Shown here piece by piece: positions 1 through 64,000 of a stretch of 64,000 nucleotides of DNA; within the stretch, counting starts at the first letter, position 1; every line of letters begins with the position of its first letter. The notes under the pieces are model-generated. The model ran no database searches and was not told the DNA's origin. It saw only the letters and a list, made by a program, of their open reading frames with translations. This stretch comes from an uncultured Gammaproteobacteria bacterium (lineage in GTDB: Bacteria > Patescibacteriota > Patescibacteriia > UBA1558 > GWA2-36-10): NCBI GenBank assembly GCA_964638415.1, contig CAZWYP010000001.1, forward strand, positions 148,650 through 212,649, read 5' to 3'. The translations under genes were made by a program, and so were the position numbers.

Positions 1-732
1 GAAGTGCCGGTGCAGAGCCGTACCGCTAAGGGTCAGAACATTGTTAACTTCCTACAATTATCTCCAGAAGAAAGAGTATCTTCTATTCGGCAGTCAAATA
101 AGTCGGAAACCAGGAAGTATTTTGTCATGGTTACCACTAAAGGCTTAATTAAAAGAGTGGAAGTGGAGCAGTTTGCCAATGTTCGTCGCAATGGTTTAAT
201 TGCCATCAAACTAAAAGATAATGATAGCTTACTCTGGGTGCGGGCAACTTCCGGCAAGGACGATATTGTTCTGGTAACACAAAAAGGCCAGGCCATTAGA
301 TTCAAGGAAGAGAAAGTTAGAGCCATGGGTCGTTCAGCGGCCGGCGTGCATGGTATCCGCCTGAAAGGCAATGATGAAGTAATAGGAATGGATGTTATTA
401 AAGGCGGCAAAGAAGCTGGCGATGAACAATTGCTGGTAGTAATGGCTAATGGTTTTGGTAAGCGCACCAAGCTTAAAGAATATAAAATTCAGGGCAGAGG
501 AGGTTCCGGTATTAAGACGGCGCAGGTAACTGCTAAAACCGGCAATATTACTTCCTCCAGCATTGTTTCTTCAGAAGCTAAAGATCAGGATCTGATCATT
601 ATCTCCCGCAAAGGACAGGTAATCCGCTTAGCGGTGAAATCCATTAGTGTCTTGGGTCGCGCTACTCAGGGCGTGCGTCTAATGCGCTTCAAAGATCCTG
701 ATGATAAAGTTTCTTCAGTCACTTATATTTAA
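1..732 (+). CDS. gyrA: DNA gyrase (or topo IV) subunit A, C-terminal beta-pinwheel domain; 5' end lies outside the window
   Basis: Translation shows repeated GyrA-CTD blade motifs and ends ...VSSVTYI; the reading frame is open from position 1. Confidence 0.7.
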   Translation, partial: EVPVQSRTAKGQNIVNFLQLSPEERVSSIRQSNKSETRKYFVMVTTKGLIKRVEVEQFANVRRNGLIAIKLKDNDSLLWVRATSGKDDIVLVTQKGQAIRFKEEKVRAMGRSAAGVHGIRLKGNDEVIGMDVIKGGKEAGDEQLLVVMANGFGKRTKLKEYKIQGRGGSGIKTAQVTAKTGNITSSSIVSSEAKDQDLIIISRKGQVIRLAVKSISVLGRATQGVRLMRFKDPDDKVSSVTYI

Positions 733-744
733 CTAACTCCGGTT

Positions 745-1758
745 ATGGAAGAGCGAATAATTTCCGGCAGCAAGCAAAAGCAGGATAAGGCGTGGGACAC
801 AACTCTGCGTCCCCAGTCCCTGCAGGATTATGTTGGTCAAGAGCAGGTGAAGGCCAATTTAGACATTGTCTTAACGGCGGCTAAAGGTCGCAGTGAGCCT
901 TTGGATCATGTTTTGCTATTTGGTCCGCCGGGCTTAGGCAAAACTACTTTAGCTCATATCATTGCCAAGGAAATGGGCGTAGGCATTAAAGTGACATCCG
1001 GACCTACCATTACCAAGGCTGGAGATTTAGCGGCGATTATTACCAACTTGCAGGAAGGGGATATTTTGTTTATCGATGAAATCCACCGTTTAAATAAAGT
1101 AATTGAAGAGATTCTTTATCCGGCCATGGAAGACTATGCTTTGGATATTATCTTAGGCAAAGGACCGAGTGCGCAGATTCTGCGCTTGGATCTACCTAAA
1201 TTTACCATCATTGGCGCTACCACCAGATACAATTTAATTTCTTCTCCCCTAAGAGACAGGTTTGGCGCTACCTTCCGTCTGGATTTTTATTCGCCGGAAG
1301 AATTGCAAACTATTGTTAAGCGGTCGGCAGATATTTTAGGAGTGAAGATAATCAAGGAAGCCTTAGAGGAGATTTCCCGCCGTTCTCGCGGCACTCCCCG
1401 CATTGCTAACCGCATTTTAAAAAGAGTCAGGGATTATGCGCAGGTGAAATCCAATGGCGATGTGGAAATGGAAATGACTAAGGCCGCTTTGGATTTAATG
1501 GCTATTGACCACAATGGTTTGGATGAATTAGACCGGAGGTTGTTAAAGATAATTATAGAGAATTATCAGGGAGGGCCGGTAGGTTTAAGCACTTTGGCCG
1601 CCGCTTTAAATGAAGAAGCTGGCACGATTGAAGAAGTATTTGAACCTTATTTGATGCAATTAGGATTATTAGCTAGAACGGCCAAAGGCCGGATGGCAAC
1701 ACCCAAAGCTTATGATTATTTGGGAGTTAATAAGTTGGAAGATAATAGTTTGTTTTAA
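745..1758 (+). CDS. ruvB: Holliday junction branch-migration ATPase RuvB
   Basis: Walker [14 protein letters not shown], sensor motifs and a winged-helix C-terminus; 337 aa, typical RuvB length. Confidence 0.9.
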
Positions 1759-2340
1759 ATGAAGCCTAAACTTTTATTGCACGCTTGTTGTGCGCCGTGT
1801 TCAATTTATGTCTTGAAGAAATTGTCAGCCGATTGGCAGGTGACGATTTTTTTCTATGATCCCAATATTCATCCAAAAGAAGAATATGACAAGCGCCGTG
1901 ATGAATTGAAAAAGTATGCAGAGAAGATAGGTATTAATTTTGAGGAAGGCGAGTATGATGTGGATGTCTGGCTGGAAAAAACCAAAGGATTGGAATTAGA
2001 GCCGGAGCGGGGCCGTCGCTGTATAATCTGTTTTGATATCCGCCTGTCCAAAACTGCTATTAAAGCCAAGCAGGAAAATTATGATGCTTTTGCCACGGTA
2101 ATGTCCATTAGTCCGCATAAGGATTACCAGGCTTTAAGCCGGGTTGGTAATCGCTTGGCTCATAAATTCAATATTCTATTCTTAGACGGTAATTGGAAGA
2201 AGCAGGGTGGTTTTATCCAGGCTTTAGCCCTGTCTAAAGCCGAAGGTTTTTACCGCCAGGATTACTGCGGCTGCATTTATTCACAGGCGGCTAGAGAAAA
2301 GATAAAATCAGCCAAACAGCATGAACATCAAACTGTTTAA
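1759..2340 (+). CDS. queH: Epoxyqueuosine reductase QueH (DUF208)
   Basis: N-terminal LLHACCAPCS Cys motif plus downstream CxxC...C; ~190 aa; sits next to queA. Confidence 0.8.
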   Translation: MKPKLLLHACCAPCSIYVLKKLSADWQVTIFFYDPNIHPKEEYDKRRDELKKYAEKIGINFEEGEYDVDVWLEKTKGLELEPERGRRCIICFDIRLSKTAIKAKQENYDAFATVMSISPHKDYQALSRVGNRLAHKFNILFLDGNWKKQGGFIQALALSKAEGFYRQDYCGCIYSQAAREKIKSAKQHEHQTV

Positions 2341-3349
2341 TTACCATCTTCCCCAGGAGCTAATCGCTCAGGCTCAAGTTAAACCGCGGGATCACTCGCG
2401 GCTTTTGGTTTTAGATAAAAGCAGCAAGAAATTAAAGCATCTGCATTTTTATGATTTACCCAAGCTGTTAACTGGAAATGATGTTTTAGTCTTAAACCAG
2501 ACTAAGGTATTTCCGGCGCGTTTAATCGGCAAGAAGATTACTGGCGGTAAGGCAGAAATTTTCTTAATGGCTAGAATAAATAAAGATAATTGGCAGGCTC
2601 TGATTGGCGGCAGGCATTTGCAAGTTGGTGACAGTATTTTTTTGCCAAAAAAATTACAGGCTAGATTAATTAAAAAGCTGGATGATAAATCCTGGCAAGT
2701 GCAATTTAACATCGCTGGCCGCCAGTTAGATAGAATAATCGAGCAGGTTGGACAGACACCGCTCCCGCCGTATATTAAAACTGAAGACAATAAAAAAGTC
2801 AGGCAGGATTACCAGACAGTTTTTGCGGCTATTAAAGGTTCGGTAGCCGCTCCCACGGCTGGTCTGCATTTTACTCCTAAGCTATTGCAGGCATTAAAGA
2901 AGAAAGGAGTGCAGATTTTTAAAATAACTTTGCATGTTGGTTGGGGTACGTTTGCACCGGTGCAAGTCCAGCAGATTGAGCAGCATAAATTGCATCAGGA
3001 GTGGGTGGAGATAGACAGGGCTACCGTTAAAAGCCTGAATAAACTAAAACAGCAGGGCAGGAATATTATTGCAGTGGGCACCACTACTTGTCGGGCTTTA
3101 GAAGCTTTCAGTAACCAGCGGGGAAAATTATCTGCTGGTAAGAAATTTATTAATATTTATATTTATCCGGGATACAAGTTTAAATTTATTGACGAGCTTA
3201 TTACTAATTTCCACTTGCCCCAAAGCTCGCTGTTGTTTTTAGTCTCAGCTTTGGCCGGACGGAAATTAATGATGGATACTTACTTGGAAGCAGTTAAGAA
3301 AAAATATCGTTTTTACTCTTTTGGCGATGCGATGTTTATTAGGAAATAA
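2321..3349 (+). CDS. queA: S-adenosylmethionine:tRNA ribosyltransferase-isomerase QueA
   Basis: N-terminus MNIKLFNYHLPQELIAQ...RDHSRLLVL matches the QueA family; 342 aa; overlaps queH by 20 nt. Confidence 0.88.
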   Translation: MNIKLFNYHLPQELIAQAQVKPRDHSRLLVLDKSSKKLKHLHFYDLPKLLTGNDVLVLNQTKVFPARLIGKKITGGKAEIFLMARINKDNWQALIGGRHLQVGDSIFLPKKLQARLIKKLDDKSWQVQFNIAGRQLDRIIEQVGQTPLPPYIKTEDNKKVRQDYQTVFAAIKGSVAAPTAGLHFTPKLLQALKKKGVQIFKITLHVGWGTFAPVQVQQIEQHKLHQEWVEIDRATVKSLNKLKQQGRNIIAVGTTTCRALEAFSNQRGKLSAGKKFINIYIYPGYKFKFIDELITNFHLPQSSLLFLVSALAGRKLMMDTYLEAVKKKYRFYSFGDAMFIRK

Positions 3350-3362
3350 TATTTTAAACAAA

Positions 3363-3400
3363 TGAAAAAGGGATTACAGCCCTTCTTTTGCAATCCCTTT
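3363..3400 (+). terminator. Intrinsic terminator after queA (9-bp inverted repeat AAAGGGATT...AATCCCTTT with a U-tract)
   Basis: Inverted repeat and T-run read directly from the sequence. Confidence 0.5.
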
Positions 3401-3599
3401 ATGTGTGAACTTCGTGTTCGTTTTTCTATATTCAATTGTATGTTTTTCTTTAGCTTAAGTTGCCAACTATATAAAATCTAATTTGTAGTACTCCTCAGAG
3501 TACGCTTTAGTTATGCCAACTGGCTTTAGAAATGTATGTAATGTACTATCACTAAAGGTAGTATAGCATACTTTTTAGCGTTTGTCAACTTTTTAACTG

Positions 3600-4169
3600 T
3601 TATCTTAAAGAATTTCTGGTAGATACTGGCCAATTAAGTCGGTTAATTAATATAGAAGAGATATTATCTTCATCTGTTGTCTTCCAAAGCAGGTAAATTT
3701 GCTGCTCATTAAGAGTAATAGCCAAATCTCTGGTATTAGCTGGTATAGGTAAACTGGTTAGATGCTGGTTTACTATTATCTGCTCATCATTGTTTGGGAA
3801 AAAGTCAGCGGAGAATAATACCGAAGAAGTAATTAAGTCATTTTCTGTGGTAGTTAAGCTTAAATAAAGAGTGTAATTACCATAACGGCTGGTTAGAACT
3901 TGCAGGGTAAGATCTTGCTCGGGTAAATTCCTTAAGTGATCTGGCAAGTCAAAGGAAATCCAAGCTAGACGAGTCCCCTCTTCATTTAAGATGCTTAACT
4001 CTATTGACCAGGGAGTTAAAACTCCCGTTGCCAGATAGTGGTTGAAGCTTGCTAAGGCCAGCTGACGGTAAGGTCCGCCGTCATCATGTAAAGCAGTGGG
4101 CCACGCCCAGGCAGTTAAGGGAAGGGTTAATAATACAAAGAGCATAAAAATAGATACTAATCGCTTCAT
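3600..4169 (-). CDS. Hypothetical secreted protein (signal peptide MKRLVSIFMLFVLLTLPLTAWA)
   Basis: Long ORF with a cleavable N-terminal signal; no recognisable domain. Confidence 0.55.
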   Translation of the reverse strand: MKRLVSIFMLFVLLTLPLTAWAWPTALHDDGGPYRQLALASFNHYLATGVLTPWSIELSILNEEGTRLAWISFDLPDHLRNLPEQDLTLQVLTSRYGNYTLYLSLTTTENDLITSSVLFSADFFPNNDEQIIVNQHLTSLPIPANTRDLAITLNEQQIYLLWKTTDEDNISSILINRLNWPVSTRNSLR

Positions 4170-4385
4170 CTTCTTTTTAGTTAATTATTATTTAGCAAAC
4201 AAAGGGCCTGTCATCTTAGAAAGATAACAGGCCTGTTTAATGTTTGTGCTTGTATCTTAGCACTAGCGTAATAATAGTCAAGTTTAAGAAGATAATTGAC
4301 AAAAATTCTTAATTAGTTTAAATTATTAGCTTATTCTAAGGTTCTTTAGGTTATTAAACATTTGTTCAACCATAGGAGATGTCTG

Positions 4386-5036
4386 ATGGAAAAGAGAGGC
4401 CGTCCGAGATTAACGGATATGCAGATTTTGGTGCTGGTTATTCAAGAGCTGATCTGGGAAAAACAGTTGCTGACGGGATCAGTTCGCCCGGCTGTCCGCT
4501 GGAAGAAGGATCGCATTTTGTTTCATCTGGAGCGTAAGCTCATTCAGTTGAAGCGCTTGCCAGCTGGCAGTAAATTGACCGGTAGCGATCAGCGCCACTT
4601 CACTATTCTGCTGCAACAGGCTGCCAGGCAGACGCAGTCCCGCAGTCCTTTGATAGTCATCGGGCGGGGCAGTCAGAAGAATCGCTTGATTCGTCTGCCG
4701 AAAGTGCAAGCAGCAGCCAAGATGACTGCTGCTAGGGTCGTTTATGAGGATGATCAGGATATTCTGCTCTGTGTTTTGCGTCAAGCGATTAAGCTGCGGA
4801 GCGCTATGACCGGTAGCAAGAATCCGGCAGTGAAATGGAAGCGAGACAATTTGCTGGCTTTGCTGGAGATGGAGTTGATCCGGCGCAATATCATGAAGTC
4901 TGATCAGGAGCTGACTGAATATGGCAAACGCCATTTCACTTCTTTACTGGCGCGTTTGGGGCAAACTACTAAGGCGCGGGCGGCCTTGGTGGTGATGTCC
5001 GGACAAAAGCATAATCGCAGCATGCGTTTGGCTTGA
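4386..5036 (+). CDS. Hypothetical basic protein with two internal ~100-aa tandem repeats (shared motifs PAV(R/K)WK(K/R)D and (Q/K)RHFT(I/S)LL)
   Basis: ORF 4362-5036; start is probably ATG 4386, preceded by AGGAGA; GC content visibly above neighbouring genes. Confidence 0.55.
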   Translation: MEKRGRPRLTDMQILVLVIQELIWEKQLLTGSVRPAVRWKKDRILFHLERKLIQLKRLPAGSKLTGSDQRHFTILLQQAARQTQSRSPLIVIGRGSQKNRLIRLPKVQAAAKMTAARVVYEDDQDILLCVLRQAIKLRSAMTGSKNPAVKWKRDNLLALLEMELIRRNIMKSDQELTEYGKRHFTSLLARLGQTTKARAALVVMSGQKHNRSMRLA

Positions 5037-5045
5037 ACTGTGGTT

Positions 5046-5082
5046 TTGAAAAAAAGAACCCTGTCACATTGTGACAGGGTTT
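5046..5082. terminator. Palindromic bidirectional intrinsic terminator AAAAAAAGAACCCTGTCACATTGTGACAGGGTTTT (copy 1)
   Basis: Perfect 12-bp arms flanked by an A-tract and a T-tract; identical to copy 2 at 6906-6940. Confidence 0.7.
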
Positions 5083-5134
5083 TTGTATGGACTTTTTTAT
5101 TATTTTATGGTAGAATAGCGGGCACATATTATTT

Positions 5135-6895
5135 ATGGATAAAAGTTATACCAGACAGACATTAAAGATTTATTGGCAGCATGTGAAAAAATACCGCTGG
5201 TCTTTTTTTGTTTTGATTTTTTCCATTATTGCCGCTTCTGTGGCTAATCTAATCGGTCCGATTTTTTATAAGGAATTTTTTGATGCTATTACTTCTCCAG
5301 AAACTTTATCAGACAATGGTTTGCTGAACATTTTGTTAATTATCTTGACTGTCAATTTAATTGCCTGGTTTTTCTGGAGACTGTCAACTTTTATGATTGC
5401 CTATTTTGAAGCTAAGGTAATCCGTGATTTATATAATACCTGCTTTGCTTATCTGCATAAGCATTCCTTTTCTTTCTTTAATAATAATTTTGTTGGCTCT
5501 TTGGTTAAAAAGGTAAACCGCTTTCCCCGTTCTTTTGAGGGTATTACCGACTTGTTCTCTTTTGAAGTCCTAGGCTTATTGGTCAGTATGATTTTTATCA
5601 TTAGCGTGGTCTGGTCAAGAAGCTGGCTATTAGGTAGCGGAATATTAGTCTGGGTAATAATCTATTGCGCTATTAATTATTTTTTCAGTTTATATAAATT
5701 AAAATTTGATCTAGAAAGGAGCCTGGCTGATTCCGAAGTGACGGCGGTTTTAGCTGATACTATTACCAATAACCGGAACGTTAAATTATTTAACGGCTAT
5801 GAGCGGGAAAAAAAGTTTTTTGGCCAAGCGACAGATAAGCTGCAGCGCTTGCAATTATTTACTTGGAATTTAGGCAACAAGTTTGAAGCGTTGCAGACAA
5901 TATTAATGGTTGGTTTGGAATTCGGAGTTTTTTATGCTGCTATACATCTTTGGCGGCAAGGGCTGGTGACTATTGGTGATTTTGTCCTACTGCAATCCTA
6001 TATTTTAGTAATCTTTAATAGGTTGTGGAATTTTGGCAGAATTATTCGCCGTTATTATGAGAATATGTCTGATGCTAATGAGATGACGGAGATTTTATTA
6101 AAAGAGCATGAAATTAAAGATGTTTTACAGGCTAAAGATTTATTAGTTAGCAAGGGCCAGATTGATTTCCAGCAGCTGACTTTTAATTATAAGAGCACTA
6201 GAAAGATATTCTCACAATTAAATTTATCAGTGAAAGCTCAGGAGAAAATTGCTCTAGTCGGGCCATCTGGTTGTGGCAAGTCCACTTTAGTTAATCTATT
6301 ATTAAGGAATTATGATTTAGCTTCAGGGAAGATTCTAATTGACGGACAAGATATTGCCAAAGTCACTCAGGAAAGTTTATGGAAAAATGTCAGTTTAGTT
6401 CCCCAAGATCCTATTCTATTCCACCGAACCTTGAAAGAGAATATCAGTTATGGTTGTCCTCAGGCAACTGACGCAGAAATTATCCAAGCTGCTAAATTAG
6501 CTAATTGCCATGAGTTTATTAAGGAGCTATCGGCTGGTTATGATACTTATGTTGGTGAGCGCGGTATTAAATTATCCGGAGGTGAAAGGCAGCGGGTGGC
6601 TATTGCCAGAGCAATTTTAAAAAACTCCCCGATTTTAATTTTTGACGAAGCTACTTCCAGTCTGGATTCAGAATCCGAGAAACTAATCCAAGAAGCCCTT
6701 AATGTTTTAATGGTAGATAAGACGGTTATGGTTATTGCTCACCGCTTGTCCACCATAATAAAAATGGATAGGATAATTGTTTTTGATAAAGGCAGAATAA
6801 TTGAAGAAGGAACTCATCAGCAATTGCTTAAGATTAAAAATGGATTTTATAAAAACTTATGGAATAAGCAGGTAGGTGGTTTTTTGGGAGAGTAA
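5135..6895 (+). CDS. ABC transporter, fused permease/ATPase exporter (MsbA/type I exporter-like)
   Basis: Six-TM N-terminal domain; Walker A GPSGCGKST, signature LSGGERQR, Walker B ILIFDEATSSLD, H-loop. Confidence 0.88.
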   Translation: MDKSYTRQTLKIYWQHVKKYRWSFFVLIFSIIAASVANLIGPIFYKEFFDAITSPETLSDNGLLNILLIILTVNLIAWFFWRLSTFMIAYFEAKVIRDLYNTCFAYLHKHSFSFFNNNFVGSLVKKVNRFPRSFEGITDLFSFEVLGLLVSMIFIISVVWSRSWLLGSGILVWVIIYCAINYFFSLYKLKFDLERSLADSEVTAVLADTITNNRNVKLFNGYEREKKFFGQATDKLQRLQLFTWNLGNKFEALQTILMVGLEFGVFYAAIHLWRQGLVTIGDFVLLQSYILVIFNRLWNFGRIIRRYYENMSDANEMTEILLKEHEIKDVLQAKDLLVSKGQIDFQQLTFNYKSTRKIFSQLNLSVKAQEKIALVGPSGCGKSTLVNLLLRNYDLASGKILIDGQDIAKVTQESLWKNVSLVPQDPILFHRTLKENISYGCPQATDAEIIQAAKLANCHEFIKELSAGYDTYVGERGIKLSGGERQRVAIARAILKNSPILIFDEATSSLDSESEKLIQEALNVLMVDKTVMVIAHRLSTIIKMDRIIVFDKGRIIEEGTHQQLLKIKNGFYKNLWNKQVGGFLGE

Positions 6896-6905
6896 TTTTT
6901 TGTAA

Positions 6906-6940
6906 AAAAAGAACCCTGTCACATTGTGACAGGGTTTTAT
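6906..6940. terminator. Palindromic bidirectional intrinsic terminator (copy 2), serving convergent genes
   Basis: Same 35-nt sequence as 5046-5082. Confidence 0.7.
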
Positions 6941-6957
6941 TTTCCCGTTAGGGACAG

Positions 6958-7557
6958 CTACCAGCGGTAGCCAACGCCGAGAATTAATTTCTCGGTATTG
7001 CCTTCCCCGGAGCCAAAGGTGTACCACGGCTTCAGGTAGAATTGTCCCAAGTTGATCAGCGCGGTCGGTCCGATATCCACTTGGGAAGAAAATCCTGAAG
7101 TGAATTCATGGTAAACCTGTTCTCCGATGCCCACCTTAACCAGTAGATGTGCCTGGTAAGTGACGTCCATCCACTGGTAGGCCCAGTCAGGCATGCTGCC
7201 GGCACCGGTCCAGGCGGCGTATTGGTAGAGGCTGAAGAAGCCGAACTTGCCGCGTCCACCGCCGACATAGACTTCGGGACTGAAACCATCATAGTCTCCG
7301 CTCAAGATGCCGATGGCCGGAGTGACATTGAGACGCCTGTCGCCATAGGGTTTGCCGGCGAAGATGCCGAAGGTGTTGGGTGCGTCGAAGTCGTAGCGCG
7401 CTTCAAAGAAGAGGTTTTCCGTGACTTGGGTGTACCAGAAGATATTGGTCTTCTGGCCGTCGACGTTCTTGTAGAAATACGAGAGGTCGTTCAGGGCCCA
7501 GACTTGGCTGGATAAGGCGATCAGGCTGATCAGGGTGGTCAAAAAGAGCTTCAACAT
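6958..7557 (-). CDS. Small outer-membrane-like beta-barrel protein (signal peptide, alternating amphipathic strands, C-terminal ...GVGYRW)
   Basis: ORF 6958-7629; likely start is ATG at 7555-7557 after AAAGGAAG; C-terminal aromatic residue; GC clearly above the local background. Confidence 0.55.
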   Translation of the reverse strand: MLKLFLTTLISLIALSSQVWALNDLSYFYKNVDGQKTNIFWYTQVTENLFFEARYDFDAPNTFGIFAGKPYGDRRLNVTPAIGILSGDYDGFSPEVYVGGGRGKFGFFSLYQYAAWTGAGSMPDWAYQWMDVTYQAHLLVKVGIGEQVYHEFTSGFSSQVDIGPTALINLGQFYLKPWYTFGSGEGNTEKLILGVGYRW

Positions 7558-7721
7558 GGAGACTTCCTTTGGTTGGGAAATATGGTAGATAGATTGAAAG
7601 AAGAACAAAGTAATATGATATACTATCATATTATTGCTATTTTGTCAAGGTATATGTGTTTCCTTTATTTTTTTAAGATCTTCATGATATAGTTAATAAA
7701 GCTAATTTTTAGGATAAAATT

Positions 7722-9131
7722 ATGAAAAAGAATATTTTAGCAATTTTAGTTTTAATTATTATTGCTTTAGCAATGGTTTTCTTTTTGCGGCAGAATAACA
7801 CTTCTTTGCCGGAAGCAATATTAAAAGAAGAAATAAAACTCTATGCTTATTTAGCAGAAGAAGTTAATACCGGACAATTAAGCGTGTCTATTCCCTTTAA
7901 CAAACAGTTAGCAGAAGATTACCAAGTGGATTTAGCTGTAGATTGGAACAATGACGGTCAGTGGTCAGCTGATGAATGGGTATGGAAAGATTTAGCCGTG
8001 CATTTAGTGCAGGGCTTGCGGAATAATTTCTATTTCGCCGATGAGCAGAATAGGTTGGCAGTAAATCAGGAAGTGGGAATTAAAATTAATTTAAAGAAAG
8101 TTGGTAACAATGATTTGTTAGAAACTTTAGAGCAGAAAGTCAAAGTGGAGAAAATAGAATTAGAGCAGATTTTTGGTTTTAATGTTCCGGGGGCGGCTGA
8201 AGATTTGAAGCGAGGTATTGGTTTACCACAAGCTATTACCCAAATTGCTTATGCGCAGGATAATGGCGAGATTTTCCGGGAAGCAATGACACCAGATTTA
8301 GCTCAAGGGAGAATGGAATGTGCAGCAGTATCCACTGCTAATAATTTAATGTCTTTAGCTGGGCAATATGACCGCTTAGCAGATTTGCCGGAATTTACCG
8401 GTGAACTGATTGAAGAATTAAAGAAAGATATGAAATTCAATAATGGCATTTTATTACCCAATATGGTACCGGGCAAGAATGCTTTTGTTGCCCGCCACAA
8501 TTTACCAATTGCCAGCGAACTTAAAACTGCTCCGACTTTGGAGCAGATCAGACAGGCTTTGGCTTCAGGAGCAGCGGTAGAATTAAGCATGAATTTTACT
8601 CGTTCACGCAGTGGGCGAGCTGCTACCGGCCACGTGGTAACTTTAGTGGGTGTTTCTGGTAACCAGGTTTTTGTCCATGATTCCGGCACGCCGGAAGGCA
8701 TGGATGCTTTAGATATTACCAGTACAGTGAGAACTAAGGTAGGAGATTTTGTTGGAGTAAATTATCCCTTGTGGGATGGAGTAGCTTATATTGACGGTAT
8801 TGTCATCCAGAATTGGACAGAAGCGCAACGAGCTAATGAATCATACACTGATGCTGGCGAGCAAGCCAGCGAAGTGGAAATGTTGGTAATTAACGGGTCA
8901 TATTTTCCCAAAAGCCAGTTTAAAGTAGCCGGTGCTGACGCTTGCGATGCTAGCCATTACCATTCCCATCAGCCCGTCTGGGGTTTAAGAGCTAAAGACT
9001 CAACAGAAGTGATTTCTTTAATGGATCCTCTACCTAATGCTTGTGGTTTTGGCAAGATATCGGAAGTGCCGGTAGAAAAGATTACCATTAGCTTTGAACA
9101 GTCAACAGCTTTATTACAGTATTTACCTTAG
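7722..9131 (+). CDS. Hypothetical secreted/membrane-anchored protein, 469 aa
   Basis: N-terminal TM/signal MKKNILAILVLIIIALAMVFF; no recognisable motif. Confidence 0.55.
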   Translation: MKKNILAILVLIIIALAMVFFLRQNNTSLPEAILKEEIKLYAYLAEEVNTGQLSVSIPFNKQLAEDYQVDLAVDWNNDGQWSADEWVWKDLAVHLVQGLRNNFYFADEQNRLAVNQEVGIKINLKKVGNNDLLETLEQKVKVEKIELEQIFGFNVPGAAEDLKRGIGLPQAITQIAYAQDNGEIFREAMTPDLAQGRMECAAVSTANNLMSLAGQYDRLADLPEFTGELIEELKKDMKFNNGILLPNMVPGKNAFVARHNLPIASELKTAPTLEQIRQALASGAAVELSMNFTRSRSGRAATGHVVTLVGVSGNQVFVHDSGTPEGMDALDITSTVRTKVGDFVGVNYPLWDGVAYIDGIVIQNWTEAQRANESYTDAGEQASEVEMLVINGSYFPKSQFKVAGADACDASHYHSHQPVWGLRAKDSTEVISLMDPLPNACGFGKISEVPVEKITISFEQSTALLQYLP

Positions 9132-9145
9132 GAGTTAATTAAATA

Positions 9146-9176
9146 AAAAACCGGCAATTAGCCGGTTTTTTAGGGC
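9146..9176 (+). terminator. Intrinsic terminator CCGGCAATTAGCCGG followed by TTTTTT
   Basis: Stem-loop and T-run directly downstream of the stop codon at 9131. Confidence 0.75.
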
Positions 9177-9293
9177 TTAAGTGATTTATATTTCGGCTAA
9201 CGGGCGTGCGTATGCGAAGTCGTGATTGAGCAAATATGATAAAATTTATGAAATCATATTTGCGAAAGGACGATTTGCGTGAGCGGACTAAAA

Positions 9294-9815
9294 CTATTCT
9301 TTATCTTTTTTATTTAGCTTGTCTTGTTTAGCTAATGCGAAAAATATTTTTATAAATACCGGTATAGTAACTAGTGTTTTAAGAATATTTTTTCGCTTTT
9401 TTATTTTATTTCTTTTTCCATCCAAGACTTCTTTTATTCTATCATATTGTTTTTCTAATCCTTTATGAACCCATAATCCATCGGTGGCTAATCCACCACC
9501 CATACCGCCAGCAATACCTTGTCCAGGTTCCATTTCTTCAAAAAATATTCTTGCCCCGTCAGGATCTTCATAGTCTATATCTTTAAGAAGATTTTCCAAA
9601 GCTTTATAATCACATTTTATTTGCTGCACAGGTGCTGAAAGATAAATCTGGCCACCATAATCACCCTGCATAATCATATATGCATTAGAATGTTTTTTAG
9701 CTTCCTCGAAGTTTTTAAAAGCTTTGTATTTAATACCTTGGCTTTCAGACATTAATTTTCTGACACCACTTTCATGTTCTGGTATTATTATTTCTTTGAT
9801 TTCTTGTTCTTTCAT
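9294..9815 (-). CDS. Hypothetical protein with a Gly-rich loop (GIAGGMGGGL) and a C-terminal TM helix; its start and stop codons abut an 11-bp perfect inverted repeat
   Basis: ORF track; TM segment ILKTLVTIPVFIKIFFALA. Confidence 0.5.
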   Translation of the reverse strand: MKEQEIKEIIIPEHESGVRKLMSESQGIKYKAFKNFEEAKKHSNAYMIMQGDYGGQIYLSAPVQQIKCDYKALENLLKDIDYEDPDGARIFFEEMEPGQGIAGGMGGGLATDGLWVHKGLEKQYDRIKEVLDGKRNKIKKRKNILKTLVTIPVFIKIFFALAKQDKLNKKDKE

Positions 9816-9862
9816 ATTTTTAGTCCGCGAACCGCATACGCGGTGTTAGGCGCTGTTATTTT

Positions 9863-10327
9863 TTATTCCCACTCCTTTTGCATTTTTTCCATTAATTCAT
9901 TTTCTGTAAATTTGAATGGTGTAAAACAGAGCTGAAGTGTCCGACCCTCTTTGGCAATTTTTTTTATTTCAGAATAACTTTTTTCTTTTTTGAGTAATTG
10001 GTGAATAATTTTATTTCTATTATTGTTAAATTTTTTAATTGCTTCATATCCATCCTTATTAATGCAGGATAATAGAAAGGCAATTTCAATATAATCATTA
10101 AAATATTTTATAAAATTGCCTTGATTATTTTGAAGAATTTTGATTTTTTCTATAAAATCATCTGAGGATTTTTCTTGGCTAATTAATTTGTTGGCTATTA
10201 AGCTTTTTATATGTAGCTCTAGGTAATTATGTACAAGCGAAATCACCTCAATATAGCATTTTTGTTTAACAGCTCTAGAAATTACTTCGTCAAAATTCTT
10301 CTCGTCTATTTGAAAGTCATTTTCCAT
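9863..10327 (-). CDS. Hypothetical all-alpha cytoplasmic protein with an Rx4H motif (RNKIIH), HEPN-like
   Basis: ORF track; motif lies in the C-terminal third, as in HepT/HEPN RNases; bracketed by GTTAGGCGC/GCGCCTAAC. Confidence 0.45.
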   Translation of the reverse strand: MENDFQIDEKNFDEVISRAVKQKCYIEVISLVHNYLELHIKSLIANKLISQEKSSDDFIEKIKILQNNQGNFIKYFNDYIEIAFLLSCINKDGYEAIKKFNNNRNKIIHQLLKKEKSYSEIKKIAKEGRTLQLCFTPFKFTENELMEKMQKEWE

Positions 10328-10391
10328 AATTGTTATTTAAATTTGAAATAATGGCGCCTAACCACTGTGTTGACGAACCTATTGACATCAT

Positions 10392-10405
10392 AGCCAATAT
10401 TGGCT
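10392..10405. promoter_or_regulatory. Perfect 14-bp palindrome AGCCAATATTGGCT in the divergent region between the small genes and the recombinase; overlaps a TTGACA -35 box (10382-10387)
   Basis: Read directly from the sequence. Confidence 0.5.
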
Positions 10406-10440
10406 AAAAAGTAAATAATAATCATTAATCACAATTAGTT

Positions 10441-11307
10441 ATGAAGAAAAGCGATAACACAGGCGGAAAGCCTGTAGATTTGGCTAATATCAGCAATCAG
10501 CATCCCTTGCGTTCTTTAGCTCAAGAATTAGTAATTAGGGGATTTTCTCGGCGGACAATTAAGGGTTATTTGGCATATAATCAGTCTTTCCTTAATTTTA
10601 TTGGTAAGTCAGCTAAGGAAGTTAATCAGCAGGATCTTAAGGATTATTTGTTATATCTAAAGGGTAGAAAATATAGTAATACTTCCTTGAATAATGTTAT
10701 TTCAGCCTTGAAGTTTTATTACCAGCAGATTCTTAAGAGGAAGCTGTTTTTTAATATACAGCGTCCTAGGCGGGAAAAATTTTTGCCGGTAGTTTTATCT
10801 AAAGAAGAGATTTATGCTTTACTGGCTGCTATAGTTAACTCTAAGCATAAGCTAATAATTTCTTTGGCTTACAGCGCTGGTTTGCGGGTTAGTGAAGTTG
10901 TTAATTTAAAAATTAAAGATATTGATTTTCCTAGTAGCAGTATTACTGTGCGTGGAGGCAAGGGGAATAAAGATAGGGTTACTGTCTTTTCTGAAAAGTT
11001 AAAAACGGAATTGCTAAATTTAATTTCTAACAGAGATAAAAATGATTTTGTGTTTATTAGCCAGTCAGGGGAAAAATTGACCATTCGCACTCTGCAGAAG
11101 ATTTTTGCCAGTGCGCTTATTCGTTCTGGCATTGCTAAAGCTGCGACTTTTCATTCTTTGCGCCATAGCTTTGCTACGCATTTGCTGGAAAATGGTACGA
11201 ACATCAGATACATTCAGGAGTTATTGGGTCATCAGAATATTAAAACCACCCAAGTGTATACTCAGGTGGCTAGTTGGAGGTTGAAGAATATTATTAGTCC
11301 TTTATAA
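10441..11307 (+). CDS. Tyrosine site-specific recombinase (Xer/phage-integrase family)
   Basis: SAM-like N-terminal domain; catalytic ...AGLRVSE... (Arg), HSLRHSFATHLL (His-x-x-Arg), LLGHQNIKTTQVYTQV (Tyr); 288 aa with no IntI-specific insertion. Confidence 0.85.
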   Translation: MKKSDNTGGKPVDLANISNQHPLRSLAQELVIRGFSRRTIKGYLAYNQSFLNFIGKSAKEVNQQDLKDYLLYLKGRKYSNTSLNNVISALKFYYQQILKRKLFFNIQRPRREKFLPVVLSKEEIYALLAAIVNSKHKLIISLAYSAGLRVSEVVNLKIKDIDFPSSSITVRGGKGNKDRVTVFSEKLKTELLNLISNRDKNDFVFISQSGEKLTIRTLQKIFASALIRSGIAKAATFHSLRHSFATHLLENGTNIRYIQELLGHQNIKTTQVYTQVASWRLKNIISPL

Positions 11308-11310
11308 AGC

Positions 11311-12372
11311 TTAATTAAACAAGAAATAAACCGTATCACCGTCTTGCATGACATATTCTTTGCCTTCAGTACGGATTAAGCCTAGCTCTTTTCCTTTAGA
11401 CCAGGATCCAGCTTGTAATAATTTTTCCCAATTTACTATTTCTACTCTAATAAACCCTTGTTCAAAATCCGTATGAATTACTCCCGCTGCTTGTGGAGCT
11501 TTGGTGCCGGCAGTAATAGTCCAGGCTTTAGTTTCTTCCTGACCGGTAGTAAGGTAAGTAATTAGATTAAGTAATTTATAACTGGTAGTGATTAAATTAT
11601 CCAAGCCGCTTTGGGGAATACCCAAGTCAATTAATAATTGTTTGGCTTCTTCATCTGACATATCCGCTAATTCAGATTCCAGCTTAGCACAGATGGCTAG
11701 GGAATTTTCTGGCAGATTAAGATCTTTGCCTAAATCATTTTCAGAAATATTGTAAAGGTAAATTATTGGTTTAATGGTTAGTAGATTTACCATCTTCAGG
11801 ATCTTCTTTTCTTCCGGTTGCCAATTAATGCTATTTAGCAATTGGTTGCTTTCTAAGATCTGCTTGGCTTTGATAATTAAATCCCTTTCTATTTCCGTAT
11901 TTTTGTCATGCGGGCCTTTAAGCTTGCTGTTTACCTTCTCCAAGTATTTATTGACTGTATCCAGATCGGCTAAGATTAATTCCAGGTTAATGACTGCTTT
12001 GTCATTTTCCGGATCAATAGTACCATGGACATGAATAACATCAGGATTCTGGAAATAGCGCACTACTTGGATAATAGCGTCCACTTCCCTAATATGCGAC
12101 AGGAATTTATTGCCCAAACCTTCTCCTTCGGAAGCACCTTTGACTAAGCCGGCAATATCTACGAATTCAATGGTAGTAGGGATTATTTTTTTGGACTGAG
12201 ACATCGCTCCCAGCTTTACTAATCTTTCATCAGGGACGGCCACCACGCCGACATTGGGATCAATGGTGCAGAAAGGATAATTAGAAGCATCCACTTTGTT
12301 TTTAGTCAAAGCTTGGAATAGTGTTGATTTGCCGACATTAGGCAGGCCGACGATGCCGAGAGAAAATGACAT
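11311..12372 (-). CDS. ychF: Ribosome-binding ATPase YchF (Obg-family GTPase)
   Basis: G1 motif [15 protein letters not shown]-like C-terminus; 353 aa. Confidence 0.9.
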
Positions 12373-12499
12373 AATTTAGCTATTTAACAGACAGATTAAA
12401 TCATAATTAAAGCAAAATAGCAAGATAATTGACATGGTTAGTTATTTTCAGTAAGGTAGATGAAAATGAGTTCGTTTCACAATTTTCAAGAGGTGCATA

Positions 12500-13246
12500 A
12501 TGGAGCTGGGTCTTCAAGGCAGAGTAGCCATTGTTACTGGCGGCAATAAAGGGATAGGCAGGGAAATCTCCAGGGCTTTTGCCCAGGAAGGCTGCAACGT
12601 TGCGATTTTTTCCCGCCACGCCAATCAGGATTTTTCTCGGGAGATTCTTCAGTTGGGAGTTGATGTTTTGGATTTGGAGGTTGATATTTCCGATGAATTT
12701 TTAGTGAGAGAAGCAGTACAGAAAGTTGTTGGCAGATTCACGCGCATTGACGCTCTGGTCAACAACGCCGGCATGACTGATGACGGTTTATTCGTCAAAG
12801 AAACGTTGGCGGATTGGGATCGCGTGCTGACAGTTAATTTAACCGGTTCGCGCAACTGCATTCAGGCGGTTCTGCCGATAATGATGAAGCAGCGGTCTGG
12901 CGCCATTGTCAACATTGGTTCAGTAGTGGGCTTAACCGGTAATGCTGGTCAAGTCAGTTATGTGGCTAGCAAAGCTGGCTTATTAGGTCTGACTTTAGGA
13001 GTTGCTCAGGAATATGGTCCGAAAGGAATTTGTTGCAACATTATTTGTCCCGGCTTCATTGAAACTGACATGACTCAAAATTTGAAGTCGGAACAGAAAT
13101 CCGCAATGATCGCGAATACTCCTTTGGGACGCGCTGGCCGTTCGGCGGACATTGCTCCTACTGTCATTTTTTTGGCTTCCCATAAAGCCAGTTTTCAGAC
13201 CGGCACGGTGGTTACCATTGACGGCGGCCTAACCATGCACTTGTAG
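12500..13246 (+). CDS. fabG: Short-chain dehydrogenase/reductase, 3-oxoacyl-ACP reductase-like
   Basis: TGGNKGIG Rossmann motif, NNAG, catalytic S...YxxxK (YVASK). Confidence 0.75.
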   Translation: MELGLQGRVAIVTGGNKGIGREISRAFAQEGCNVAIFSRHANQDFSREILQLGVDVLDLEVDISDEFLVREAVQKVVGRFTRIDALVNNAGMTDDGLFVKETLADWDRVLTVNLTGSRNCIQAVLPIMMKQRSGAIVNIGSVVGLTGNAGQVSYVASKAGLLGLTLGVAQEYGPKGICCNIICPGFIETDMTQNLKSEQKSAMIANTPLGRAGRSADIAPTVIFLASHKASFQTGTVVTIDGGLTMHL

Positions 13247-13344
13247 ATTGTCAGGGCTGTTTTCTGTAAAAGGAAAGCGGCCCTTTTTGTTTAGTTTGAC
13301 AATTTCTACTTTAGTTATATATTTAAAGTATAAGGTATAATATT

Positions 13345-13599
13345 ATGCCGGAAAAATTAATAGGAAAAGTAGTCCATTATTTTGATAAAATCCAGGTAGC
13401 GGTTGTGAAGGTGGATCGGAATAGCCTGAAAGTAGGCGATACTGTCCATTTTGTGCATGGCGAACGGGACTTTACTCAGACAGTGGATTCGCTGCAAGTA
13501 GACCATACCCAGATTGAGAATATCACCGCTGGGCAGGAAGCGGGCTTAAAGGTTATCCAGCCAGTTAGGCCCGGAGATAAGGTTTATTTGGTCAGCTAA
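13345..13599 (+). CDS. Small hypothetical protein (84 aa, beta-rich)
   Basis: ORF with a TATAAT box immediately upstream; no recognisable motif. Confidence 0.4.
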   Translation: MPEKLIGKVVHYFDKIQVAVVKVDRNSLKVGDTVHFVHGERDFTQTVDSLQVDHTQIENITAGQEAGLKVIQPVRPGDKVYLVS

Positions 13600-13661
13600 A
13601 GATTAAATAAATAGATAAAATAAAGTTTAACAAGTCGGAAATGGCTAGTTAAACTTTTTTG

Positions 13662-13690
13662 TTGCTTTTTCTGACATCAGAGATTATAAT
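13662..13690 (+). promoter_or_regulatory. Sigma70-like promoter: TTGCTT, 17-nt spacer, TATAAT, upstream of uvrD
   Basis: Motif and spacing read from the sequence. Confidence 0.45.
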
Positions 13691-13701
13691 ACCAGCAAGT
13701 T

Positions 13702-15744
13702 TTGCTTATGCGCCAGATAGATTTTGCCAAGGAATTAAATGAAGAGCAATTAAAAGTGGTGACTGCTTCGGCAGGGCCACATTTAGTTTTAGCCGGAGCC
13801 GGCTCGGGCAAGACCAGAACCTTGGTTTACCGAGTAGCTTGGCTAATTAAGCAGTCAGTTAAGCCGGATAAAATTCTTTTGCTGACTTTTACCAATAAGG
13901 CGGCCAATGAGATGATGAGCAGAGTAAAAAGCCTATTGGGATTATCTCTTAATGACAGTTTGGCTGTCTGGGGAGGTACTTTTCATTCCATTGCCAATCG
14001 TTTGTTGCGGTATTATGGCGAAGCGATTAGCTTAAAGAATAATTTTATCATCGCGGATGAAGAGGACAGTAAGTCTTTGTTAAAAAAAGTAATTCAAGAG
14101 ATTTTTGGCAGTCTAGACAGCAAGCGCCACCCTTCAACTAATATTGTCAAAGAAGTAATCAGCTATGCGGCCAATGCTAGGATTAAATTAGCTGACAGCT
14201 TGGAAAAGAAATTTCCGGAGTGGTTACCTTTAGTTGGTTACTTTGAACAGATTGGGCAGGAATACAAGAAAAGAAAGCAAGCTAATAATATTTTGGATTT
14301 TGATGATCTGTTAATCTATTGGCTGCAACTGGTCAAGCACCCGGTAGTAGGAGAAAAGCTGAAGAATAAATGGCAGCATATTCTAGTTGACGAATACCAG
14401 GATACTAATAGTCTGCAGGCGGAAATAATCTACCATTTGGTCAATAAGGAGCAGAATCTTTTGGTGGTGGGTGATGATGCGCAGAGCATTTATTCCTTCC
14501 GGGCAGCGGATATCCAGAACATTCTAGATTTTCCTAAAAAGTTCAAGCAAGCCAGCATCCATAAATTGGAGACTAATTACCGCTCCAGTCCCGAGATTTT
14601 AGCTTTGGCTAATTTAATCATTGCCGCTAATGCCGAACAATTTCCCAAGAGCCTCAAAGCTGTAAATTCCAGTTTAGTTAAACCAGAGCTTTTGGCATTA
14701 CAGACTAATTTGCATGAAGCGAAGTGGATTGTTGATCGCATTATTGCTTTGATGAATGAAGGCGTGCCGGCCGAGGAAATTGCCGTATTGTTTCGAGCGG
14801 CTCACCATAGCCAAATGCTGGAAATGGAATTAAATAAGCGGGGGATTAATTACCAGATGCGGGGCGGTTTGCGCTTTTTTGAGCGGGCGCATATTAAGGA
14901 TGTAATTGCCTGGCTGAAGATTTTAGTTAATCATCAAGAGGAAATTTCCTGGTCTAGGATTTTAAATCTTTACCAGGGCATTGGACCAGCTACCGCCACT
15001 AAGATTATTTTATCGTTGAGGAATTTAAAAAGATTGTCGGACTTGCCAAAGTTATCTATTGAGTTAAGCGCTAAAGCCAGAAGTAGCTGGCAAAAGATTT
15101 TAAACACCATTGCCAATTTAGCCAGTCAGTCAGAGGGTAATCCGGCAGAGATTATTCGCCTGGCTAGCCGGGAATATGACGAATACTTGCTGGAGCAATA
15201 TCCAGATTACCGCCAGCGCCAGGATGATTTGGAGCAGTTAGCAGCGTTTGCTGCTAATTACTCTAAGCTGGAAGATTTTTTGGCAGAAGTAAGCTTGCAG
15301 GAGAATTTTAATTTGCAGAATAAGGATAATTCTGCCGCTATTGTGTTGAGTACCATCCATCAGGCGAAGGGCTTGGAATGGCAGGCGGTATTTTTGATGA
15401 ATTTAACCAGCCAGTCTCTGCCTCATCCGCTGTCGGTGTCAGAGAATAATATCGCGGAAGAGCGCCGCTTGTTTTACGTGGCAGTCACCCGCGCTAAGCG
15501 CCAGCTGTATTTAACTTACCCCTTAAGCAGCTTTAATTACCGCGGTTACCAGAGCCTGCAGCCTTCAGAATTTATTACCGAGCTTAATATCGGATTATTG
15601 TCGCTTAATCCTTTAGCGCAAGGAACAGTAGATAGTTTTTCTGCTGACCAGCAGTATGAGCAGGATGACAGCGCTGGAGATTTTTGGGACGAGGATAATG
15701 ATACCAAGGCTAAGAGTTTTCTGCCCGACATTGATGAGTGGTAG
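13702..15744 (+). CDS. uvrD: ATP-dependent DNA helicase UvrD/PcrA family (true start probably ATG 13708)
   Basis: Motif I AGAGSGKT, motif II VDEYQDTN, Q-motif, C-terminal 2B/2A motifs; 680 aa. Confidence 0.88.
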   Translation: MLMRQIDFAKELNEEQLKVVTASAGPHLVLAGAGSGKTRTLVYRVAWLIKQSVKPDKILLLTFTNKAANEMMSRVKSLLGLSLNDSLAVWGGTFHSIANRLLRYYGEAISLKNNFIIADEEDSKSLLKKVIQEIFGSLDSKRHPSTNIVKEVISYAANARIKLADSLEKKFPEWLPLVGYFEQIGQEYKKRKQANNILDFDDLLIYWLQLVKHPVVGEKLKNKWQHILVDEYQDTNSLQAEIIYHLVNKEQNLLVVGDDAQSIYSFRAADIQNILDFPKKFKQASIHKLETNYRSSPEILALANLIIAANAEQFPKSLKAVNSSLVKPELLALQTNLHEAKWIVDRIIALMNEGVPAEEIAVLFRAAHHSQMLEMELNKRGINYQMRGGLRFFERAHIKDVIAWLKILVNHQEEISWSRILNLYQGIGPATATKIILSLRNLKRLSDLPKLSIELSAKARSSWQKILNTIANLASQSEGNPAEIIRLASREYDEYLLEQYPDYRQRQDDLEQLAAFAANYSKLEDFLAEVSLQENFNLQNKDNSAAIVLSTIHQAKGLEWQAVFLMNLTSQSLPHPLSVSENNIAEERRLFYVAVTRAKRQLYLTYPLSSFNYRGYQSLQPSEFITELNIGLLSLNPLAQGTVDSFSADQQYEQDDSAGDFWDEDNDTKAKSFLPDIDEW

Positions 15745-15748
15745 ATTG

Positions 15749-15757
15749 TGGTATAAT
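15749..15757 (+). promoter_or_regulatory. Extended -10 promoter TGGTATAAT for the exonuclease-WYL gene
   Basis: TGnTATAAT motif 20 nt upstream of ATG 15777. Confidence 0.5.
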
Positions 15758-15776
15758 ATATAAACGAATAATTTTT

Positions 15777-16562
15777 ATGGATAAGGATACCATAGTTCTA
15801 GATTTAGAAACCCAGAAGACTTTTGATGAAGTCGGCGGGCACCACAACTCCCATTTGTTGGGAGTGTCTTTAGTCGGAGTCTATTCTTACCAGCGGGATA
15901 AATACCGCGGCTTTAAGGAAGAAGAATTTCCAGAGTTATTGGAACTGCTAAAAAACACCGGATTAGTCATTGGCTTTAATAGCAAGTCTTTTGACTTCAC
16001 CGTTCTGCAGCCATACTTCAAGGATTTTGATTTAAGAACTATTCCCCATCTGGATATTCTGGAAGAAATAGTTTTTGCCTTGGGCCATCGCTTGAAATTG
16101 GAATCAGTAGCCCAGAGCACTTTAGGCTATGGCAAGTCTGGCTCTGGTTTGGATGCTATTATGTATTACCGTAATAAAGATTGGGATAACTTAATTAGAT
16201 ATTGCTTGGATGACGTTAAAGTTACTAAGGAAGTTTATGACTATGGCTTGCAGCACGGGCATATTTGGTATACTACCGGGGGCAACAAGGAAAAAATAAT
16301 TGCTAGGTGGTATAAGGTGGACCGGCCAACGGTCGGTAAAATTATTACTGATGCTTTGGCTTCTGGTCAGCAATTGGAAATAGATTATATGGATGATCAA
16401 GGGCAGGTGTCTAAGCGGAAAATAGACATTCAGGCGGTTAAGGGTAATAAGGTTAAGGCTTTCTGCCATTTGCGTGACGCTATCCGTATCTTTGATTTAG
16501 ACAGGATAAAATCTGCTAAAGTAGTTGGTCAAATGACCAGTTTCCAGAAAAGTTTACTATAA
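15777..16562 (+). CDS. DnaQ-like 3'-5' exonuclease fused to a C-terminal WYL domain
   Basis: Exo I VLDLETQ, Exo II GFNSKSFDF, Exo III YCLDDVKVTKEVY; C-terminus LEIDYMDDQGQVSKRKIDIQAV...RIFDLDRIKSAKV matches the WYL consensus. Confidence 0.7.
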   Translation: MDKDTIVLDLETQKTFDEVGGHHNSHLLGVSLVGVYSYQRDKYRGFKEEEFPELLELLKNTGLVIGFNSKSFDFTVLQPYFKDFDLRTIPHLDILEEIVFALGHRLKLESVAQSTLGYGKSGSGLDAIMYYRNKDWDNLIRYCLDDVKVTKEVYDYGLQHGHIWYTTGGNKEKIIARWYKVDRPTVGKIITDALASGQQLEIDYMDDQGQVSKRKIDIQAVKGNKVKAFCHLRDAIRIFDLDRIKSAKVVGQMTSFQKSLL

Positions 16563-16784
16563 AAAAGAGGCCTAGTTGATTAGACTAGGCCTCGAACGAG
16601 TCCCTGCCCGTCAGCTCAAGGAGAATTGAGTCGAGCAAAGACTATCATGAGTGGCCGCACCACCCAGGCATTTTCCCTTAGACAGGGAGAAAAAGGTGGT
16701 GTGCCGTTGAGGGCAAGTCCGGCACACCGGGCGCATGATTTACTCCTGGGGAGAAAAGGTAAACATACGCCATTGTACTAAATC
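16561..16784 (-). ncRNA. Candidate sRNA, ~220 nt, GC-rich and structured; identity unknown (6S-like size)
   Basis: Minus-strand promoter (TTGACA at 16814-16819, 17-nt spacer, TATATT at 16791-16796) and minus-strand intrinsic terminator (9-bp stem 16567-16593 plus a U6 run); no ORF of 60 aa or more on either strand; GC far above flanking sequence. Confidence 0.4.
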
Positions 16785-16825
16785 TTACCAAATATAATAT
16801 ATTTTTTGCTTTATGTCAATAGTAA

Positions 16826-16858
16826 AAGCCCAAGTTGGTTAACCTGGGCTTTTTTTGA
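16826..16858. terminator. Bidirectional intrinsic terminator AGCCCAAGTTGGTTAACCTGGGCT with TTTTTTT; ends folD operon transcripts (minus) and plus-strand read-through from the exonuclease-WYL gene
   Basis: Stem-loop flanked by an A-tract and a T-tract. Confidence 0.7.
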
Positions 16859-16979
16859 GGTCTGACTTTGTATCCCCATGAGGAGGATTGAAAAAAGTGG
16901 TGGCAAAGTTTGCGATCTCGGCGATGGTCCAGCGGGAGCTGGGAGAGTAGAATATTCAGAGAGCTAATTATTAATTTGA

Positions 16980-17816
16980 TTATAATATATTTTTTGCCAA
17001 TTGCACAGTGTTATAAAGCAGCATAGCTACGGTCATGGGACCGACGCCGCCCGGCACTGGGGTAATATGGGAAGCTTTGGGAAAGATAGCTGAATAGTCA
17101 GCGTCGCCAACCAAATACTTATTGTCAATTTTATTGGTGCCGACATCAATTAGAATAACCCCTTCTTTAACCATGTCTTCTTTAATGAAGAAAGCTTGGC
17201 CTACTGCGGTAATTAAAATATCTGCAGTCAGAGTTTTTTCTTTTATATTTTTTTGAGCAGGTTTAATGATTTCAGTTTTTATTTTTTTATCTTGCAGCAG
17301 CTTAGCTAGCGGTTCGTAAAATACTTCACTTTTAGCAATAATAACTGCTTGCTTGTTAGCTAAGTTCTCGCCAGTAGCTTCCAGCAATTTAATAATGCCT
17401 AAAGGCAAGCCGGGAATAAAGCTGCTTTGATTATTGAGTAATTTTTTAATGTTAGCCGGATGAAAACCGTCAACATCCTTATTTGGATCAATGGCCGAGA
17501 TTACTTTGTCCGTATCCAAATGCTTAGGCAGGGGAAGCTGAACTAGAATAGCGTCTATTTCTGGATCGTTATTTAAAAATTCTATAGTCTCTAAAACATC
17601 TTTGTTTTGGCAATTCTCAGCAATTAAATATTCATGGAAAGCAATGCCGATTTTTTCACAGGCCTTCTTTTTTAAGCCGACATAGGTCTGGGAAGCCGGA
17701 TCAGTACCGACTAAAATAACGGCTAAATTGGGAGTTAGCTTTTGTCTATATATTTCCTGTTGTAGTTCTATTTGGATTTGTTCGGCTAAAGCTTTGCCGT
17801 CAATTATTTCCGCCAT
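16980..17816 (-). CDS. folD: Bifunctional methylenetetrahydrofolate dehydrogenase/cyclohydrolase FolD
   Basis: N-terminus MAEIIDGKALAEQIQ..., substrate motif YVGLKKKA, VGxSxxVGxP-like NAD motif; 278 aa. Confidence 0.9.
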   Translation of the reverse strand: MAEIIDGKALAEQIQIELQQEIYRQKLTPNLAVILVGTDPASQTYVGLKKKACEKIGIAFHEYLIAENCQNKDVLETIEFLNNDPEIDAILVQLPLPKHLDTDKVISAIDPNKDVDGFHPANIKKLLNNQSSFIPGLPLGIIKLLEATGENLANKQAVIIAKSEVFYEPLAKLLQDKKIKTEIIKPAQKNIKEKTLTADILITAVGQAFFIKEDMVKEGVILIDVGTNKIDNKYLVGDADYSAIFPKASHITPVPGGVGPMTVAMLLYNTVQLAKNIL

Positions 17817-17820
17817 AGTT

Positions 17821-19080
17821 TTATAATTCTGGATAAAGGGGGAATCGCTGCATTAAGTCTATAATCTTTTTCTTGCTATCTGCTGTTGCTTGCTTGTTTT
17901 TTAGGGTAGCAATAATTACTTCAGCAATAATTTCCATGTCCACTTCTTTTAGTCCGCGGGTAGTTAAAGCAGGTGTGCCTAGGCGGATGCCGGATGGATC
18001 CATTGGTTTGCGCTGGTCAAAAGGTATCATGTTTTTATTGGTATAAACATAAACTTCATCCAGTAATTTTTCCGCCTCTTTGCCGGATAATCCTAAAGGA
18101 GTGACGTCTAGCAGCAGCAGATGATTGTCAGTTCCTTGGCTAATAATCCTAATGCCTGCTGCTTTGAATTTATTTTCCAAAACTTTAGCATTAGCTAAAA
18201 CTTGTTTTTGGTAATCAACAAATTCAGGCTGTAAAGCTTCCTGGAAAGCAATAGCTTTAGCGGCGATAATATGCTCTAATGGTCCGCCTTGCATGCCGGG
18301 AAAAACCGCAGAATCTATTTTCTGGGCTAAGGTTTTTTCTCCGGGATTAATGCGATCTTCAATTTTGGAAAGGATCATCGCTCCCCGCGGTCCACGTAGA
18401 GTTTTGTGAGTGGTGGTTGTTACCACGTCAGCATAGGGAAGAGGATCCGGGTGTAATTTGGCGGCAACTAGGCCGGCAATATGCGCCATGTCTACCATTA
18501 GGTAAGCGCCGACTTCATCAGCGATTTTTTTGAAAGCGGCAAAGTCTATGGCGCGGGAATAAGCGGAAGCACCGGCTAAGATTATTTTCGGCTTATGCAT
18601 CATGGCCTGGTTGCGCACTTCATCAAGGTCAATCATCTCAGTTTTTTGGTCAACACCATAGCTGACAAAATGGTAGAATTTGCCGGAGAAATTGACTGGA
18701 TGGCCGTGAGTCAAATGCCCGCCATGAGCTAGAGAAAAACCCAAAATAGTATCTCCCAAATTACAGAGAGCAAAATATGCTTCCATATTAGCTTGAGAGC
18801 CGGCATGAGGCTGGACATTGGCGTGTTCAGCGCCGAATAATTTTTTGGCCCGTTCTATAGCTAAGCTTTCTACCTGGTCAATAAACTCATTACCGCCATA
18901 GTATCTTTTGTTAGGATAGCCTTCAGCATATTTATTGGTTAAGACTGAGCCGGCGGCGGCTAAGACTGCCGGAGAGACAAAGTTTTCCGAAGCAATCATT
19001 TCCGCGCCTTGACGCTGGCGCTCTAATTCCTGACGGATAATTGCATTAATTTGCGGATCTGTTTTTTCTAATATTTTCAT
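17821..19080 (-). CDS. glyA: Serine hydroxymethyltransferase GlyA
   Basis: [16 protein letters not shown]-binding [13 protein letters not shown] motifs; 419 aa. Confidence 0.92.
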
Positions 19081-19084
19081 TGGT

Positions 19085-20698
19085 TTATAATTCTTTATTC
19101 ATATAAGTTCCTTCCAGAGAATAGCCTAAGTTTTTGTAATATTCCCTGACGCCGATGCCGGAAATAACTGCTACCTTATTTAATCCTTTGGCTTTGGTTA
19201 TTTTTTCCGCTTCGGCCATTAGCTTGCGGCCAAAACCCATGTGCTGGGTTTGGTTAGCGCTTACTTCTTCATCACTGCTTTCGCCTTTGACTGGTATCAT
19301 TTTACCATAGACATGCAGTTCGCGCACTAAAGAAGCGCCAACTAATTCCGGCAGGATATTATTATTAGGATCGGCATTGAATCTTAATCTTAAGAAGGCA
19401 TAAATTTTTGTCCGATCTTTGCTTTCAAAGCTTAAGAAATATTCTTCTCCTCCGGAAGCCGGATAAGTTCTGGTTACTAATTCCACTTGGCTAGGATCAA
19501 CACTTTCACCTTTAACTTCCCGACAGCGGATGCATTGGCAGGCTAAATTTCTCCTCTTCATTTCTTCCTGCAGAAATTGCCTCAAGTTAGTTATCTTATT
19601 GCCGGCAATAATTGACTCTTCCGGAATATCGCGGATTAGGCGGTTGATGCGCATGTAGGGTGGTACGATTTTTTTAATTTCCAAAAGCAGTTCCATTAAT
19701 TCTTTTGGCTGATAGGGTTTGTATTGTCCGGACAAGAACCACTGATGAAGTTCAGCGTATTCATTGACGACACAAGGATAGATTTTTAATTGATCAGGCT
19801 GCAGATCCGGAGAAGTAAAGACATATTTAAACATGCTCAGGTCTTTGGCGGGAGTAGAGCCTGGCAAGTCCGGCATATAGTGATGGTCAACTTTAAAGCC
19901 GGCCTCTTTTAATTTTCTGGTAGCCCGGATGGAATCTTCAATGTGCTCGCCGCGCTTGATGTAATCCAAGATTTGGTTATCTGTATGCTGGACTCCCAAT
20001 TGGACGCGGGTGCAGCCTAATTCCCGCAAGCGTTTGATTTCAAAATCGCTGACAAAGTCCGGTCGGGTTTCTAAGGTTAAGCCGATAATCCGGTAGCGGG
20101 TAGTCTCATTAATATCCTGTTCTTCTTTTAAGCTTAATTTTTCCCGCAGTTCTTTTTCCCCGTAAGTATTGGCGGCGTAAAATAAATCACGGATAAATTC
20201 TCGTTGGTATTTGTCAGGATAAACAGACCAGGTGCCTCCCAAAACCAGTATTTCTATCTTATCTACTGCATGGCCGTTGTTTTCCAGCGCCATGATACGC
20301 ATTCTTACCTGACGTTCAGGATCGAATAAATTGCGTTTAGCACGTTGAGCTGCTGGCTCATTGGATAAATAGCTTTTAGGCATGTCCGGTTCAGTCGGAC
20401 AGTACACGCATTTGCCCGGACAGACAAAGGGCTTGGTTAAGACAGTAATAACAGAAACGCCGGATAAAGTCCGCACTGCTCTTTTAGTTAAGAGCCGCAG
20501 AAATTTTTTATCTTCCGGCAATTTACCCTCTTTAACCAATTGACTGTAGATGGAAATAAGAGTAGCCTTAGAATCAGGAGCAAGCTGGCGGCGGCTGAAA
20601 GTTTTGCGCAAAGCCGTGACAAAATCAGCATCGGTAGGATATTCCTGCGCTGCCAGTTCGCTAACTATTTCTCTTAATTGTTTTTCCTGTTTTAACAT
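19085..20698 (-). CDS. elp3: Elp3-like tRNA uridine(34) acetyltransferase (radical SAM plus GNAT)
   Basis: CPGKCVYCP radical-SAM cysteine triad; C-terminal GNAT with [14 protein letters not shown]...[11 protein letters not shown]; 537 aa. Confidence 0.8.
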
Positions 20699-21347
20699 GG
20701 ATAAAATTTCTGAAAACTTGCAGCAATCTTATGATAATATTGCTGATGAATTTTCTTTAAGCCGGGCCTATCCCTGGCCAGAATTACAAGTGTTTATACC
20801 ATATTTGACTGATGATAGCAAGATTCTGGACCTAGGCTGCGGCAATGGAAGATTGATTAAAGTTTTGGAGAACAGCAATAAGAAATTCTCTTATATCGGG
20901 GTGGATTTTTCCGCCAATTTAATTATGCAGGCCAAGCAGATTTTTCCCGAGTATGAATTCCAAGTTAAAGATATGCGGGAAGCAGAGTTTCCGGACAACA
21001 GCTTTGACTTAATAGCTATTGTGGCTGCTTTCCATCATCTACCTACCGCCCGGCACCGGGAAGAAGTTATGGCTAATGTTTATCGCTGGCTAAAACCAAG
21101 CGGACTATTATTTATGACTAACTGGAATTTATTTCAAAAAAGATATTTTCCCCATATCTATAACAAGCTGTTAAGCAAGCGGGCTTGGAATGACTTCTTT
21201 ATTCCCTGGAATCATGGCAATTTCCGCTATTACCACAGCTTTACCCAAAAAGAGCTGGAGAAGCTGTTAAAAAAAACCGGCTTTGTGCTGGAGCCCAAAG
21301 GAGTATACAAAACAGAATACAATTTAAATTGTTTAGTGAGAAAATAA
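20697..21347 (+). CDS. Class I SAM-dependent methyltransferase (start ATG 20697 overlaps the elp3 start codon on the opposite strand)
   Basis: Motif I ILDLGCGNGRL, motif II/III; the ORF 20550-21347 reading frame, trimmed to the first internal ATG. Confidence 0.7.
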   Translation: MDKISENLQQSYDNIADEFSLSRAYPWPELQVFIPYLTDDSKILDLGCGNGRLIKVLENSNKKFSYIGVDFSANLIMQAKQIFPEYEFQVKDMREAEFPDNSFDLIAIVAAFHHLPTARHREEVMANVYRWLKPSGLLFMTNWNLFQKRYFPHIYNKLLSKRAWNDFFIPWNHGNFRYYHSFTQKELEKLLKKTGFVLEPKGVYKTEYNLNCLVRK

Positions 21348-21375
21348 CCCTGAATACTTCAGGGTTATTTATTTA
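21347..21375 (+). terminator. Intrinsic terminator AACCCTGAATACTTCAGGGTT with a T-tract
   Basis: Stem-loop and T-run after stop codon 21347. Confidence 0.75.
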
Positions 21376-21450
21376 TCTTTAGCTGCTGCCACGATGCCGA
21401 TAATAATGACAGCTAAGATAATTATTCCAACAAAGATTATCATTGTCATT

Positions 21451-21831
21451 TTATTTTCCCATTATGAGTATTAAAAAAACAAAAATAAAGACGGCTATAA
21501 TAGTGCCAAAAAGCATAAGGGAGATTAATTTTATTTTGTCCGGAGTCAATGGCTGCTGTTTAGAGAACTCCACTGCCATTTTCTTTTTCTTAATGGCCAT
21601 TAAGGGTATGAAAATAGCAATCCAGACAGGGAAGAGTATGGTGGCGATATTATTACTTTGGCCGCTTTTATCATTTGTTTGGAAAAATCCCGGGTTATTT
21701 TTTATCAGCCACCAGGCGAAAATGCCAATAATTAATAAGCCCAAAGCTACTACTAGCAGAGCATTCCTTTTCTTATTCTCAGCGTCTGGATTTACTGGGC
21801 TGCCTACTGGTTTTGGTAGATTAGAAAGCAT
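21451..21831 (-). CDS. Small integral membrane protein (3 TM helices)
   Basis: Hydrophobicity pattern; ORF 21443-21847 (+) is antisense to it. Confidence 0.5.
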   Translation of the reverse strand: MLSNLPKPVGSPVNPDAENKKRNALLVVALGLLIIGIFAWWLIKNNPGFFQTNDKSGQSNNIATILFPVWIAIFIPLMAIKKKKMAVEFSKQQPLTPDKIKLISLMLFGTIIAVFIFVFLILIMGK

Positions 21832-21957
21832 TTTTTATAGATTATGATTATAGTATAATTTTACCGCTAAAGTGGTTAAAAGTAAATGTTTATTAGGCTG
21901 TATTTTTTTGCTTAAATATGGTAAAATGCAAGCGAATTAACAATTAACTCTAGATAT

Positions 21958-23088
21958 ATGAAAAAGAAAATATTCTTGGCAATTATGGCTTTGGCTGTTC
22001 TTTTGCCGCTGCCGATTTTGGCCGGGGAAATGATTGCTAAAGACGCGGTTATTTTTGCCAAAGACAAGGTGGTTAATGGCAACTATTATGCTGCGGGAAA
22101 AACCATTGAGATTTATGGCGAGGTCAACGGCGATTTATTTTTAGCCGGAGAGAAAATAATTATTGATTCTGACAAAGTCAATGGTGATGTCTTTATTGCC
22201 GGACGCAACATTACCGTTAAGCAGCAGGTTAATGGTTCAGTTAGAGTAGCAGGAGAAAATTTGGAATTAAGCGGACAAGTTCGAGATAATGTATTATTTT
22301 TTGGCAGTAACTTAATTGCTTTGCCGGAAAGTAGAGTAGGCGGTCATTTAAGCGTTTGGGGAGCGCAGGCGACAATTAGCGGAGAAGTTGGTAGTCAAGT
22401 AGAAGGAGGATTGGGATTATTGGTGATCAATGGAAAAGTAGGTGGTGATGTCAATGTTCATTTATCTGGCATGGATAAGAATAAAAGCAGCTTGCAGGTG
22501 ACGGAATCGGCAGTGATTGGTGGTAGTTTGAATTATACCGCTTTAGCTGCTGGTGAAATTTCCGAACAGGCGCAGATTGCCGGCGGTGCCCATTTTTCTG
22601 AATTAACTAAGCCGGTTAAAGAGAAGTATCATACTAATGAAGTTTGGGAATTAGTTGTTAAATTCTTCATGATGTTGGTAGTCGGCATGATCTTGGTTTA
22701 TCTCTGGCCTAAGCTGATGTCTAAAACCTATACCGATACCATGGCTAAGCCGATAAAGACAATTCTATGGGGCTTGGTTTTCTTAATCCTCACTCCTTTA
22801 GCTTGCGTCCTATTAATGATTACTTTCATTGGCTTGCCGGTAGCCTTTATGGTATTAGCCTTATGGCTTATTTATCTTTATGTTGCTCAAATCATTGCCG
22901 CTTGGCTTGCCGGTAATTGGCTGAAAGAAAAAATGTTGAAGGATAAGAATTGGTCAGCAGTCAGCATTATGGCTTTGGGTATTGCTGTTTATATTATTAT
23001 CGGACAGATTCCAGTTGTTGGCTGGCTAATAATCATGTTGCTTTACTTGGCGGCTTGGGGAAATATCCGTTACTTATTCAATAAATAA
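21958..23088 (+). CDS. Membrane protein: N-terminal signal, bactofilin/polymer-forming beta-helix repeats (GEVNGD..., VNGDVFIAG...), C-terminal multi-TM domain
   Basis: Repeated (V/I)NG(D/S)-containing ~18-aa segments; four predicted TM helices at the C-terminus. Confidence 0.55.
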   Translation: MKKKIFLAIMALAVLLPLPILAGEMIAKDAVIFAKDKVVNGNYYAAGKTIEIYGEVNGDLFLAGEKIIIDSDKVNGDVFIAGRNITVKQQVNGSVRVAGENLELSGQVRDNVLFFGSNLIALPESRVGGHLSVWGAQATISGEVGSQVEGGLGLLVINGKVGGDVNVHLSGMDKNKSSLQVTESAVIGGSLNYTALAAGEISEQAQIAGGAHFSELTKPVKEKYHTNEVWELVVKFFMMLVVGMILVYLWPKLMSKTYTDTMAKPIKTILWGLVFLILTPLACVLLMITFIGLPVAFMVLALWLIYLYVAQIIAAWLAGNWLKEKMLKDKNWSAVSIMALGIAVYIIIGQIPVVGWLIIMLLYLAAWGNIRYLFNK

Positions 23089-23090
23089 GC

Positions 23091-24467
23091 ATGAAAGACA
23101 GTATCTTCAAATCATACGATATCCGTGGTGTATATAATGAGGAGTTTAATGCTGAGGATGTTAAATTAATCGCTCGCGCTTATTTGCAGGAGTTGGTGAA
23201 ATTAACTCACCGTCGTTTGCCGGAAATGAACATACTGGTTGCTCGAGATATGCGCCAGTCTTCCGGGGAAATATCAGAAACTTTTATCCGGGAAGTTATT
23301 CGTTACGGCGTGACAGTGGCAGATATTGGCTTGGCGCCGATTGAAGTGCTGTATTATATTTTAGGCAAACACGGTTATCACGGAGGCGTGATGATCACCG
23401 CTTCCCATAATCCGCCGCAATATGGAGGCTTGAAAATGCTAGCAGAGAATGTTCAGGCTATCGCTGGCTTGCAGCTTAAAGAGACGGTTAAGAACCTAGC
23501 TAAATTAGATTTGTATGAAGGCAAGGTAGAGAAGCTGGATGTCTGGGAAGAGTACATTACCAATGTTTTGGGATATATTAATCTTGGAAATATTAAACCC
23601 TTAAAAGTGGTAATTGATGCCGGTAATGGCATGGCGGGTTTGGTAATAGAAAAGCTTTTTAAACATTTGCCACAGCTGGAATTAATCCCCTTGTTTTTTG
23701 AACCGAATGGAAATTTCCCCAATCACGCCCCTAATCCTTTAGCTAAAGGTGCGGCAGATAAGCTATTAGCTAAAGTCAAAGAAGTACAAGCTGATTTAGG
23801 AGCGATTTTTGACGCTGATGCTGACCGAGTTTTTTTGGTAGATGAGACTGGTAAGTTTGTTCAGGGTGATCAAACTTTGATGTTATTGGCGGAAAAAGTT
23901 TTAAGAGATAATCCCGGTGCTGGCGTTGTATATAATGTTATCTGCTCTCAAGCGGTGCCGGAAAAAATTGAAGCGTTGGGTGGCATAGCTTTACGCAGCC
24001 AAGTGGGCTGGAAGAATATTAAAGAGAAATTAGAGGGTAATCCCCGGGCTTTATTAGGCGGGGAAGTTTCCGGGCATTTCAGTTTTAAGAAAAATTATTG
24101 TTCCGATGAGGCTTTTGGCGCCTGGCTATTGGCTTTGGAGATTATTTCCACCAAAGACAAGAAGCTGTCCGAATTGGTCGCTGCTAATGCCAAGTATTAC
24201 CGCGGCGATGAAATAAATTTAACAGTGGAAAATATTCCAGCTATTTTGTCAGCGTTTCGTGAAGTTTATAAAAATAATCTGCGGGATGAATTGGATGGCT
24301 TGACCATAGAGTTTTGGCAGGAAGACGGTTCTTTGGATTGGTGGTTTAATATTCGTCCTTCTAATACTGAACCACTATTGCGGATTACTATTGAAACAGT
24401 TAAAGTTGAAGATTTTGCCAAGCGCCAGGAAGAGATAATTAAATTAATTAATCAAGCTAATAAGTAA
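23091..24467 (+). CDS. Phosphoglucomutase/phosphomannomutase family protein
   Basis: Active-site TASHNPPQYGG, metal-binding DADADR, sugar-binding GEVSGH. Confidence 0.85.
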   Translation: MKDSIFKSYDIRGVYNEEFNAEDVKLIARAYLQELVKLTHRRLPEMNILVARDMRQSSGEISETFIREVIRYGVTVADIGLAPIEVLYYILGKHGYHGGVMITASHNPPQYGGLKMLAENVQAIAGLQLKETVKNLAKLDLYEGKVEKLDVWEEYITNVLGYINLGNIKPLKVVIDAGNGMAGLVIEKLFKHLPQLELIPLFFEPNGNFPNHAPNPLAKGAADKLLAKVKEVQADLGAIFDADADRVFLVDETGKFVQGDQTLMLLAEKVLRDNPGAGVVYNVICSQAVPEKIEALGGIALRSQVGWKNIKEKLEGNPRALLGGEVSGHFSFKKNYCSDEAFGAWLLALEIISTKDKKLSELVAANAKYYRGDEINLTVENIPAILSAFREVYKNNLRDELDGLTIEFWQEDGSLDWWFNIRPSNTEPLLRITIETVKVEDFAKRQEEIIKLINQANK

Positions 24468-24471
24468 ATAT

Positions 24472-25215
24472 ATGGGGTACTTTATTCTCATCATTATTTT
24501 GTTCATTTTATTAATTTCCATCCGCCAGGTTAATCAGTTTGAGCGCGGCGTAAAGTTCATGCTGGGTAAATATATTAGGACGGTTAATCCCGGTTGGCGT
24601 TTAGTTATTCCGATTTTTCAATCCATGACTAAGGTGGATATCCGCGTTAAGGCGGTTGATGTGCCGGATCAGAAAGCGATTACCAAGGATAATATTGCCG
24701 TGGGAGTTAATGCGGTAATTTATTACAAAGTTGCTGATGCAGCGAAGGCCGTACTAGAAGTAGAGAATTTCTACTATGCCATGTCGCAGTTGGCGCAGAC
24801 CACTATGCGTAATATTGTGGGACAGGTAGAGCTGGATGAATTATTAAGCCAGCGGGAAAAGATTTCTGAACATATTCGGAGTATTGTTGATCAAGCGTCA
24901 GATGAATGGGGTATTAAAGTAGATAATGTGGAATTAAAAGATGTAGCGCTGCCGGAGAACATGGAGCGCACTATTGCTAAACAAGCGGAAGCGGAACGCG
25001 AGCGCCGCGCCGTAATCATTAAGGCTGAGGGAGAAGTAGTTTCAGCAGATAATATGGCCAAGGCGGCACAAATTTTAGCTGGTTCACCTGGCGCTTTGCA
25101 TTTGCGTACACTACAATCCATTAACGATATTTCTTCAGATCAAAGCAACACCGTAGTCTTTGCCGTGCCTTTGGAAATTTTGCGGGCCATTGAAGGCATG
25201 GTGGGAAAAAAATAA
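24472..25215 (+). CDS. SPFH/Band-7 (stomatin/prohibitin-like) membrane protein
   Basis: N-terminal TM followed by an SPFH domain; AEAERERRAVIIKAEGE coiled-coil region. Confidence 0.8.
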   Translation: MGYFILIIILFILLISIRQVNQFERGVKFMLGKYIRTVNPGWRLVIPIFQSMTKVDIRVKAVDVPDQKAITKDNIAVGVNAVIYYKVADAAKAVLEVENFYYAMSQLAQTTMRNIVGQVELDELLSQREKISEHIRSIVDQASDEWGIKVDNVELKDVALPENMERTIAKQAEAERERRAVIIKAEGEVVSADNMAKAAQILAGSPGALHLRTLQSINDISSDQSNTVVFAVPLEILRAIEGMVGKK

Positions 25216-25221
25216 TCAGTC

Positions 25222-26022
25222 ATGATTGGTGTTTTTGATTCTGGTTTTGGGGGTTTAACTATTTTTAAAGAAATAAGGAATAAGCTTCCGGATTATGATT
25301 ATATCTATTTGGGAGATAATGCCCGAGCGCCTTACGGCCACCATACTCAGTCGGTAATTTATGAATATACCAGACAGGCTGTAGATTATTTATTTTCCCA
25401 AGGCTGTCATCTAATAATCCTGGCATGCAATACTGCTTCCAGCGAAGCCTTGCGCACCTTGCAGCAGGAGTATCTGCCAAAAAAATATCCAGGGAGAAAT
25501 GTCTTGGGAGTAGTTAGGCCTTTAGCGGAAGCAGCGGCTGCTGTTTTACCCAACAAAGTGGCAGTAATTGGTACAGTCAGCACCATAGAATCCCAAGCAT
25601 ATTTTAGGGAACTTAAGGATTTAAACCAAGAGATTAATCTCAAGCAGCAAGCTTGCCCGCTATTAGTGCCTTTAGTAGAAGAATCGCAAGAACAGACGCC
25701 GGAAGCCAAGAGTATTCTGCATAAATACTTAGAGCCGATTAAAATCTGGCAGCCTCAAGTTTTAATCTTAGGCTGTACGCATTACGGGTTTTTTACTCAA
25801 GAGATTAGCCAATATCTGGGGCCGGATGTTATAATATTAAATAGCGGAGAAATTGTAGCGGAGAAATTAAAAGAGTATCTCAAGCGTCATCCGGAGTTTG
25901 CTATTAAGTCGGTTAAGCCGCAGACAGAATTTCTTACCACTGACGATAATGTAAAATTTGATTCCGCTGCTACTAAATATTTTGGAGAGATTATTAAATC
26001 AAAAACTATTAAGTTGTTGTAA
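25222..26022 (+). CDS. murI: Glutamate racemase MurI
   Basis: IGVFDSGFGGLT, ACNTAS and GCTHY catalytic-Cys motifs. Confidence 0.9.
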   Translation: MIGVFDSGFGGLTIFKEIRNKLPDYDYIYLGDNARAPYGHHTQSVIYEYTRQAVDYLFSQGCHLIILACNTASSEALRTLQQEYLPKKYPGRNVLGVVRPLAEAAAAVLPNKVAVIGTVSTIESQAYFRELKDLNQEINLKQQACPLLVPLVEESQEQTPEAKSILHKYLEPIKIWQPQVLILGCTHYGFFTQEISQYLGPDVIILNSGEIVAEKLKEYLKRHPEFAIKSVKPQTEFLTTDDNVKFDSAATKYFGEIIKSKTIKLL

Positions 26023-26023
26023 T

Positions 26024-27082
26024 ATGGCTAAAACAAAAATATCTAAAAAAATAGAAGTTGCTTTTTTTGAAGTAGAGCCTTGGGAACAGGAGTATATTGA
26101 GAAAAAATTAGCTGGTTTTAAATTGCACTTTTTTCATAAGATTATCAGCAAAAAAGATTTAGAGCATATCAGCGAAATAGCGGTCTTGTCTCCTTTTGTT
26201 TATGACCAGGTGACAGCAGAAACAATTAAAGCTTTACCCAAATTAAAGTTTATTGCTACTCGTTCTACTGGTTTTGACCACATTGATCTTAAGGCTGCTG
26301 CTCAAGCCGGTATTAAGGTGGCTAATGTGCCTTTTTATGGAGAAAATACGGTAGCGGAACATGCCTTTGCCTTGATCTTATCTTTATCTCGCAACATTCA
26401 TAATTCTTATGTGCGTACCAGCCGGGGAGATTTCCGTTTAGACGGACTGCAGGGTTTTGATCTCAAAGGAAAAACTATTGGCATTATTGGCGGCGGACAT
26501 ATTGGCCAGCATGTAGTAAAAATGGCTCAAGGCTTTGAAATGAATGTTTTAGTCTATGATCCTTTTCCTAATAAGCAATTAGCTAAAGATCTGCATTTTA
26601 AGTATGTCAGTCTGAATGATTTACTGAAGAAGTCCGAGGTAATTACTCTCCATGCTCCTTACAACAAAAAGACTCATCATTTATTGAATCGCCAGAATTT
26701 GAAATTGGTAAAACCGGGAGCGATTTTGGTCAATACTGCCCGCGGTGGTTTAATTGACACCACAGCTTTGGTAGAAGCTTTGCGGGCAGGCAGACTAGCC
26801 GGTTTAGGATTGGATGTCTTAGAAGTAGAGAAGTATATCTTTAAGGAAGAGCGGGAATTAGTTTCACCTAAATTTTCTGGGAAAGTTAATCAGGATAAGG
26901 AAATGCTGAAAACCATAGTAGAGCAGCATGTGCTGATTAACTCAGATAAGGTAGTGCTTACTCCGCATAATGCTTTTAACAGTAGAGAGGCGCTGATGAG
27001 GATTTTAGATACAACCATAGATAATATATTGGCTTGGAAAAATAAGAAGGAGATTAAAAATTTAGTAACTTTGAAGAAATAA
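26024..27082 (+). CDS. D-isomer-specific 2-hydroxyacid dehydrogenase (D-lactate dehydrogenase-like)
   Basis: GIIGGGHIGQ NAD motif and catalytic R/E/H arrangement; start set at ATG 26024 immediately after the murI stop. Confidence 0.8.
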   Translation: MAKTKISKKIEVAFFEVEPWEQEYIEKKLAGFKLHFFHKIISKKDLEHISEIAVLSPFVYDQVTAETIKALPKLKFIATRSTGFDHIDLKAAAQAGIKVANVPFYGENTVAEHAFALILSLSRNIHNSYVRTSRGDFRLDGLQGFDLKGKTIGIIGGGHIGQHVVKMAQGFEMNVLVYDPFPNKQLAKDLHFKYVSLNDLLKKSEVITLHAPYNKKTHHLLNRQNLKLVKPGAILVNTARGGLIDTTALVEALRAGRLAGLGLDVLEVEKYIFKEERELVSPKFSGKVNQDKEMLKTIVEQHVLINSDKVVLTPHNAFNSREALMRILDTTIDNILAWKNKKEIKNLVTLKK

Positions 27083-27116
27083 AAAATTCCCCACCTTAAG
27101 TGGGGAATTTTTAGTT
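27083..27116. terminator. Bidirectional terminator AAAAATTCCCCACTTAAGTGGGGAATTTTT between convergent genes
   Basis: Palindrome with flanking A-tract and T-tract. Confidence 0.75.
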
Positions 27117-28070
27117 TAAGCCAATAATCTTTTTAATAGTCTGGAGATTCTTATCAGCTATTTTCTGGGCCGCTTGGGCTCCTTCATTTAGAATTTTCAT
27201 TACCTTCTTAGGGTTAGCCTCGTACTCTTTTCTTTTTTCTCTACTTGGTTCTAAAAATTTGCAGATAGACTCGGTTAATTTTTTCTTTAAGTCGACGTTC
27301 ATCAATTTATTCTGCTGGAATAATTCAATCATAGCCTGGTGTTCATCCGGATCACCAAAATAAGAATAGAGCTCTAGTAGGTTTTTTACCCCCTGTTCGT
27401 CAGTAACCGCTTTTTTTATTTTACTCTCTACAGTTTTAGCATCATCTCGGACAGCGATATAGCTTGCTGCTCCCAAGCTTTTGCTCATTTTCTTGTCAGA
27501 CTGATTCAATGACATTACTCGCGGAGTAGGAGATAATACCGGCTTTACTTCCGAGAAATATTGTCTATAGCGGTTATTGAATTTGCGGGCGACAATTCTA
27601 GTTAATTCCAAATGTTGCACTTGATCTTCGCCAACCGGCACGAATTCTCCCTGGTAGAGCAGAACATCTGCTGCCTGTAGAGCGGGGTAAGTTAATAAGC
27701 CGGCATTGGTATTATTAGGACTGCGCTGGGCCATATCTTTGAATTGAGTCATTCTTTCCAGTTCCGCTACCGGCAGTAAACAGTTAAAAATCCAAGCTAA
27801 TTCAGCATGACCGACAATATCTGATTGGCGGAAGAAAATAGCTTCTTTGGGGTTAATTCCCAAGGATAATAGATCTATAGCTAAATTGGTGATTTGCCGG
27901 TTTAAGTCTTCAGGCTTAATTTCAATAGTTAAAGCATGCAAATCGGCAATAAAAAATAGGCATTTATATTGTCCGCTATTCTGTAAGTCAATCCAGTTTT
28001 TAATTGCTCCCAAGTAGTTTCCCAAATGCAATTCTCCAGTCGGCTTGATGCCGGAAATAAGTATTTTCAT
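27111..28070 (-). CDS. trpS: Tryptophanyl-tRNA synthetase
   Basis: HIGH-type motif TGELHLGNY, KMSKS motif (KKMSKSLG); 319 aa. Confidence 0.92.
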   Translation of the reverse strand: MKILISGIKPTGELHLGNYLGAIKNWIDLQNSGQYKCLFFIADLHALTIEIKPEDLNRQITNLAIDLLSLGINPKEAIFFRQSDIVGHAELAWIFNCLLPVAELERMTQFKDMAQRSPNNTNAGLLTYPALQAADVLLYQGEFVPVGEDQVQHLELTRIVARKFNNRYRQYFSEVKPVLSPTPRVMSLNQSDKKMSKSLGAASYIAVRDDAKTVESKIKKAVTDEQGVKNLLELYSYFGDPDEHQAMIELFQQNKLMNVDLKKKLTESICKFLEPSREKRKEYEANPKKVMKILNEGAQAAQKIADKNLQTIKKIIGLN

Positions 28071-28148
28071 AAAGTTAAATTATAACTATATTTTAGTTTT
28101 ATTCAGCGAAAAAATCAATCCCGTCCTTTTTAAAGACGGGATTTAATT

Positions 28149-29972
28149 TTAAACTTCAATGACTACCGGTAAGACCATTGGTCTTCGTTTAGTCTTTTGG
28201 AAAATAAACTGGCCGAGATTATTCCTTAATTTCTCCTTAATAAAAGTTTCATTGGAGCTGGTTTCTGTCTTGTTGTAATCGTTAATTATTTTCTTGACTT
28301 GCGAGCGAATGTCTTCTACTAACTTTTTGTTTTCTTTCATATAGATAAACCCGCGGGAAATAATATCCGGTGAAGCAACTAGATTGCCGGTTTTGCGGGA
28401 AGTGGTGGCAATAACTACTACCATGCCGTCTTCAGCCATCATCTGCCGATCGCGCAAAACTATATGGGAAACATCGCCGACTCCTAAGCCATCAACAAAA
28501 ACGTAATCGGTGGGAATTTTTTCATTAGTCAAAGCTCCACCTTGGGCAGTGAATTCAATCACTTGCCCATTATCCGGGACAAAGATATTCTTTTCTTTAA
28601 AGCCTTGATCTTTAGCTAGCTTGGCTGCTTCTTTCAGCATGTAGTGGTAAGCGTAGACGGGAACAAAATAATCCGGTCGGACGTTTTTCAGCATGTAAAT
28701 AATATCTTCTCTGGTGCCGTGTCCGGAGACATGAATATCCATCAGTTCGCCATGAATGACATTGTCGCATTGGCGGTATAAGCCATCCTTTAATTTTTGG
28801 ATAGTATTTTCATTGCCGGGAATAATAGAAGATGACAATATTACCGTATCGCTTTTCTTTAGTCTAATATTTTTATGCGAGCCAGTAATAATTCTGGACA
28901 ACACCGCATTGCCTTCGCCCTGGGCGCCGGTAGCGATAATAACTATTTTATTGTCCGGATATTTATGGACTTCTTCTACTTTAATGAAGGTCTCTTTTTT
29001 AGCCTTGATGTAGCCTAGTTGTTTGGAAATCTCCACATTCATTTTCATGCTGTAGCCGTCTAAGGCCACTTTTTTTCCTAAGCGTTCAGCAGTAGCAATA
29101 ATCCAGCCAACACGCTCAATCTGGGAAGAAAAGGTTCCAACGATTAATCTTCCTTTAGCAGTAGAAATTAATTTGTCTAAATTAGCTTTCATCTGGTCGC
29201 TGGTGGAACTTTTGCGCACATCGACAGCGCCCAAGCTTTCTAGCATCAAGACTGTGGGGCGGGGCAATTTAGCCAAATGGCTGTAATCGATCAGGGGCTG
29301 ACCTTTAGCATTTTTTTCCATAGTCCAATCCCCAGGATGCAGGACAGTAGCCACTGGTGTCTGTAAGATTACACCCACTGCGTCCATAATTGAGTGTTCA
29401 ATTTGGAAGAATTTAATGGTGAATTGTCCAAACTTAAATTGGTCGGTCAGCTTATGGACGGTAATGGTTTTTAGTTTAGCAGTGCTGCCTTTTTTATAGT
29501 CTTCCAGCTTGTGTTTGGTCATGGCCAAAGTTAATGGTCGTCCAACCACGGGTGGATAGTTTAATTTTTCCAGCAAGACTGGTGCCGCACCAATATGGTC
29601 TAAGTGGCCATGGGAGAGGATTACGGCACGGATATTTTTTTCTTTGCCTTTCAGGTAAGAAACATTGGGAATGATATAGTCAATGCCCGGCATGTCTTCG
29701 CCGGGAAATTGCAAACCCATGTCCAGCAGGACAATATCATTACCGTATTCAAAAAGAGTCATATTGCGGCCGACTTCTTCGCAGCCGCCTAAAGGAATGA
29801 TTCTTAACTTATTAGGTTTTGCTCCGCGATTGGCGGCAAAAAATGGCCGGCGCGGTTGATTATTAGGCATTGCCAATTTTTTAGGCAATGTTTTTATTGG
29901 TCTTGCCACTCTTCTTTTTAAGGGAGCAGTAGTGCCCAGCAACTTATCTGTTGCGTCTTTAAATTTTTTCAT
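28149..29972 (-). CDS. rnj: Ribonuclease J (metallo-beta-lactamase/beta-CASP)
   Basis: HGHLDHIGA zinc motif, beta-CASP and C-terminal domain; 607 aa with a basic N-terminal extension. Confidence 0.88.
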   Translation of the reverse strand: MKKFKDATDKLLGTTAPLKRRVARPIKTLPKKLAMPNNQPRRPFFAANRGAKPNKLRIIPLGGCEEVGRNMTLFEYGNDIVLLDMGLQFPGEDMPGIDYIIPNVSYLKGKEKNIRAVILSHGHLDHIGAAPVLLEKLNYPPVVGRPLTLAMTKHKLEDYKKGSTAKLKTITVHKLTDQFKFGQFTIKFFQIEHSIMDAVGVILQTPVATVLHPGDWTMEKNAKGQPLIDYSHLAKLPRPTVLMLESLGAVDVRKSSTSDQMKANLDKLISTAKGRLIVGTFSSQIERVGWIIATAERLGKKVALDGYSMKMNVEISKQLGYIKAKKETFIKVEEVHKYPDNKIVIIATGAQGEGNAVLSRIITGSHKNIRLKKSDTVILSSSIIPGNENTIQKLKDGLYRQCDNVIHGELMDIHVSGHGTREDIIYMLKNVRPDYFVPVYAYHYMLKEAAKLAKDQGFKEKNIFVPDNGQVIEFTAQGGALTNEKIPTDYVFVDGLGVGDVSHIVLRDRQMMAEDGMVVVIATTSRKTGNLVASPDIISRGFIYMKENKKLVEDIRSQVKKIINDYNKTETSSNETFIKEKLRNNLGQFIFQKTKRRPMVLPVVIEV

Positions 29973-30042
29973 AAATTAGTAATATTTTAATCTTCTTTAA
30001 GATTAAGTTAGCGTCTTAAACCAGTTAGTTTAAGACTATTGG

Positions 30043-31836
30043 TTAATTAGATAGTTGACGCTTGGTATTGATATACCAAGTGTTGATATTCACAAAGCGA
30101 TCGGCTGGCAAATTGATAAAATTCAACTCTCCTAAGCCCAGTATTTTTTTATCCAAAGGATAAATGTAAGTGGGATTGTAGAGGAAAATAGCAAAATGGT
30201 TAGCCAGCAGTTTGTTTTGAAAATTTTTCAAAGGTTCAATTTTTTCTTGATCAGTTTTAGCGGCTCTTATTTTCTCCAGAGCGGTATCAATATCCTTGTC
30301 GGATAAGATGCTTAAATTAAGTCCGGATCCTTGAGTTTGGCTGGAATGCCAGAACGGGTAAGGGCCGGAATTAATGTTAATTACCTGGCCGAATAATAAT
30401 ACTTGGTAAGCGCGGGGCTCGATGATGTCATTTTTAATCCGACTTTTAGCTACTATTTCCAATTCGGTTTTAATTCCAATATTCTCCCACGCCTCTTTAA
30501 TAAGGGAAACAGTTTTGACATTTTCCGGTTGATCTACCGTAGTAAGCTTAATGGTTAATTCTTGGTCAGACTGTTTGCGGTATTGGCTGCTGTGGTCTTC
30601 AGGAAAACTCCATTTTAATTTATCCAGTATTTCCGCCGCGGCTGTGGGGTCGTAATTAACGTCTTTAAGTTCAGGATCATAGCCTAGCATGTCTGGCAGA
30701 ATTGGAGTGTCGATTAACTGGCCGTCATTATCCAAAGCTTCAGTCAGGATGCGCTGTTTGTCGATCGCTAAAGCCAGCGCTTTGCGCAATTCCAGATTTT
30801 TTAGCAATTCGTTATTATTGGGATTGAAAAAGAGCGCGGTATATTGGGGGAAGCGCAGATTCTTTTGATCTATGTTTCTATTTTTAATTTCATCTTTGTA
30901 TTGGCGGGGGAGATAAACTAGGCCCTCAATATTTTTGTTTTCCAAAGCTGCAACGGCAGTTTCAAAATCCGGATAGAATTTAAATTGCAGCTCGTTAATA
31001 AATGGTCGGCCCTGGTAATATTTATCCCAGGCAGTTAGAACATAATTTTTAATGCTACCATTCTGATCCTTGGTTAAAGATTTAAATTGGTAAGGACCGG
31101 AGCCAATTGGTTTTTTATTTATTTCCGCTAAGTCAGCGCCAAAAGCCGGAATGCTGTACCACAAGTGTTCAGGAATAATGCCGACAGTTAGGATAGAAAG
31201 AAAAGGAGCAAATGGTTCTAACAGGGTAAATTGAACAGTTTTTTCATTTAGCTCTTTTACTTGCACTCCATTGAAACTAGCGCGCAAGGGGCTTTTGAAA
31301 TCCGGATCCTTAATGCGGTTAATGGTAAACACCACATCATCCGCCAGTAATTTTTCCCCATCATGCCAGTAAATTTCATCCTTAAGCTCAAAGGTATATA
31401 CCTTTTGTTCAGCATCAATGGTATAGCCAGCGGCTAAATCTGGAGCAATATTGCCCTGTTCGTCAATTTTGACTAAGCCGGAAAATACTAATTTTACTAA
31501 ATCGCGGTCAACATCGGAAGTGGCCAAGATTGGATTAATGAAATTAGGGGAGCCAACTAATCCTTCGGTATAGCTGCCGCCAAAGCTTGGTGCTACTGCA
31601 GAATTGCGCAGCCACCATTGCCAAGTAATGCCGGCCAAGGAAAATACTAAGATGATTATGGCGACTAAAGCCTGAATTTTTTCCTGTTTAGTCAAAACTT
31701 CGGAGATTTTTTTTAACTGTTGCCAGTTAGGAAACTTCTTTTTGTTTAATTGCCAGATTAATTGCTTGTTGATGTCTATCTGCTGATCGGCGGAAGGAGG
31801 ATTAGTTTTTTTAAATAAAGTTAAAATCGGCACCAA
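30043..31836 (-). CDS. ABC transporter substrate-binding protein, family 5 (Opp/Dpp-like), with an N-terminal TM anchor; no cognate permease/ATPase genes nearby
   Basis: SBP_bac_5 architecture plus a hydrophobic anchor helix. Confidence 0.75.
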   Translation of the reverse strand: MVPILTLFKKTNPPSADQQIDINKQLIWQLNKKKFPNWQQLKKISEVLTKQEKIQALVAIIILVFSLAGITWQWWLRNSAVAPSFGGSYTEGLVGSPNFINPILATSDVDRDLVKLVFSGLVKIDEQGNIAPDLAAGYTIDAEQKVYTFELKDEIYWHDGEKLLADDVVFTINRIKDPDFKSPLRASFNGVQVKELNEKTVQFTLLEPFAPFLSILTVGIIPEHLWYSIPAFGADLAEINKKPIGSGPYQFKSLTKDQNGSIKNYVLTAWDKYYQGRPFINELQFKFYPDFETAVAALENKNIEGLVYLPRQYKDEIKNRNIDQKNLRFPQYTALFFNPNNNELLKNLELRKALALAIDKQRILTEALDNDGQLIDTPILPDMLGYDPELKDVNYDPTAAAEILDKLKWSFPEDHSSQYRKQSDQELTIKLTTVDQPENVKTVSLIKEAWENIGIKTELEIVAKSRIKNDIIEPRAYQVLLFGQVININSGPYPFWHSSQTQGSGLNLSILSDKDIDTALEKIRAAKTDQEKIEPLKNFQNKLLANHFAIFLYNPTYIYPLDKKILGLGELNFINLPADRFVNINTWYINTKRQLSN

Positions 31837-31932
31837 AACAATTCGGGTGTATTTTTTTAAGTTGGTTGCTAAAAACCCAGTTATTTTAGACAGTAACTGT
31901 ATAATCTTATTCGTTAATTATTATATTGTCTT

Positions 31933-32151
31933 TTAGCTAAGGAAAATATTAGCTAAAGCGGACAGTAAGAAGAGAATAGAAAAGATAATAGTCAAACGAA
32001 AAATGGTTTTTTCCGCGCCTCGTTTAGTGCGGTAAACAGTGCTTTCGCCGCCAAAAGCCGCGCCTAAGCCGGAACCTTTCTGCTGGATAAGTACTAAGAC
32101 TATCAGAATAACTGAAATAGCTATCTGAACGATATATAAGGTATTTTGCAT
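31933..32151 (-). CDS. secG: Preprotein translocase subunit SecG
   Basis: 72 aa, two TM helices, glycine-rich GSGLGAAFGG loop. Confidence 0.85.
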   Translation of the reverse strand: MQNTLYIVQIAISVILIVLVLIQQKGSGLGAAFGGESTVYRTKRGAEKTIFRLTIIFSILFLLSALANIFLS

Positions 32152-32202
32152 ATTGTTTACGTTGAATAACTTTAAATATACTAGCAGGAATTATTAACTT
32201 TG

Positions 32203-33753
32203 TCAACCTTGTTTAAATTCTGCTCGATGTTTACGCCGATAGTTTTTAATGCCAAATTTATGAGCCTGGTTACGCATATGCTGTAGTAATAGGGAAATCG
32301 GGTCAGTTTTAGGTATCCTTAATGGCTGGGATTTCTTTGGTAAAAAGATCTCTTCTTCCCGCTTAGCTAAAGCAATTACTTTTTGTTTCCATTCTTTGCT
32401 AAGAATAGGATAAACAGTATTTAACTGCGGCTTGCCCCCATCTAAGACTATTAAGTCAGGTGTCGGCCAGTCCTGATGCTGCTGTCTTCTCTGTAATACT
32501 TGTTTCATCATTGCTACGTCATTAGGCTCGGTAAAGCCCCGGATTTTAAATAGCCGGTACTGGTCAGCGGCAATCTGCCCGTCAATAAACACCACTAAAG
32601 AGCCGTAAGCAAATTGGCCCTGGATATTGGAGATGTCATAAATTTCCACCCTAGCAGGAAAAGAATCAAGCTTTAGTAGTTTTTGCAAAGCTAGCAATTT
32701 ATCTAATTGTGGATTAAGGGTATTTTTATGCAGATTGTCTTCAGCATTTTTTTTAAGCAAAGCCAACAGCTGTTTATTCTTACCTATTTTAGGCAAGGAG
32801 ATTTTAATGGCTGGTAAATTTAATTTAATCTTAAGGGGAGTAATAATAGTCTTGGGCAAGTCTATTTGCCGGCTGTAATATTGCTCAAGGGCATTGGTTA
32901 AGATTTCTTCAGTGGCCAGCTTTAATTTATTGGTTAAGCGCAAAATAAATTTGTCTCCCAAGATTCCTTGGCGGATTTTCATCAAAATCACCACCGCCTG
33001 ATCTTGGAAAGCGGCAATATTAACTAAGTCCTGGTTTAACTTAGTCGGTCCAATAATCTTCTGTTTATTTTTTAGTTTAATCAAAGCTTCCAGTTGGTCT
33101 TTCTTGATTTGGGCTAATTCGAAATTGCGTTCATTACTAGCCTGCTTTATTTTTTTAAGCAATTCTTGCTCCAAAGACTGCGTATCTCCGCGGATTATTC
33201 TAATCGCTTGCTTAACTATTTTTTGGTATTCAGTTGGATTGTTTAATTCTTGGTTAAGGCCCAATCTCTGGTAGCTTAAATTCTGACTACCGCGTTTAAG
33301 AGGGAGAATGCGGTTAAGCAATTTGACTAAATTACGGGCGGCTAAAGTGGAGGAATAAGGGCCGAAATACTGGCCTTGGTATTTTTTCCGGCCATGGGCC
33401 ACTTTTAATTGCGGAAAGTCTTCCTTAGTCAGTACGATATATCCCCAGTTTTTGTCATCCTTTAAGACAATATTATATTTTGGCTGGTGTTTTTTTATCT
33501 GAGTTGCTTCCAGTAACAAGCTTTCCCATTCATTATCTACTATGGTGTATTGGATTTTAGCCACTTCCAAAATCATCTGTTGTTTAGCGGCTGTTAATTG
33601 ATTACTCTTGCTCCAGTAGGAAGCTACTCGTTTCTGCAGATTTTTAGCTTTGCCGATATAAATAATTTCTTCCTGCTGGTTTAGGAAAAAATAAATGCCG
33701 GGCTGACTGGGGATTTTATTAAGATTAAGCTTCATGAGATTATCATAGAGCAA
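32203..33753 (-). CDS. uvrC: Excinuclease ABC subunit C (GIY-YIG N-terminus, UvrBC-interacting region, RNase H-like endonuclease domain); appears to lack the C-terminal (HhH)2 tail
   Basis: PGIYFFLNQQEEIIYIGKAKNLQKRVASY GIY-YIG motif; 516 aa. Confidence 0.8.
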   Translation of the reverse strand: MLYDNLMKLNLNKIPSQPGIYFFLNQQEEIIYIGKAKNLQKRVASYWSKSNQLTAAKQQMILEVAKIQYTIVDNEWESLLLEATQIKKHQPKYNIVLKDDKNWGYIVLTKEDFPQLKVAHGRKKYQGQYFGPYSSTLAARNLVKLLNRILPLKRGSQNLSYQRLGLNQELNNPTEYQKIVKQAIRIIRGDTQSLEQELLKKIKQASNERNFELAQIKKDQLEALIKLKNKQKIIGPTKLNQDLVNIAAFQDQAVVILMKIRQGILGDKFILRLTNKLKLATEEILTNALEQYYSRQIDLPKTIITPLKIKLNLPAIKISLPKIGKNKQLLALLKKNAEDNLHKNTLNPQLDKLLALQKLLKLDSFPARVEIYDISNIQGQFAYGSLVVFIDGQIAADQYRLFKIRGFTEPNDVAMMKQVLQRRQQHQDWPTPDLIVLDGGKPQLNTVYPILSKEWKQKVIALAKREEEIFLPKKSQPLRIPKTDPISLLLQHMRNQAHKFGIKNYRRKHRAEFKQG

Positions 33754-33837
33754 AATTATACAATTGACAATTTGTCTCTTTCATGGTAATCTTCCTTAAT
33801 TAAATTGTTCTGTCAAATTTTTTCCAGAAGGAGAATT

Positions 33838-34194
33838 ATGGCTAATGAGAATGGTAAATCCAAAACGCCTTATGGCATAGTCCAAGGTGAGCCAACTATG
33901 GATTTTTCTTGTCCATACGAAGGCTGCGGTTGTAATAAGCCGCATAATACCAGACAAGAGCTTGACCGAATTGATGTTCGTCGTCAATGCGCAACGCCAG
34001 GCTGTCTGGAGACATTTTACGGGGACACTTGCCACCGGTGCCATGGCGCAGCTGGCGCTACCGTTAAGATTGAGATTTTCAAGACCGTGAAGACCTGCTC
34101 CGGTTGTGGTCAAGATTTTGAAATCACTCCGTGTTTCGAAATGCCTATCCCTTATCGAGGGAAGGGAGCTACTGCTAATGCTAACGCGGCTTGA
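33838..34194 (+). CDS. Small Cys-rich (probably zinc-ribbon) protein, GC-rich (CPYEGCGC, CATPGC, CHRCHG, CSGCG)
   Basis: ORF 33805-34194, trimmed to ATG 33838 preceded by AAGGAGAATT; followed by terminator CCGCCTGTCTGAA...TTAGGCAGGCGG with a T-run (34196-34250). Confidence 0.55.
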   Translation: MANENGKSKTPYGIVQGEPTMDFSCPYEGCGCNKPHNTRQELDRIDVRRQCATPGCLETFYGDTCHRCHGAAGATVKIEIFKTVKTCSGCGQDFEITPCFEMPIPYRGKGATANANAA

Positions 34195-34316
34195 CCAAGA
34201 TCCGCCTGTCTGAATTTTCGCTCAGCGAAGTTTAGGCAGGCGGTTTTTCTTTAATCATTGACAGCTCTGTTTTTTCATGGTATCCTTTCCAAGATTATAT
34301 TTATTAAAATAAAAAG

Positions 34317-37169
34317 ATGTCTAAATTCATAACGATCAAAGGCGCTCGAGTCCATAATCTCAAGAATATTGATGTTAAGATTCCGCGGGATAAACTGGTA
34401 GTAATTACTGGCTTATCTGGTTCCGGAAAATCATCTCTGGCCTTTGACACTATTTACGCTGAAGGCCAGCGTCGTTATGTAGAATCACTGTCGGCTTATG
34501 CCCGGCAGTTTTTAGGTTTAATGGATAAGCCGGATGTTGATCAAATTGACGGTTTGTCGCCAGCTATTTCCATTGACCAGCGAACTTCTTCCCGCAATCC
34601 GCGCTCTACTGTCGGTACCGTGACGGAAATCTATGATTATCTCCGATTATTATATGCTCGTATTGGCTTGCCCCATTGTCATATCTGTGGAAGTGAAGTA
34701 GTCCACCAATCTTTGCAGCAGATGGCGGAAAAAATTTGGGCCTTGCCGGCTGATACTGATTTCATGCTCTTAGCCCCAATGGTGCGTGACAAAAAAGGCG
34801 AGCATAAAAAAGCTATGGAGCGAGTGAAGATTGCCGGTTATCGTCGCGTGCGTTTGGATGGTGAATTAATGACTTTTGAGGAATTTGAAGCGCAGGAAAT
34901 AGACAAACAGAAGAAGCATACTATTGAAGTAGTGGTAGATCGGCTGCGCCAGGATGGCAGTCGGGAGACTAAAGCCAGGCTTTTGCAGTCCTTGGAAACT
35001 GCTTTGGATTTAGGTAATGGCTATATCACCATCCACACCCCTAAAGATGGTAAGGATTATAATTTCAGCGAGCACTTTACCTGTCCTAATCATGCGGAAG
35101 TAAGCTTTCCGGAAATCGAAGCGCGCAGCTTTTCTTTCAATAGTCCGCATGGCGCCTGTCCCACTTGTACCGGTTTAGGAACCAAGCTTTTGGTTGATCA
35201 GGATTTAGTTATTCCCAACAAAAAATTATCTTTAGCTGAAGGAGCAATTCGCCCCTGGTCACGGACCGCTGCTAATCAGACTTGGTATTATCGGATTTTG
35301 GAAGCAGTAGCCAAGAAGAATAAATTTTCCACTCGGCTGCCGGTAGAAAAATTAACCAAGAAGCAGCTGGATATTATTTTATTTGGCACTGGCGATGAGC
35401 GCTATAATTTAGAATTCTCGGGAGAGAAGTTTTCCGGAGATTACAAAACCACTTTTGAGGGAGTCATTCCTAATTTAGAGAGGCGTTACCGCGAGACAGA
35501 TTCCGATTATATCCGTTCGGAAATTGAGCGGTATATGCGCATTACTCCTTGCGAATCCTGCCAGGGAAAAAGGCTGAAGCCGGAAGTTTTAAGCATTACG
35601 GTAGCTAGCAAGAATATTGCCGAAGTAAGTGCCTTGACTATTGCTGACTTAAAAACTTTTTTTGCCGATATCGATAAAAAGCTTTCCGATCGGGAATTGC
35701 TAATCGTCCGTCAGGTATTAAAAGAAGTTAGAGAGCGCTTAAGCTTCCTGCATAATGTCGGCTTGAATTATCTGACTTTAGACAGATCAGCCAGCACTTT
35801 GTCTGGTGGCGAAGCGCAGCGCATTCGTTTGGCTACTCAGATCGGCTCTTCTTTAATGGGAGTCTTATATATCTTAGATGAGCCGTCAATCGGTTTGCAT
35901 CAGCGGGACAATGCCCGGTTAATTGAAACTCTGAAGAATCTCCGAGATTTAGGTAATACCGTTATTGTCGTCGAGCATGATGAGGAGACTATTTTGGAAG
36001 CGGATCATGTTATTGACATTGGTCCGGGCGCCGGCAAGCATGGCGGCGAGATTATTGCCGAAGGCACCCCGGAAGCGATTAAGAAAAATAAGAAATCTTT
36101 GACTGGCAAGTATTTATCCGGCGCTCTAGCTATTCCTATTCCTAAAAAATACCGCCAAGGCAATGGTAAGAAGCTATCTATTCTTGGCGCATCCGCTTTT
36201 AATTTGAAAGATATTGATGTGCATTTTCCCTTAGGCAAGTTTATCAGCATCACTGGAGTTTCTGGCTCCGGCAAATCTACTTTGATGACCGAGATTTTAG
36301 CCAAAGCCTTAACTCAGCATTTCTATCGGTCAAAAGATGCTCCCGCCGAGCATAAGGAAATTAAAGGCTTAGAGCATATCGACAAAGTAATTGATATTGA
36401 CCAGTCGCCGATCGGCCGCACGCCCCGCTCTAATCCCGCCACTTATACTGGTGTCTTTACCTATATCCGTGATTTATTCGCTGAATTGCCGGAAGCTAAA
36501 ATCCGCGGCTACAAAGCCGGACGCTTTAGCTTCAATGTCAAAGGCGGAAGATGCGAAGCCTGTCAGGGAGATGGCGTAGTGAAGATTGAAATGAATTTCC
36601 TGCCCAATGTTTATGTGGAATGCGAGGAGTGTAAAGGTAAGCGCTATAATAATGAAGCACTGGAGATCCATTACAAAGGCAAGGATATTGCCGAGGTATT
36701 AAAAATGACTGCGGAAGAAGCCATGAACTTCTTTAACAACATTCCCAATATTTACAGCAAGCTGAAAACTTTGGTTGATGTAGGTTTAGGCTATGTGCAA
36801 TTAGGACAGCCGGCAACGACTTTATCCGGCGGTGAAGCGCAGCGCATTAAGCTGGCTACGGAATTATCCCGCCGCTCATCCGGCAAGACTTTGTATATTC
36901 TGGATGAGCCGACTACCGGTTTGCATTTTGACGACGTCAAAAGATTATTGGAGGTTCTCCATCGCTTGGTAGATAAAGGCAATACCGTTTTGGTTATTGA
37001 GCATAACTTAGATGTTATTAAAAGCTCGGACTGGGTGATTGACTTGGGTCCGGAAGGCGGACAGCTGGGTGGTTATTTATTGGCCGCCGGCACGCCCAGA
37101 GAAGTAGCTAAAGAAAAGAAAAGCTATACCGGACAGTATCTGGCTAAGATTTTTGCCAGCAACAAGTAA
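34317..37169 (+). CDS. uvrA: Excinuclease ABC subunit A
   Basis: Two ABC ATPase modules ([21 protein letters not shown]), zinc-finger Cys clusters, signature LSGGEAQR twice; 950 aa. Confidence 0.95.
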
Positions 37170-37244
37170 AATAAATTAACTCTGTCTTAGTGACGGAGTT
37201 TTTTATTTGCCAAAAAGATTTTATCGGCTTAAGATAAAGGTAAT

Positions 37245-38204
37245 ATGCCTAATCCCTTGGAACAATCCATTATTAAAACTCTAGCTTTTTTTGATATTTT
37301 CAATTATCCGCTGACTTTAACGGAGCTTTGGAAATGGTTGTATCGTCCGGGTACTGGCCGGCAGCCAGTCAGCTTGTCTGAGTTGAAAGAAATACTTGCT
37401 ACCAGCCAGTGGCTGAAAGAAAAAGTAGTTCAAGTGGAAGGCTTCTATGCTTTAGTCGGACGGGAAGCGAGTTATTTAATCCGCAAGCGGCATAATAATC
37501 TAGCGGAGCATAAGTTTGATTTGGCAGTCCGGCTGATTAAGATTTACCGTTATCTGCCGTTTATTAAAATGATTGCCGTTTGTAATAGCTTGGCGTATAG
37601 CAATACCCGGGAAGAAAGCGATATAGATTTATTCATTATTACCGCCAGAGGAAAACTTTGGCTGGTTCGTCTGCTGACTATTGCGGTGGTTAAGATTTTG
37701 CATTTGCGTCCCCAGCCGGATCACAGCCGTGATACTTTCTGTTTGAGTTTTTTTATTGATGAAGATTATTTGAACATCAAAGACGTGATGATTACCTCTC
37801 AGACTGATGTTTATTACCCTTACTGGCTGGAGCAGGTATTGCCGATTTATGACCAAGATAATACTTATGCCAAATTTTTAGCAGCTAATGACTGGTGTCA
37901 GGATTATCTGCCCAATGGCCTGCCTAACCAATTCGTGCATGAAGTTAAAGACAATATTTTTTCCCGTTTAATTAAAAGCATCTTAGGTTTTATTTTCTCG
38001 CCGCCTTTATTAAATCATTGGCTGGATAATGTTTACCGCCGTCTGCAGACTAGGATCATTGACCGCAACTTGCATGAATTAGTCAATCTGGATACGCGGG
38101 TAGTAATTAATGAGCGGATGCTGAAATTCCACCAAAATGACCGCCGGGAAGTTTTTTCCAAAAAATGGCGGGAAAAAACCAGACAATTATTAGGGCAAGA
38201 ATGA
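37245..38204 (+). CDS. Hypothetical protein with a minimal nucleotidyltransferase-fold signature (NSLAYSNTREESDIDLFIIT)
   Basis: GS...DxD-like polymerase-beta nucleotidyltransferase motif. Confidence 0.5.
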   Translation: MPNPLEQSIIKTLAFFDIFNYPLTLTELWKWLYRPGTGRQPVSLSELKEILATSQWLKEKVVQVEGFYALVGREASYLIRKRHNNLAEHKFDLAVRLIKIYRYLPFIKMIAVCNSLAYSNTREESDIDLFIITARGKLWLVRLLTIAVVKILHLRPQPDHSRDTFCLSFFIDEDYLNIKDVMITSQTDVYYPYWLEQVLPIYDQDNTYAKFLAANDWCQDYLPNGLPNQFVHEVKDNIFSRLIKSILGFIFSPPLLNHWLDNVYRRLQTRIIDRNLHELVNLDTRVVINERMLKFHQNDRREVFSKKWREKTRQLLGQE

Positions 38205-39487
38205 GAAAATTCTGGCAGCCAGCATTTTATTTTTTCACTTATCTGACTTTATTCTTACTGCCTTGGCAGACGCGGTGGATTTTTTTTGAACAGCCGCTTA
38301 ATGGCCAAGTGTGGGAATACGGACGCTTAGGATTATACTCCTCCATGCTTACTCTACTGGCAGCAGTTATTTGTTTTTATCTGGCTAAGATAAAAACAGG
38401 GGAGAAGAAAATAATTCTGCAGTATTGGCCATTATGGCTATTATTTTCTTATTTATTTATTACCAGTTGGCTAAGCGAATTGCCAATAGTTTCTCTTTAC
38501 TATTTTAATTTAATTGTCTTAGCTTTTCTTTTTTCTTTTTTGCTTCAATACTTAGAAATAAAAAAGATTCTTGTTGTTTTATCTTTAAGCGGGCTATTAC
38601 AAGGACTACTAGCGCTTTGGCAATTAATTACTCAGCAGGTGGTTGCTAATAAATGGTTAGGGTTAGCTGAGCACTTACCTAATAACTTAGGTACCTCCGT
38701 AGTTGAGTTAGATAGCCTACGCTGGTTGCGAGCTTATGGCAGCCTGCCTCATCCCAATCTGCTTGGCGGTTTTTTAGTAATTTGCATTTTAGCTGCACTT
38801 AGCTGGTGGCTGCTCACTTACCAGCGGGCGGCGCAAGATTATTGGCAAGAAGCTAAGAAATTTGTCTGGGAGATTATTTTAATAATCTTCAGTCTGACTG
38901 TTATGACTTTCGGGTTATTAGCTTCTTTTTCCCGCAGCGCTATCCTATCTTTGTTCTTAGTTATTATTTTAGGGATTATCTGGTATGGGTATAAGAGAAT
39001 AAAATTATCTTGGATTGTTTTATTAAAGTATCTGGCGATATTATTCTTATGCCTCACTGCTTTTAATTTTATCTTGCCTGGCAGTTTGACTGCACGCTGG
39101 CAGCTACAGAATCGGCTGGAAGTAAAGTCAGTCAATGAGAGAGTATTAAGCTGGCAGCAGCTTGACTGGCAGAATGCTAAGCAATTATTTTTTGGCCAAG
39201 GCTTAGGTTTAAACAGTTATGTAAATAATTATAAGTTGCCGCCCTATGCCGTGCAGCCTATTCATAATTACTGGCTGTTAGCTTTAGCGGAGATAGGCGT
39301 AATAGGGGTAATATTATTGCTGTTGGTTTTCTGGCAAGTATTTAGAAGGTTAAAAAATGCTCAAGCTATTGCTAGTCTGCTGGTTTGGCTAGCTATTGGC
39401 CTCTTTGATCACTACTGGTGGACAAGCTGGACAGGTTGGCTAATTTTAGCCATAATATTAGCACATAACCAGCCTAAATTAACTTAA
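38201..39487 (+). CDS. O-antigen ligase/polymerase (WaaL/Wzy-like) multi-TM protein; its start ATGA overlaps the upstream stop
   Basis: About 10 TM helices, a large periplasmic loop with conserved basic/aromatic residues, Wzy_C-like region. Confidence 0.65.
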   Translation: MRKFWQPAFYFFTYLTLFLLPWQTRWIFFEQPLNGQVWEYGRLGLYSSMLTLLAAVICFYLAKIKTGEKKIILQYWPLWLLFSYLFITSWLSELPIVSLYYFNLIVLAFLFSFLLQYLEIKKILVVLSLSGLLQGLLALWQLITQQVVANKWLGLAEHLPNNLGTSVVELDSLRWLRAYGSLPHPNLLGGFLVICILAALSWWLLTYQRAAQDYWQEAKKFVWEIILIIFSLTVMTFGLLASFSRSAILSLFLVIILGIIWYGYKRIKLSWIVLLKYLAILFLCLTAFNFILPGSLTARWQLQNRLEVKSVNERVLSWQQLDWQNAKQLFFGQGLGLNSYVNNYKLPPYAVQPIHNYWLLALAEIGVIGVILLLLVFWQVFRRLKNAQAIASLLVWLAIGLFDHYWWTSWTGWLILAIILAHNQPKLT

Positions 39488-39497
39488 AAAACTTTTC

Positions 39498-39538
39498 TTG
39501 ACAAACGATTTTTAGCACTCTATAATGTAGAGTGCTAA
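39498..39538 (+). promoter_or_regulatory. groESL promoter (TTGACA, 17 nt, TATAAT) overlapped by a perfect CIRCE operator TTAGCACTC-N9-GAGTGCTAA (39512-39538)
   Basis: Exact consensus for the sigma70 promoter and for the HrcA-binding CIRCE element, read directly. Confidence 0.9.
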
Positions 39539-39556
39539 TTAATTTAATTAAAAAAT

Positions 39557-39832
39557 ATGATGCTAAAACCATTAGGAGATAGGGTGGTTGTCAAGCCTCT
39601 GCCTAAAGAGGAAATGACCAAGTCTGGAATTATTTTGCCAGACAGCGCTAACAAAGAAGCTCGCCAAGAAGGAGAAATTATTGCTTTGGGTAATGGTGAA
39701 AAGTTGCAGAAACTGGATTTGCAAGTCGGCCAGAAAGTAGTTTTTTCCGAATACGGCGGCTCAGAAGTAAAATTAGATGGACAAGAGTATAAGATTCTTA
39801 ACCACGATGATTTACTGGCAGTTATTCAGTAA
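39557..39832 (+). CDS. groES: Co-chaperonin GroES
   Basis: 91 aa; mobile-loop and roof-hairpin pattern. Confidence 0.95.
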   Translation: MMLKPLGDRVVVKPLPKEEMTKSGIILPDSANKEARQEGEIIALGNGEKLQKLDLQVGQKVVFSEYGGSEVKLDGQEYKILNHDDLLAVIQ

Positions 39833-39836
39833 TTAA

Positions 39837-41489
<1,653 letters not shown>

Positions 41490-41507
41490 ATTATATTTTT
41501 AAGATAA

Positions 41508-41543
41508 AGAATCTCACTTAAGCGGTGAGATTTTTTATTTTCC
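41508..41543 (+). terminator. Intrinsic terminator after groEL (TCTCACTTAAGCGGTGAGA with a T-tract)
   Basis: Stem-loop plus T-run. Confidence 0.7.
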
Positions 41544-41576
41544 TCTAAATATTGTATAATATACTTAAAGTTTTTT

Positions 41577-42233
41577 ATGCCAGATAATAATTTCCAATAT
41601 CAAAGCAATGATAAATACCCTTGGGAATACGATGACCAAGTGGAGATTTGGGTAGCGGATTTTCATGTGAGAAAAGCAGAAGCTAAACAGGCAGCCATTG
41701 CCGATGGTTTGGTTGCTGACACTGAAGAGATTACCGAAGTTATACCACCCACAGAGGAAGTTGCGGAAGAAATAGATGTTTTATTTGCTGAATCTATTAA
41801 GCAGCGGGAAGAGAATTTAGCGGCGCTTAAGGCTAAGCGGGAATTCAGCTGGATTCTGGCTACTTTAATTCTAGCTATTTTTGTCTTAGCTGGGGAAATC
41901 GCCTTATATGATTTAGGGGATAAATATTTCTGGCCATTAAATTATCTGACGCTGTCTTTTTGGTTATGGCGTTTCTTTATCCTTATTATCTGGTTATGGC
42001 TGTCGCAAAAAAAATGGCATTTTGATAGCACTAAAGTCTATGCTACTACCGTGGCCGGCTTCACTTTGGGAGTGCTGGTAGCGGCAATTTGGAAGATAGT
42101 AATTATTGGTTCAATCTGGACTTGGCTTAACTTATTAATTGAGCCAGTCTGGATGGTTTTAATTATTGCCTTAGTAGGCAGTTTATTCACTAAATTTATT
42201 TTGCCGGACAAATATGGCCGGTACCAAGGTTAA
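41577..42233 (+). CDS. Hypothetical membrane protein (acidic N-terminal domain, 4 TM helices)
   Basis: ORF and hydropathy only. Confidence 0.5.
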   Translation: MPDNNFQYQSNDKYPWEYDDQVEIWVADFHVRKAEAKQAAIADGLVADTEEITEVIPPTEEVAEEIDVLFAESIKQREENLAALKAKREFSWILATLILAIFVLAGEIALYDLGDKYFWPLNYLTLSFWLWRFFILIIWLWLSQKKWHFDSTKVYATTVAGFTLGVLVAAIWKIVIIGSIWTWLNLLIEPVWMVLIIALVGSLFTKFILPDKYGRYQG

Positions 42234-42249
42234 TTATTAAAGAAAAATT

Positions 42250-42564
42250 ATGGCGGAAGCAAATATTACTCCCAATCCCAAAGATATTGAAGAGAATAAA
42301 ACTATAGCGGCGATTGGCTATGTCTGGATTTTATGCCTAGTGCCTTTATTGTTAAAAAGAAAATCTCCCTTTGCCCAATTCCACGCTAAGCAGGCTTTGA
42401 TCCTGTTTATTATTGAAGTGATCGGCTGGGTAATCCCCGGCCTAGGAATTATTTTAATCATCCTAGCAATGATTTATGCCGTTATTGGTATTGCTATGGC
42501 TTTGGAGGGTAAATACTGGAAAATGCCTTTTCTCTACCAGTTCGTAGAAAAGTTAAATTTATAA
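42250..42564 (+). CDS. Small integral membrane protein (DUF4870-like, 2-3 TM helices)
   Basis: ORF and hydropathy; AKQALILFIIE motif. Confidence 0.45.
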   Translation: MAEANITPNPKDIEENKTIAAIGYVWILCLVPLLLKRKSPFAQFHAKQALILFIIEVIGWVIPGLGIILIILAMIYAVIGIAMALEGKYWKMPFLYQFVEKLNL

Positions 42565-42567
42565 CTA

Positions 42568-43362
42568 GTGCCTTATTCTTTACTTACAGCTTATCCGACA
42601 GCCTGGTTTAGCCGTCGGCGTAATTTGCCGCTGAGCCGTATTTCTCATAACGCGGCAGTGCTTTTACAATTAGATTCGCTTAGTCTAGTAAAGAAATTAA
42701 AAAATAAGATACCAACTGTCTTAATTTGGCCGGAACAGCAGATTAGAATCGGTAAGATTAAAGCTAATGGCTTGGTATTGCTTAAAGGGCAGCAGGTAGC
42801 CTTAGCTGGTAATAATCATCTGCACAATGTTAATGTTTTTAACTGGCACGAGCAAGTCATTCCGTTGACTGGAGATATTAGTGAACAGGTAAAAATTTCT
42901 GATCGCATTTTTATTAATCACGGCCAAGTGATCTTAATTGTCAGAGAGAATAAGCAGGGGATTATTAGGGCGGAAGTCAGTCGGGGAGGCAAAGTAGCTA
43001 GTAATAGTTTAATCACCTATGCCCGTCAGCAGATAGCTATGGATTTATCTTCCCAGGTAATTGACAATTTAAAGCAGCAAGAAGTTGACTACCTTGCTCT
43101 ACCTGCTGGAAAATACAAAAATATTGTGCAGGCTAAAAAGATTATTGGCAAAGACAAAGCAAAATTAGTTTTGAAAATAAGCCAGTTAAAGCAGTTGGAT
43201 TATCTGGGAGACGCTTGGCCTTTAATTGACGGTGTCTTATTTGATGCTTTGACTCTGGCTACTCAAGTGCCTACAGCCAAAATGGTGATGATTGAAAAAC
43301 AGCTTAATAAGCTAGCTCAGGAAAAGAAAAAGGTTTTAATGATTTATGGAAGATTAAAATAA
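42568..43362 (+). CDS. Hypothetical protein (GTG start)
   Basis: ORF only. Confidence 0.4.
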   Translation: MPYSLLTAYPTAWFSRRRNLPLSRISHNAAVLLQLDSLSLVKKLKNKIPTVLIWPEQQIRIGKIKANGLVLLKGQQVALAGNNHLHNVNVFNWHEQVIPLTGDISEQVKISDRIFINHGQVILIVRENKQGIIRAEVSRGGKVASNSLITYARQQIAMDLSSQVIDNLKQQEVDYLALPAGKYKNIVQAKKIIGKDKAKLVLKISQLKQLDYLGDAWPLIDGVLFDALTLATQVPTAKMVMIEKQLNKLAQEKKKVLMIYGRLK

Positions 43363-43429
43363 TATTAGCAATTATTGATATTTTTCTGGTATAATATAAG
43401 CAATAATTTAATTAAAATAAAAAAGATTT

Positions 43430-45835
43430 ATGGGCAAACCAAAGATGATACTCTGGTTCAAGGAAACCGGAATCAAAGATATTCCCAAAGTAGGCGGCAA
43501 GAACGCTTCCTTAGGGGAAATGTACAGCAAATTAACCAAGCAGGGCGTCCGAGTTCCCAACGGTTTTTCCGTCACCGCTGCTGCTTATGATTACTTCTTA
43601 GAAAGCACCGGTGTAAAAAAACAAATCAAGCAGATTCTCAAAGGTTTGGATTCAGACAATATTCCGGAATTGCAGTCCAAAGGCAAGCAAGTCAGGGAAG
43701 CGATTTTAGCGGCGGAATTTCCTGCAGACTTAAAGCAGGAGATTGTTGAGGCTTACCATAAATTATCTAAAGAATTTAAAACTGCCAATACCGATGTAGC
43801 AGTGCGTTCATCAGCAACAGCTGAAGATTTGCCGGATGCTTCTTTTGCCGGCCAGCAGGAAACTTATTTGAATATTAAGGGAGAAAAAGATTTATTAGTG
43901 GCCTGCAAGAAATGCGTATCCTCTTTATTTACTGACCGGGCTATTTCTTACCGGGGAGATAAGAAATTTGACCATTTCAGCATTAAATTATCTATTACCG
44001 TCCAGAAGATGGTTAGATCAGATAAAGGTGTTTCCGGCGTAATGTTTTCCATTGATACCGAATCCGGCTTTAGGGACGCGGTATTAATCAATGGATCTTA
44101 CGGTTTGGGTGAATATGTAGTTTTAGGCGCTGTTAATCCCGATGAATATTATATTTTCAAACCAAGTTTAGCCGCCGGCAAAAATGCCATCATTAGCCGC
44201 AACTTAGGATCCAAGGCCCGTAAATTGATTTACAACGATGCCAAAGCTGCTAAAAGCACTAAAGGCGTATTAGTTTCCAAAGAAGACCGCAACAGATTTT
44301 GTTTGACTGATTCGGAAGTAACGCAACTGGCTAAGTGGGCAGTACAGATTGAAAAGCATTACAAAAAGCCGATGGATATGGAATGGGCCAAAGACGGTAT
44401 TACCGGCAAGTTATTTATTGTCCAAGCTCGCCCAGAAACTGTCCGTTCCCAGGATGATAAAAGATTTTTATTGGAGTATGTTTTAAAAGAGAAAGGCAAG
44501 TTATTAACTACCGGTGCTTCTGTTGGCGCTAAGATCGGCTCGGGAACAGCGCATATTATTAAGGATGTTTCTCAAATCAACCAATTTAAAAACGGCGAGG
44601 TATTAATTACGGAAATGACTGATCCAGATTGGGAACCGATTATGAAAGAAGCTTCGGCGATTGTGACTGAATCTGGCGGCCGGACTTGCCATGCGGCCAT
44701 TATTTCCCGTGAATTAGGCATCCCTTGCGTAGTTGGTACCAAAGATGCAACGCAGAAGATTAAGAATGGCCAAGTTGTCACCGTTAGTTGTGCCGAAGGA
44801 GAACAAGGTCATGTTTACCAGGGAGCGTTGAAATTCGTGGTCAATAAAACGGACTTAAGGAAGATTAAAAAACCGCAGACGAAGATCATGATGAATATTG
44901 GCAATCCGGAAATGGCGATGGCGCAGAGTTTCATACCCAATGACGGAGTAGGATTAGCCAGAGAAGAATTTATTATCTCTACTTATATTAAGATCCATCC
45001 GTTGGCTTTATTGAATTTCAGCAAGGTAACCAGTCCCAAAGTCAGGCAGCAGATTACCGATATGACAGCCGCTTATTCCAGCAAGCCCCAATTCTTTATT
45101 GATAAATTAGCTGAAGGCATTGCTCGCATTGCTGCCAGCTTCTACCCGCAGGATGTTATTGTTCGTTTGTCGGATTTCAAATCTAATGAGTATGCCAATT
45201 TAATTGGCGGTCAGTATTTTGAGCCGGTGGAAAGTAATCCAATGATTGGCTGGCGCGGTGCTTCCCGCTACTATGATCCTAAATATTTGCCGGCTTTTAA
45301 GCTAGAGTGCAAGGCTTTGGTTAAAGTCAGGGAGCAAATGGGTTTGACCAATGTCAAAGTCATGGTGCCTTTTTGCCGAACAGTGACGGAAGGAAAGAAT
45401 GTTTTGAAAATCATGGCCGATAATGGTTTAAAGCGCGGTAAGAATGGCTTAGAAGTTTATGTTATGTGCGAAATTCCCTCCAATGTTATTTTAGCTGATG
45501 AATTCTCTCAGATTTTTGACGGCTTTTCCATTGGTTCTAATGATTTGACGCAATTAGCCTTAGGAGTTGATCGCGATTCAGAATTGGTTTCTCATGTCTA
45601 TGATGAGCGCAATGCGGCAGTTAAGAATTTGATTTCCCAGGTGATTAAAGCAGCTAAAAAGAATAAAAGGAAAATAGGCATTTGCGGACAAGCACCTTCA
45701 GACTTTCCTGACTTTGCCCAGTTCTTAGTAGAGCAGGGTATTGATTCTATCTCGCTTAATCCAGACACGGTTATTAAGACCATGATTGCCATCAACCAAA
45801 CAGAAAAGAAGCTGAAATCGTCCCGCCGTAAATAA
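43430..45835 (+). CDS. ppsA: Phosphoenolpyruvate synthase (pyruvate, water dikinase)
   Basis: ATP-grasp N-terminus, phosphohistidine region GGRTCHAAIISRELGIPCVVG, PEP-utilising TIM barrel; 801 aa; extended -10 TGGTATAAT about 35 nt upstream. Confidence 0.92.
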   Translation: MGKPKMILWFKETGIKDIPKVGGKNASLGEMYSKLTKQGVRVPNGFSVTAAAYDYFLESTGVKKQIKQILKGLDSDNIPELQSKGKQVREAILAAEFPADLKQEIVEAYHKLSKEFKTANTDVAVRSSATAEDLPDASFAGQQETYLNIKGEKDLLVACKKCVSSLFTDRAISYRGDKKFDHFSIKLSITVQKMVRSDKGVSGVMFSIDTESGFRDAVLINGSYGLGEYVVLGAVNPDEYYIFKPSLAAGKNAIISRNLGSKARKLIYNDAKAAKSTKGVLVSKEDRNRFCLTDSEVTQLAKWAVQIEKHYKKPMDMEWAKDGITGKLFIVQARPETVRSQDDKRFLLEYVLKEKGKLLTTGASVGAKIGSGTAHIIKDVSQINQFKNGEVLITEMTDPDWEPIMKEASAIVTESGGRTCHAAIISRELGIPCVVGTKDATQKIKNGQVVTVSCAEGEQGHVYQGALKFVVNKTDLRKIKKPQTKIMMNIGNPEMAMAQSFIPNDGVGLAREEFIISTYIKIHPLALLNFSKVTSPKVRQQITDMTAAYSSKPQFFIDKLAEGIARIAASFYPQDVIVRLSDFKSNEYANLIGGQYFEPVESNPMIGWRGASRYYDPKYLPAFKLECKALVKVREQMGLTNVKVMVPFCRTVTEGKNVLKIMADNGLKRGKNGLEVYVMCEIPSNVILADEFSQIFDGFSIGSNDLTQLALGVDRDSELVSHVYDERNAAVKNLISQVIKAAKKNKRKIGICGQAPSDFPDFAQFLVEQGIDSISLNPDTVIKTMIAINQTEKKLKSSRRK

Positions 45836-45841
45836 ATATAT

Positions 45842-45871
45842 AAACCCCTGACAATTATTGTCAGGGGTTTT
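45842..45871 (+). terminator. Intrinsic terminator AACCCCTGACAATTATTGTCAGGGGTTTT
   Basis: Palindrome plus T-run after the ppsA stop. Confidence 0.8.
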
Positions 45872-45964
45872 GACTAAGCAGGAATATTTTGTTAGTTTTA
45901 ATAATGAGATCTTTGTAAAGGGCAGATTTAATCTGCTCACCATATAGTCAACCAAGGAGTGATT

Positions 45965-46321
45965 ATGCCATTAGAAGAAGAGGAGCAGGTTTTCAAGGAA
46001 GAGCTGTTGGCACGCTTCGGTAATGATCGGGCTTTTCGGTTGCGCGCAACCAAAAAGCACGGGCAACGGACGGTGTCTTTGGTTTTTGAACGCGAACGCT
46101 TGGCTATTGCCGACGGTCGCTTGCATGAATTGCAAAGACAATTGAAATTTAATTTCACCAAGCAGCGCATCATTTTATCTGGCAAGCTAGCCGATATTGA
46201 GCATGCTGTTTACCGGCTTTTATCCAGCAGTGAAATTGTTTCTCCCACGCCCTTGCCTAAGATCAAATTGCCGATCAGGAGGCGTTCAATTAGATTCGCT
46301 GCTGTGCCTGCTGTCCACTGA
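45965..46321 (+). CDS. Hypothetical protein, GC-rich island gene 1
   Basis: ORF 45959-46321, trimmed to ATG 45965 after AAGGAG. Confidence 0.45.
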   Translation: MPLEEEEQVFKEELLARFGNDRAFRLRATKKHGQRTVSLVFERERLAIADGRLHELQRQLKFNFTKQRIILSGKLADIEHAVYRLLSSSEIVSPTPLPKIKLPIRRRSIRFAAVPAVH

Positions 46322-46477
46322 TAATATATTGGTTGCTGCCCGCTTAGAAAGGAGCGGGCTTTTTGTTTTATTATTGACTAAAGCTTTTTTTTCTGCTAAT
46401 ATTCAAAATTGTCAAATAGTACACTTTATTATTTTACCCGGCCAATTTTGGCCATAAATCAACCAGGGAGTTTGCTA

Positions 46478-46822
46478 ATGAGTCCACACAAGCAGCAGAT
46501 GATTGATGGTTTATCGCGTAAGCTGCTGGAAGTTTTTTCCAGCCACAAGATGTTCACGGTACGCGTTGTCGGCGACGGCCAATTTCGGCTGATCATCAAC
46601 CGCAAGCACTTCAACATCGACGAAGTCAAGCTGTTTGATCTCAAGCCGCTTTCATCCGATTCCGGCCAAGTTCACTTCGTCGGTACTGAAGACAAGGTTC
46701 TGGGCTTTGCCAAGGATTTTTCCGCCGCTTCCCAAAAGCGCCCACTGGAACCGAAGATCAGAAATTCCAAGAATCCCCAGCCGACCCAGCATACCAGCGA
46801 TCACGTTCAGCAGACCATTTGA
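46478..46822 (+). CDS. Hypothetical protein, GC-rich island gene 2
   Basis: ORF 46409-46822, trimmed to ATG 46478 after GGGAG; followed by terminator CCCCAC...GTGGGG with a T-run (46843-46880). Confidence 0.45.
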   Translation: MSPHKQQMIDGLSRKLLEVFSSHKMFTVRVVGDGQFRLIINRKHFNIDEVKLFDLKPLSSDSGQVHFVGTEDKVLGFAKDFSAASQKRPLEPKIRNSKNPQPTQHTSDHVQQTI

Positions 46823-46918
46823 CATTGCGCCGTTGATATTTCCCCACCCCGTTAAGCTTAGCTTAGTGGGGTTTATTTTTTAAATAAAAAAACTTCTGGT
46901 GCAGAAGTATAAATTTAA

Positions 46919-47009
46919 TGGCGGAGAGTGAGGGATTTGAACCCTCGAGGGCTTTGACACCCTACTCGCTTTCCAAGCGAGCGCACTAGACCACTATGCG
47001 AACTCTCCA
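46919..47009 (-). tRNA. tRNA-Ser (anticodon GGA), long variable arm, encoded CCA
   Basis: Reverse complement folds as a cloverleaf: acceptor GGAGAGU/ACUCUCC, anticodon stem CUCGC/GCGAG, loop UUGGAAA, T-loop GGGTTCAAATCCC; promoter TTGACT, 16-17 nt, TATACT upstream (47027-47054); terminator CTTCTGCACCAGAAG with a T-run downstream (46887-46912). Confidence 0.9.
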
Positions 47010-47146
47010 GAAATTGACGTTTCTTAGTATAATTTTTTGCTGGAAAAAAGTCAATGTAGATTATTAGCAGCTAATCTAATTGACTTTATTGGTAATAAAA
47101 GCTATTTTTATTTTATAATAAAAGTAATAATTAATGCTAAAATTTT

Positions 47147-47779
47147 ATGAATAAAACTATTATTGGAGTAATTATTGCCGTTATTTTACTAGGCGGCGGC
47201 TGGTGGTTAATGAGTAATAACCAACCGGCAGAACAGAACAGTCAGGTTAATGAAGAAAACACCGAATCAGCAACTATGAAAAGCTCATTAACTTCTCTGC
47301 TTAAATTAGGCAGAAATATGACTTGCACTTACCGCTATAGCGCTGAAGAAGGCGAACAGTCGGGCACAATATATATTGCCGGCAATAAAATGAGCGGAGA
47401 TTTTAATATGATGGCTGATGGCAAACCATTTGTCGGGCATATGATCCAGGATGGTGAATGGAGTTATACCTGGGGCGGTCCAATGTCGGAGAAGCAGGGG
47501 GTGAAAATAAAACTATCAGAGATTGAAGATAAGCAGTCAGGTGATGTTCCAGAACAGAGCAGCATTGATCCGGATGTTGAATATGATTATGATTGCGATA
47601 ACTGGTCGCCGGATAATGATAAATTTACTCCACCGGCTGATGTGGTTTTCCAAGACCTAAGTCAGTTAATTCCGTCCTTGCCTACCAAAGAGACTAATGA
47701 TAATTCCCAATGCGCGGTTTGTGATCAGGTGCCGGCTGGAGAGGCGCAAGAGCAATGCCGTCAGGCTTTAGGCTGCTAA
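47147..47779 (+). CDS. Hypothetical secreted/membrane-anchored protein, Cys-containing
   Basis: Signal/anchor IIGVIIAVILLGGGWWL; first gene of the NOX cluster. Confidence 0.5.
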   Translation: MNKTIIGVIIAVILLGGGWWLMSNNQPAEQNSQVNEENTESATMKSSLTSLLKLGRNMTCTYRYSAEEGEQSGTIYIAGNKMSGDFNMMADGKPFVGHMIQDGEWSYTWGGPMSEKQGVKIKLSEIEDKQSGDVPEQSSIDPDVEYDYDCDNWSPDNDKFTPPADVVFQDLSQLIPSLPTKETNDNSQCAVCDQVPAGEAQEQCRQALGC

Positions 47780-47792
47780 TTTTATAGCTAAA

Positions 47793-49097
47793 ATGAAAAA
47801 AATAAAGTTTTATTTTTTCTTATTACTGATTTCTTTATTAGTACTCTGGCCGGTGATTGGCTTGTATTTTAATGGGAGCTGGCAGGGAATGTTTGCTTCC
47901 TGGGTTAGCTTGTCTAATGCTGCGGGAAAAATTTTAGGCTTAATTGGTCTAGCTACTTTTTCCTTAGGCTTAATCTTATCTGCCCGCTTTGTTTGGATGG
48001 ATAAATTATTATCTGATTTTACCAAGATCTTGAAAGTCCATCGCTGGCTGGGGGTTATTTCTTTTTCTTTTATTCTTTTTCATCCTTTATTATTAGCTTT
48101 CAGCTTACTGCCGGCTTCCAGCCAATATGCCTGGGGACTGTTTTGGACTTGGTCCGATGCTTCTCTAGTCTTTGGTTATCTGGCTCTCTTATTATTCATG
48201 CTGCTAGTCTTGATGACTTTTTTCTGGCGCTTGCAATATGAACGCTTAAAAATGCTGCATAGCCTATTAGCTGTGCCTTTGATGCTGGGGGGTATTCATG
48301 CTTTGTTAATCGGCAGTGATGTTAAAGCACATGCTTGGCTGGCTTGGTATTATATAATTTTAATTTCTTTGGGAGTTTTGGCTTACCTTTGGCGCATCTA
48401 TACTGTTTCCTGGGGGATTAAAAGCAAGCAGTATATTATTGATGCTATTTCTCAACCGACGCCGCAAACCGTTAAAATTACTTTCCGCCCTAAAGCCAAA
48501 AGCTTAGCTGTCCAGGCTGGCCAGTTTATCTTTGTCAGCTTTGAGCAATTAGGAAAAGCTGAAGAGCATCCGTTCTCCGTGGCTGGCATTGATCAGGATA
48601 AGATAACTATTGTTGCCAAAGCTTTAGGAGATTTTACCCAGAGGTTAGCCACGCTTAAGGTTAATAGTCTAGCCATGATTGACGGCCCTTATGGTTCTTT
48701 CGGTCAAGTCAGTGAGCGCTACAAGCATCAGGTGTGGATTGCTGGCGGTATCGGCATTACACCGTTCTTAAGCTTAGCTCAGGAGTTTGCCAAGAATAAT
48801 AAACCTAATGATAAAGTGGATTTAATTTATGCCGTAGCCAAGTCTGCAGACTTTGTAGGTCTAGATAAATTAGAGCAACTAGCCAAAGCCTATCCGCAGT
48901 TTAGAGTTATCCCTTATGTTAGTGAAGAGCAGGGTAGATTAGATGTTAACCAGATTAAAAAAATAACCAATGATTTTACTGACTGTGTTTTTTGCTTATG
49001 CGGACCGCAGGGTATGGTAGCCAGCTTAGTGGCTCAGCTGAAGAAAGCTTCTATTCCCAAATCTCGTATTAATATTGAAGCTTTTGAATTATTGTAA
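47793..49097 (+). CDS. NADPH-oxidase/ferric-reductase-family flavocytochrome (TM bis-His heme domain, FAD domain, NAD(P)H domain)
   Basis: Two His pairs spaced 13 apart in TM helices (HRWLGVISFSFILFHP; HSLLAVPLMLGGIHA), HPFS FAD motif, GGIGITPF NAD motif, C-terminal CGP. Confidence 0.75.
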   Translation: MKKIKFYFFLLLISLLVLWPVIGLYFNGSWQGMFASWVSLSNAAGKILGLIGLATFSLGLILSARFVWMDKLLSDFTKILKVHRWLGVISFSFILFHPLLLAFSLLPASSQYAWGLFWTWSDASLVFGYLALLLFMLLVLMTFFWRLQYERLKMLHSLLAVPLMLGGIHALLIGSDVKAHAWLAWYYIILISLGVLAYLWRIYTVSWGIKSKQYIIDAISQPTPQTVKITFRPKAKSLAVQAGQFIFVSFEQLGKAEEHPFSVAGIDQDKITIVAKALGDFTQRLATLKVNSLAMIDGPYGSFGQVSERYKHQVWIAGGIGITPFLSLAQEFAKNNKPNDKVDLIYAVAKSADFVGLDKLEQLAKAYPQFRVIPYVSEEQGRLDVNQIKKITNDFTDCVFCLCGPQGMVASLVAQLKKASIPKSRINIEAFELL

Positions 49098-49101
49098 TTA
49101 T

Positions 49102-49566
49102 ATGAATAAGATTGTAATTATTGCCGTGTTTATTTTCTGGGCTATTGTCAGTTTTTTCTTTGTCCGGAGCTTATTTGATAAGCAACCTGAGGTTTTGCTT
49201 AATAGTACTAATAGCCAGTTGCCAGCAGAAGACGCTACTGGTCAGGCCTTCAGCGTTGATTTAGTAGCTCAGCACAATACTGCGGCTGACTGTTGGGTAA
49301 CTTATGGCAATACCGTTTATAACGTCACGGATTATCTCAACTCCCATCCTGGCGGTAGAGATCGCATTATTCCCTACTGTGGTTCAGACATTGCCGCTGC
49401 TTTTGCTGCTCAAGGACACTCTAATACTGCCACCAGTATTTTAAATGGTTTAGCTATTGGGACTATTGGTCAAATAATTTCTAATGATCCTAACACTATT
49501 ACTCCACCGCCGGTAAGTAACCCAAAGAAGGACGATGATGACGATGAAAAAGAAGATGATGATTAA
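49102..49566 (+). CDS. Membrane-anchored cytochrome b5-like heme-binding protein with an acidic tail
   Basis: HPGG motif (YLNSHPGG) and a second His in AQGHS; N-terminal TM; ORF 49075-49566, trimmed to ATG 49102. Confidence 0.7.
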   Translation: MNKIVIIAVFIFWAIVSFFFVRSLFDKQPEVLLNSTNSQLPAEDATGQAFSVDLVAQHNTAADCWVTYGNTVYNVTDYLNSHPGGRDRIIPYCGSDIAAAFAAQGHSNTATSILNGLAIGTIGQIISNDPNTITPPPVSNPKKDDDDDEKEDDD

Positions 49567-49570
49567 ATAA

Positions 49571-49600
49571 GATACCCTATAGTTTTATAGGGTATTTTTT
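49571..49600 (+). terminator. Intrinsic terminator GATACCCTATAGTTTTATAGGGTATTTTTT
   Basis: Palindrome plus T-run. Confidence 0.8.
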
Positions 49601-49608
49601 GTTATAAT
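49600..49608 (+). promoter_or_regulatory. Extended -10 promoter TGTTATAAT upstream of the beta-lactamase-like gene
   Basis: TGnTATAAT read from the sequence; similar elements at 15749, 43387 and 54725. Confidence 0.45.
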
Positions 49609-49623
49609 ATATACTGATATTTT

Positions 49624-50616
49624 ATGAATAATAATAACGAGCAAACAGCCTATTTGACTAATAAGTCAAAAACACACAAGTTAATTATATTTTTTTTGCT
49701 ATTAACCAATATTTTTACTGGGGGATGGTTTTTTATTTACCAAAAAGATCATCTAATAAACCCAAAAGAATACCCGTACATAGATGTTACTAGAAGTTTA
49801 ATTCCCCAGGAGCATTTTGTGGTTAATTTGGAGCCGCTTAGAGAAAGCTTAGATCAATTAGTTAAAGATTTTGGCGAAGATTCAGTGTCCATTTATATAG
49901 AATTTTTAAATACTGGAGCTAATATTTCAATTAATAAAGATAATTATATTTGGCCAGCTAGTTTAACTAAACTTCCGGTAGCTATGGCGACAATGAAAAA
50001 GATTGAGAAAGGGGAATGGGAATTTAATAATGAACTGGTTTTAACAAGAGAAGATGTAAATCAATTTTCCGGGGATGCTAAGGATCCCTTATCTGAATAT
50101 CCGGTGGGCAGCAGATTTACTATTCGCAAACTTTTGGAGGAATTATTAATAAATTCTGATAATACTGCTTATTATATTTTACTTCGCAATATTCATGAAG
50201 ATGAGCTGAAAGAAGTAATTTTAAATATCGGAATTGAAACATTATTTTCTCCTTCCGGCCAGATTTCATCCAAAGAATATTCCAGAATCTTTAGGGCTTT
50301 ATACACTTCCAGTTTTTTAAAGAGAGAAAACTCCCAGTATTTATTGGAAATATTAGATCAATCTGTCTTTGATGAATTTTTATCTGGCGCTGTGGCAAAA
50401 GAAATTCCTTTTCCCCATAAATATGGGCAAGATGACAAGAACAAGGCTTATTCTGATTCGGGTATAGTATATTTGCCATACCGACCTTATATAATTACGG
50501 TGATGGTACAGGGCGATCAGAATGAATCTTTTGAAAGTGAAAAAACCAAGGCGGCAGATTTTATGAATAAAGTTTCTCAGATTACTTACGAATATTTTTC
50601 TCTACAGACTAAATAA
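49624..50616 (+). CDS. Class-A beta-lactamase-like serine hydrolase, membrane-anchored
   Basis: SxxK (ASLTK), SDN (NSDNTAY), K(T/Y)G (HKYGQD) motifs; N-terminal TM. Confidence 0.65.
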   Translation: MNNNNEQTAYLTNKSKTHKLIIFFLLLTNIFTGGWFFIYQKDHLINPKEYPYIDVTRSLIPQEHFVVNLEPLRESLDQLVKDFGEDSVSIYIEFLNTGANISINKDNYIWPASLTKLPVAMATMKKIEKGEWEFNNELVLTREDVNQFSGDAKDPLSEYPVGSRFTIRKLLEELLINSDNTAYYILLRNIHEDELKEVILNIGIETLFSPSGQISSKEYSRIFRALYTSSFLKRENSQYLLEILDQSVFDEFLSGAVAKEIPFPHKYGQDDKNKAYSDSGIVYLPYRPYIITVMVQGDQNESFESEKTKAADFMNKVSQITYEYFSLQTK

Positions 50617-50618
50617 TT

Positions 50619-53600
50619 ATGTCGAAGAAGATAAAAAATATTATTAGGATATTTTCAATTACTTTTGTTTCTTTTATTTTTTTATTGACTAATGTTTTTA
50701 GCGGGCTAACCAGCTGGTTTTACGAGTATCTTAAAAACAGCAATATAGTAGATATATTATGGCAGGCTCAGCACAGTAAATCCGTAGTGGATAATTTCTT
50801 AAAGGATAACTTAACCGTAAGGCAGACTTCTGCAGCAGAAATAACAATTGAATCGGATACTACTGATGCTACTTTTGAGTACGGCACTTCTCCAGCGGTA
50901 GTCTTTACTACTGATCAGATTGGCTATGTTTTTTTTGTTGACGCTGGCAATGATCTGGTCTACAGAAAAACTACTAATGGGGGTACTAATTGGGCAGCAC
51001 CGACGATCATAGACAATGTAGTGACTGGCTGGGTTTCAGTTGCTGTTTGGTATGACCAATGGACTCCCGGAGATAGTAGTAATACCAAGATTCATATTGC
51101 TGCTTCCGATAATGCTTCTGACGATATTTTTTATACTTACTTGGACACTAACGGAGATAATCTAAAGGGTAGCGTGGTAACGGCAGTGTCGGGCTCAGCC
51201 ACTTTAACTGCTGGCGCTGACGGCCCACCCAGCATTACCAAAGGCGCTGGTGGAGCATTATTTGTATCAGGTAATTTCACCAGCACTGCCGGAGGCAAGG
51301 TTTCTAAGTCAACGGACGGCGCTGGAGATAGTTGGTCCGATGTCACTCCTTCCGGCTGGAGTTCAGTAGCAATTGACCAGATCCAATTATTACCTCTTTT
51401 AACTGGAGATGACATCATAGCGATTAAAGCAGAAACTGCTAATAATGCCATAAAATACCAAATTTACGATGAAACCAATGATCAATGGCCAGCCTCCTGG
51501 AGTAATATTGCTACACTAACCGAAAACACCACCTATGATCAATGGTTTTCCGCTACCATCAAGAAATCCACTGGCGATGTTTATCTGACTTTTGCTAATC
51601 AGACAGCCAATGCTGCTAATGATATTGAATTCTGGAGCTTTGATGAAAGTAATAGGGGTAGTGGCTTTGTGAAAGGCACTAACAATGTTTATGATAACAG
51701 CAATTTGATTATTTCCCCAGTGCCCTTAACAGATGAAAATACTGGAGATATTTATGTGGCGTATATCAGTGGAAGAATTCAAGGAACGATAGGTGCGGTA
51801 ACTCATGTGTTTTATAAAAAATCTACTGACGGCGGCAATACCTGGAGTAATGAATACGGTAATATCAATAACGATGTTGGTGATGACTACCGTTATTTGA
51901 GAGGCAATTTATTAAGTAGTGATCGCTTGTTTATTATTTATCACGATGATGATGACAATGATATACTTGGTACTACGATTGAGTCTCAGGATACTACCGT
52001 TGAAGCCAATGTAGATACTGCCATTATTGATGCTACGGATGAATATGGGCCATCACCATCAGGGGTGTTCACTACGGAAGATGTTGGTTATAAATTTTTT
52101 GTAAAAACCAATACTGTTTTGGATGGCACTGATGAATTTGGCCCATCACCGTCAGTGGTTTTTACAGATGCTAATACTGGCTATGCTTTTTTTGTTAGCG
52201 CTGTTAATCAGGATTTAGTTTACGCCAAGACGATTAATGGCGGAGCCAATTGGAGCGGACAAGTGATAATTGATTCAGCAGTTGGTGGCTGGACAATGGC
52301 TTCTGTCTGGTACGATCAGTGGACGCCGGGGGATACTACTGGAACCAAGATTCACATTGCTGCTTCTGATGATGTGTCTGATGACATTTACTATACTTAT
52401 CTGGATACTAATGGTGATACTTTGAAGGGTAGCGTGGTAACGGCGGTTTCAGGGTCAACTACTTTAACGGAAGCAAGCGACGGTCCACCCAGCATTACCA
52501 AAGGCGCTGGTGGGGCATTATTTGTATCAGGCAATTTCACCAGCACTGCTGGAGGCAAAGTTTCTAAGTCAACGGACGGTGCTGGAGATAGTTGGTCCGA
52601 TGTCACTCCTTCGGGCTGGAGCTCAGTAGCAATTGACCAAATACAACTACTGCCGTTGTTAACTGGAAATGATATTATGGCGATTAAAGCCCAGACGGCA
52701 GATAACACTATTAGATACCAAATTTACGACGAAACTAATGATCAATGGCCAGCCTCCTGGACTAATATTGCCACTTTAACTGAGAACCTTACCTATTACC
52801 AATGGTTTTCTGCTACCATCAAGAAATCCACTGGTGATGTTTATCTGACTTTTGCCAATCAGACAGCTAATGCTGCTAATGATATTGAATTCTGGAGCTT
52901 TGATGAAAGTAATAGGGGCAGTGGTTTTGTTCAAGGTGCTAATATATTTACTGATAATGCCACCGTTATTTCCCCAGTCCCTATCATAGAAGAAGATACG
53001 GGTAATATTTATGTAGCTTATATCAGAGGCACGTTAAATGCTACCGTGAGGGTTTATTATAAAAGCTCAACTGACGGCGGAGCTAATTGGGGCAGTGAGT
53101 CGTCCAGTGTTAGTCCGACTACTGCTGATGATCATAAGTACTTAAGAGGAAATATTCTTAACAATGATACTTTATATGTCGTTTGGTACAATGACGATAC
53201 TAATATCCTAAGGGGGAACTCTCTTTTGTCACCAATCGCTACTGATGTGCCTTTGACCGGTCAGTCCATAGCTTTTAGAAAGACTACCACCGGCGGGGCT
53301 GCTTGGGGGACTTTGCGTATTTTAGCACCAGGTTTAGGCGCCACCATGGTTTCTGTCTGGTATGATCGATGGACGCCTGGGGACACCACTGGAACCAAGA
53401 TCCATGTTGTTTATTCTGATGATGTGACTGATGATTATTATTATACTTATTTAGATACCAATGGCGATGAGATTGGCTTTAATAAACCAGTAATTTTAGG
53501 ATCAGCTATTACTGAGTTGGGTGTCGGTACGCCAGGTATTACCAAAGGCGCTGGGGGAGCTTTATTTTTATCTGGTCAATTTAATACTACTGCCGGAGGC

Positions 53601-54686
53601 AAAGTATATAAGTCGGTCAATGGTGGAGACACCTGGTCCGATGTTACTCCTTCCGGTTGGAGCTCAGTAGCAATTGACCAGATCCAATTATTACCGCTTT
53701 TAACTGGAGATGACATTATGGCTATCAAAGCCCAGACAGCAGATGATACTATTAGATACCAAATTTACGATGAAACCAATGATCAATGGCCTGATTCTTG
53801 GACTAGTATTGCTACACTAACCGAAAACACTACCTATGACCAATGGTTTTCCGCTACCATCAAGAAATCCACTGGCGATGTTTATCTGACTTTTGCTAAT
53901 CAGACGGCCAATGCTGCTAATGATATTGAATTCTGGAGCTTTGATGAAAGTAATAGGGGCAGTGGCTTTGTGAAGGGCACCAATAATGTTTATGATAATA
54001 GCAACGTTATTCTTTCCCCCATAACTTTAATTGATGAAAATAATGGTAATTTATATGTGGCTTATTTACGAGGCACTCTGGAAAATAATATGGGGGTGTA
54101 TTACAAGACTTCCACTGACGGCGGGGACACCTGGAGCGCAGAATCAGCTAATTTAGGTCCAGGCTTGGTTGATGATCATAAGTATCTACACAGCACCTTA
54201 TTGAGCGGAGATAGGCTTTATATATTTTGGTATAACGATGATTTAGAGGATATTATGGGTAATACCATTCCATTTTTGGTGGCAGCGGAAATATCAATTA
54301 CTTTATCTACCGATGGTTCCATTTCTTTTGGCGGACTCTCTTTAGAAGCAGTTGAAGACACTACTGCTGGAGGAATTAATGATGTGGAAACGATTAATGT
54401 GGATTCAGGCCCAGTTGATTTGGATATTAGAAGTACAACGTGGTCTGAAGGGGCTAATATTTGGACCCTAGGCAATGATAGTGCGGATAATCAGGTATTA
54501 TGGGAATTCTCTCCCAATGGCAGCTCTTGGTCAACTTTTCTAGTGGCTGATAATTTATATAATTTGGCAACCAATGTTTCTCAAGGTAATAGTCAGAATG
54601 TCTATTTCCGTCTTAGTATGCCCACGATTACTGACTCTTATCAGGAATACAGCGCTGATGTTACTATAGTAGCCTCTAGTCCCTAA
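50619..54686 (+). CDS. Giant cell-surface protein (1355 aa) with an N-terminal TM anchor, three tandem ~420-aa modules carrying Asp-box/BNR motifs (SxDxGxTW), and a distinct C-terminal domain
   Basis: Asp-box motifs KSTDGGNTWS, SSTDGGANWG, TSTDGGDTWS, TTNGGTNWA, TINGGANWS, SVNGGDTWS; near-identical nucleotide repeats. Confidence 0.75.
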   Translation: MSKKIKNIIRIFSITFVSFIFLLTNVFSGLTSWFYEYLKNSNIVDILWQAQHSKSVVDNFLKDNLTVRQTSAAEITIESDTTDATFEYGTSPAVVFTTDQIGYVFFVDAGNDLVYRKTTNGGTNWAAPTIIDNVVTGWVSVAVWYDQWTPGDSSNTKIHIAASDNASDDIFYTYLDTNGDNLKGSVVTAVSGSATLTAGADGPPSITKGAGGALFVSGNFTSTAGGKVSKSTDGAGDSWSDVTPSGWSSVAIDQIQLLPLLTGDDIIAIKAETANNAIKYQIYDETNDQWPASWSNIATLTENTTYDQWFSATIKKSTGDVYLTFANQTANAANDIEFWSFDESNRGSGFVKGTNNVYDNSNLIISPVPLTDENTGDIYVAYISGRIQGTIGAVTHVFYKKSTDGGNTWSNEYGNINNDVGDDYRYLRGNLLSSDRLFIIYHDDDDNDILGTTIESQDTTVEANVDTAIIDATDEYGPSPSGVFTTEDVGYKFFVKTNTVLDGTDEFGPSPSVVFTDANTGYAFFVSAVNQDLVYAKTINGGANWSGQVIIDSAVGGWTMASVWYDQWTPGDTTGTKIHIAASDDVSDDIYYTYLDTNGDTLKGSVVTAVSGSTTLTEASDGPPSITKGAGGALFVSGNFTSTAGGKVSKSTDGAGDSWSDVTPSGWSSVAIDQIQLLPLLTGNDIMAIKAQTADNTIRYQIYDETNDQWPASWTNIATLTENLTYYQWFSATIKKSTGDVYLTFANQTANAANDIEFWSFDESNRGSGFVQGANIFTDNATVISPVPIIEEDTGNIYVAYIRGTLNATVRVYYKSSTDGGANWGSESSSVSPTTADDHKYLRGNILNNDTLYVVWYNDDTNILRGNSLLSPIATDVPLTGQSIAFRKTTTGGAAWGTLRILAPGLGATMVSVWYDRWTPGDTTGTKIHVVYSDDVTDDYYYTYLDTNGDEIGFNKPVILGSAITELGVGTPGITKGAGGALFLSGQFNTTAGGKVYKSVNGGDTWSDVTPSGWSSVAIDQIQLLPLLTGDDIMAIKAQTADDTIRYQIYDETNDQWPDSWTSIATLTENTTYDQWFSATIKKSTGDVYLTFANQTANAANDIEFWSFDESNRGSGFVKGTNNVYDNSNVILSPITLIDENNGNLYVAYLRGTLENNMGVYYKTSTDGGDTWSAESANLGPGLVDDHKYLHSTLLSGDRLYIFWYNDDLEDIMGNTIPFLVAAEISITLSTDGSISFGGLSLEAVEDTTAGGINDVETINVDSGPVDLDIRSTTWSEGANIWTLGNDSADNQVLWEFSPNGSSWSTFLVADNLYNLATNVSQGNSQNVYFRLSMPTITDSYQEYSADVTIVASSP
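51167..54010 (+). repeat. Three tandem intragenic repeats; core ~530-nt segments (about 51170-51700, 52430-52960, 53470-54000) are near-identical; period ~1260 and ~1040 nt
   Basis: Landmarks ATTACCAAAGGCGCTGG (51235/52494/53540) and TTCTGGAGCTTTGATGAAAGTAATAGGGG (51631/52891/53929). Confidence 0.85.
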
Positions 54687-54763
54687 GTAATTTTATTTAT
54701 GGGTCTTGTTTATGTGGCAAGTTGTGTTATAATATAAGCATTAAAAATAAACATAATAAAAAT

Positions 54764-55270
54764 ATGAAACAAAGTATTATAAGTATTTCTTTTGTAATCT
54801 TAGTCGGGTTATTTATCACCCTAGTTTCCCAAGCTGCAGATAATGCTACGGTAACCGCTACGGTAACTGCGCAGAATATAGCAATATCAGTAGCTGATGG
54901 ATCAATAACTTATGGCACTATAGCCTTAGGTGGGGCAGCTTCAACAACAGCTGACAGCATTAATGACAGTCAGACCGTTACTAATGACGGTAATATCACC
55001 TCCGATCTTGATATCCGGGGACAGAATACCGCTGCTTGGACTTTGGCGGGAAGTTCTGGAGCTGATCAGTATATTCACCAGTTTTGTGGAGAAGCTAATT
55101 GTGATTCCGCACCAGTTTGGACAGCTTTAACCACTAGTTACCAGGCTTTGGCTACTAGTATTGCCGCTGCCGGCACCAAGGTTTTTGATTTAAAGATTAC
55201 TTTACCTGCCTCTAGTAGCAGTTATACTCAGCAGTCCGTAGATGTTACTGTCTTAGCTTCCGCTTCTTAA
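54764..55270 (+). CDS. Secreted protein paralogous to the C-terminal domain of the giant protein
   Basis: Shared pattern IS..DGSI..G...L....TTA..IND..T...D....DLDIR...WTL...S.ADQ... and C-terminal SVDVTVLASAS versus SADVTIVASSP; extended -10 TGTTATAAT at 54725-54733. Confidence 0.6.
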   Translation: MKQSIISISFVILVGLFITLVSQAADNATVTATVTAQNIAISVADGSITYGTIALGGAASTTADSINDSQTVTNDGNITSDLDIRGQNTAAWTLAGSSGADQYIHQFCGEANCDSAPVWTALTTSYQALATSIAAAGTKVFDLKITLPASSSSYTQQSVDVTVLASAS

Positions 55271-55286
55271 AATTTTTACGATATTA

Positions 55287-55889
55287 ATGAAAAAAAGATT
55301 TACTTATTTTCTTATTGCTGTTTTTCTATTGATTCCAGGTTTATCGCTGGCTAAAATGGGAGTAGGTGTTGGTACCGGCAAAATCGTTATGGATCAGGAA
55401 TTAAAAGCTGGCACCTACCATAATTTGCCGGCTTTAACGGTGATTAATACCGGAGATGAGCCAGCGGATTATGGAGTTTCAGTATCTCATCGTGAGAATC
55501 AGCCAGAACTAAAACCTAATGCTGAGTGGTTTACTTTTTCTCCTAATAGTTTTCATCTTGATCCGGGGCAAGCTCAGAGAGTAGAAATCAAGGTAAATTT
55601 ACCAATAAAAATACAGCCCGGCGATTATTTCGCATTTTTGGAAGCACATCTTAATAATAGCAATCAAGACGCTTCCAAAACCAGCATTGGCATCGCCGCT
55701 GCTAGCAAGCTTTATTTTACAGTAGCCCCTTCCAATTTTATTCAGGGCATATATTATCGGATAATTTCATTTATATTCTATTATCGCCCTTGGACATACA
55801 TAGTCCCGATTGTAATATTTTTGGCTATTTTGATTACAATTTTCAGGAAAAAGTTTGTTTTTAATATTAGCATTGGTAAAAAACAATAG
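55287..55889 (+). CDS. Hypothetical surface protein (N-terminal signal, C-terminal TM anchor)
   Basis: ORF and hydropathy. Confidence 0.5.
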   Translation: MKKRFTYFLIAVFLLIPGLSLAKMGVGVGTGKIVMDQELKAGTYHNLPALTVINTGDEPADYGVSVSHRENQPELKPNAEWFTFSPNSFHLDPGQAQRVEIKVNLPIKIQPGDYFAFLEAHLNNSNQDASKTSIGIAAASKLYFTVAPSNFIQGIYYRIISFIFYYRPWTYIVPIVIFLAILITIFRKKFVFNISIGKKQ

Positions 55890-55894
55890 TTTTA

Positions 55895-56941
55895 ATGATT
55901 GTTTCCAAAGCCAAAATTTTTCTTTTCCTATTCCCTCTATTGTTAGTGGGAATATTTTTTGTAGCTAAGTTTGTTATTGCTCAATCTTACAATATTGATG
56001 CTCAGGTTAGAATCAGTGTTTGTGGTAACGGTGACGCTGAAGGTGGTGAAGAATGTGATGGAGCTGATTTTAATGGCTTAAGCTGCTCTAACTTTGGTTT
56101 TAGCTCTGGTAATTTAACTTGTGATATCGCTTGTGATATTGATGCCAGTGATTGCCGGAACACTACTGGCGGAGGAGGCGGTGGCGGAGGAGGCGGTGGT
56201 GGCGGCGGGGGAATTCCCCCGGTGCAGACTAGTGTTACTTTTTCCGGCCGGGCTTATCCGCAAAGCGAAGTCACTATTTTAAAAGACGGCCAGATTGCCA
56301 TAACTACTATTGCCGGCCCAGACGCTAATTTTTATGTATCATTAACTGGCTTGGCGGCGGGTAATTATAATTTTGCTGTTTATAGTGAAGACAGTGATAA
56401 TCGCCGCTCAACTCTTTTTACTTTCCCTGTATATATTACTGCTGGCGCTACCACCAATATTAGCGGTATTTATATCGCCCCTACCATTGCCGTAGATAAA
56501 AGTCAGGTTAGGCGCGGGGATAACATAGCTATTTTCGGCCAAACTGTGCCTAGTGCTAATGTGACTATTTCAGTTCATTCCAACCCAGAATATTTCCGTT
56601 ACATTATTGCTGACGAAGATGGTGTTTATTTGCATAATTTTGATACTTCAATTTTGGCTCAAGGCGGCCATAATACAAAATCTAAATCCGCAATAACTGG
56701 AGAAATCAGCTCTTTTGGTCAAACAGTAGGTTTTACCGTGGGTGAAGACAATGTGCCGGCAGAGGAAACAAATGATTTGCCAGCAGATGTTAATAATGAT
56801 AATAAGGTTAATTTAATTGATTTTTCCGTGGCCGCTTACTGGTATGGCCGGGCAAATCCTCCGGCTAATGTCGATCTTAATAAGGATGGCAAAGTGAATT
56901 TAGTTGATTTTAGTATCATGGCTTATCATTGGACTGGTTAA
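55895..56941 (+). CDS. Membrane-anchored protein with a Cys-rich module, a 29-residue poly-Gly linker, Ig-like region and a C-terminal type-I dockerin (two Ca-binding repeats)
   Basis: DVNNDNKVNLIDFSVAAYW and DLNKDGKVNLVDFSIMAYHW fit the D-x-N-x-D-x-x-x-N-x-x-D dockerin consensus exactly. Confidence 0.75.
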   Translation: MIVSKAKIFLFLFPLLLVGIFFVAKFVIAQSYNIDAQVRISVCGNGDAEGGEECDGADFNGLSCSNFGFSSGNLTCDIACDIDASDCRNTTGGGGGGGGGGGGGGGIPPVQTSVTFSGRAYPQSEVTILKDGQIAITTIAGPDANFYVSLTGLAAGNYNFAVYSEDSDNRRSTLFTFPVYITAGATTNISGIYIAPTIAVDKSQVRRGDNIAIFGQTVPSANVTISVHSNPEYFRYIIADEDGVYLHNFDTSILAQGGHNTKSKSAITGEISSFGQTVGFTVGEDNVPAEETNDLPADVNNDNKVNLIDFSVAAYWYGRANPPANVDLNKDGKVNLVDFSIMAYHWTG

Positions 56942-56944
56942 GAT

Positions 56945-57823
56945 ATGCGCAGGTATATATTTTTTATTTTATTAGGATTATTATTTTTTCCCTTCCGTCA
57001 GCTGCAAGCTGCCGAATTGTCGATTATTAACAATTACCAGGCCATAAATATTGGTCAGGAGTTTGAAGTTGTTGTTTATCTTAATACTGAAAATGAAAAA
57101 ATTAATGCTTTATCTGGAAAAATTATTTTTCCTGAACAATATCTGGAGTTAGTCAGAATAAAGAATAATGATTCAGTTATTAATTTTTGGATTGAAATGC
57201 CAAGCTTAAGCCAGCCGGGAGAGGTGTCTTTCTCGGGCATTATTCCTGGAGGATTGGAAGATAATCGTAGTAAAATATTTTCTTTGATTTTCCGAGCTAA
57301 ATCTGCCGGCAGTGAACAGGTGTCTATTTCAGATTTTTCTGCTCTACTTAATGATGGTCAAGGCACAGCGGTTAATACTAAAACTGTTTCTGCTTTATTT
57401 AATATCTCCGATGAAGTCATAGTTTATCAGCCAGGCATAGAGGAGGTGGCTGATTTTGATCTGCCGGAATCATTCAATCCTTTACTTACCCAGATCCCAG
57501 AAATTGCCGATAATAAATATCTTTTAGTCTTTTTGACCCAGGACAAAGGTTCTGGTATTAGCCACTATGAGGTAAAAGAAGGCTGGGGAAGCTTTAAGGT
57601 TGCCACTAGTCCTTATGTTTTAGAGAATCAGAAGTTAAATCAGAAGATTTTTGTCAAAGCTATTGACCAAGCTGGTAATGCCAGAGTGGTTACTTTTATT
57701 CCACCCAATTACCTTCCCTGGTATAAAAATTACCAATTATTTGGTATAATAATACTAGTAATTATCTTTGCTTATTTTTCTCAGCGTTATTCCCACAAAA
57801 ACAAAAAAACAACAAAAACATAA
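56945..57823 (+). CDS. Cohesin-like domain protein 1 (signal, cohesin-like N-domain, shared SGI(S/D)HYE(V/I) domain, C-terminal TM)
   Basis: N-domain pattern (IG..FEV.VYL......INALSGK.IFP...LELV...; ...FRAK..G...VS.......NDGQGT) typical of cohesin beta-sandwiches; paralog of the next gene. Confidence 0.55.
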   Translation: MRRYIFFILLGLLFFPFRQLQAAELSIINNYQAINIGQEFEVVVYLNTENEKINALSGKIIFPEQYLELVRIKNNDSVINFWIEMPSLSQPGEVSFSGIIPGGLEDNRSKIFSLIFRAKSAGSEQVSISDFSALLNDGQGTAVNTKTVSALFNISDEVIVYQPGIEEVADFDLPESFNPLLTQIPEIADNKYLLVFLTQDKGSGISHYEVKEGWGSFKVATSPYVLENQKLNQKIFVKAIDQAGNARVVTFIPPNYLPWYKNYQLFGIIILVIIFAYFSQRYSHKNKKTTKT

Positions 57824-59560
57824 ATGAAAAGATTTTTCGGCAAAGCAATAAGTGTATTTTTATTAGTTGGTGTTTTTTTATTTAACCAAGTCTTATTGGC
57901 TCAGGCCGCTACTATTTTTCCATCTCCTAATTCCGGTAGTTATAATATTGGCAAGTCATTCTCGGTTGGTGTTTTTGTTTCCAGCGCCGATCAGGCTATT
58001 AATGCCGTATCGGGAACTTTATCTTTCCCCAAAGATAAATTAGAAGTCACTTCTGTTTCCAAATCTGGTTCAGTTGTTTCTTTGTGGGTGCAGGATCCTT
58101 CTTTCTCCAATAGCGCCGGCACAGTAAGTTTTGAAGGTATTGTGCTTAATCCCGGTTTTACTGGCGCTAGCGGTAGGATTATAACGGTAAATTTCCGCGC
58201 TAAGAATGGCGGTGCTGCGCCGATTACTTTCTCCGCCGGTTCGGTACTGGCTAATGACGGGCAGGGTACTAATATTTTATCTGGCTTAGGCAGTGCTAGA
58301 TATGATATTGAAGTGCCGGTTTCCGGGCCAGCGGCGCCGGAAGCTGAAACCCCCTCAGCGATTATTGGCACACCGCCGGCTCCTTTGGTTTCTTCCCAAA
58401 CCCATGAAGATCCTGATCGCTGGTATAATAATAATCAGCCGCAATTCAGCTGGTCTTTGCCGGAAGGCATAACCGCCGTTAAATTATTGGCAGATAATAA
58501 GCCGCAAAGCGATCCGTCTGTAGTTTATGCCCAGCCGATTAGTTCCCGCAACCTTGATCAGCTGGAAGATGGTATTTGGTATTTCCATATTCAGTTGCAG
58601 AATAGCGTAGGCTGGGGAGGCATTGCCCATTTCCGTTTCCAGATTGATACCAAGAATCCAGAATATTTCAATATTTCGGAAGTAGCCCGCCAAGACTTAA
58701 CTGAGCCATTTGCCAAGTTTATCTTTGAGGCAGCTGATGAAGTTTCCGGTATTGACCATTATGAGATTCAGATTGATAACAATGAAGCTATTGTCTGGCA
58801 GGATGATGGCACTGGTATTTACCAGACGCCAGTTTTAGCGCCAGGCAAGCACCGGATGATGGTTAAGGTCTTTGACGGCGCCGGTAATAGCATTGCCAAT
58901 TTTGCGGAGTTTGAAATTACCGCTTTAACTTTGCCGACTATTAATAATTTCACCAAGGATTTAACCAGCAGCGAGCGCTTCCGGGCTACCGGCAGCTCTT
59001 ATCCTAATGCTCAGGTAATTTTTGAGCTTAATAAATCAGGTGAAGAAACCGTGACGCTTACCGCTAATACAGATGAGCAGGGTAATTTTGATTTAATCAG
59101 TGAAGACCCATTGGTTGACGGCAAGTATAAGTTGAGAGTGAAAGTGGTGGATAGCAGGGGAGCGCAGAGTTTCTGGACAGAGGATTTTGAGGTTAGGGTT
59201 CAGAAACCGGCATTATGGCGCTTCGGCTCGGTTGCCATCAGCGTTTTGTCAGTGATCATCCCGTTGTTTGCTCTAATTACCTTACTAGCATTTATGCTTT
59301 GGTATAGCTGGCATAAGTTCCGCTCTTTCCGCCGTCGGGTAAGCCGAGAAGTCAGCGAAGCAGAAGTGGTTTTACAGAATGCCTTTGCTAATTTAAAAGT
59401 TAGCGTAGCCAACAGGGTAAAGATGTTGGAAAAAACTGGTCAGAAAAGAGATTTAACACCAGAAGAGGCCAGAATGGTTATGCAGCTTCGCAAGGACTTG
59501 GATCGGGCAGAAAGCATTGTCGCCAAGGAAATTAGGGATATTCAGAAAGAAGTAAAGTAG
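57824..59560 (+). CDS. Cohesin-like domain protein 2 (signal, cohesin-like N-domain, Pro-rich linker, Ig-like domains, TM, cytoplasmic coiled-coil tail)
   Basis: N-domain homologous to the preceding gene (INAVSGTLSFPKDKLEV...FRAKNGGAAPITF...ANDGQGT). Confidence 0.55.
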   Translation: MKRFFGKAISVFLLVGVFLFNQVLLAQAATIFPSPNSGSYNIGKSFSVGVFVSSADQAINAVSGTLSFPKDKLEVTSVSKSGSVVSLWVQDPSFSNSAGTVSFEGIVLNPGFTGASGRIITVNFRAKNGGAAPITFSAGSVLANDGQGTNILSGLGSARYDIEVPVSGPAAPEAETPSAIIGTPPAPLVSSQTHEDPDRWYNNNQPQFSWSLPEGITAVKLLADNKPQSDPSVVYAQPISSRNLDQLEDGIWYFHIQLQNSVGWGGIAHFRFQIDTKNPEYFNISEVARQDLTEPFAKFIFEAADEVSGIDHYEIQIDNNEAIVWQDDGTGIYQTPVLAPGKHRMMVKVFDGAGNSIANFAEFEITALTLPTINNFTKDLTSSERFRATGSSYPNAQVIFELNKSGEETVTLTANTDEQGNFDLISEDPLVDGKYKLRVKVVDSRGAQSFWTEDFEVRVQKPALWRFGSVAISVLSVIIPLFALITLLAFMLWYSWHKFRSFRRRVSREVSEAEVVLQNAFANLKVSVANRVKMLEKTGQKRDLTPEEARMVMQLRKDLDRAESIVAKEIRDIQKEVK

Positions 59561-59926
59561 TTAAATTGTTTTTAAGTAAGTTATAAAACCATTGTTTTTA
59601 AGCAATGGTTTTTATAGCTCTTCAAGTATATGTTTTTTTATTGAAATGTGTTATAATAACCCTAGTTAAAAAATGGTTTTTAATAAAAATTATTTATATT
59701 TAACAGTATGGAAAAGAGAGTAAGTTGGAGAAAGGTTATTTTGTATTATAGCGCCATCATCGCTTCAATGACTAGTTTAGGTGGTTTTGTGACTTCTACT
59801 TCAGGGACATATTTTTTGGTGAACGTTTTGTTTTTACCAGTGCCGATTATTCTCTGGCTGACCATTTGGGAGAATAAGAGTAAGAAAGATAATCATTTCA
59901 ACTAATTCTATTTAATTACTAAACCT

Positions 59927-60106
59927 ATGTTTGGCTTAGGAAACAGGGAAATAATCATCATTGCTATTGTGCTAGTATTGTTGTTTGGAGCGAAAAAAAT
60001 ACCAGAATTGGCTAAGAATATTGTGGAAGCCTTCAAACATTTAACCAGTGTTTTCAAGGATGATTCTTCCCAGTCTAAAGATAAATTGACGGAAAATAAA
60101 AAATAA
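59927..60106 (+). CDS. tatA: Twin-arginine translocase subunit TatA/E (59 aa; below the 60-aa ORF-track cutoff)
   Basis: MFGLGNREIIIIAIVLVLLFGAKKIPELAKNIVEAFKHL: TM helix, FG hinge, amphipathic helix as in TatA. Confidence 0.8.
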   Translation: MFGLGNREIIIIAIVLVLLFGAKKIPELAKNIVEAFKHLTSVFKDDSSQSKDKLTENKK

Positions 60107-60121
60107 AAATAAACTGCGAAC

Positions 60122-60739
60122 TTGATGCTTGTCTCGCGCTATTCTTTTAAATTTTTGTCGCGGGCGGAAGTAAGGAATATCCGCCAGTCTTTGTATCCCG
60201 CTAAAGCCGATACAGCTAATGCTTCAGCAGCAGTAAGAGATGAGAGCAAGCGTTCTTTTCTCAAGCTAGCCGGTTTAGTTGGCTTGGGAGTATTTACCTC
60301 TTCTTTAATACCCAAAAAAGCCAAGGCTTTAGTTTTTGGCTCCACGCCTGCTTCCAATGTGGTAGGCGTCAAGAATGAGAGCGATGTCAGAATTAATCCG
60401 GCTACGGAGGAAACTCTCGGCTCGTTATTAACTGGTCAGGAAGTCAATAAATTGTCTACCAGTTTGTCTTCTTCAGGCAATGTGTTAGTGCCGGCTTCTG
60501 GCAAGAAAATTAGAGTGTATAGCACTCGTTTTTCTTTAACCGCTGATCTTACTTCAGTTTCTTTCCGCTTTACTTCCGGCGGCACTGACCACGAAAAATA
60601 TGTCAGTCCTAAAACTGGGGGCCTGTATGGCGCTAATAACCACCCTAATTTCGTAGAAGGCGGCATTGATGAAGCTTTATATTGCGTTATTTCCGGCACC
60701 GGCACTGTGCAAATTAATATTGATTATTTAGAAATATAA
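60122..60739 (+). CDS. Hypothetical exported protein with a KR-type twin-arginine-like signal (SKRSFLKLAGLVGLGVF...AKA)
   Basis: Matches the S/T-R-R-x-F-L-K consensus with a K-R variant, an h-region and AxA; directly downstream of tatA. Confidence 0.5.
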   Translation: MMLVSRYSFKFLSRAEVRNIRQSLYPAKADTANASAAVRDESKRSFLKLAGLVGLGVFTSSLIPKKAKALVFGSTPASNVVGVKNESDVRINPATEETLGSLLTGQEVNKLSTSLSSSGNVLVPASGKKIRVYSTRFSLTADLTSVSFRFTSGGTDHEKYVSPKTGGLYGANNHPNFVEGGIDEALYCVISGTGTVQINIDYLEI

Positions 60740-60751
60740 TAAAAAAATACT

Positions 60752-62899
60752 ATGGCCAAAAGAGTAGTTGAACATGTTTTCACCGGTGCAACAGTTTCTT
60801 ATACCGCTTATGATTCCACTAAAACAGTTCTAGGTGAAATGATCCAGCAGCAGACTGGCGCTAATCCCAAAGATAAATATGCCGGACCAATGCCCATTGG
60901 TTTAGCTAGGCCAATGGAAGCTGGTACTGCGATCTCCAGTGCCTATCCTCACGCCATTACTTTCAGTGATGATTTGATTTGGGTATTTTTGGCGGAAATC
61001 AGTACGGCGGCAGCAACTAGAAAAATTAGTGCTTATTCTTTCACTAAATCTACTAATGTTTTTGATTGGTTAGGTTATATTACCTTGACTTTCCCTCCTA
61101 ACACAGCTCATACCGTTCGTGGATTTCGTGTGAGTCGCGAACTTTATACCACCGGTACAGCATCAGCTAGCGGCACGGCTGTAACGGGAACTGGCACCGC
61201 TTGGTCAGCGAGTTTATTAGCAGCAGGCTGTCGGATAGGATTTGGATCAGCTGATCCTACCCAAATTACCACTTGGTACGAAATTTCCTCCATTGGAGGT
61301 GACACCTCTATTACTTTAACGGCCACAGCTGGCACAGTGGTTGATGGCCCCTATGTTATTGAAGATTTGCGAGCAGTAGTTTCAACAACTAATGCCACTT
61401 TAACTAATGGTGGTTTATTTGTAGCAAAGGGTTTAAGAATTGAAAACTTTAATAGCTCTGGAACAACCATTCCGGCCGCTACCACTACTGACAATATCCG
61501 AGCGGTTTATTGGCTGGCTGACGCTGCCACAGTTACCAATACCATTGCTTGCGGTTGCGCCATTGATGATAAAGTCTCTTGGACCGAGCAATACGTTTAT
61601 ATTATTGATGGTACTACTACGACTTGCCGGGTTTACAAATATAATATTAGAGCATCGCTTACCTCTTTATCTTCAGGTAAAAGTACAGCCGCTTGGTCTT
61701 TGACTACGGGAGCGCAAACTCCAACCGGCACGGTGTCCCAAGCTAATAATGGAAGAATTGGTGCTTTGAATCATAATCCAGATGCCGGCACTAAATTTTT
61801 ATATTTTGTTTCAACCACGCGTGTTCTCAGGGCTTTAGTCAGCGGTTTGACTAGTGGTAATACTTCTTGGCAGACTGACACAATGATGGAAGTCCCGCCT
61901 GGCGGATCCTCGACTTTTACGGTCAGCGGCGCCCTGTCTTCTTGCGAAATTTCCAGCATTATCGATCGTTTGGTGATTGTCAGCACTGGTGCAGCTAGCC
62001 AGCGCGGTTATGTGACTAAATTTTATACCGATGGTTCCAATTTTGATCACATTTTCTTAGTTGATGATAAACAGCTGGATCAGAGCTCAGCTGACAGCGG
62101 CGGAGTCACGCACCCGGGAATTTCGACCTCAGCTTTTTCTATTTGGTCAGAGCAAGGCATATTGTTTCTTTGTCGAGGCACTACTTCCGCTACTTCCAAT
62201 CAGTTATACAGTATGCCACTCGGTGCTCATTGGACTTATGCCGGTAATGCCGTAAAACAGCGTTTGATTACTCCGGTCTTAGCTTTGCCAGACATCTCGT
62301 CCTTCGGTAGAATTTTTGTTAATGCCGCTGTGCAATTAGGCAGCGGCACGATGGGTTTACCACCGGAGCCTTATCGTGTTTATTATCGGACCGAAGGTAT
62401 TGATGATGATAGTGGTGATTGGACGCTAATTTCTCAGCACGCGACTGCCGGTGATACTATGGATTTAAGCTCGGTTAGCGCGACTTCGCAAATTCAATTA
62501 ATGTTTGAATTTAAAACAATTGGAGGATATTGTATTCCCGCCAGAATTTACAGTTGTGGAGTAATTTATGAAGATAACACTACAGATTCTCATTATCAAC
62601 CATCAGTTGGTCAATCATCAATAACCAATAAATATTTTGCCTGGAGATTTTCCACCGCTTTTGGTTCTACAGTGCCGACCCTAACCATTAAATTATATGA
62701 TGCTGTTACTGCAGGTTTATTATTAACCGATGATACTGCCAGCCAAGCTAATGGAACTTTTGAAAAGAGTACTGATGGTGGGCAAAGTTGGGGAGCTTAT
62801 AATACCACCGACAAAGCTAATGAAACAACCTATATCCGTTATACGCCCAGTTCTTTGGCTGACAATATTAAAGTTAGAGCTTTACTAACTAGAGTTTAA
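60752..62899 (+). CDS. Large hypothetical Thr/Gly/Ser-rich beta-rich protein (715 aa), no N-terminal signal, GC-rich
   Basis: ORF only. Confidence 0.5.
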   Translation: MAKRVVEHVFTGATVSYTAYDSTKTVLGEMIQQQTGANPKDKYAGPMPIGLARPMEAGTAISSAYPHAITFSDDLIWVFLAEISTAAATRKISAYSFTKSTNVFDWLGYITLTFPPNTAHTVRGFRVSRELYTTGTASASGTAVTGTGTAWSASLLAAGCRIGFGSADPTQITTWYEISSIGGDTSITLTATAGTVVDGPYVIEDLRAVVSTTNATLTNGGLFVAKGLRIENFNSSGTTIPAATTTDNIRAVYWLADAATVTNTIACGCAIDDKVSWTEQYVYIIDGTTTTCRVYKYNIRASLTSLSSGKSTAAWSLTTGAQTPTGTVSQANNGRIGALNHNPDAGTKFLYFVSTTRVLRALVSGLTSGNTSWQTDTMMEVPPGGSSTFTVSGALSSCEISSIIDRLVIVSTGAASQRGYVTKFYTDGSNFDHIFLVDDKQLDQSSADSGGVTHPGISTSAFSIWSEQGILFLCRGTTSATSNQLYSMPLGAHWTYAGNAVKQRLITPVLALPDISSFGRIFVNAAVQLGSGTMGLPPEPYRVYYRTEGIDDDSGDWTLISQHATAGDTMDLSSVSATSQIQLMFEFKTIGGYCIPARIYSCGVIYEDNTTDSHYQPSVGQSSITNKYFAWRFSTAFGSTVPTLTIKLYDAVTAGLLLTDDTASQANGTFEKSTDGGQSWGAYNTTDKANETTYIRYTPSSLADNIKVRALLTRV

Positions 62900-62908
62900 A
62901 TTAAATTT

Positions 62909-63466
62909 ATGGTTCACATTGATCAACATCAAGCTGTGCCCGAACGGGAAGATCTAAAGGTTTTTAGCCCGACTGGGGATTATCAGGATAACGATTTAAT
63001 TGATTGTTATAAAATAACTGATCCCAGTTTTCCAATCTGTTCATTCCAGGCCCAATTTATTAAGTACGGTTCCTTAGTTTACAAATTTAATTCAGAGGAT
63101 TTATTAGCTGAGGAAATTATGAAAATTGACCCAGAGTCAATTCACGATTCGGTAGTTTTTTATAAAGAGGATAAGCAGAGGAAAAAGATGAGAGAAGAGG
63201 GTAAATTAAAACCTGAAAAACCGGATAGCCCAGTTGTGCCGGAACCGTTACCGCCAGTCCAAGAGGAGGAAATAATTCCTACTCCTATTCCTGAACCAAC
63301 ACCAGAAATAATCCCAGAAAAACCAGTTGTAATACCTAATGAAGAAGTAGTTCCTACTCCACCTTCAATCACCCCGGAGGCTACTCCTGATGTTATAGAT
63401 TATGGGTCAGATATTCCCAGTGTTGAGGATCGGAAGAAACTTTATAAGTATTTACCAAAAGAATAA
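62909..63466 (+). CDS. Hypothetical protein with a Pro-rich C-terminal half (PEP(L/T)P.. repeats)
   Basis: ORF only. Confidence 0.5.
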   Translation: MVHIDQHQAVPEREDLKVFSPTGDYQDNDLIDCYKITDPSFPICSFQAQFIKYGSLVYKFNSEDLLAEEIMKIDPESIHDSVVFYKEDKQRKKMREEGKLKPEKPDSPVVPEPLPPVQEEEIIPTPIPEPTPEIIPEKPVVIPNEEVVPTPPSITPEATPDVIDYGSDIPSVEDRKKLYKYLPKE

Positions 63467-63634
63467 ATGGCTTTATCTGATATAAATTTTCAAGAATCCG
63501 AAGGCCAGGATTTTATCCTAGAATTACCAGCCGGCACTTTAAATTCCCCGGATGATATATTAGCGGAAGCTGACGGCGGTTTGTTATTGATGGAAGAACC
63601 GGCTAAAGGTGATATTTTTATTATGTCTGAATAA
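63467..63634 (+). CDS. Small acidic protein (55 aa); ATG overlaps the upstream stop
   Basis: Read manually; not in the ORF track because it is under 60 aa. Confidence 0.35.
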   Translation: MALSDINFQESEGQDFILELPAGTLNSPDDILAEADGGLLLMEEPAKGDIFIMSE

Positions 63635-63635
63635 T

Positions 63636-64000
63636 ATGGGGGAAGTTAATAGAAAATTAACTGACTATTACCAGTACTTTGACGATATCAGGCAGAGGAT
63701 ATACGGATTAGCAATTATCTTTACCTTGTTCTTTATTGTCGGTTTTGCTGGCTCCGCCCAGATTTTAAAAGTGATTATTAGTTTCTTTAAATTAGAAAAT
63801 GTGGCTATTGTCATTACTTCCCCTTTTCAGTTTCTGGATTTAGCTATGAGCATTGGCGTTTATACCGGTTTGATTATTTGTTTGCCCCTGTTTATTTACC
63901 ACCTCTATGCTTTTTTAAAAGACAGTTTGTATAAAAAAGAAAGGAAATTGTTTTTCTGGCTATTGCCTATTGGCTTATTATTATTTTCCGCCGGTTTTAC
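63636..64000 (+). CDS. tatC: Twin-arginine translocase subunit TatC, N-terminal part (continues past the window end)
   Basis: Manual translation MGEVNRKLTDYYQYFDDIRQRIYGLAIIF...TSPFQFLD...PLFIYHLYAFLKDSLYKKERKLFFWLLPIGLLLF matches the TatC pattern (compare PLLFYQIWAFIAPGLY..ER). Confidence 0.75.
   Translation, partial: MGEVNRKLTDYYQYFDDIRQRIYGLAIIFTLFFIVGFAGSAQILKVIISFFKLENVAIVITSPFQFLDLAMSIGVYTGLIICLPLFIYHLYAFLKDSLYKKERKLFFWLLPIGLLLFSAGF

Follow-up and report, generated by a model that had tools for sequence, protein, structure and literature searches.

A conserved three-gene locus in CPR bacteria

Within a 64-kb window (the whole stretch of DNA that was analysed), the list of open reading frames places three tightly packed genes of an ultra-small CPR/Patescibacteria bacterium, here named A, B and C, at positions 55895-59560, all on the + strand, as are all features described below. 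Gene A (55895-56941) encodes a predicted secreted, dockerin-bearing protein of 348 aa with Pfam matches to Dockerin_1 and Big_6. Gene B (56945-57823) encodes a short membrane-anchored cohesin protein of 292 aa and gene C (57824-59560) a long one of 578 aa. The ATG of B starts 3 nt downstream of the A stop codon and that of C lies immediately 3' of the B stop codon; with the preceding gene up2 included, the stop-to-start spacing is 0-5 nt along up2-A-B-C. As a side observation, one reading frame is common to A, B and C.

Database searches returned 2146 homologues of A, 236 of B and 1305 of C. Relatives of C at E<=1e-30 formed 3422 clusters at 50% identity, and at least 525 genomes carry C relatives. 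The colinear A-B-C order was present in 64 of 66 species-level CPR loci, which came from many CPR classes. Given these homologue numbers and the conserved gene order, chance can be excluded. As an operon, the trio is deeply conserved throughout CPR, occurs in hundreds of CPR species and is not peculiar to the source genome. The three genes put forward in the original prediction from the bare sequence were confirmed at the stated coordinates. Natural B-C fusions retain a topology with both cohesins outside, and such occasional read-through fusions are the only cases of two cohesins on one protein.

Gene A combines a variable head with a constant stem and dockerin

By hydropathy, protein A starts with a signal peptide (aa 1-30, 55895-55984). 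This N-terminus is hydrophobic, has a signal-peptidase-like site between VIA and QS, and forms a helix at residues 3-27 in the AlphaFold model; an A-x-A-like site also recurs in the alignment of A homologues. These features suggest that the peptide is cleaved, or the hydrophobic segment could serve as an uncleaved anchor. Hydropathy gave no anchor in A apart from the signal peptide. The following head is a 6-Cys module (aa 38-90, 56006-56164) with cysteines at residues 43, 54, 64, 76, 80 and 87, all six invariant in the homologue alignment, which agrees with the Cys-rich module that had been predicted. It occurs in only 32 of 70 A homologues, the other lineages carrying different heads. A search for a known Cys repeat in this head gave no Pfam or NCBIfam match at E<=1. 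The head is joined to the rest of the protein by a poly-Gly hinge of 15 residues (aa 92-106, 56168-56212), and not by a linker of 29 Gly as first proposed; the run is written with mixed Gly codons, and a run of at least five Gly is present in 58 of 68 A homologues regardless of head type. The stem consists of two Ig-like domains (aa 113-285, 56231-56749), with a Pfam Big_6 match at residues 114-178 and beta strands, of low confidence, in the AlphaFold model. A is thus modular: the head varies with lineage, while the poly-Gly hinge, the Ig-Ig stem and the dockerin are constant.

The dockerin itself (aa 297-348, 56783-56938) comprises two Ca-loop/helix repeats, DVNNDNKVNLID-FSVAAYWY and DLNKDGKVNLVD-FSIMAYHW. 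The claim that two canonical Ca-binding repeats end the protein was upheld, as both quoted segments are present and Dockerin_1 (PF00404) matches residues 297-342 with 30.4 bits (E 4.5e-7), above the Pfam cut-off of 22.9. Dockerins have two tandem EF-hand-like Ca2+ loops of ~22 residues (D or N at positions 1, 3, 5 and 12), each followed by a helix. This PF00404 repeat pattern is seen in A as D298, N300, D302 and D309 and as D327, N329, D331 and D338, all invariant or nearly so, and the D-x-N-x-D...D loops with the helices after them are near-invariant in 69 species. The Dockerin_1 cut-off was also passed by five of seven divergent A homologues, and a profile of the A family matched solved dockerins over both repeats (e.g. 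2y3n_B, E 3e-4). The AlphaFold model of A was built on a shallow alignment of 21 sequences (mean pLDDT 56) and showed no helices at residues 289-348 (pLDDT ~40); since the dockerin was left unfolded there, its assignment is a sequence-based one.

Genes B and C encode cohesin-like domains on membrane-anchored stalks

In both B and C a signal peptide is followed by a beta domain of ~135 aa, located at aa 23-158 in B (57011-57418) and at aa 28-165 in C (57905-58318). Pfam Cohesin (PF00963) scored 22.9 bits for C and 18.0 bits for B (E 0.0036, profile positions 7-131 of 139), which is under the cut-off of 24.1 in both cases, although the matches are near-full-length (114-125 of 139 profile positions). 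Cohesin matches at E<=0.01 were obtained for 10 of 24 C homologues and 3 of 26 B homologues, and some database homologues of B and C carry a precomputed PF00963 match or the NCBI name 'cohesin domain-containing protein'. Because the sub-threshold Pfam scores come with near-full coverage and with cohesin-annotated homologues, we filed these N-terminal domains as a divergent cohesin-fold subfamily. They have the nine-stranded beta-sandwich (jelly-roll) of ~140 residues that defines the cohesin fold, and the B and C domains are clear paralogues (hhalign probability 99.9, E 6e-35). The prediction of cohesin-like domains was supported for the fold. Searches of the cohesin sequence profiles against the PDB gave no significant match to solved cohesins, and global hhalign against the CipA cohesins was unsuccessful. 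Dockerin is bound on the 8-3-6-5 sheet of cohesins. In a weak, local hhalign alignment (E 0.065) the conserved motifs INA..G and LxNDG of B and C fell on strands 3 and 8 of the second CipA cohesin, reportedly its dockerin-binding face (1OHZ), and from this alignment the INA..G/LxNDG surface is a possible binding face of the B and C cohesins.

The cohesin of B is followed by one Ig-like domain (aa 185-252, 57497-57700; NCBIfam OmpL47-type domain, E 1.4e-4), which has a conserved DKGSGI-HYE motif in common with the second Ig domain of C, and then by a TM anchor (aa ~262-283, 57728-57793; hydropathy segment 265-283) and a short basic tail with positive residues. In C the stalk has three Ig-like domains (aa 187-461, 58382-59206; Big_13, E 2.6e-13), modelled with pLDDT around 90 and giving multi-Ig matches in Foldseek. 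The TM helix of C (aa 463-496, 59210-59311) is seen by hydropathy and as a helix in the model, RRR follows it, and the cytoplasmic helical tail of ~80 residues (aa 497-578, 59312-59557) contains a conserved motif, LT-EE...KEI-DI-KEV. Two helices were modelled in this part of the protein, at 463-541 and 546-577. The predicted TM anchors of both proteins and the predicted cytoplasmic tail of C were thus recovered.

One dockerin and two cohesins, without enzymes

Cohesins and dockerins are hallmark modules of cellulosomes. For OD1, Kantor et al. (2013) saw a 'cellulosome-related gene cluster' as pointing to the degradation of complex carbon (PMC3812714). Together with the sialidase-like BNR motifs of a giant protein encoded upstream, this would fit a small cellulosome-like system for polysaccharide degradation. 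However, Pfam and NCBIfam gave no glycoside hydrolase, carbohydrate-binding or other catalytic domain in A, B or C, and no catalytic or carbohydrate-binding domain was found in seven divergent A homologues either. Moreover, a scaffoldin carries several cohesins, and here B and C have one each; only a single protein has a dockerin, and the giant lacks one. We consider a degradative system extremely improbable, and the term 'non-cellulosomal' in the original prediction was supported along with its structural reading. Neither the window nor 1.1 Mb of related loci contained a further dockerin carrier, and in both the ratio is one dockerin to two cohesins; further dockerin proteins may be encoded outside the 64 kb of this genome that were seen.

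The folds could also be real while A, B and C bind other partners, the dockerin being a Ca2+-stabilised module and the co-location of the genes reflecting co-regulation only. The sub-threshold cohesin scores and the unfolded dockerin of the AlphaFold model agree with this. Yet the three genes are strictly co-inherited at a 1:2 ratio, the A dockerin and the C cohesin are conserved together, A would have nothing beyond its signal peptide to hold it to the cell, and neither the window nor the 1.1 Mb of related loci encodes another partner for the dockerin or the cohesins. Such independence of the three proteins therefore seems very unlikely to us.

Lineage-variable genes upstream of the operon

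Three genes precede A (50619-55889): a BNR giant (50619-54686) with six Asp-box motifs and three internal repeats, up1 (54764-55270), a small W-x-L protein, and up2 (55287-55889), a protein with Ig and TM parts. This module, in one form or another, stands before A-B-C in about 50 of 70 loci. Gram-positive WxL/Csc clusters resemble it in having a large and a small protein that share a C-terminal W-x-L domain, together with an Ig-like protein whose C-terminus has a TM segment; we know of no such cluster with cohesin or dockerin genes. By this analogy, A-B-C might anchor, as its base, a larger complex at the wall that includes the giant and the two small proteins, and in which the cargo would be the giant and not the A head. 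Several observations point this way. In most loci a large variable secreted protein and one or two small proteins are encoded 5' of A on the same strand; 5 nt separate up2 from A; the C-terminus of the giant is homologous to up1, with W-x-L invariant; and among 18 up2-type proteins three matched WxLIP_PGBD (the WxL-interacting-protein models are PF06030 and PF11797). The best of these matches (E 1.6e-4, 22.1 bits) lies under the cut-off of 27.3, however, and Pfam WxL (PF13731) had no match at E<=1 in 14 up1-type sequences; in these scores the upstream genes depart from the Gram-positive clusters. In addition, the upstream genes differ by lineage whereas A-B-C is constant, and because the window search gave no dockerin or cohesin in the giant, up1 or up2, their mode of attachment to A-B-C is not evident. 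We regard this larger complex as possible but unlikely. The giant had originally been described as adjacent and linked: it is nearby, but two small genes intervene and the link holds only in some lineages.

Conservation of the domains and a model for A-B-C

Over 68 loci, mean identity was 66% for the A dockerin, 60% for both the C cohesin and A Ig1, and 56% for A Ig2, which makes the dockerin, Ig1 and the C cohesin the best-conserved parts of the trio. The B cohesin is far less conserved (35%), and the Ig2-dockerin linker of A is variable (26%). Since identity of the stem and socket is so high (about 60-66% across classes), the sequences argue for a generic base and not for a host-specific adhesin. 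Pairwise distances of the C cohesin correlated with those of the A domains at rho 0.42-0.57 and with those of the C Ig domains at 0.18-0.41. Both shared phylogeny and the lower noise of conserved domains confound these values.

We considered whether the trio is a housekeeping machine for envelope or trans-membrane coupling, acting in wall or S-layer organisation, in division-site or cytoskeletal coupling, or in signalling via the C helices. For surface proteins, the sequences are very highly conserved across CPR classes, nearly every sampled locus has the operon, the cytoplasmic tail of C is conserved, and in this locus as in about 9 others the first gene of the operon is beta-lactamase-like (PF13354). 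The head of A, its outermost module, is on the other hand lineage-variable, which fits an environment-facing ligand binder; Pfam and NCBIfam showed no known wall-binding, enzymatic or signalling domain, and matches of the C tail to ATP synthase b and ArlX were not significant. On balance we find a housekeeping role unlikely.

Our preferred reading, which we think reasonably probable, is that A-B-C is a minimal tethering device, built on cohesin and dockerin and free of enzymes, which belongs to the standard CPR/Patescibacteria envelope and displays its variable head from a conserved base in the membrane. The dockerin evidence, the co-inheritance of the genes, the 1:2 ratio, the conservation pattern of the domains, the topology of the B-C fusions, the modular head and the possible binding face all support it. 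B and C would be type-I membrane proteins, with the signal peptide cleaved off and a TM helix at the C-terminus, holding their cohesins at the outer tip of an Ig stalk (one Ig in B, three in C). A would be secreted without an anchor of its own, and its invariant dockerin, with two Ca2+ loops, would plug into a cohesin. The likeliest partner is the cohesin of C, because it is the best conserved and co-varies in rate with A; that of B may bind too, or alternately. Docking would fix the Ig-Ig stem of A to the cell, and the stem would present the lineage-specific head, here a 6-Cys knot, via the flexible poly-Gly hinge. The head is the presumed ligand-binding part, for which the candidate ligands are the host surface, a substrate and the wall of the cell itself, and the cytoplasmic helices of C might serve either to oligomerise the base or to link it with a partner in the cytoplasm.

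A bolder version, which we regard as quite unlikely, is a heterotrimeric, CPR-wide 'socket' in which the symmetric A dockerin clamps the B and C cohesins simultaneously, one per face, and the stalk couples the head to the cytoplasmic coiled coil of C, forming a hitherto unrecognised host-contact or host-sensing organelle of most Patescibacteria. If true, this would be the first cohesin-dockerin pair to act as core cell machinery and not as an enzyme scaffold.

Discussion

A large part of bacterial diversity belongs to the CPR/Patescibacteria, the majority of which are believed to live in attachment to other cells. To our knowledge, surface build and host attachment are almost unknown in this radiation outside Saccharibacteria. 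With its presence in hundreds of species, a conserved membrane socket, a swappable head and no enzymes, the tethering device proposed here is a candidate generic platform for surface display or attachment. It would take cohesin-dockerin biology beyond enzyme scaffolding, to an envelope structure that is conserved and connected to the cytoplasm, and the exposed conserved cohesin and dockerin could be handles to label, capture or enrich uncultured CPR cells. Literature searches on cohesins and dockerins in CPR, Patescibacteria, Parcubacteria and OD1/OP11 gave only the passing mention in PMC3812714; the colinearity, the per-domain conservation, the variable head and the single dockerin without a catalytic domain are new here. 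Two other links were rejected. SEML1_0315, an essential dockerin protein of Southlakia (PMC10633639), has 927 aa and is encoded by a gene that stands alone and not in an A-B-C trio, and is not an orthologue; as to phage mimicry, no A relative was found in viral contigs.

Single-cohesin anchors (OlpA and OlpC of C. thermocellum, ScaE of R. flavefaciens) are similar to the proposed device in that a surface cohesin directly captures a dockerin protein. ScaE binds the X-dockerin of the adhesin CttA, so that a non-enzymatic binding protein is tethered. Unlike these anchors, B and C are fixed by a TM helix, to which C adds a conserved cytoplasmic tail, and use neither SLH repeats nor a sortase signal; one dockerin protein is accompanied by two paralogous cohesin proteins, with neither enzymes nor a scaffoldin, and the three genes form a fixed operon across a whole bacterial radiation. 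The glycosidase and toxin complexes of C. perfringens and the cohesin of Archaeoglobus fulgidus likewise place cohesins and dockerins outside cellulose degradation, but there the modules are on secreted enzymes or one soluble protein, whereas in this trio each cohesin has a dedicated stalk in the membrane and the dockerin belongs to a non-enzymatic protein of head and stem. Finally, A resembles the type II/III X-module-dockerin dyads (CipA XDoc, 2b59_B), which have an Ig-like module directly before the dockerin. In further likeness to them, the A Ig domains match the dockerin in conservation and co-vary with the C cohesin. The match of the A-family profile to 2b59_B across the Ig-dockerin junction was weak and not significant (E 0.14), and the variable linker between Ig2 and the dockerin sets A apart.

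A three-gene operon read in a single frame

Three + strand genes, packed end to end at 55895-59560, encode a dockerin protein (A) and two cohesin proteins (B and C). The ATG of A lies 5 nt past the stop of the preceding gene, that of B 3 nt past the stop of A, and that of C immediately past the stop of B. All three share one reading frame, separated by single stop codons and 0-3 nt, and the loss of one stop would therefore yield an in-frame fusion. In a profile search of homologues, natural read-through B-C fusions were found in several independent clusters; examples of 866-901 aa are L017 6871-9471 (a related locus; the same protein as record P0065), P0118, P0369, P0376 and P0384. The fusions keep the transmembrane (TM) helix of B, which is followed by the signal peptide of C as a second TM, so that both cohesins would remain outside.

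By its sequence, protein A ends in a dockerin

Protein A (348 aa) begins with a signal-peptide-like segment, with predicted cleavage between VIA and QS, and then has six Cys that all fall within residues 43-87, a poly-Gly run, an Ig-like match to Pfam Big_6, and Dockerin_1. The original prediction of a dockerin at the end of A was borne out at the sequence level, since the Pfam match exceeded its threshold (30.4 bits against 22.9, E 4.5e-7) and every canonical Ca2+-ligand position was retained in the alignments. A profile of 21 A homologues matched solved cellulosomal dockerins over both repeats (2y3n_B, E 3e-4; also 5nrm_B, 1daq_A and 2mte_A). The segment hardly varies across 69 species and has the consensus D-x-N-x-D-x-[RK]-V-N-L-[VI]-D-F-S-I-A-A-Y-W-Y-K-R for repeat 1 and D-L-N-G-D-G-K-V-D-L-V-D-F-S-I-M-A-[YF]-Y-W-T-G for repeat 2, the latter forming the C-terminus of A; the two halves are nearly symmetric to each other. 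An AlphaFold model of A from the 21-sequence alignment was poor (mean pLDDT 56) and left this segment unfolded. Judged by its sequence, the C-terminal module of A is a dockerin. In some species, A homologues have Cys at alignment positions 294, 301 and 303 (numbered as in the window), inside the first Ca2+ loop of the dockerin or shortly ahead of it; an example is DLNCDxRVN with a Cys ~8 residues upstream. These Cys suggest an optional disulfide clasp.

The poly-Gly run, put at 29 residues in the original prediction, actually comprises 15 (residues 92-106). Its Gly codons are mixed in the window, which points to selection on the peptide and not to DNA slippage, and 58 of 68 A proteins have a Gly run of at least 5 between head and stem. 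The N-terminal head differs among related loci: the six-Cys module is found in 32 of 70 A proteins, and the Magasanikbacteria-like ones (430-500 aa) have other heads, for which a Pfam search gave no match. Big_6 and Dockerin_1 are kept in all A proteins.

Proteins B and C carry divergent cohesins on membrane anchors

Both B (292 aa) and C (578 aa) start with a signal peptide and a ~135-residue beta domain. B ends in a C-terminal TM helix; C continues with a Big_13 Ig-like match, a TM helix and a tail of ~80 residues, basic and then helical. The predicted anchoring of both proteins, and the helical nature of the C tail, agree with what had been proposed. The near-full-length Pfam Cohesin matches of B (18.0 bits) and C (22.9 bits) fell below the threshold of 24.1. 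Modelling of C from 24 homologues (mean pLDDT 81.8; domains 85-94) did produce the expected cohesin-like beta sandwich (29-163), followed by a Pro/Ala linker modelled as disordered, by three Ig-like domains (189-460), and by a TM helix that continues as a long helix with a second helix after it. Its structural matches include dockerin-complexed cohesins (4uyp_A, 2vn5_A, 1ohz_A, 4dh2_C, 3ul4_A) and non-cellulosomal ones from C. perfringens (2vo8_A, 2w1n_A) and A. fulgidus (2xdh_A). On profile comparison, the N-domain of B is an unmistakable paralogue of the C cohesin (hhalign probability 99.9, E 6e-35, 35% identity). Sequence-only profiles of the B and C cohesins gave no significant match to solved cohesins. 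We conclude that these N-domains are a divergent cohesin subfamily.

The motifs conserved in B and C could be aligned weakly and locally to CipA cohesin 2: INA..G coincides with strand 3 ('IANCDF'), and L-x-N-D-G with the last part of strand 8 ('FADND'). The sheet with these strands is reported to be the dockerin-binding face in 1OHZ; a location of the conserved motifs there may serve as a lead only. Positions 91-132 of the cohesin profile, in its C-terminal half, gave a non-significant match (E 0.06) to 9rwu_A, a 'pilus assembly protein' whose structure was solved recently and which may hold a cohesin-like domain.

The operon is conserved as a unit

Relatives of the three proteins are numerous, with more than 2146 homologues of A, 236 of B and more than 1305 word-indexed homologues of C, the last of the same length and ~50% identity. 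With E<=1e-30 as the limit, an exhaustive profile search with C gave 3422 clusters at 50% identity, some of them unrelated giant Ig-repeat proteins. At least 525 genomes have a C relative (pattern scan, one genome per species). Named records are from Parcubacteria/Paceibacterota (Wolfe-, Colwell-, Jorgensen-, Portnoy-, Sung-, Vogel-, Campbell-, Brenner- and Wildermuthbacteria), Magasanik-, Uhr- and Komeilibacteria, and Doudna-, Dojka- and Microgenomates-type records; names of C homologues added Falkowbacteria. NCBI calls some members 'cohesin domain-containing protein' or 'dockerin type I repeat-containing protein'. Of 66 loci that extend far enough upstream, 64 have A, B and C in this order on a single strand.

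Dockerins were carried by A proteins only (70 of 70) and cohesins by B or C proteins only (162 ORFs) in the window (64 kb) and in related loci totalling ~1.1 Mb. A mini-cellulosome for carbohydrate degradation would share the cohesin and dockerin folds, but A, B and C have no catalytic or carbohydrate-binding module and that DNA holds no further dockerins, and we consider this explanation highly improbable.

Among the domains of 68 species-level operons, mean pairwise identity was highest for the A dockerin (66%), A Ig1 and the C cohesin (both 60%) and A Ig2 (56%), followed by B Ig and C Ig1 (both 46%), the C tail (38%), C Ig2 and Ig3 (36-37%) and the B cohesin (35%). C-cohesin distances correlated with those of A Ig1, Ig2 and dockerin (Spearman 0.57, 0.51 and 0.42), and less so with those of C's own Ig domains (0.18-0.41). 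These values, confounded by phylogeny and noise, fit the idea that A and the C cohesin may evolve as a unit. That the folds are real and A, B and C nevertheless do not bind one another seems to us decidedly unlikely.

Surrounding genes

A hairpin with a 13-bp stem (49569-49598) lies ahead of a four-gene upstream block, within which terminator-like matches were short only (5-10 bp stem) and below background. The block, on the + strand, starts with a beta-lactamase-like gene (49624-50616; PF13354, E 1.4e-35, class A) directly before a gene for a giant protein of 1355 aa (50619-54686) with six Asp-box/BNR motifs and three internal repeats (offsets 420 and 347 aa). Two small genes follow before A: up1, for a secreted protein of 168 aa, and up2, for an Ig-like protein of 200 aa that has a TM at its C-terminus. 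A is likewise preceded in most related loci by a large variable secreted protein and one or two small proteins, all of lineage-dependent type.

The last ~140 residues of the giant are homologous to mature up1, with W-x-L invariant, and 3 of 18 up2-type proteins had a sub-threshold match to the peptidoglycan-binding domain of WxL-interacting proteins; the Pfam WxL model found no match in up1-type sequences. The giant, up1 and up2 resemble, and might be a CPR counterpart of, Gram-positive WxL/Csc clusters. A-B-C could then be the base for the giant in a WxL-like wall complex, and nothing in the giant, up1 or up2 accounts for attachment to A-B-C. We hold this reading, which is compatible with tethering of A, to be a minority possibility.

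A beta-lactamase-like homologue also lies upstream of A-B-C in ~9 other loci (e.g. L002, L019, L039, L064, L077), and a tie to the cell wall is possible. In several species, small genes inserted immediately ahead of A, or separating A from B, encode four-helix-bundle/23S rRNA intervening-sequence (bAvd-like) or GxxExxY proteins (L004 7640-7987, L025, L041, L048, L056, L074; P0283, P0321, P0270, P0278), sometimes fused to B in databases; they may be mobile. Three + strand ORFs downstream (60122-63466; 205, 715 and 185 aa, the last Pro/Glu-rich) had no significant Pfam/NCBIfam match, and none recurred in other loci. Two near-duplicate antisense ORFs of ~100 aa within the giant (- strand, 51137-51451 and 52397-52708) simply reflect the repeats within it and are unlikely to be genes.

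A proposed tethering device and its relation to known systems

We think it somewhat probable that A-B-C is a tethering device. Domain identities, topology signals and the conservation of the operon are shown by the analysis; the cleavage, the binding, the choice of cohesin and the ligand of the head are inferred. B and C would be type-I membrane stalks of unequal height, each with a cohesin at its tip. A would be exported without an anchor and retained at the cell through docking of its dockerin in a cohesin, most probably that of C. The conserved Ig-Ig stem of A would then present, on the poly-Gly hinge, a lineage-specific head that may bind a ligand, and the conserved cytoplasmic helices of C would oligomerise the base or link it to an internal partner. 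That the same assembly has instead a housekeeping or coupling role appears unlikely.

In the literature on CPR cohesins and dockerins we found no analysis of the A-B-C operon, its conservation or its architecture; Kantor et al. (2013; PMC3812714) mention in passing a "cellulosome-related" cluster in OD1, which they take to indicate breakdown of complex carbon. An essential dockerin protein of Southlakia (PMC10633639) was rejected as the same system, being a 927-aa stand-alone gene.

The tethering device would work in the manner of OlpA, OlpC and ScaE, cellulosomal anchoring proteins with a single cohesin each, and resembles the cohesin-dockerin pairs that C. perfringens and A. fulgidus have outside cellulosomes, both groups being among the best structural matches. 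Unlike these systems, it is anchored by a TM helix to which a cytoplasmic tail is attached, has two paralogous cohesin proteins to one dockerin protein, would carry a non-enzymatic head-stem protein as its cargo, and is encoded by a three-gene operon that is fixed across a bacterial radiation.

What the first reader, a model, noticed from the sequence alone, without database searches (positions are those of the whole stretch)
59927..64000. tatA and tatC separated by four cargo-like genes, the first carrying a KR-type twin-arginine-like signal
TatA (59927-60106) and TatC (from 63636) are unmistakable but are split by about 3.5 kb. The intervening genes are a protein with a SKRSFLK h-region AKA signal, a 715-aa Thr/Gly-rich beta protein, a Pro-rich protein and a 55-aa acidic peptide. 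They are tightly packed with ATGA and TAAATG overlaps. All four have GC above the genome background. This suggests a Tat system dedicated to, or co-transcribed with, a specific folded substrate complex. The 715-aa protein lacks its own signal and could be exported by hitch-hiking with the KR-signal protein. Alternatively it may be an insertion into an ancestral tatAC operon.
Basis: partly seen in the sequence, partly recalled or inferred. Interest (0 to 1): 0.6.

Follow-up and report, generated by a model that had tools for sequence, protein, structure and literature searches.

The report
Tat export operon with phage-derived cargo
In this ultra-small (Patescibacteria/CPR) bacterium the folded-protein export genes tatA and tatC form one conserved operon with four unannotated genes that have relatives in phage tail-gene regions. 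This suggests that this Tat system mainly serves to export one phage-derived complex, probably to the cell surface.

Summary
The gene layout is real: tatA (59927-60106), four tightly packed ORFs (A 204 aa, B 715 aa, C 185 aa, D 55 aa) and tatC (from 63636). Some details are wrong. GC is not elevated. There are no ATGA overlaps. A second tatA lies directly after tatC, just beyond the window.

The linkage is deeply conserved. All 48 complete A-B-C-D cassettes in species-representative Patescibacteria genomes have tatC in the same locus. The usual order is A-B(x1 or x3)-C-D-tatC-tatA(-tatA); the window shows a rarer permutation.

All 189 distinct orfA sequences carry [KR]R-x-[FL]-[LIVF]-[KR]; among the 174 with the strict motif [KR]RxF[LM]K, 88% have KR and 12% RR. 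The motif is followed by a weakly hydrophobic h-region, a basic c-region and usually AxA.

B, C and D have no signal peptide. B is an all-beta, propeller-like protein. It has hundreds of 42-56% identical relatives in phage contigs, usually next to tail-fibre genes. Phages also pair B with a longer A-like protein that has a coiled coil where the CPR protein has its Tat signal.

Best reading: a cargo-linked TatAC system exports a phage-derived A·B complex by hitch-hiking. Export, complex formation and function are untested. I found no prior description.

The parts
59586..59613 (+). Terminator-like hairpin (AAAACCATTG / CAATGGTTTT, T-rich) after the upstream 578-aa surface-protein gene; probable upstream boundary of the transcription unit
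   Evidence: Read directly from the sequence. The consensus scan did not call it because the stem is AT-rich.
59649..59657 (+). Extended -10-like element TGTTATAAT; candidate promoter for the cluster (a consensus match only)
   Evidence: Read directly from the sequence. Promoter-like sites in this region are no more frequent than in shuffled sequence.
59708..59905 (+). 65-aa ORF with two hydrophobic stretches, just upstream of tatA; whether it belongs to the system is unknown
   Evidence: ORF list. Called as a gene on the public contig (L164). No Pfam match.
59927..60106 (+). tatA paralogue 1 (59 aa). It is most similar to the distal, second tatA of close relatives.
   Evidence: Pfam TatA_B_E E 9e-11; NCBIfam tatAE; paralogue comparison.
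60125..60328 (+). orfA signal peptide, about 68 residues: long n-region, SKRSFLK at 60245-60265, G/A-rich h-region, basic c-region, AKA at 60320-60328
   Evidence: Sequence. Alignment of 28 homologues. Motif statistics on 189 sequences. h-region Kyte-Doolittle hydropathy (KD) 1.72 against 2.3-2.95 for neighbouring Sec signals. Pfam TAT_signal is the only family hit but is below threshold, 14.7 against 22.7 bits.
60329..60739 (+). Mature orfA: GSTP...VVGVKN..RINPATEE segment plus a ~100-residue highly conserved C-terminal beta domain (the 'A-domain', proposed cargo-binding part)
   Evidence: Alignment. The same domain sits at the C-terminus of signal-less proteins that lie next to B in phage-like contigs. 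The AF2 model of orfA alone is poor, pLDDT 49.
60752..62899 (+). orfB, 715 aa, all-beta, propeller-like, no signal peptide; proposed hitch-hiking cargo
   Evidence: More than 1,700 homologues. AF2 pLDDT 86, pTM 0.79. Weak fold matches to phage endosialidases and beta-propellers. 186 relatives in IMG/VR.
62909..63466 (+). orfC, 185 aa: conserved ~85-aa N-terminal domain plus a variable Pro/Glu-rich tail; no signal peptide
   Evidence: HMM family of 71 sequences. Short versions of about 60 aa lie next to B in phages.
63467..63634 (+). orfD, 55 aa, strongly acidic (family mean net charge -10), conserved termini
   Evidence: HMM family of 69 sequences. Homologues follow B in many phage contigs.
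63636..64000 (+). tatC, first 121 codons. The gene runs off the window; the full length is 247 aa and a second tatA follows.
   Evidence: Pfam TatC E 3e-18. Complete gene and downstream tatA2 on L164. NCBIfam tatC E 3e-34.

Best explanation
This is one operon for a minimal TatA/TatC translocase and its own cargo.

Shown:
- tatA, orfA-D and tatC (plus a second tatA) are contiguous.
- This linkage is conserved across Patescibacteria.
- orfA carries a conserved Tat-type signal, with KR as the usual form and RR in a minority.
- orfB, orfC, orfD and the C-terminal domain of orfA have homologues in phage and phage-like contigs. The B gene usually lies next to tail-fibre genes. The B-adjacent A-like protein has a coiled-coil N-terminus where the CPR protein has its Tat signal.

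Inferred:
- orfB folds in the cytoplasm, perhaps as a trimer, with help from orfC and orfD.
- The C-terminal domain of orfA binds orfB.
- TatC recognises the KR signal of orfA, and the assembled A·B complex crosses the membrane by hitch-hiking.
- The signal is then cleaved at AxA or kept as a membrane anchor.

Most speculative: the exported complex is a surface appendage that binds or degrades cell-envelope glycans. The target may be the host of this probably episymbiotic bacterium, or the bacterium's own wall.
For: Synteny:
- In 78 species-representative genome loci the dominant orders are A-B-C-D-tatC-tatA (23) and the same with a second tatA (18). Permutations include tatA-A-B..-C-D-tatC as in the window. 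All 48 cassettes with at least 1.2 kb on both sides have tatC in the locus.
- In the reverse search from TatC, 35 loci were canonical and 7 had a variant orfA cassette, out of 56 informative loci.

Signal:
- All 189 unique orfA sequences have [KR]R-x-[FL]-[LIVF]-[KR]. Among the 174 with the strict motif, 153 are KR and 21 RR.
- The uncharged stretch is 16-19 residues with mean KD 1.6. AxA is present in 161 of 174. K or R is the first charge after the h-region in 168 of 174.
- The h-region is less hydrophobic than neighbouring Sec signals.
- A basic c-region as Sec avoidance, and a tolerated KR pair, are both documented (PMC6708511, PMC3471235).
- orfA is the only ORF in the 64 kb with such a motif.

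Carrier-cargo link:
- orfA always directly precedes B.
- Variant orfA proteins keep the signal and the INPATEE segment but have a different C-terminal domain where the cargo is a different ~950-aa Kelch-like protein.
- Some proteins fuse the signal directly to those repeats.
- In phage-like contigs without tat genes, signal-less A-like proteins lie directly upstream of B (L096, L246, L247).

Phage relatives:
- 186 IMG/VR relatives span GC 29-72%. Tail-fibre, tail and virion families dominate the genes just upstream.
- B lies in a prophage tail module in Roseomonas and in phages with terminase, portal and capsid genes.

Fold: B is confidently all-beta. Its best matches are phage endosialidases and other propellers.
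Against: - There is no experimental evidence for export, cleavage or an A·B complex.
- The signal is KR, not RR. Pfam TAT_signal scores 14.7 bits against a cutoff of 22.7, and even RR orthologues stay below it. The NCBIfam scan listed no family for orfA, so no Tat-signal model matched.
- The motif sits about 45 residues from the N-terminus, which is unusually far.
- Distance-matrix correlation gives no specific support for A-B co-evolution. A-B gives r 0.22, against 0.50 for A-TatC, 0.49 for B-C and 0.43 for B-D.
- The orfA model alone is poor.
- If B is a trimer (about 236 kDa plus A), the complex would be larger than any Tat cargo I know of.
- Fold matches have low TM-scores (0.2-0.3), so 'tailspike-like' is only a loose description.
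- B is unusually conserved for a receptor-binding protein, 73-96% identity within one phage clade. It sits at varied positions in phage genomes, so it may be an accessory gene rather than a virion part.
- Some CPR tatC loci have no recognisable cassette upstream, for example L178. Whole genomes could not be scanned, so 'dedicated' is not proven.
Confidence: 0.6

Rival explanations
1. Only orfA is a Tat substrate. orfB, orfC and orfD act in the cytoplasm or leave the cell another way, and the gene linkage reflects co-regulation rather than co-export.
For: There is no direct evidence for an A·B complex. The A-B distance correlation is weak (r 0.22). B correlates better with C and D, which also accompany it in phages without any Tat. 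A possible B trimer would be very large for Tat.
Against: The A-then-B order is strictly conserved. The C-terminal domain of A changes when the cargo class changes. Propeller-type repeats are fused directly behind the same Tat signal in L167:2790-4334, P0342 and P0361. A-like/B pairs occur in phage-like contigs.
Confidence: 0.2
2. The four genes are a mobile or prophage-derived insertion that landed in an ancestral tatAC operon, so the link to Tat is accidental.
For: B, C, D and the A-domain all have homologues in phage or phage-like contigs. CPR and phage B sequences interleave in a neighbour-joining tree. The B tree correlates poorly with TatC (r 0.19).
Against: All 48 cassettes in different species are Tat-linked, in several gene orders. 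GC is ordinary. Flanking genes are housekeeping and differ between genomes, and no terminase or portal gene appears among the Pfam-annotated genes around the CPR loci. orfA itself carries the Tat signal. tatC is still followed by a tatA in this genome.
Confidence: 0.03
3. The N-terminus of orfA is not a Tat signal. It is a Sec signal or a plain membrane anchor, and its position next to tat genes has another cause.
For: The motif is KR rather than RR. Tat-signal profile models stay below threshold. The n-region is unusually long.
Against: The [KR]R-x-F-L-K consensus is invariant, and KR and RR interchange among orthologues. The h-region has low hydrophobicity and the c-region is basic, both typical of Sec avoidance (PMC6708511). 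TAT_signal is the only Pfam family that matches the segment. The gene always lies beside tatC and tatA.
Confidence: 0.07
4. The export route is the same, but the function is housekeeping. The complex remodels the bacterium's own cell wall or helps division, as the Tat-exported amidases AmiA and AmiC do in E. coli, rather than acting on a host.
For: In variant cassettes the gene directly upstream of tatC encodes a glucosaminidase-family peptidoglycan hydrolase (PF01832; L227, L243). Mature A and B are more conserved than TatC in the same genomes, with mean distances of 0.27 and 0.39 against 0.54. That fits a conserved target. The AmiA/AmiC precedent is from my own knowledge.
Against: The canonical cassette has no recognisable hydrolase domain. 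The phage relatives lie among tail-fibre genes, which points to action on another cell's surface.
Confidence: 0.2

Closest known systems
Bacillus subtilis phoD-tatAd-tatCd (a minimal TatAC translocase encoded beside, and co-expressed with, its single known cargo PhoD; PMC6708511)
   Same: A two-component TatA/TatC system with no TatB. The cargo gene with the Tat signal lies directly beside the translocase genes on the same strand. More than one tatA paralogue is present.
   Different: Here the cargo is a four-gene module, not one enzyme. Only the small first protein has a signal. The motif is predominantly KR. The cargo has phage homologues and no known enzymatic domain. The linkage is conserved across many Patescibacteria lineages rather than known from one model organism.
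Hitch-hiker Tat export of multisubunit enzymes (E. coli hydrogenase-2 HybO/HybC, DmsA/DmsB; heterodimer export with the signal on one partner, PMC10924467)
   Same: A small subunit with a long Tat signal is encoded next to a larger subunit with no signal. Small accessory proteins are encoded alongside.
   Different: No redox cofactor or cofactor-binding motif was recognised. The partner proteins are unrelated to hydrogenases or molybdoenzymes. Complex formation is not shown. The accessory proteins C and D also accompany B in phages, so they are probably B-specific rather than chaperones that bind the signal peptide.
Phage tailspikes and tail fibres with beta-propeller heads (endosialidases of phages K1F and phi92; PDB 1v0e, 4hiz)
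   Same: Best structural matches to the orfB model. orfB homologues lie at the distal end of phage tail modules. The copy number of one or three would fit a trimer.
   Different: TM-scores are only about 0.3 and sequence identity about 10%. No profile match to PDB sequences was found. Sialidase catalytic residues were not examined. Conservation is far higher than is usual for receptor-binding proteins. No homologue was found in 50,697 deposited phage genomes.

Membership tests
Minimal TatAC translocase (Gram-positive type) | TatA/E-family protein present | tested here: met
   Pfam PF02416 E 9e-11 against a cutoff of 21 bits. The second paralogue on L164 has the MLGLG...KKIP pattern.
Minimal TatAC translocase (Gram-positive type) | TatC present and full length | tested here: met
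   Pfam PF00902 E 3e-18 on the 121 residues in the window. The full protein is 247 aa on L164; NCBIfam tatC gives E 3e-34 but 118.7 bits, below the equivalog cutoff of 132.7.
Minimal TatAC translocase (Gram-positive type) | No separate TatB | tested here: inconclusive
   Only short TatA-like paralogues (45-63 aa) lie in the loci. Whole genomes could not be searched.
Twin-arginine signal peptide | S/T-R-R-x-F-L-K consensus with two arginines | tested here: not met
   The window has S-K-R-S-F-L-K. Among 174 strict-motif homologues 153 are KR and 21 RR. All other consensus positions are met. KR is a documented tolerated variant (PMC3471235).
Twin-arginine signal peptide | Weakly hydrophobic h-region, basic c-region, AxA site | tested here: met
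   h-region KD 1.72 against 2.3-2.95 for neighbouring Sec signals. K or R is the first charge after the h-region in 168 of 174, and AxA is present in 161 of 174.
Twin-arginine signal peptide | Reaches the curated score of a Tat-signal profile (Pfam PF10518) | tested here: not met
   14.7 bits against 22.7. It is the only family hit. An in-silico K-to-R change gives 19.4 bits, and RR orthologues give 13-18.
Twin-arginine signal peptide | Export depends on Tat and on the paired basic residues | not testable with these tools
   Needs reporter export assays.
Hitch-hiker co-export | Partner lacks any signal and is encoded beside the signal-bearing subunit | tested here: met
   The orfB N-terminus MAKRVVEHVFTG... 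has no hydrophobic stretch. The A-B order is conserved in the loci where both genes are seen.
Hitch-hiker co-export | The subunits form a complex before transport | not testable with these tools
   The evidence is only indirect: A-like/B pairs in phage-like contigs, domain swaps and fusions. The mirror-tree analysis was uninformative.
Cargo-linked dedicated Tat system (PhoD-TatAdCd type) | Cargo gene adjacent to tatA/tatC | tested here: met
   All 48 cassettes with sufficient flanks have tatC in the locus.
Cargo-linked dedicated Tat system (PhoD-TatAdCd type) | This translocase serves only this cargo | tested here: inconclusive
   orfA is the only motif-bearing ORF in the 64-kb window. Full genomes were not available, and some CPR tatC loci lack a cassette.
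Phage tailspike / endosialidase-like beta-propeller | Shared fold over most of the protein | tested here: inconclusive
Phage tailspike / endosialidase-like beta-propeller | Encoded in phage tail modules | tested here: met
   This holds for homologues, not for the window copy. Upstream neighbours are mostly tail-fibre and tail families. One copy lies in a Roseomonas prophage tail module.
Phage tailspike / endosialidase-like beta-propeller | Sialidase catalytic residues | not tested
   I only saw two Asp-box-like motifs by eye (IDDDSGDW, STDGGQSW). Several of their residues are invariant or nearly so in alignment A2.

The most novel reading that the evidence does not exclude
Patescibacteria captured a two-protein phage fibre or spike module (an A-like adaptor plus the B propeller, with helpers C and D). 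They replaced the adaptor's virion-attachment coiled coil with a KR-type Tat signal and fixed the module next to tatC-tatA. In these genome-reduced cells Tat would then be essentially a single-purpose secretion system. It would place a cytoplasmically assembled, phage-derived organelle on the surface, where it attaches to or breaches host cells.
Probability: 0.35. Interest if true: 0.85.

Novelty: new variant of a known kind. Interest (0 to 1): 0.72.

Why it matters
Patescibacteria have reduced genomes, and the Tat cargoes I know best are cofactor-containing redox enzymes. Why these bacteria keep Tat has not been explained: surveys only note that TatA and TatC are present (PMC9166423). A cargo module conserved beside Tat offers a concrete and testable answer.

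It also points to a candidate surface structure for the poorly understood contact between these episymbionts and their hosts. It supplies a large natural family of KR-type Tat signals. It may be a case of phage structural proteins being reused by a cell through the one export route that accepts folded proteins.

Finally, it flags a large, strongly conserved and wholly unannotated phage protein family.

Tried and rejected
- Pfam, PHROGs, NCBIfam and PADLOC gave nothing significant for orfA-D. The only hit was a weak tail-fibre PHROG match to orfB.
- Profile searches of PDB sequences with the orfA and orfB alignments found nothing.
- tblastn of orfB against 50,697 deposited phage genomes found no match.
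- The AF2 model of orfA was too poor to use, pLDDT 49.
- A pattern scan of viral contigs with the orfA alignment returned one locus, because the patterns were CPR-specific. An iterated HMM search for the A-domain near B in the IMG/VR loci found only L096.
- The neighbour-joining tree of 196 B proteins could not resolve who donated to whom, because its backbone branches are very short.
- The mirror-tree test for A-B co-evolution was uninformative.
- The promoter and terminator scan found no more sites than in shuffled sequence.
- A defence-system reading of the phage module was considered; PADLOC gave no support.
- A capsid-protein reading of B was considered and rejected. The same phage contigs encode proteins that match major-head (capsid) PHROG families.
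- Seven literature searches found no description of this operon.

Full report
**What is in the window**

The + strand from 59.9 kb to the end of the window carries six genes:
- tatA, 59927-60106 (Pfam TatA_B_E, E 9e-11)
- orfA, 60125-60739 (204 aa; an in-frame TTG lies at 60122)
- orfB, 60752-62899 (715 aa)
- orfC, 62909-63466 (185 aa)
- orfD, 63467-63634 (55 aa)
- the first 121 codons of tatC, from 63636 (Pfam TatC, E 3e-18)

The gaps between them are 18, 12, 9, 0 and 1 nt. The composition claims hold: orfB is Thr/Ser/Ala/Gly-rich, orfC is 14.6% Pro, and orfD has net charge -12.

Two details are wrong. GC is not raised: orfA and orfB are 0.435 and orfC and orfD about 0.38, against a window mean of 0.404 and a gene range of 0.32-0.45. 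There is also no ATGA overlap.

A public contig carrying this same gene cluster (it encodes an identical orfB) shows what lies just beyond the window. tatC is complete at 247 aa. A second tatA of 45 aa follows 7 nt later, and then a surface protein with a Sec-type signal (L164). The real order is therefore tatA1-A-B-C-D-tatC-tatA2.

**The organism**

The exact proteins occur on one 228-kb contig held by NCBI. All close homologues come from Patescibacteria/CPR genomes labelled Magasanikbacteria, Paceibacteria, Nomurabacteria, Adlerbacteria or Zambryskiibacteria.

**Conservation of the linkage**

orfB has more than 1,700 homologues and orfA 687. Among the 120 best hits listed for each, most are 50-80% identical and none carries an informative name.

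I fetched 78 loci from species-representative genomes with the orfB alignment. The arrangements were:
- A-B-C-D-tatC-tatA: 23 loci
- the same with a second tatA: 18 loci
- A-B-B-B-C-D-tatC-tatA: 6 loci
- rarer forms: tatC-tatA(-tatA)-A-B-C-D, a divergent tatA/tatC pair facing the cassette, and the window's own order tatA-A-B..-C-D-tatC (L060, L062, L032)

All 48 cassettes with at least 1.2 kb on both sides have tatC in the locus. The window's upstream tatA is most similar to the distal, second tatA of its closest relatives. This suggests that one paralogue moved to the front.

I also ran the search in reverse, from an alignment of CPR TatC proteins against metagenome contigs. Of 56 loci with usable upstream sequence:
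- 35 had the canonical cassette;
- 7 had an orfA variant followed by a different large protein;
- 14 had nothing that my HMMs recognised, several of them with little sequence available.

One of these, L178, clearly has unrelated genes upstream: a histidine kinase and a response regulator.

**The signal**

An alignment of 28 orfA homologues shows an invariant D-x-x-[K/R]-R-x-F-L-K. A G/A-rich hydrophobic stretch follows, then Pro, a basic residue and A-x-A.

Across 189 unique sequences every one has [KR]R-x-[FL]-[LIVF]-[KR]. Among the 174 that match the strict form:
- 153 have KR and 21 have RR;
- the uncharged stretch is 16-19 residues, with mean Kyte-Doolittle hydropathy (KD) 1.6;
- AxA is present in 161;
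- the first charged residue after the h-region is K or R in 168;
- the motif sits at a median position of residue 47.

The window's h-region scores 1.72, against 2.3-2.95 for the Sec-type signals of neighbouring genes. A basic c-region as Sec avoidance and a tolerated KR pair are both documented (PMC6708511, PMC3471235).

The profile models are not decisive. On the isolated signal segment, Pfam TAT_signal is the only family that matches. It scores 14.7 bits against a cutoff of 22.7. An in-silico K-to-R change gives 19.4 bits, and natural RR orthologues give 13-18. orfA is the only ORF in the 64 kb with such a motif followed by an uncharged stretch.

**The cargo proteins**

- orfB is predicted with confidence (pLDDT 86, pTM 0.79) as an all-beta protein.
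- Its Foldseek matches are phage endosialidases, the T7 tail complex and assorted beta-propellers. TM-scores are only 0.2-0.3.
- orfC has a conserved N-terminal domain of about 85 residues and a Pro/Glu-rich tail of variable length.
- orfD is about 60 aa with a mean net charge of -10.
- None of the three has a signal peptide.
- In cassettes that contain both orfA and orfC, orfB is present once (46 loci) or three times (10 loci), never twice. The three paralogues form separate old clades. This would fit a trimer, but that is inference.

**Relatives in phages**

orfB homologues at 41-50% identity stand alone, without A, C, D or tat, in MAGs labelled Roseomonas, Polaromonas, Lysinibacter and Opitutia. 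In Roseomonas the gene follows baseplate, tail-fibre and tail-fibre-assembly genes.

IMG/VR holds 186 relatives at 42-56% identity, on contigs with GC from 29 to 72%. These are often followed by an orfD homologue, sometimes accompanied by a short orfC-like gene, and never by tat genes.

Of 122 proteins lying one or two genes upstream of B in viral contigs, the most frequent named PHROG families are tail fibre, tail protein, virion structural protein and collagen-like minor tail. Some contigs are unmistakable phages with terminase, portal, protease and capsid genes. Deposited phage genomes have no homologue.

**The carrier also has phage relatives**

A whole-library profile search with orfA found two groups.

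The first group holds 290-621-aa proteins with no Tat signal. They have an N-terminal coiled coil, INPATEE-like and other repeats, and the orfA C-terminal domain at their end. Where I could see their context, they lie directly upstream of an orfB homologue in phage-like contigs:
- L096: portal, A-like, B, C-like, then protease and capsid;
- L246;
- L247: A-like, B, D-like, two small membrane proteins and a 286-aa protein.

The second group keeps the Tat signal and the GSTP...INPATEE segment but has a different C-terminal domain. These proteins occur in cassettes where the cargo is a signal-less Kelch-like protein of about 950 aa. A glucosaminidase-family peptidoglycan hydrolase follows it, and then tatC-tatA. 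Some members fuse the signal directly to the Kelch-like repeats (L167:2790-4334, P0342, P0361).

orfA therefore looks modular: an export module joined to a cargo-specific domain. The A-domain/B pairing also occurs without Tat in phage-like contigs, which fits a phage origin for the pair. This is the best indirect support for hitch-hiking.

**Evidence that does not fit neatly**

- Distance-matrix correlations over 62 loci are 0.22 for A-B, 0.50 for A-TatC, 0.49 for B-C, 0.43 for B-D and 0.19 for B-TatC. There is no specific A-B co-evolution signal.
- The same figures suggest that B, with C and D, has moved independently of TatC. This agrees with the interleaving of CPR and phage clades in a poorly resolved tree.
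- Mature orfA and orfB are more conserved than TatC in the same genomes, with mean distances of 0.27 and 0.39 against 0.54.
- One phage clade of B is 73-96% identical across more than 100 clusters. That is unusual for a receptor-binding protein, so B may have a constrained enzymatic or structural role.
- A trimeric B plus A would exceed the size of any Tat cargo I know of.

**Comparison with known systems and novelty**

The closest known arrangement is B. subtilis phoD-tatAd-tatCd, a minimal TatAC system co-expressed with its single known cargo (PMC6708511). The closest known mechanism is hitch-hiker export with the signal on one partner (PMC10924467).

This case differs in several ways. The cargo is a multi-gene module with phage homologues and no recognised cofactor or enzyme domain. 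The signal is predominantly KR. The linkage is conserved across many Patescibacteria lineages.

Seven full-text searches found only a survey noting that Paceibacteria have TatA and TatC (PMC9166423). I rate it a new variant of a known kind.

**Verdict**

My confidence by step, as a personal judgement:
- a cargo-linked Tat operon with orfA as a Tat substrate: about 0.85;
- orfB as a hitch-hiker: about 0.55;
- a role at the cell surface in host contact or envelope degradation: about 0.3.

Noticed in passing
window 55895-59560: Three consecutive genes directly upstream encode proteins with Sec-type signals. Their domain hits are dockerin plus Big_6 (55895-56941, which also contains a run of 15 glycines), sub-threshold cohesin (56945-57823), and Big_13 plus sub-threshold cohesin (57824-59560). 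The Tat operon thus sits in a neighbourhood of surface proteins.
   Followed up: no
window 59708-59905: A 65-aa ORF with two hydrophobic stretches lies between a terminator-like hairpin and tatA. It is called as a gene on the public contig. I did not check whether relatives have it.
   Followed up: no
L164:10452-11254 (just beyond the window end): A second, divergent 45-aa tatA follows tatC. After it comes a protein with a Sec-type signal and GTRSLTTFGTLV-like repeats.
   Followed up: partly
L048, L054, L060, L062, L066-L068, L074, L078, L080 (and L037): In complete cassettes orfB occurs once or as three tandem paralogues (about 880, 810 and 945 aa), never twice. Each paralogue forms its own clade. 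This may mean homo- versus hetero-trimers.
   Followed up: partly
L227, L197, L188, L167, L229, L191, L243: There is a second class of Tat-linked cassette: an orfA variant, a ~950-aa Kelch-like protein without a signal, and a 270-340-aa protein that carries a glucosaminidase (PF01832) domain in the two tested (L227, L243), then tatC-tatA.
   Followed up: partly
L084-L163, L070; proteins P0393-P0512: The phage-borne orfB family is large (more than 1,300 homologues of the Roseomonas prophage copy, many 73-96% identical). It is entirely unannotated and absent from 50,697 deposited phage genomes. Its role in phages is unknown.
   Followed up: partly
62 loci with single A, B, C, D and TatC: Mature orfA and orfB are more conserved than TatC in the same genomes, and orfB distances correlate poorly with TatC (r 0.19). 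This suggests that the cargo has been exchanged horizontally, possibly through phages.
   Followed up: partly
L001 (618-kb ENA contig): An orfB homologue 67% identical to the window's copy, with an orfC homologue, has no orfA or tat gene within 8 kb. It sits among housekeeping genes. It is an exception to the linkage.
   Followed up: no
L010-L083 record titles: Many species-representative MAGs that carry this operon are titled 'uncultured Candidatus Saccharibacteria' or 'Gammaproteobacteria'. Yet their operons match those from genomes labelled Paceibacteria or Parcubacteria. The labels may be unreliable.
   Followed up: no
window 46919-47008 (- strand): tRNA-Ser(GGA) is the only RNA gene that ARAGORN or Rfam found in the 64 kb.
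   Followed up: no
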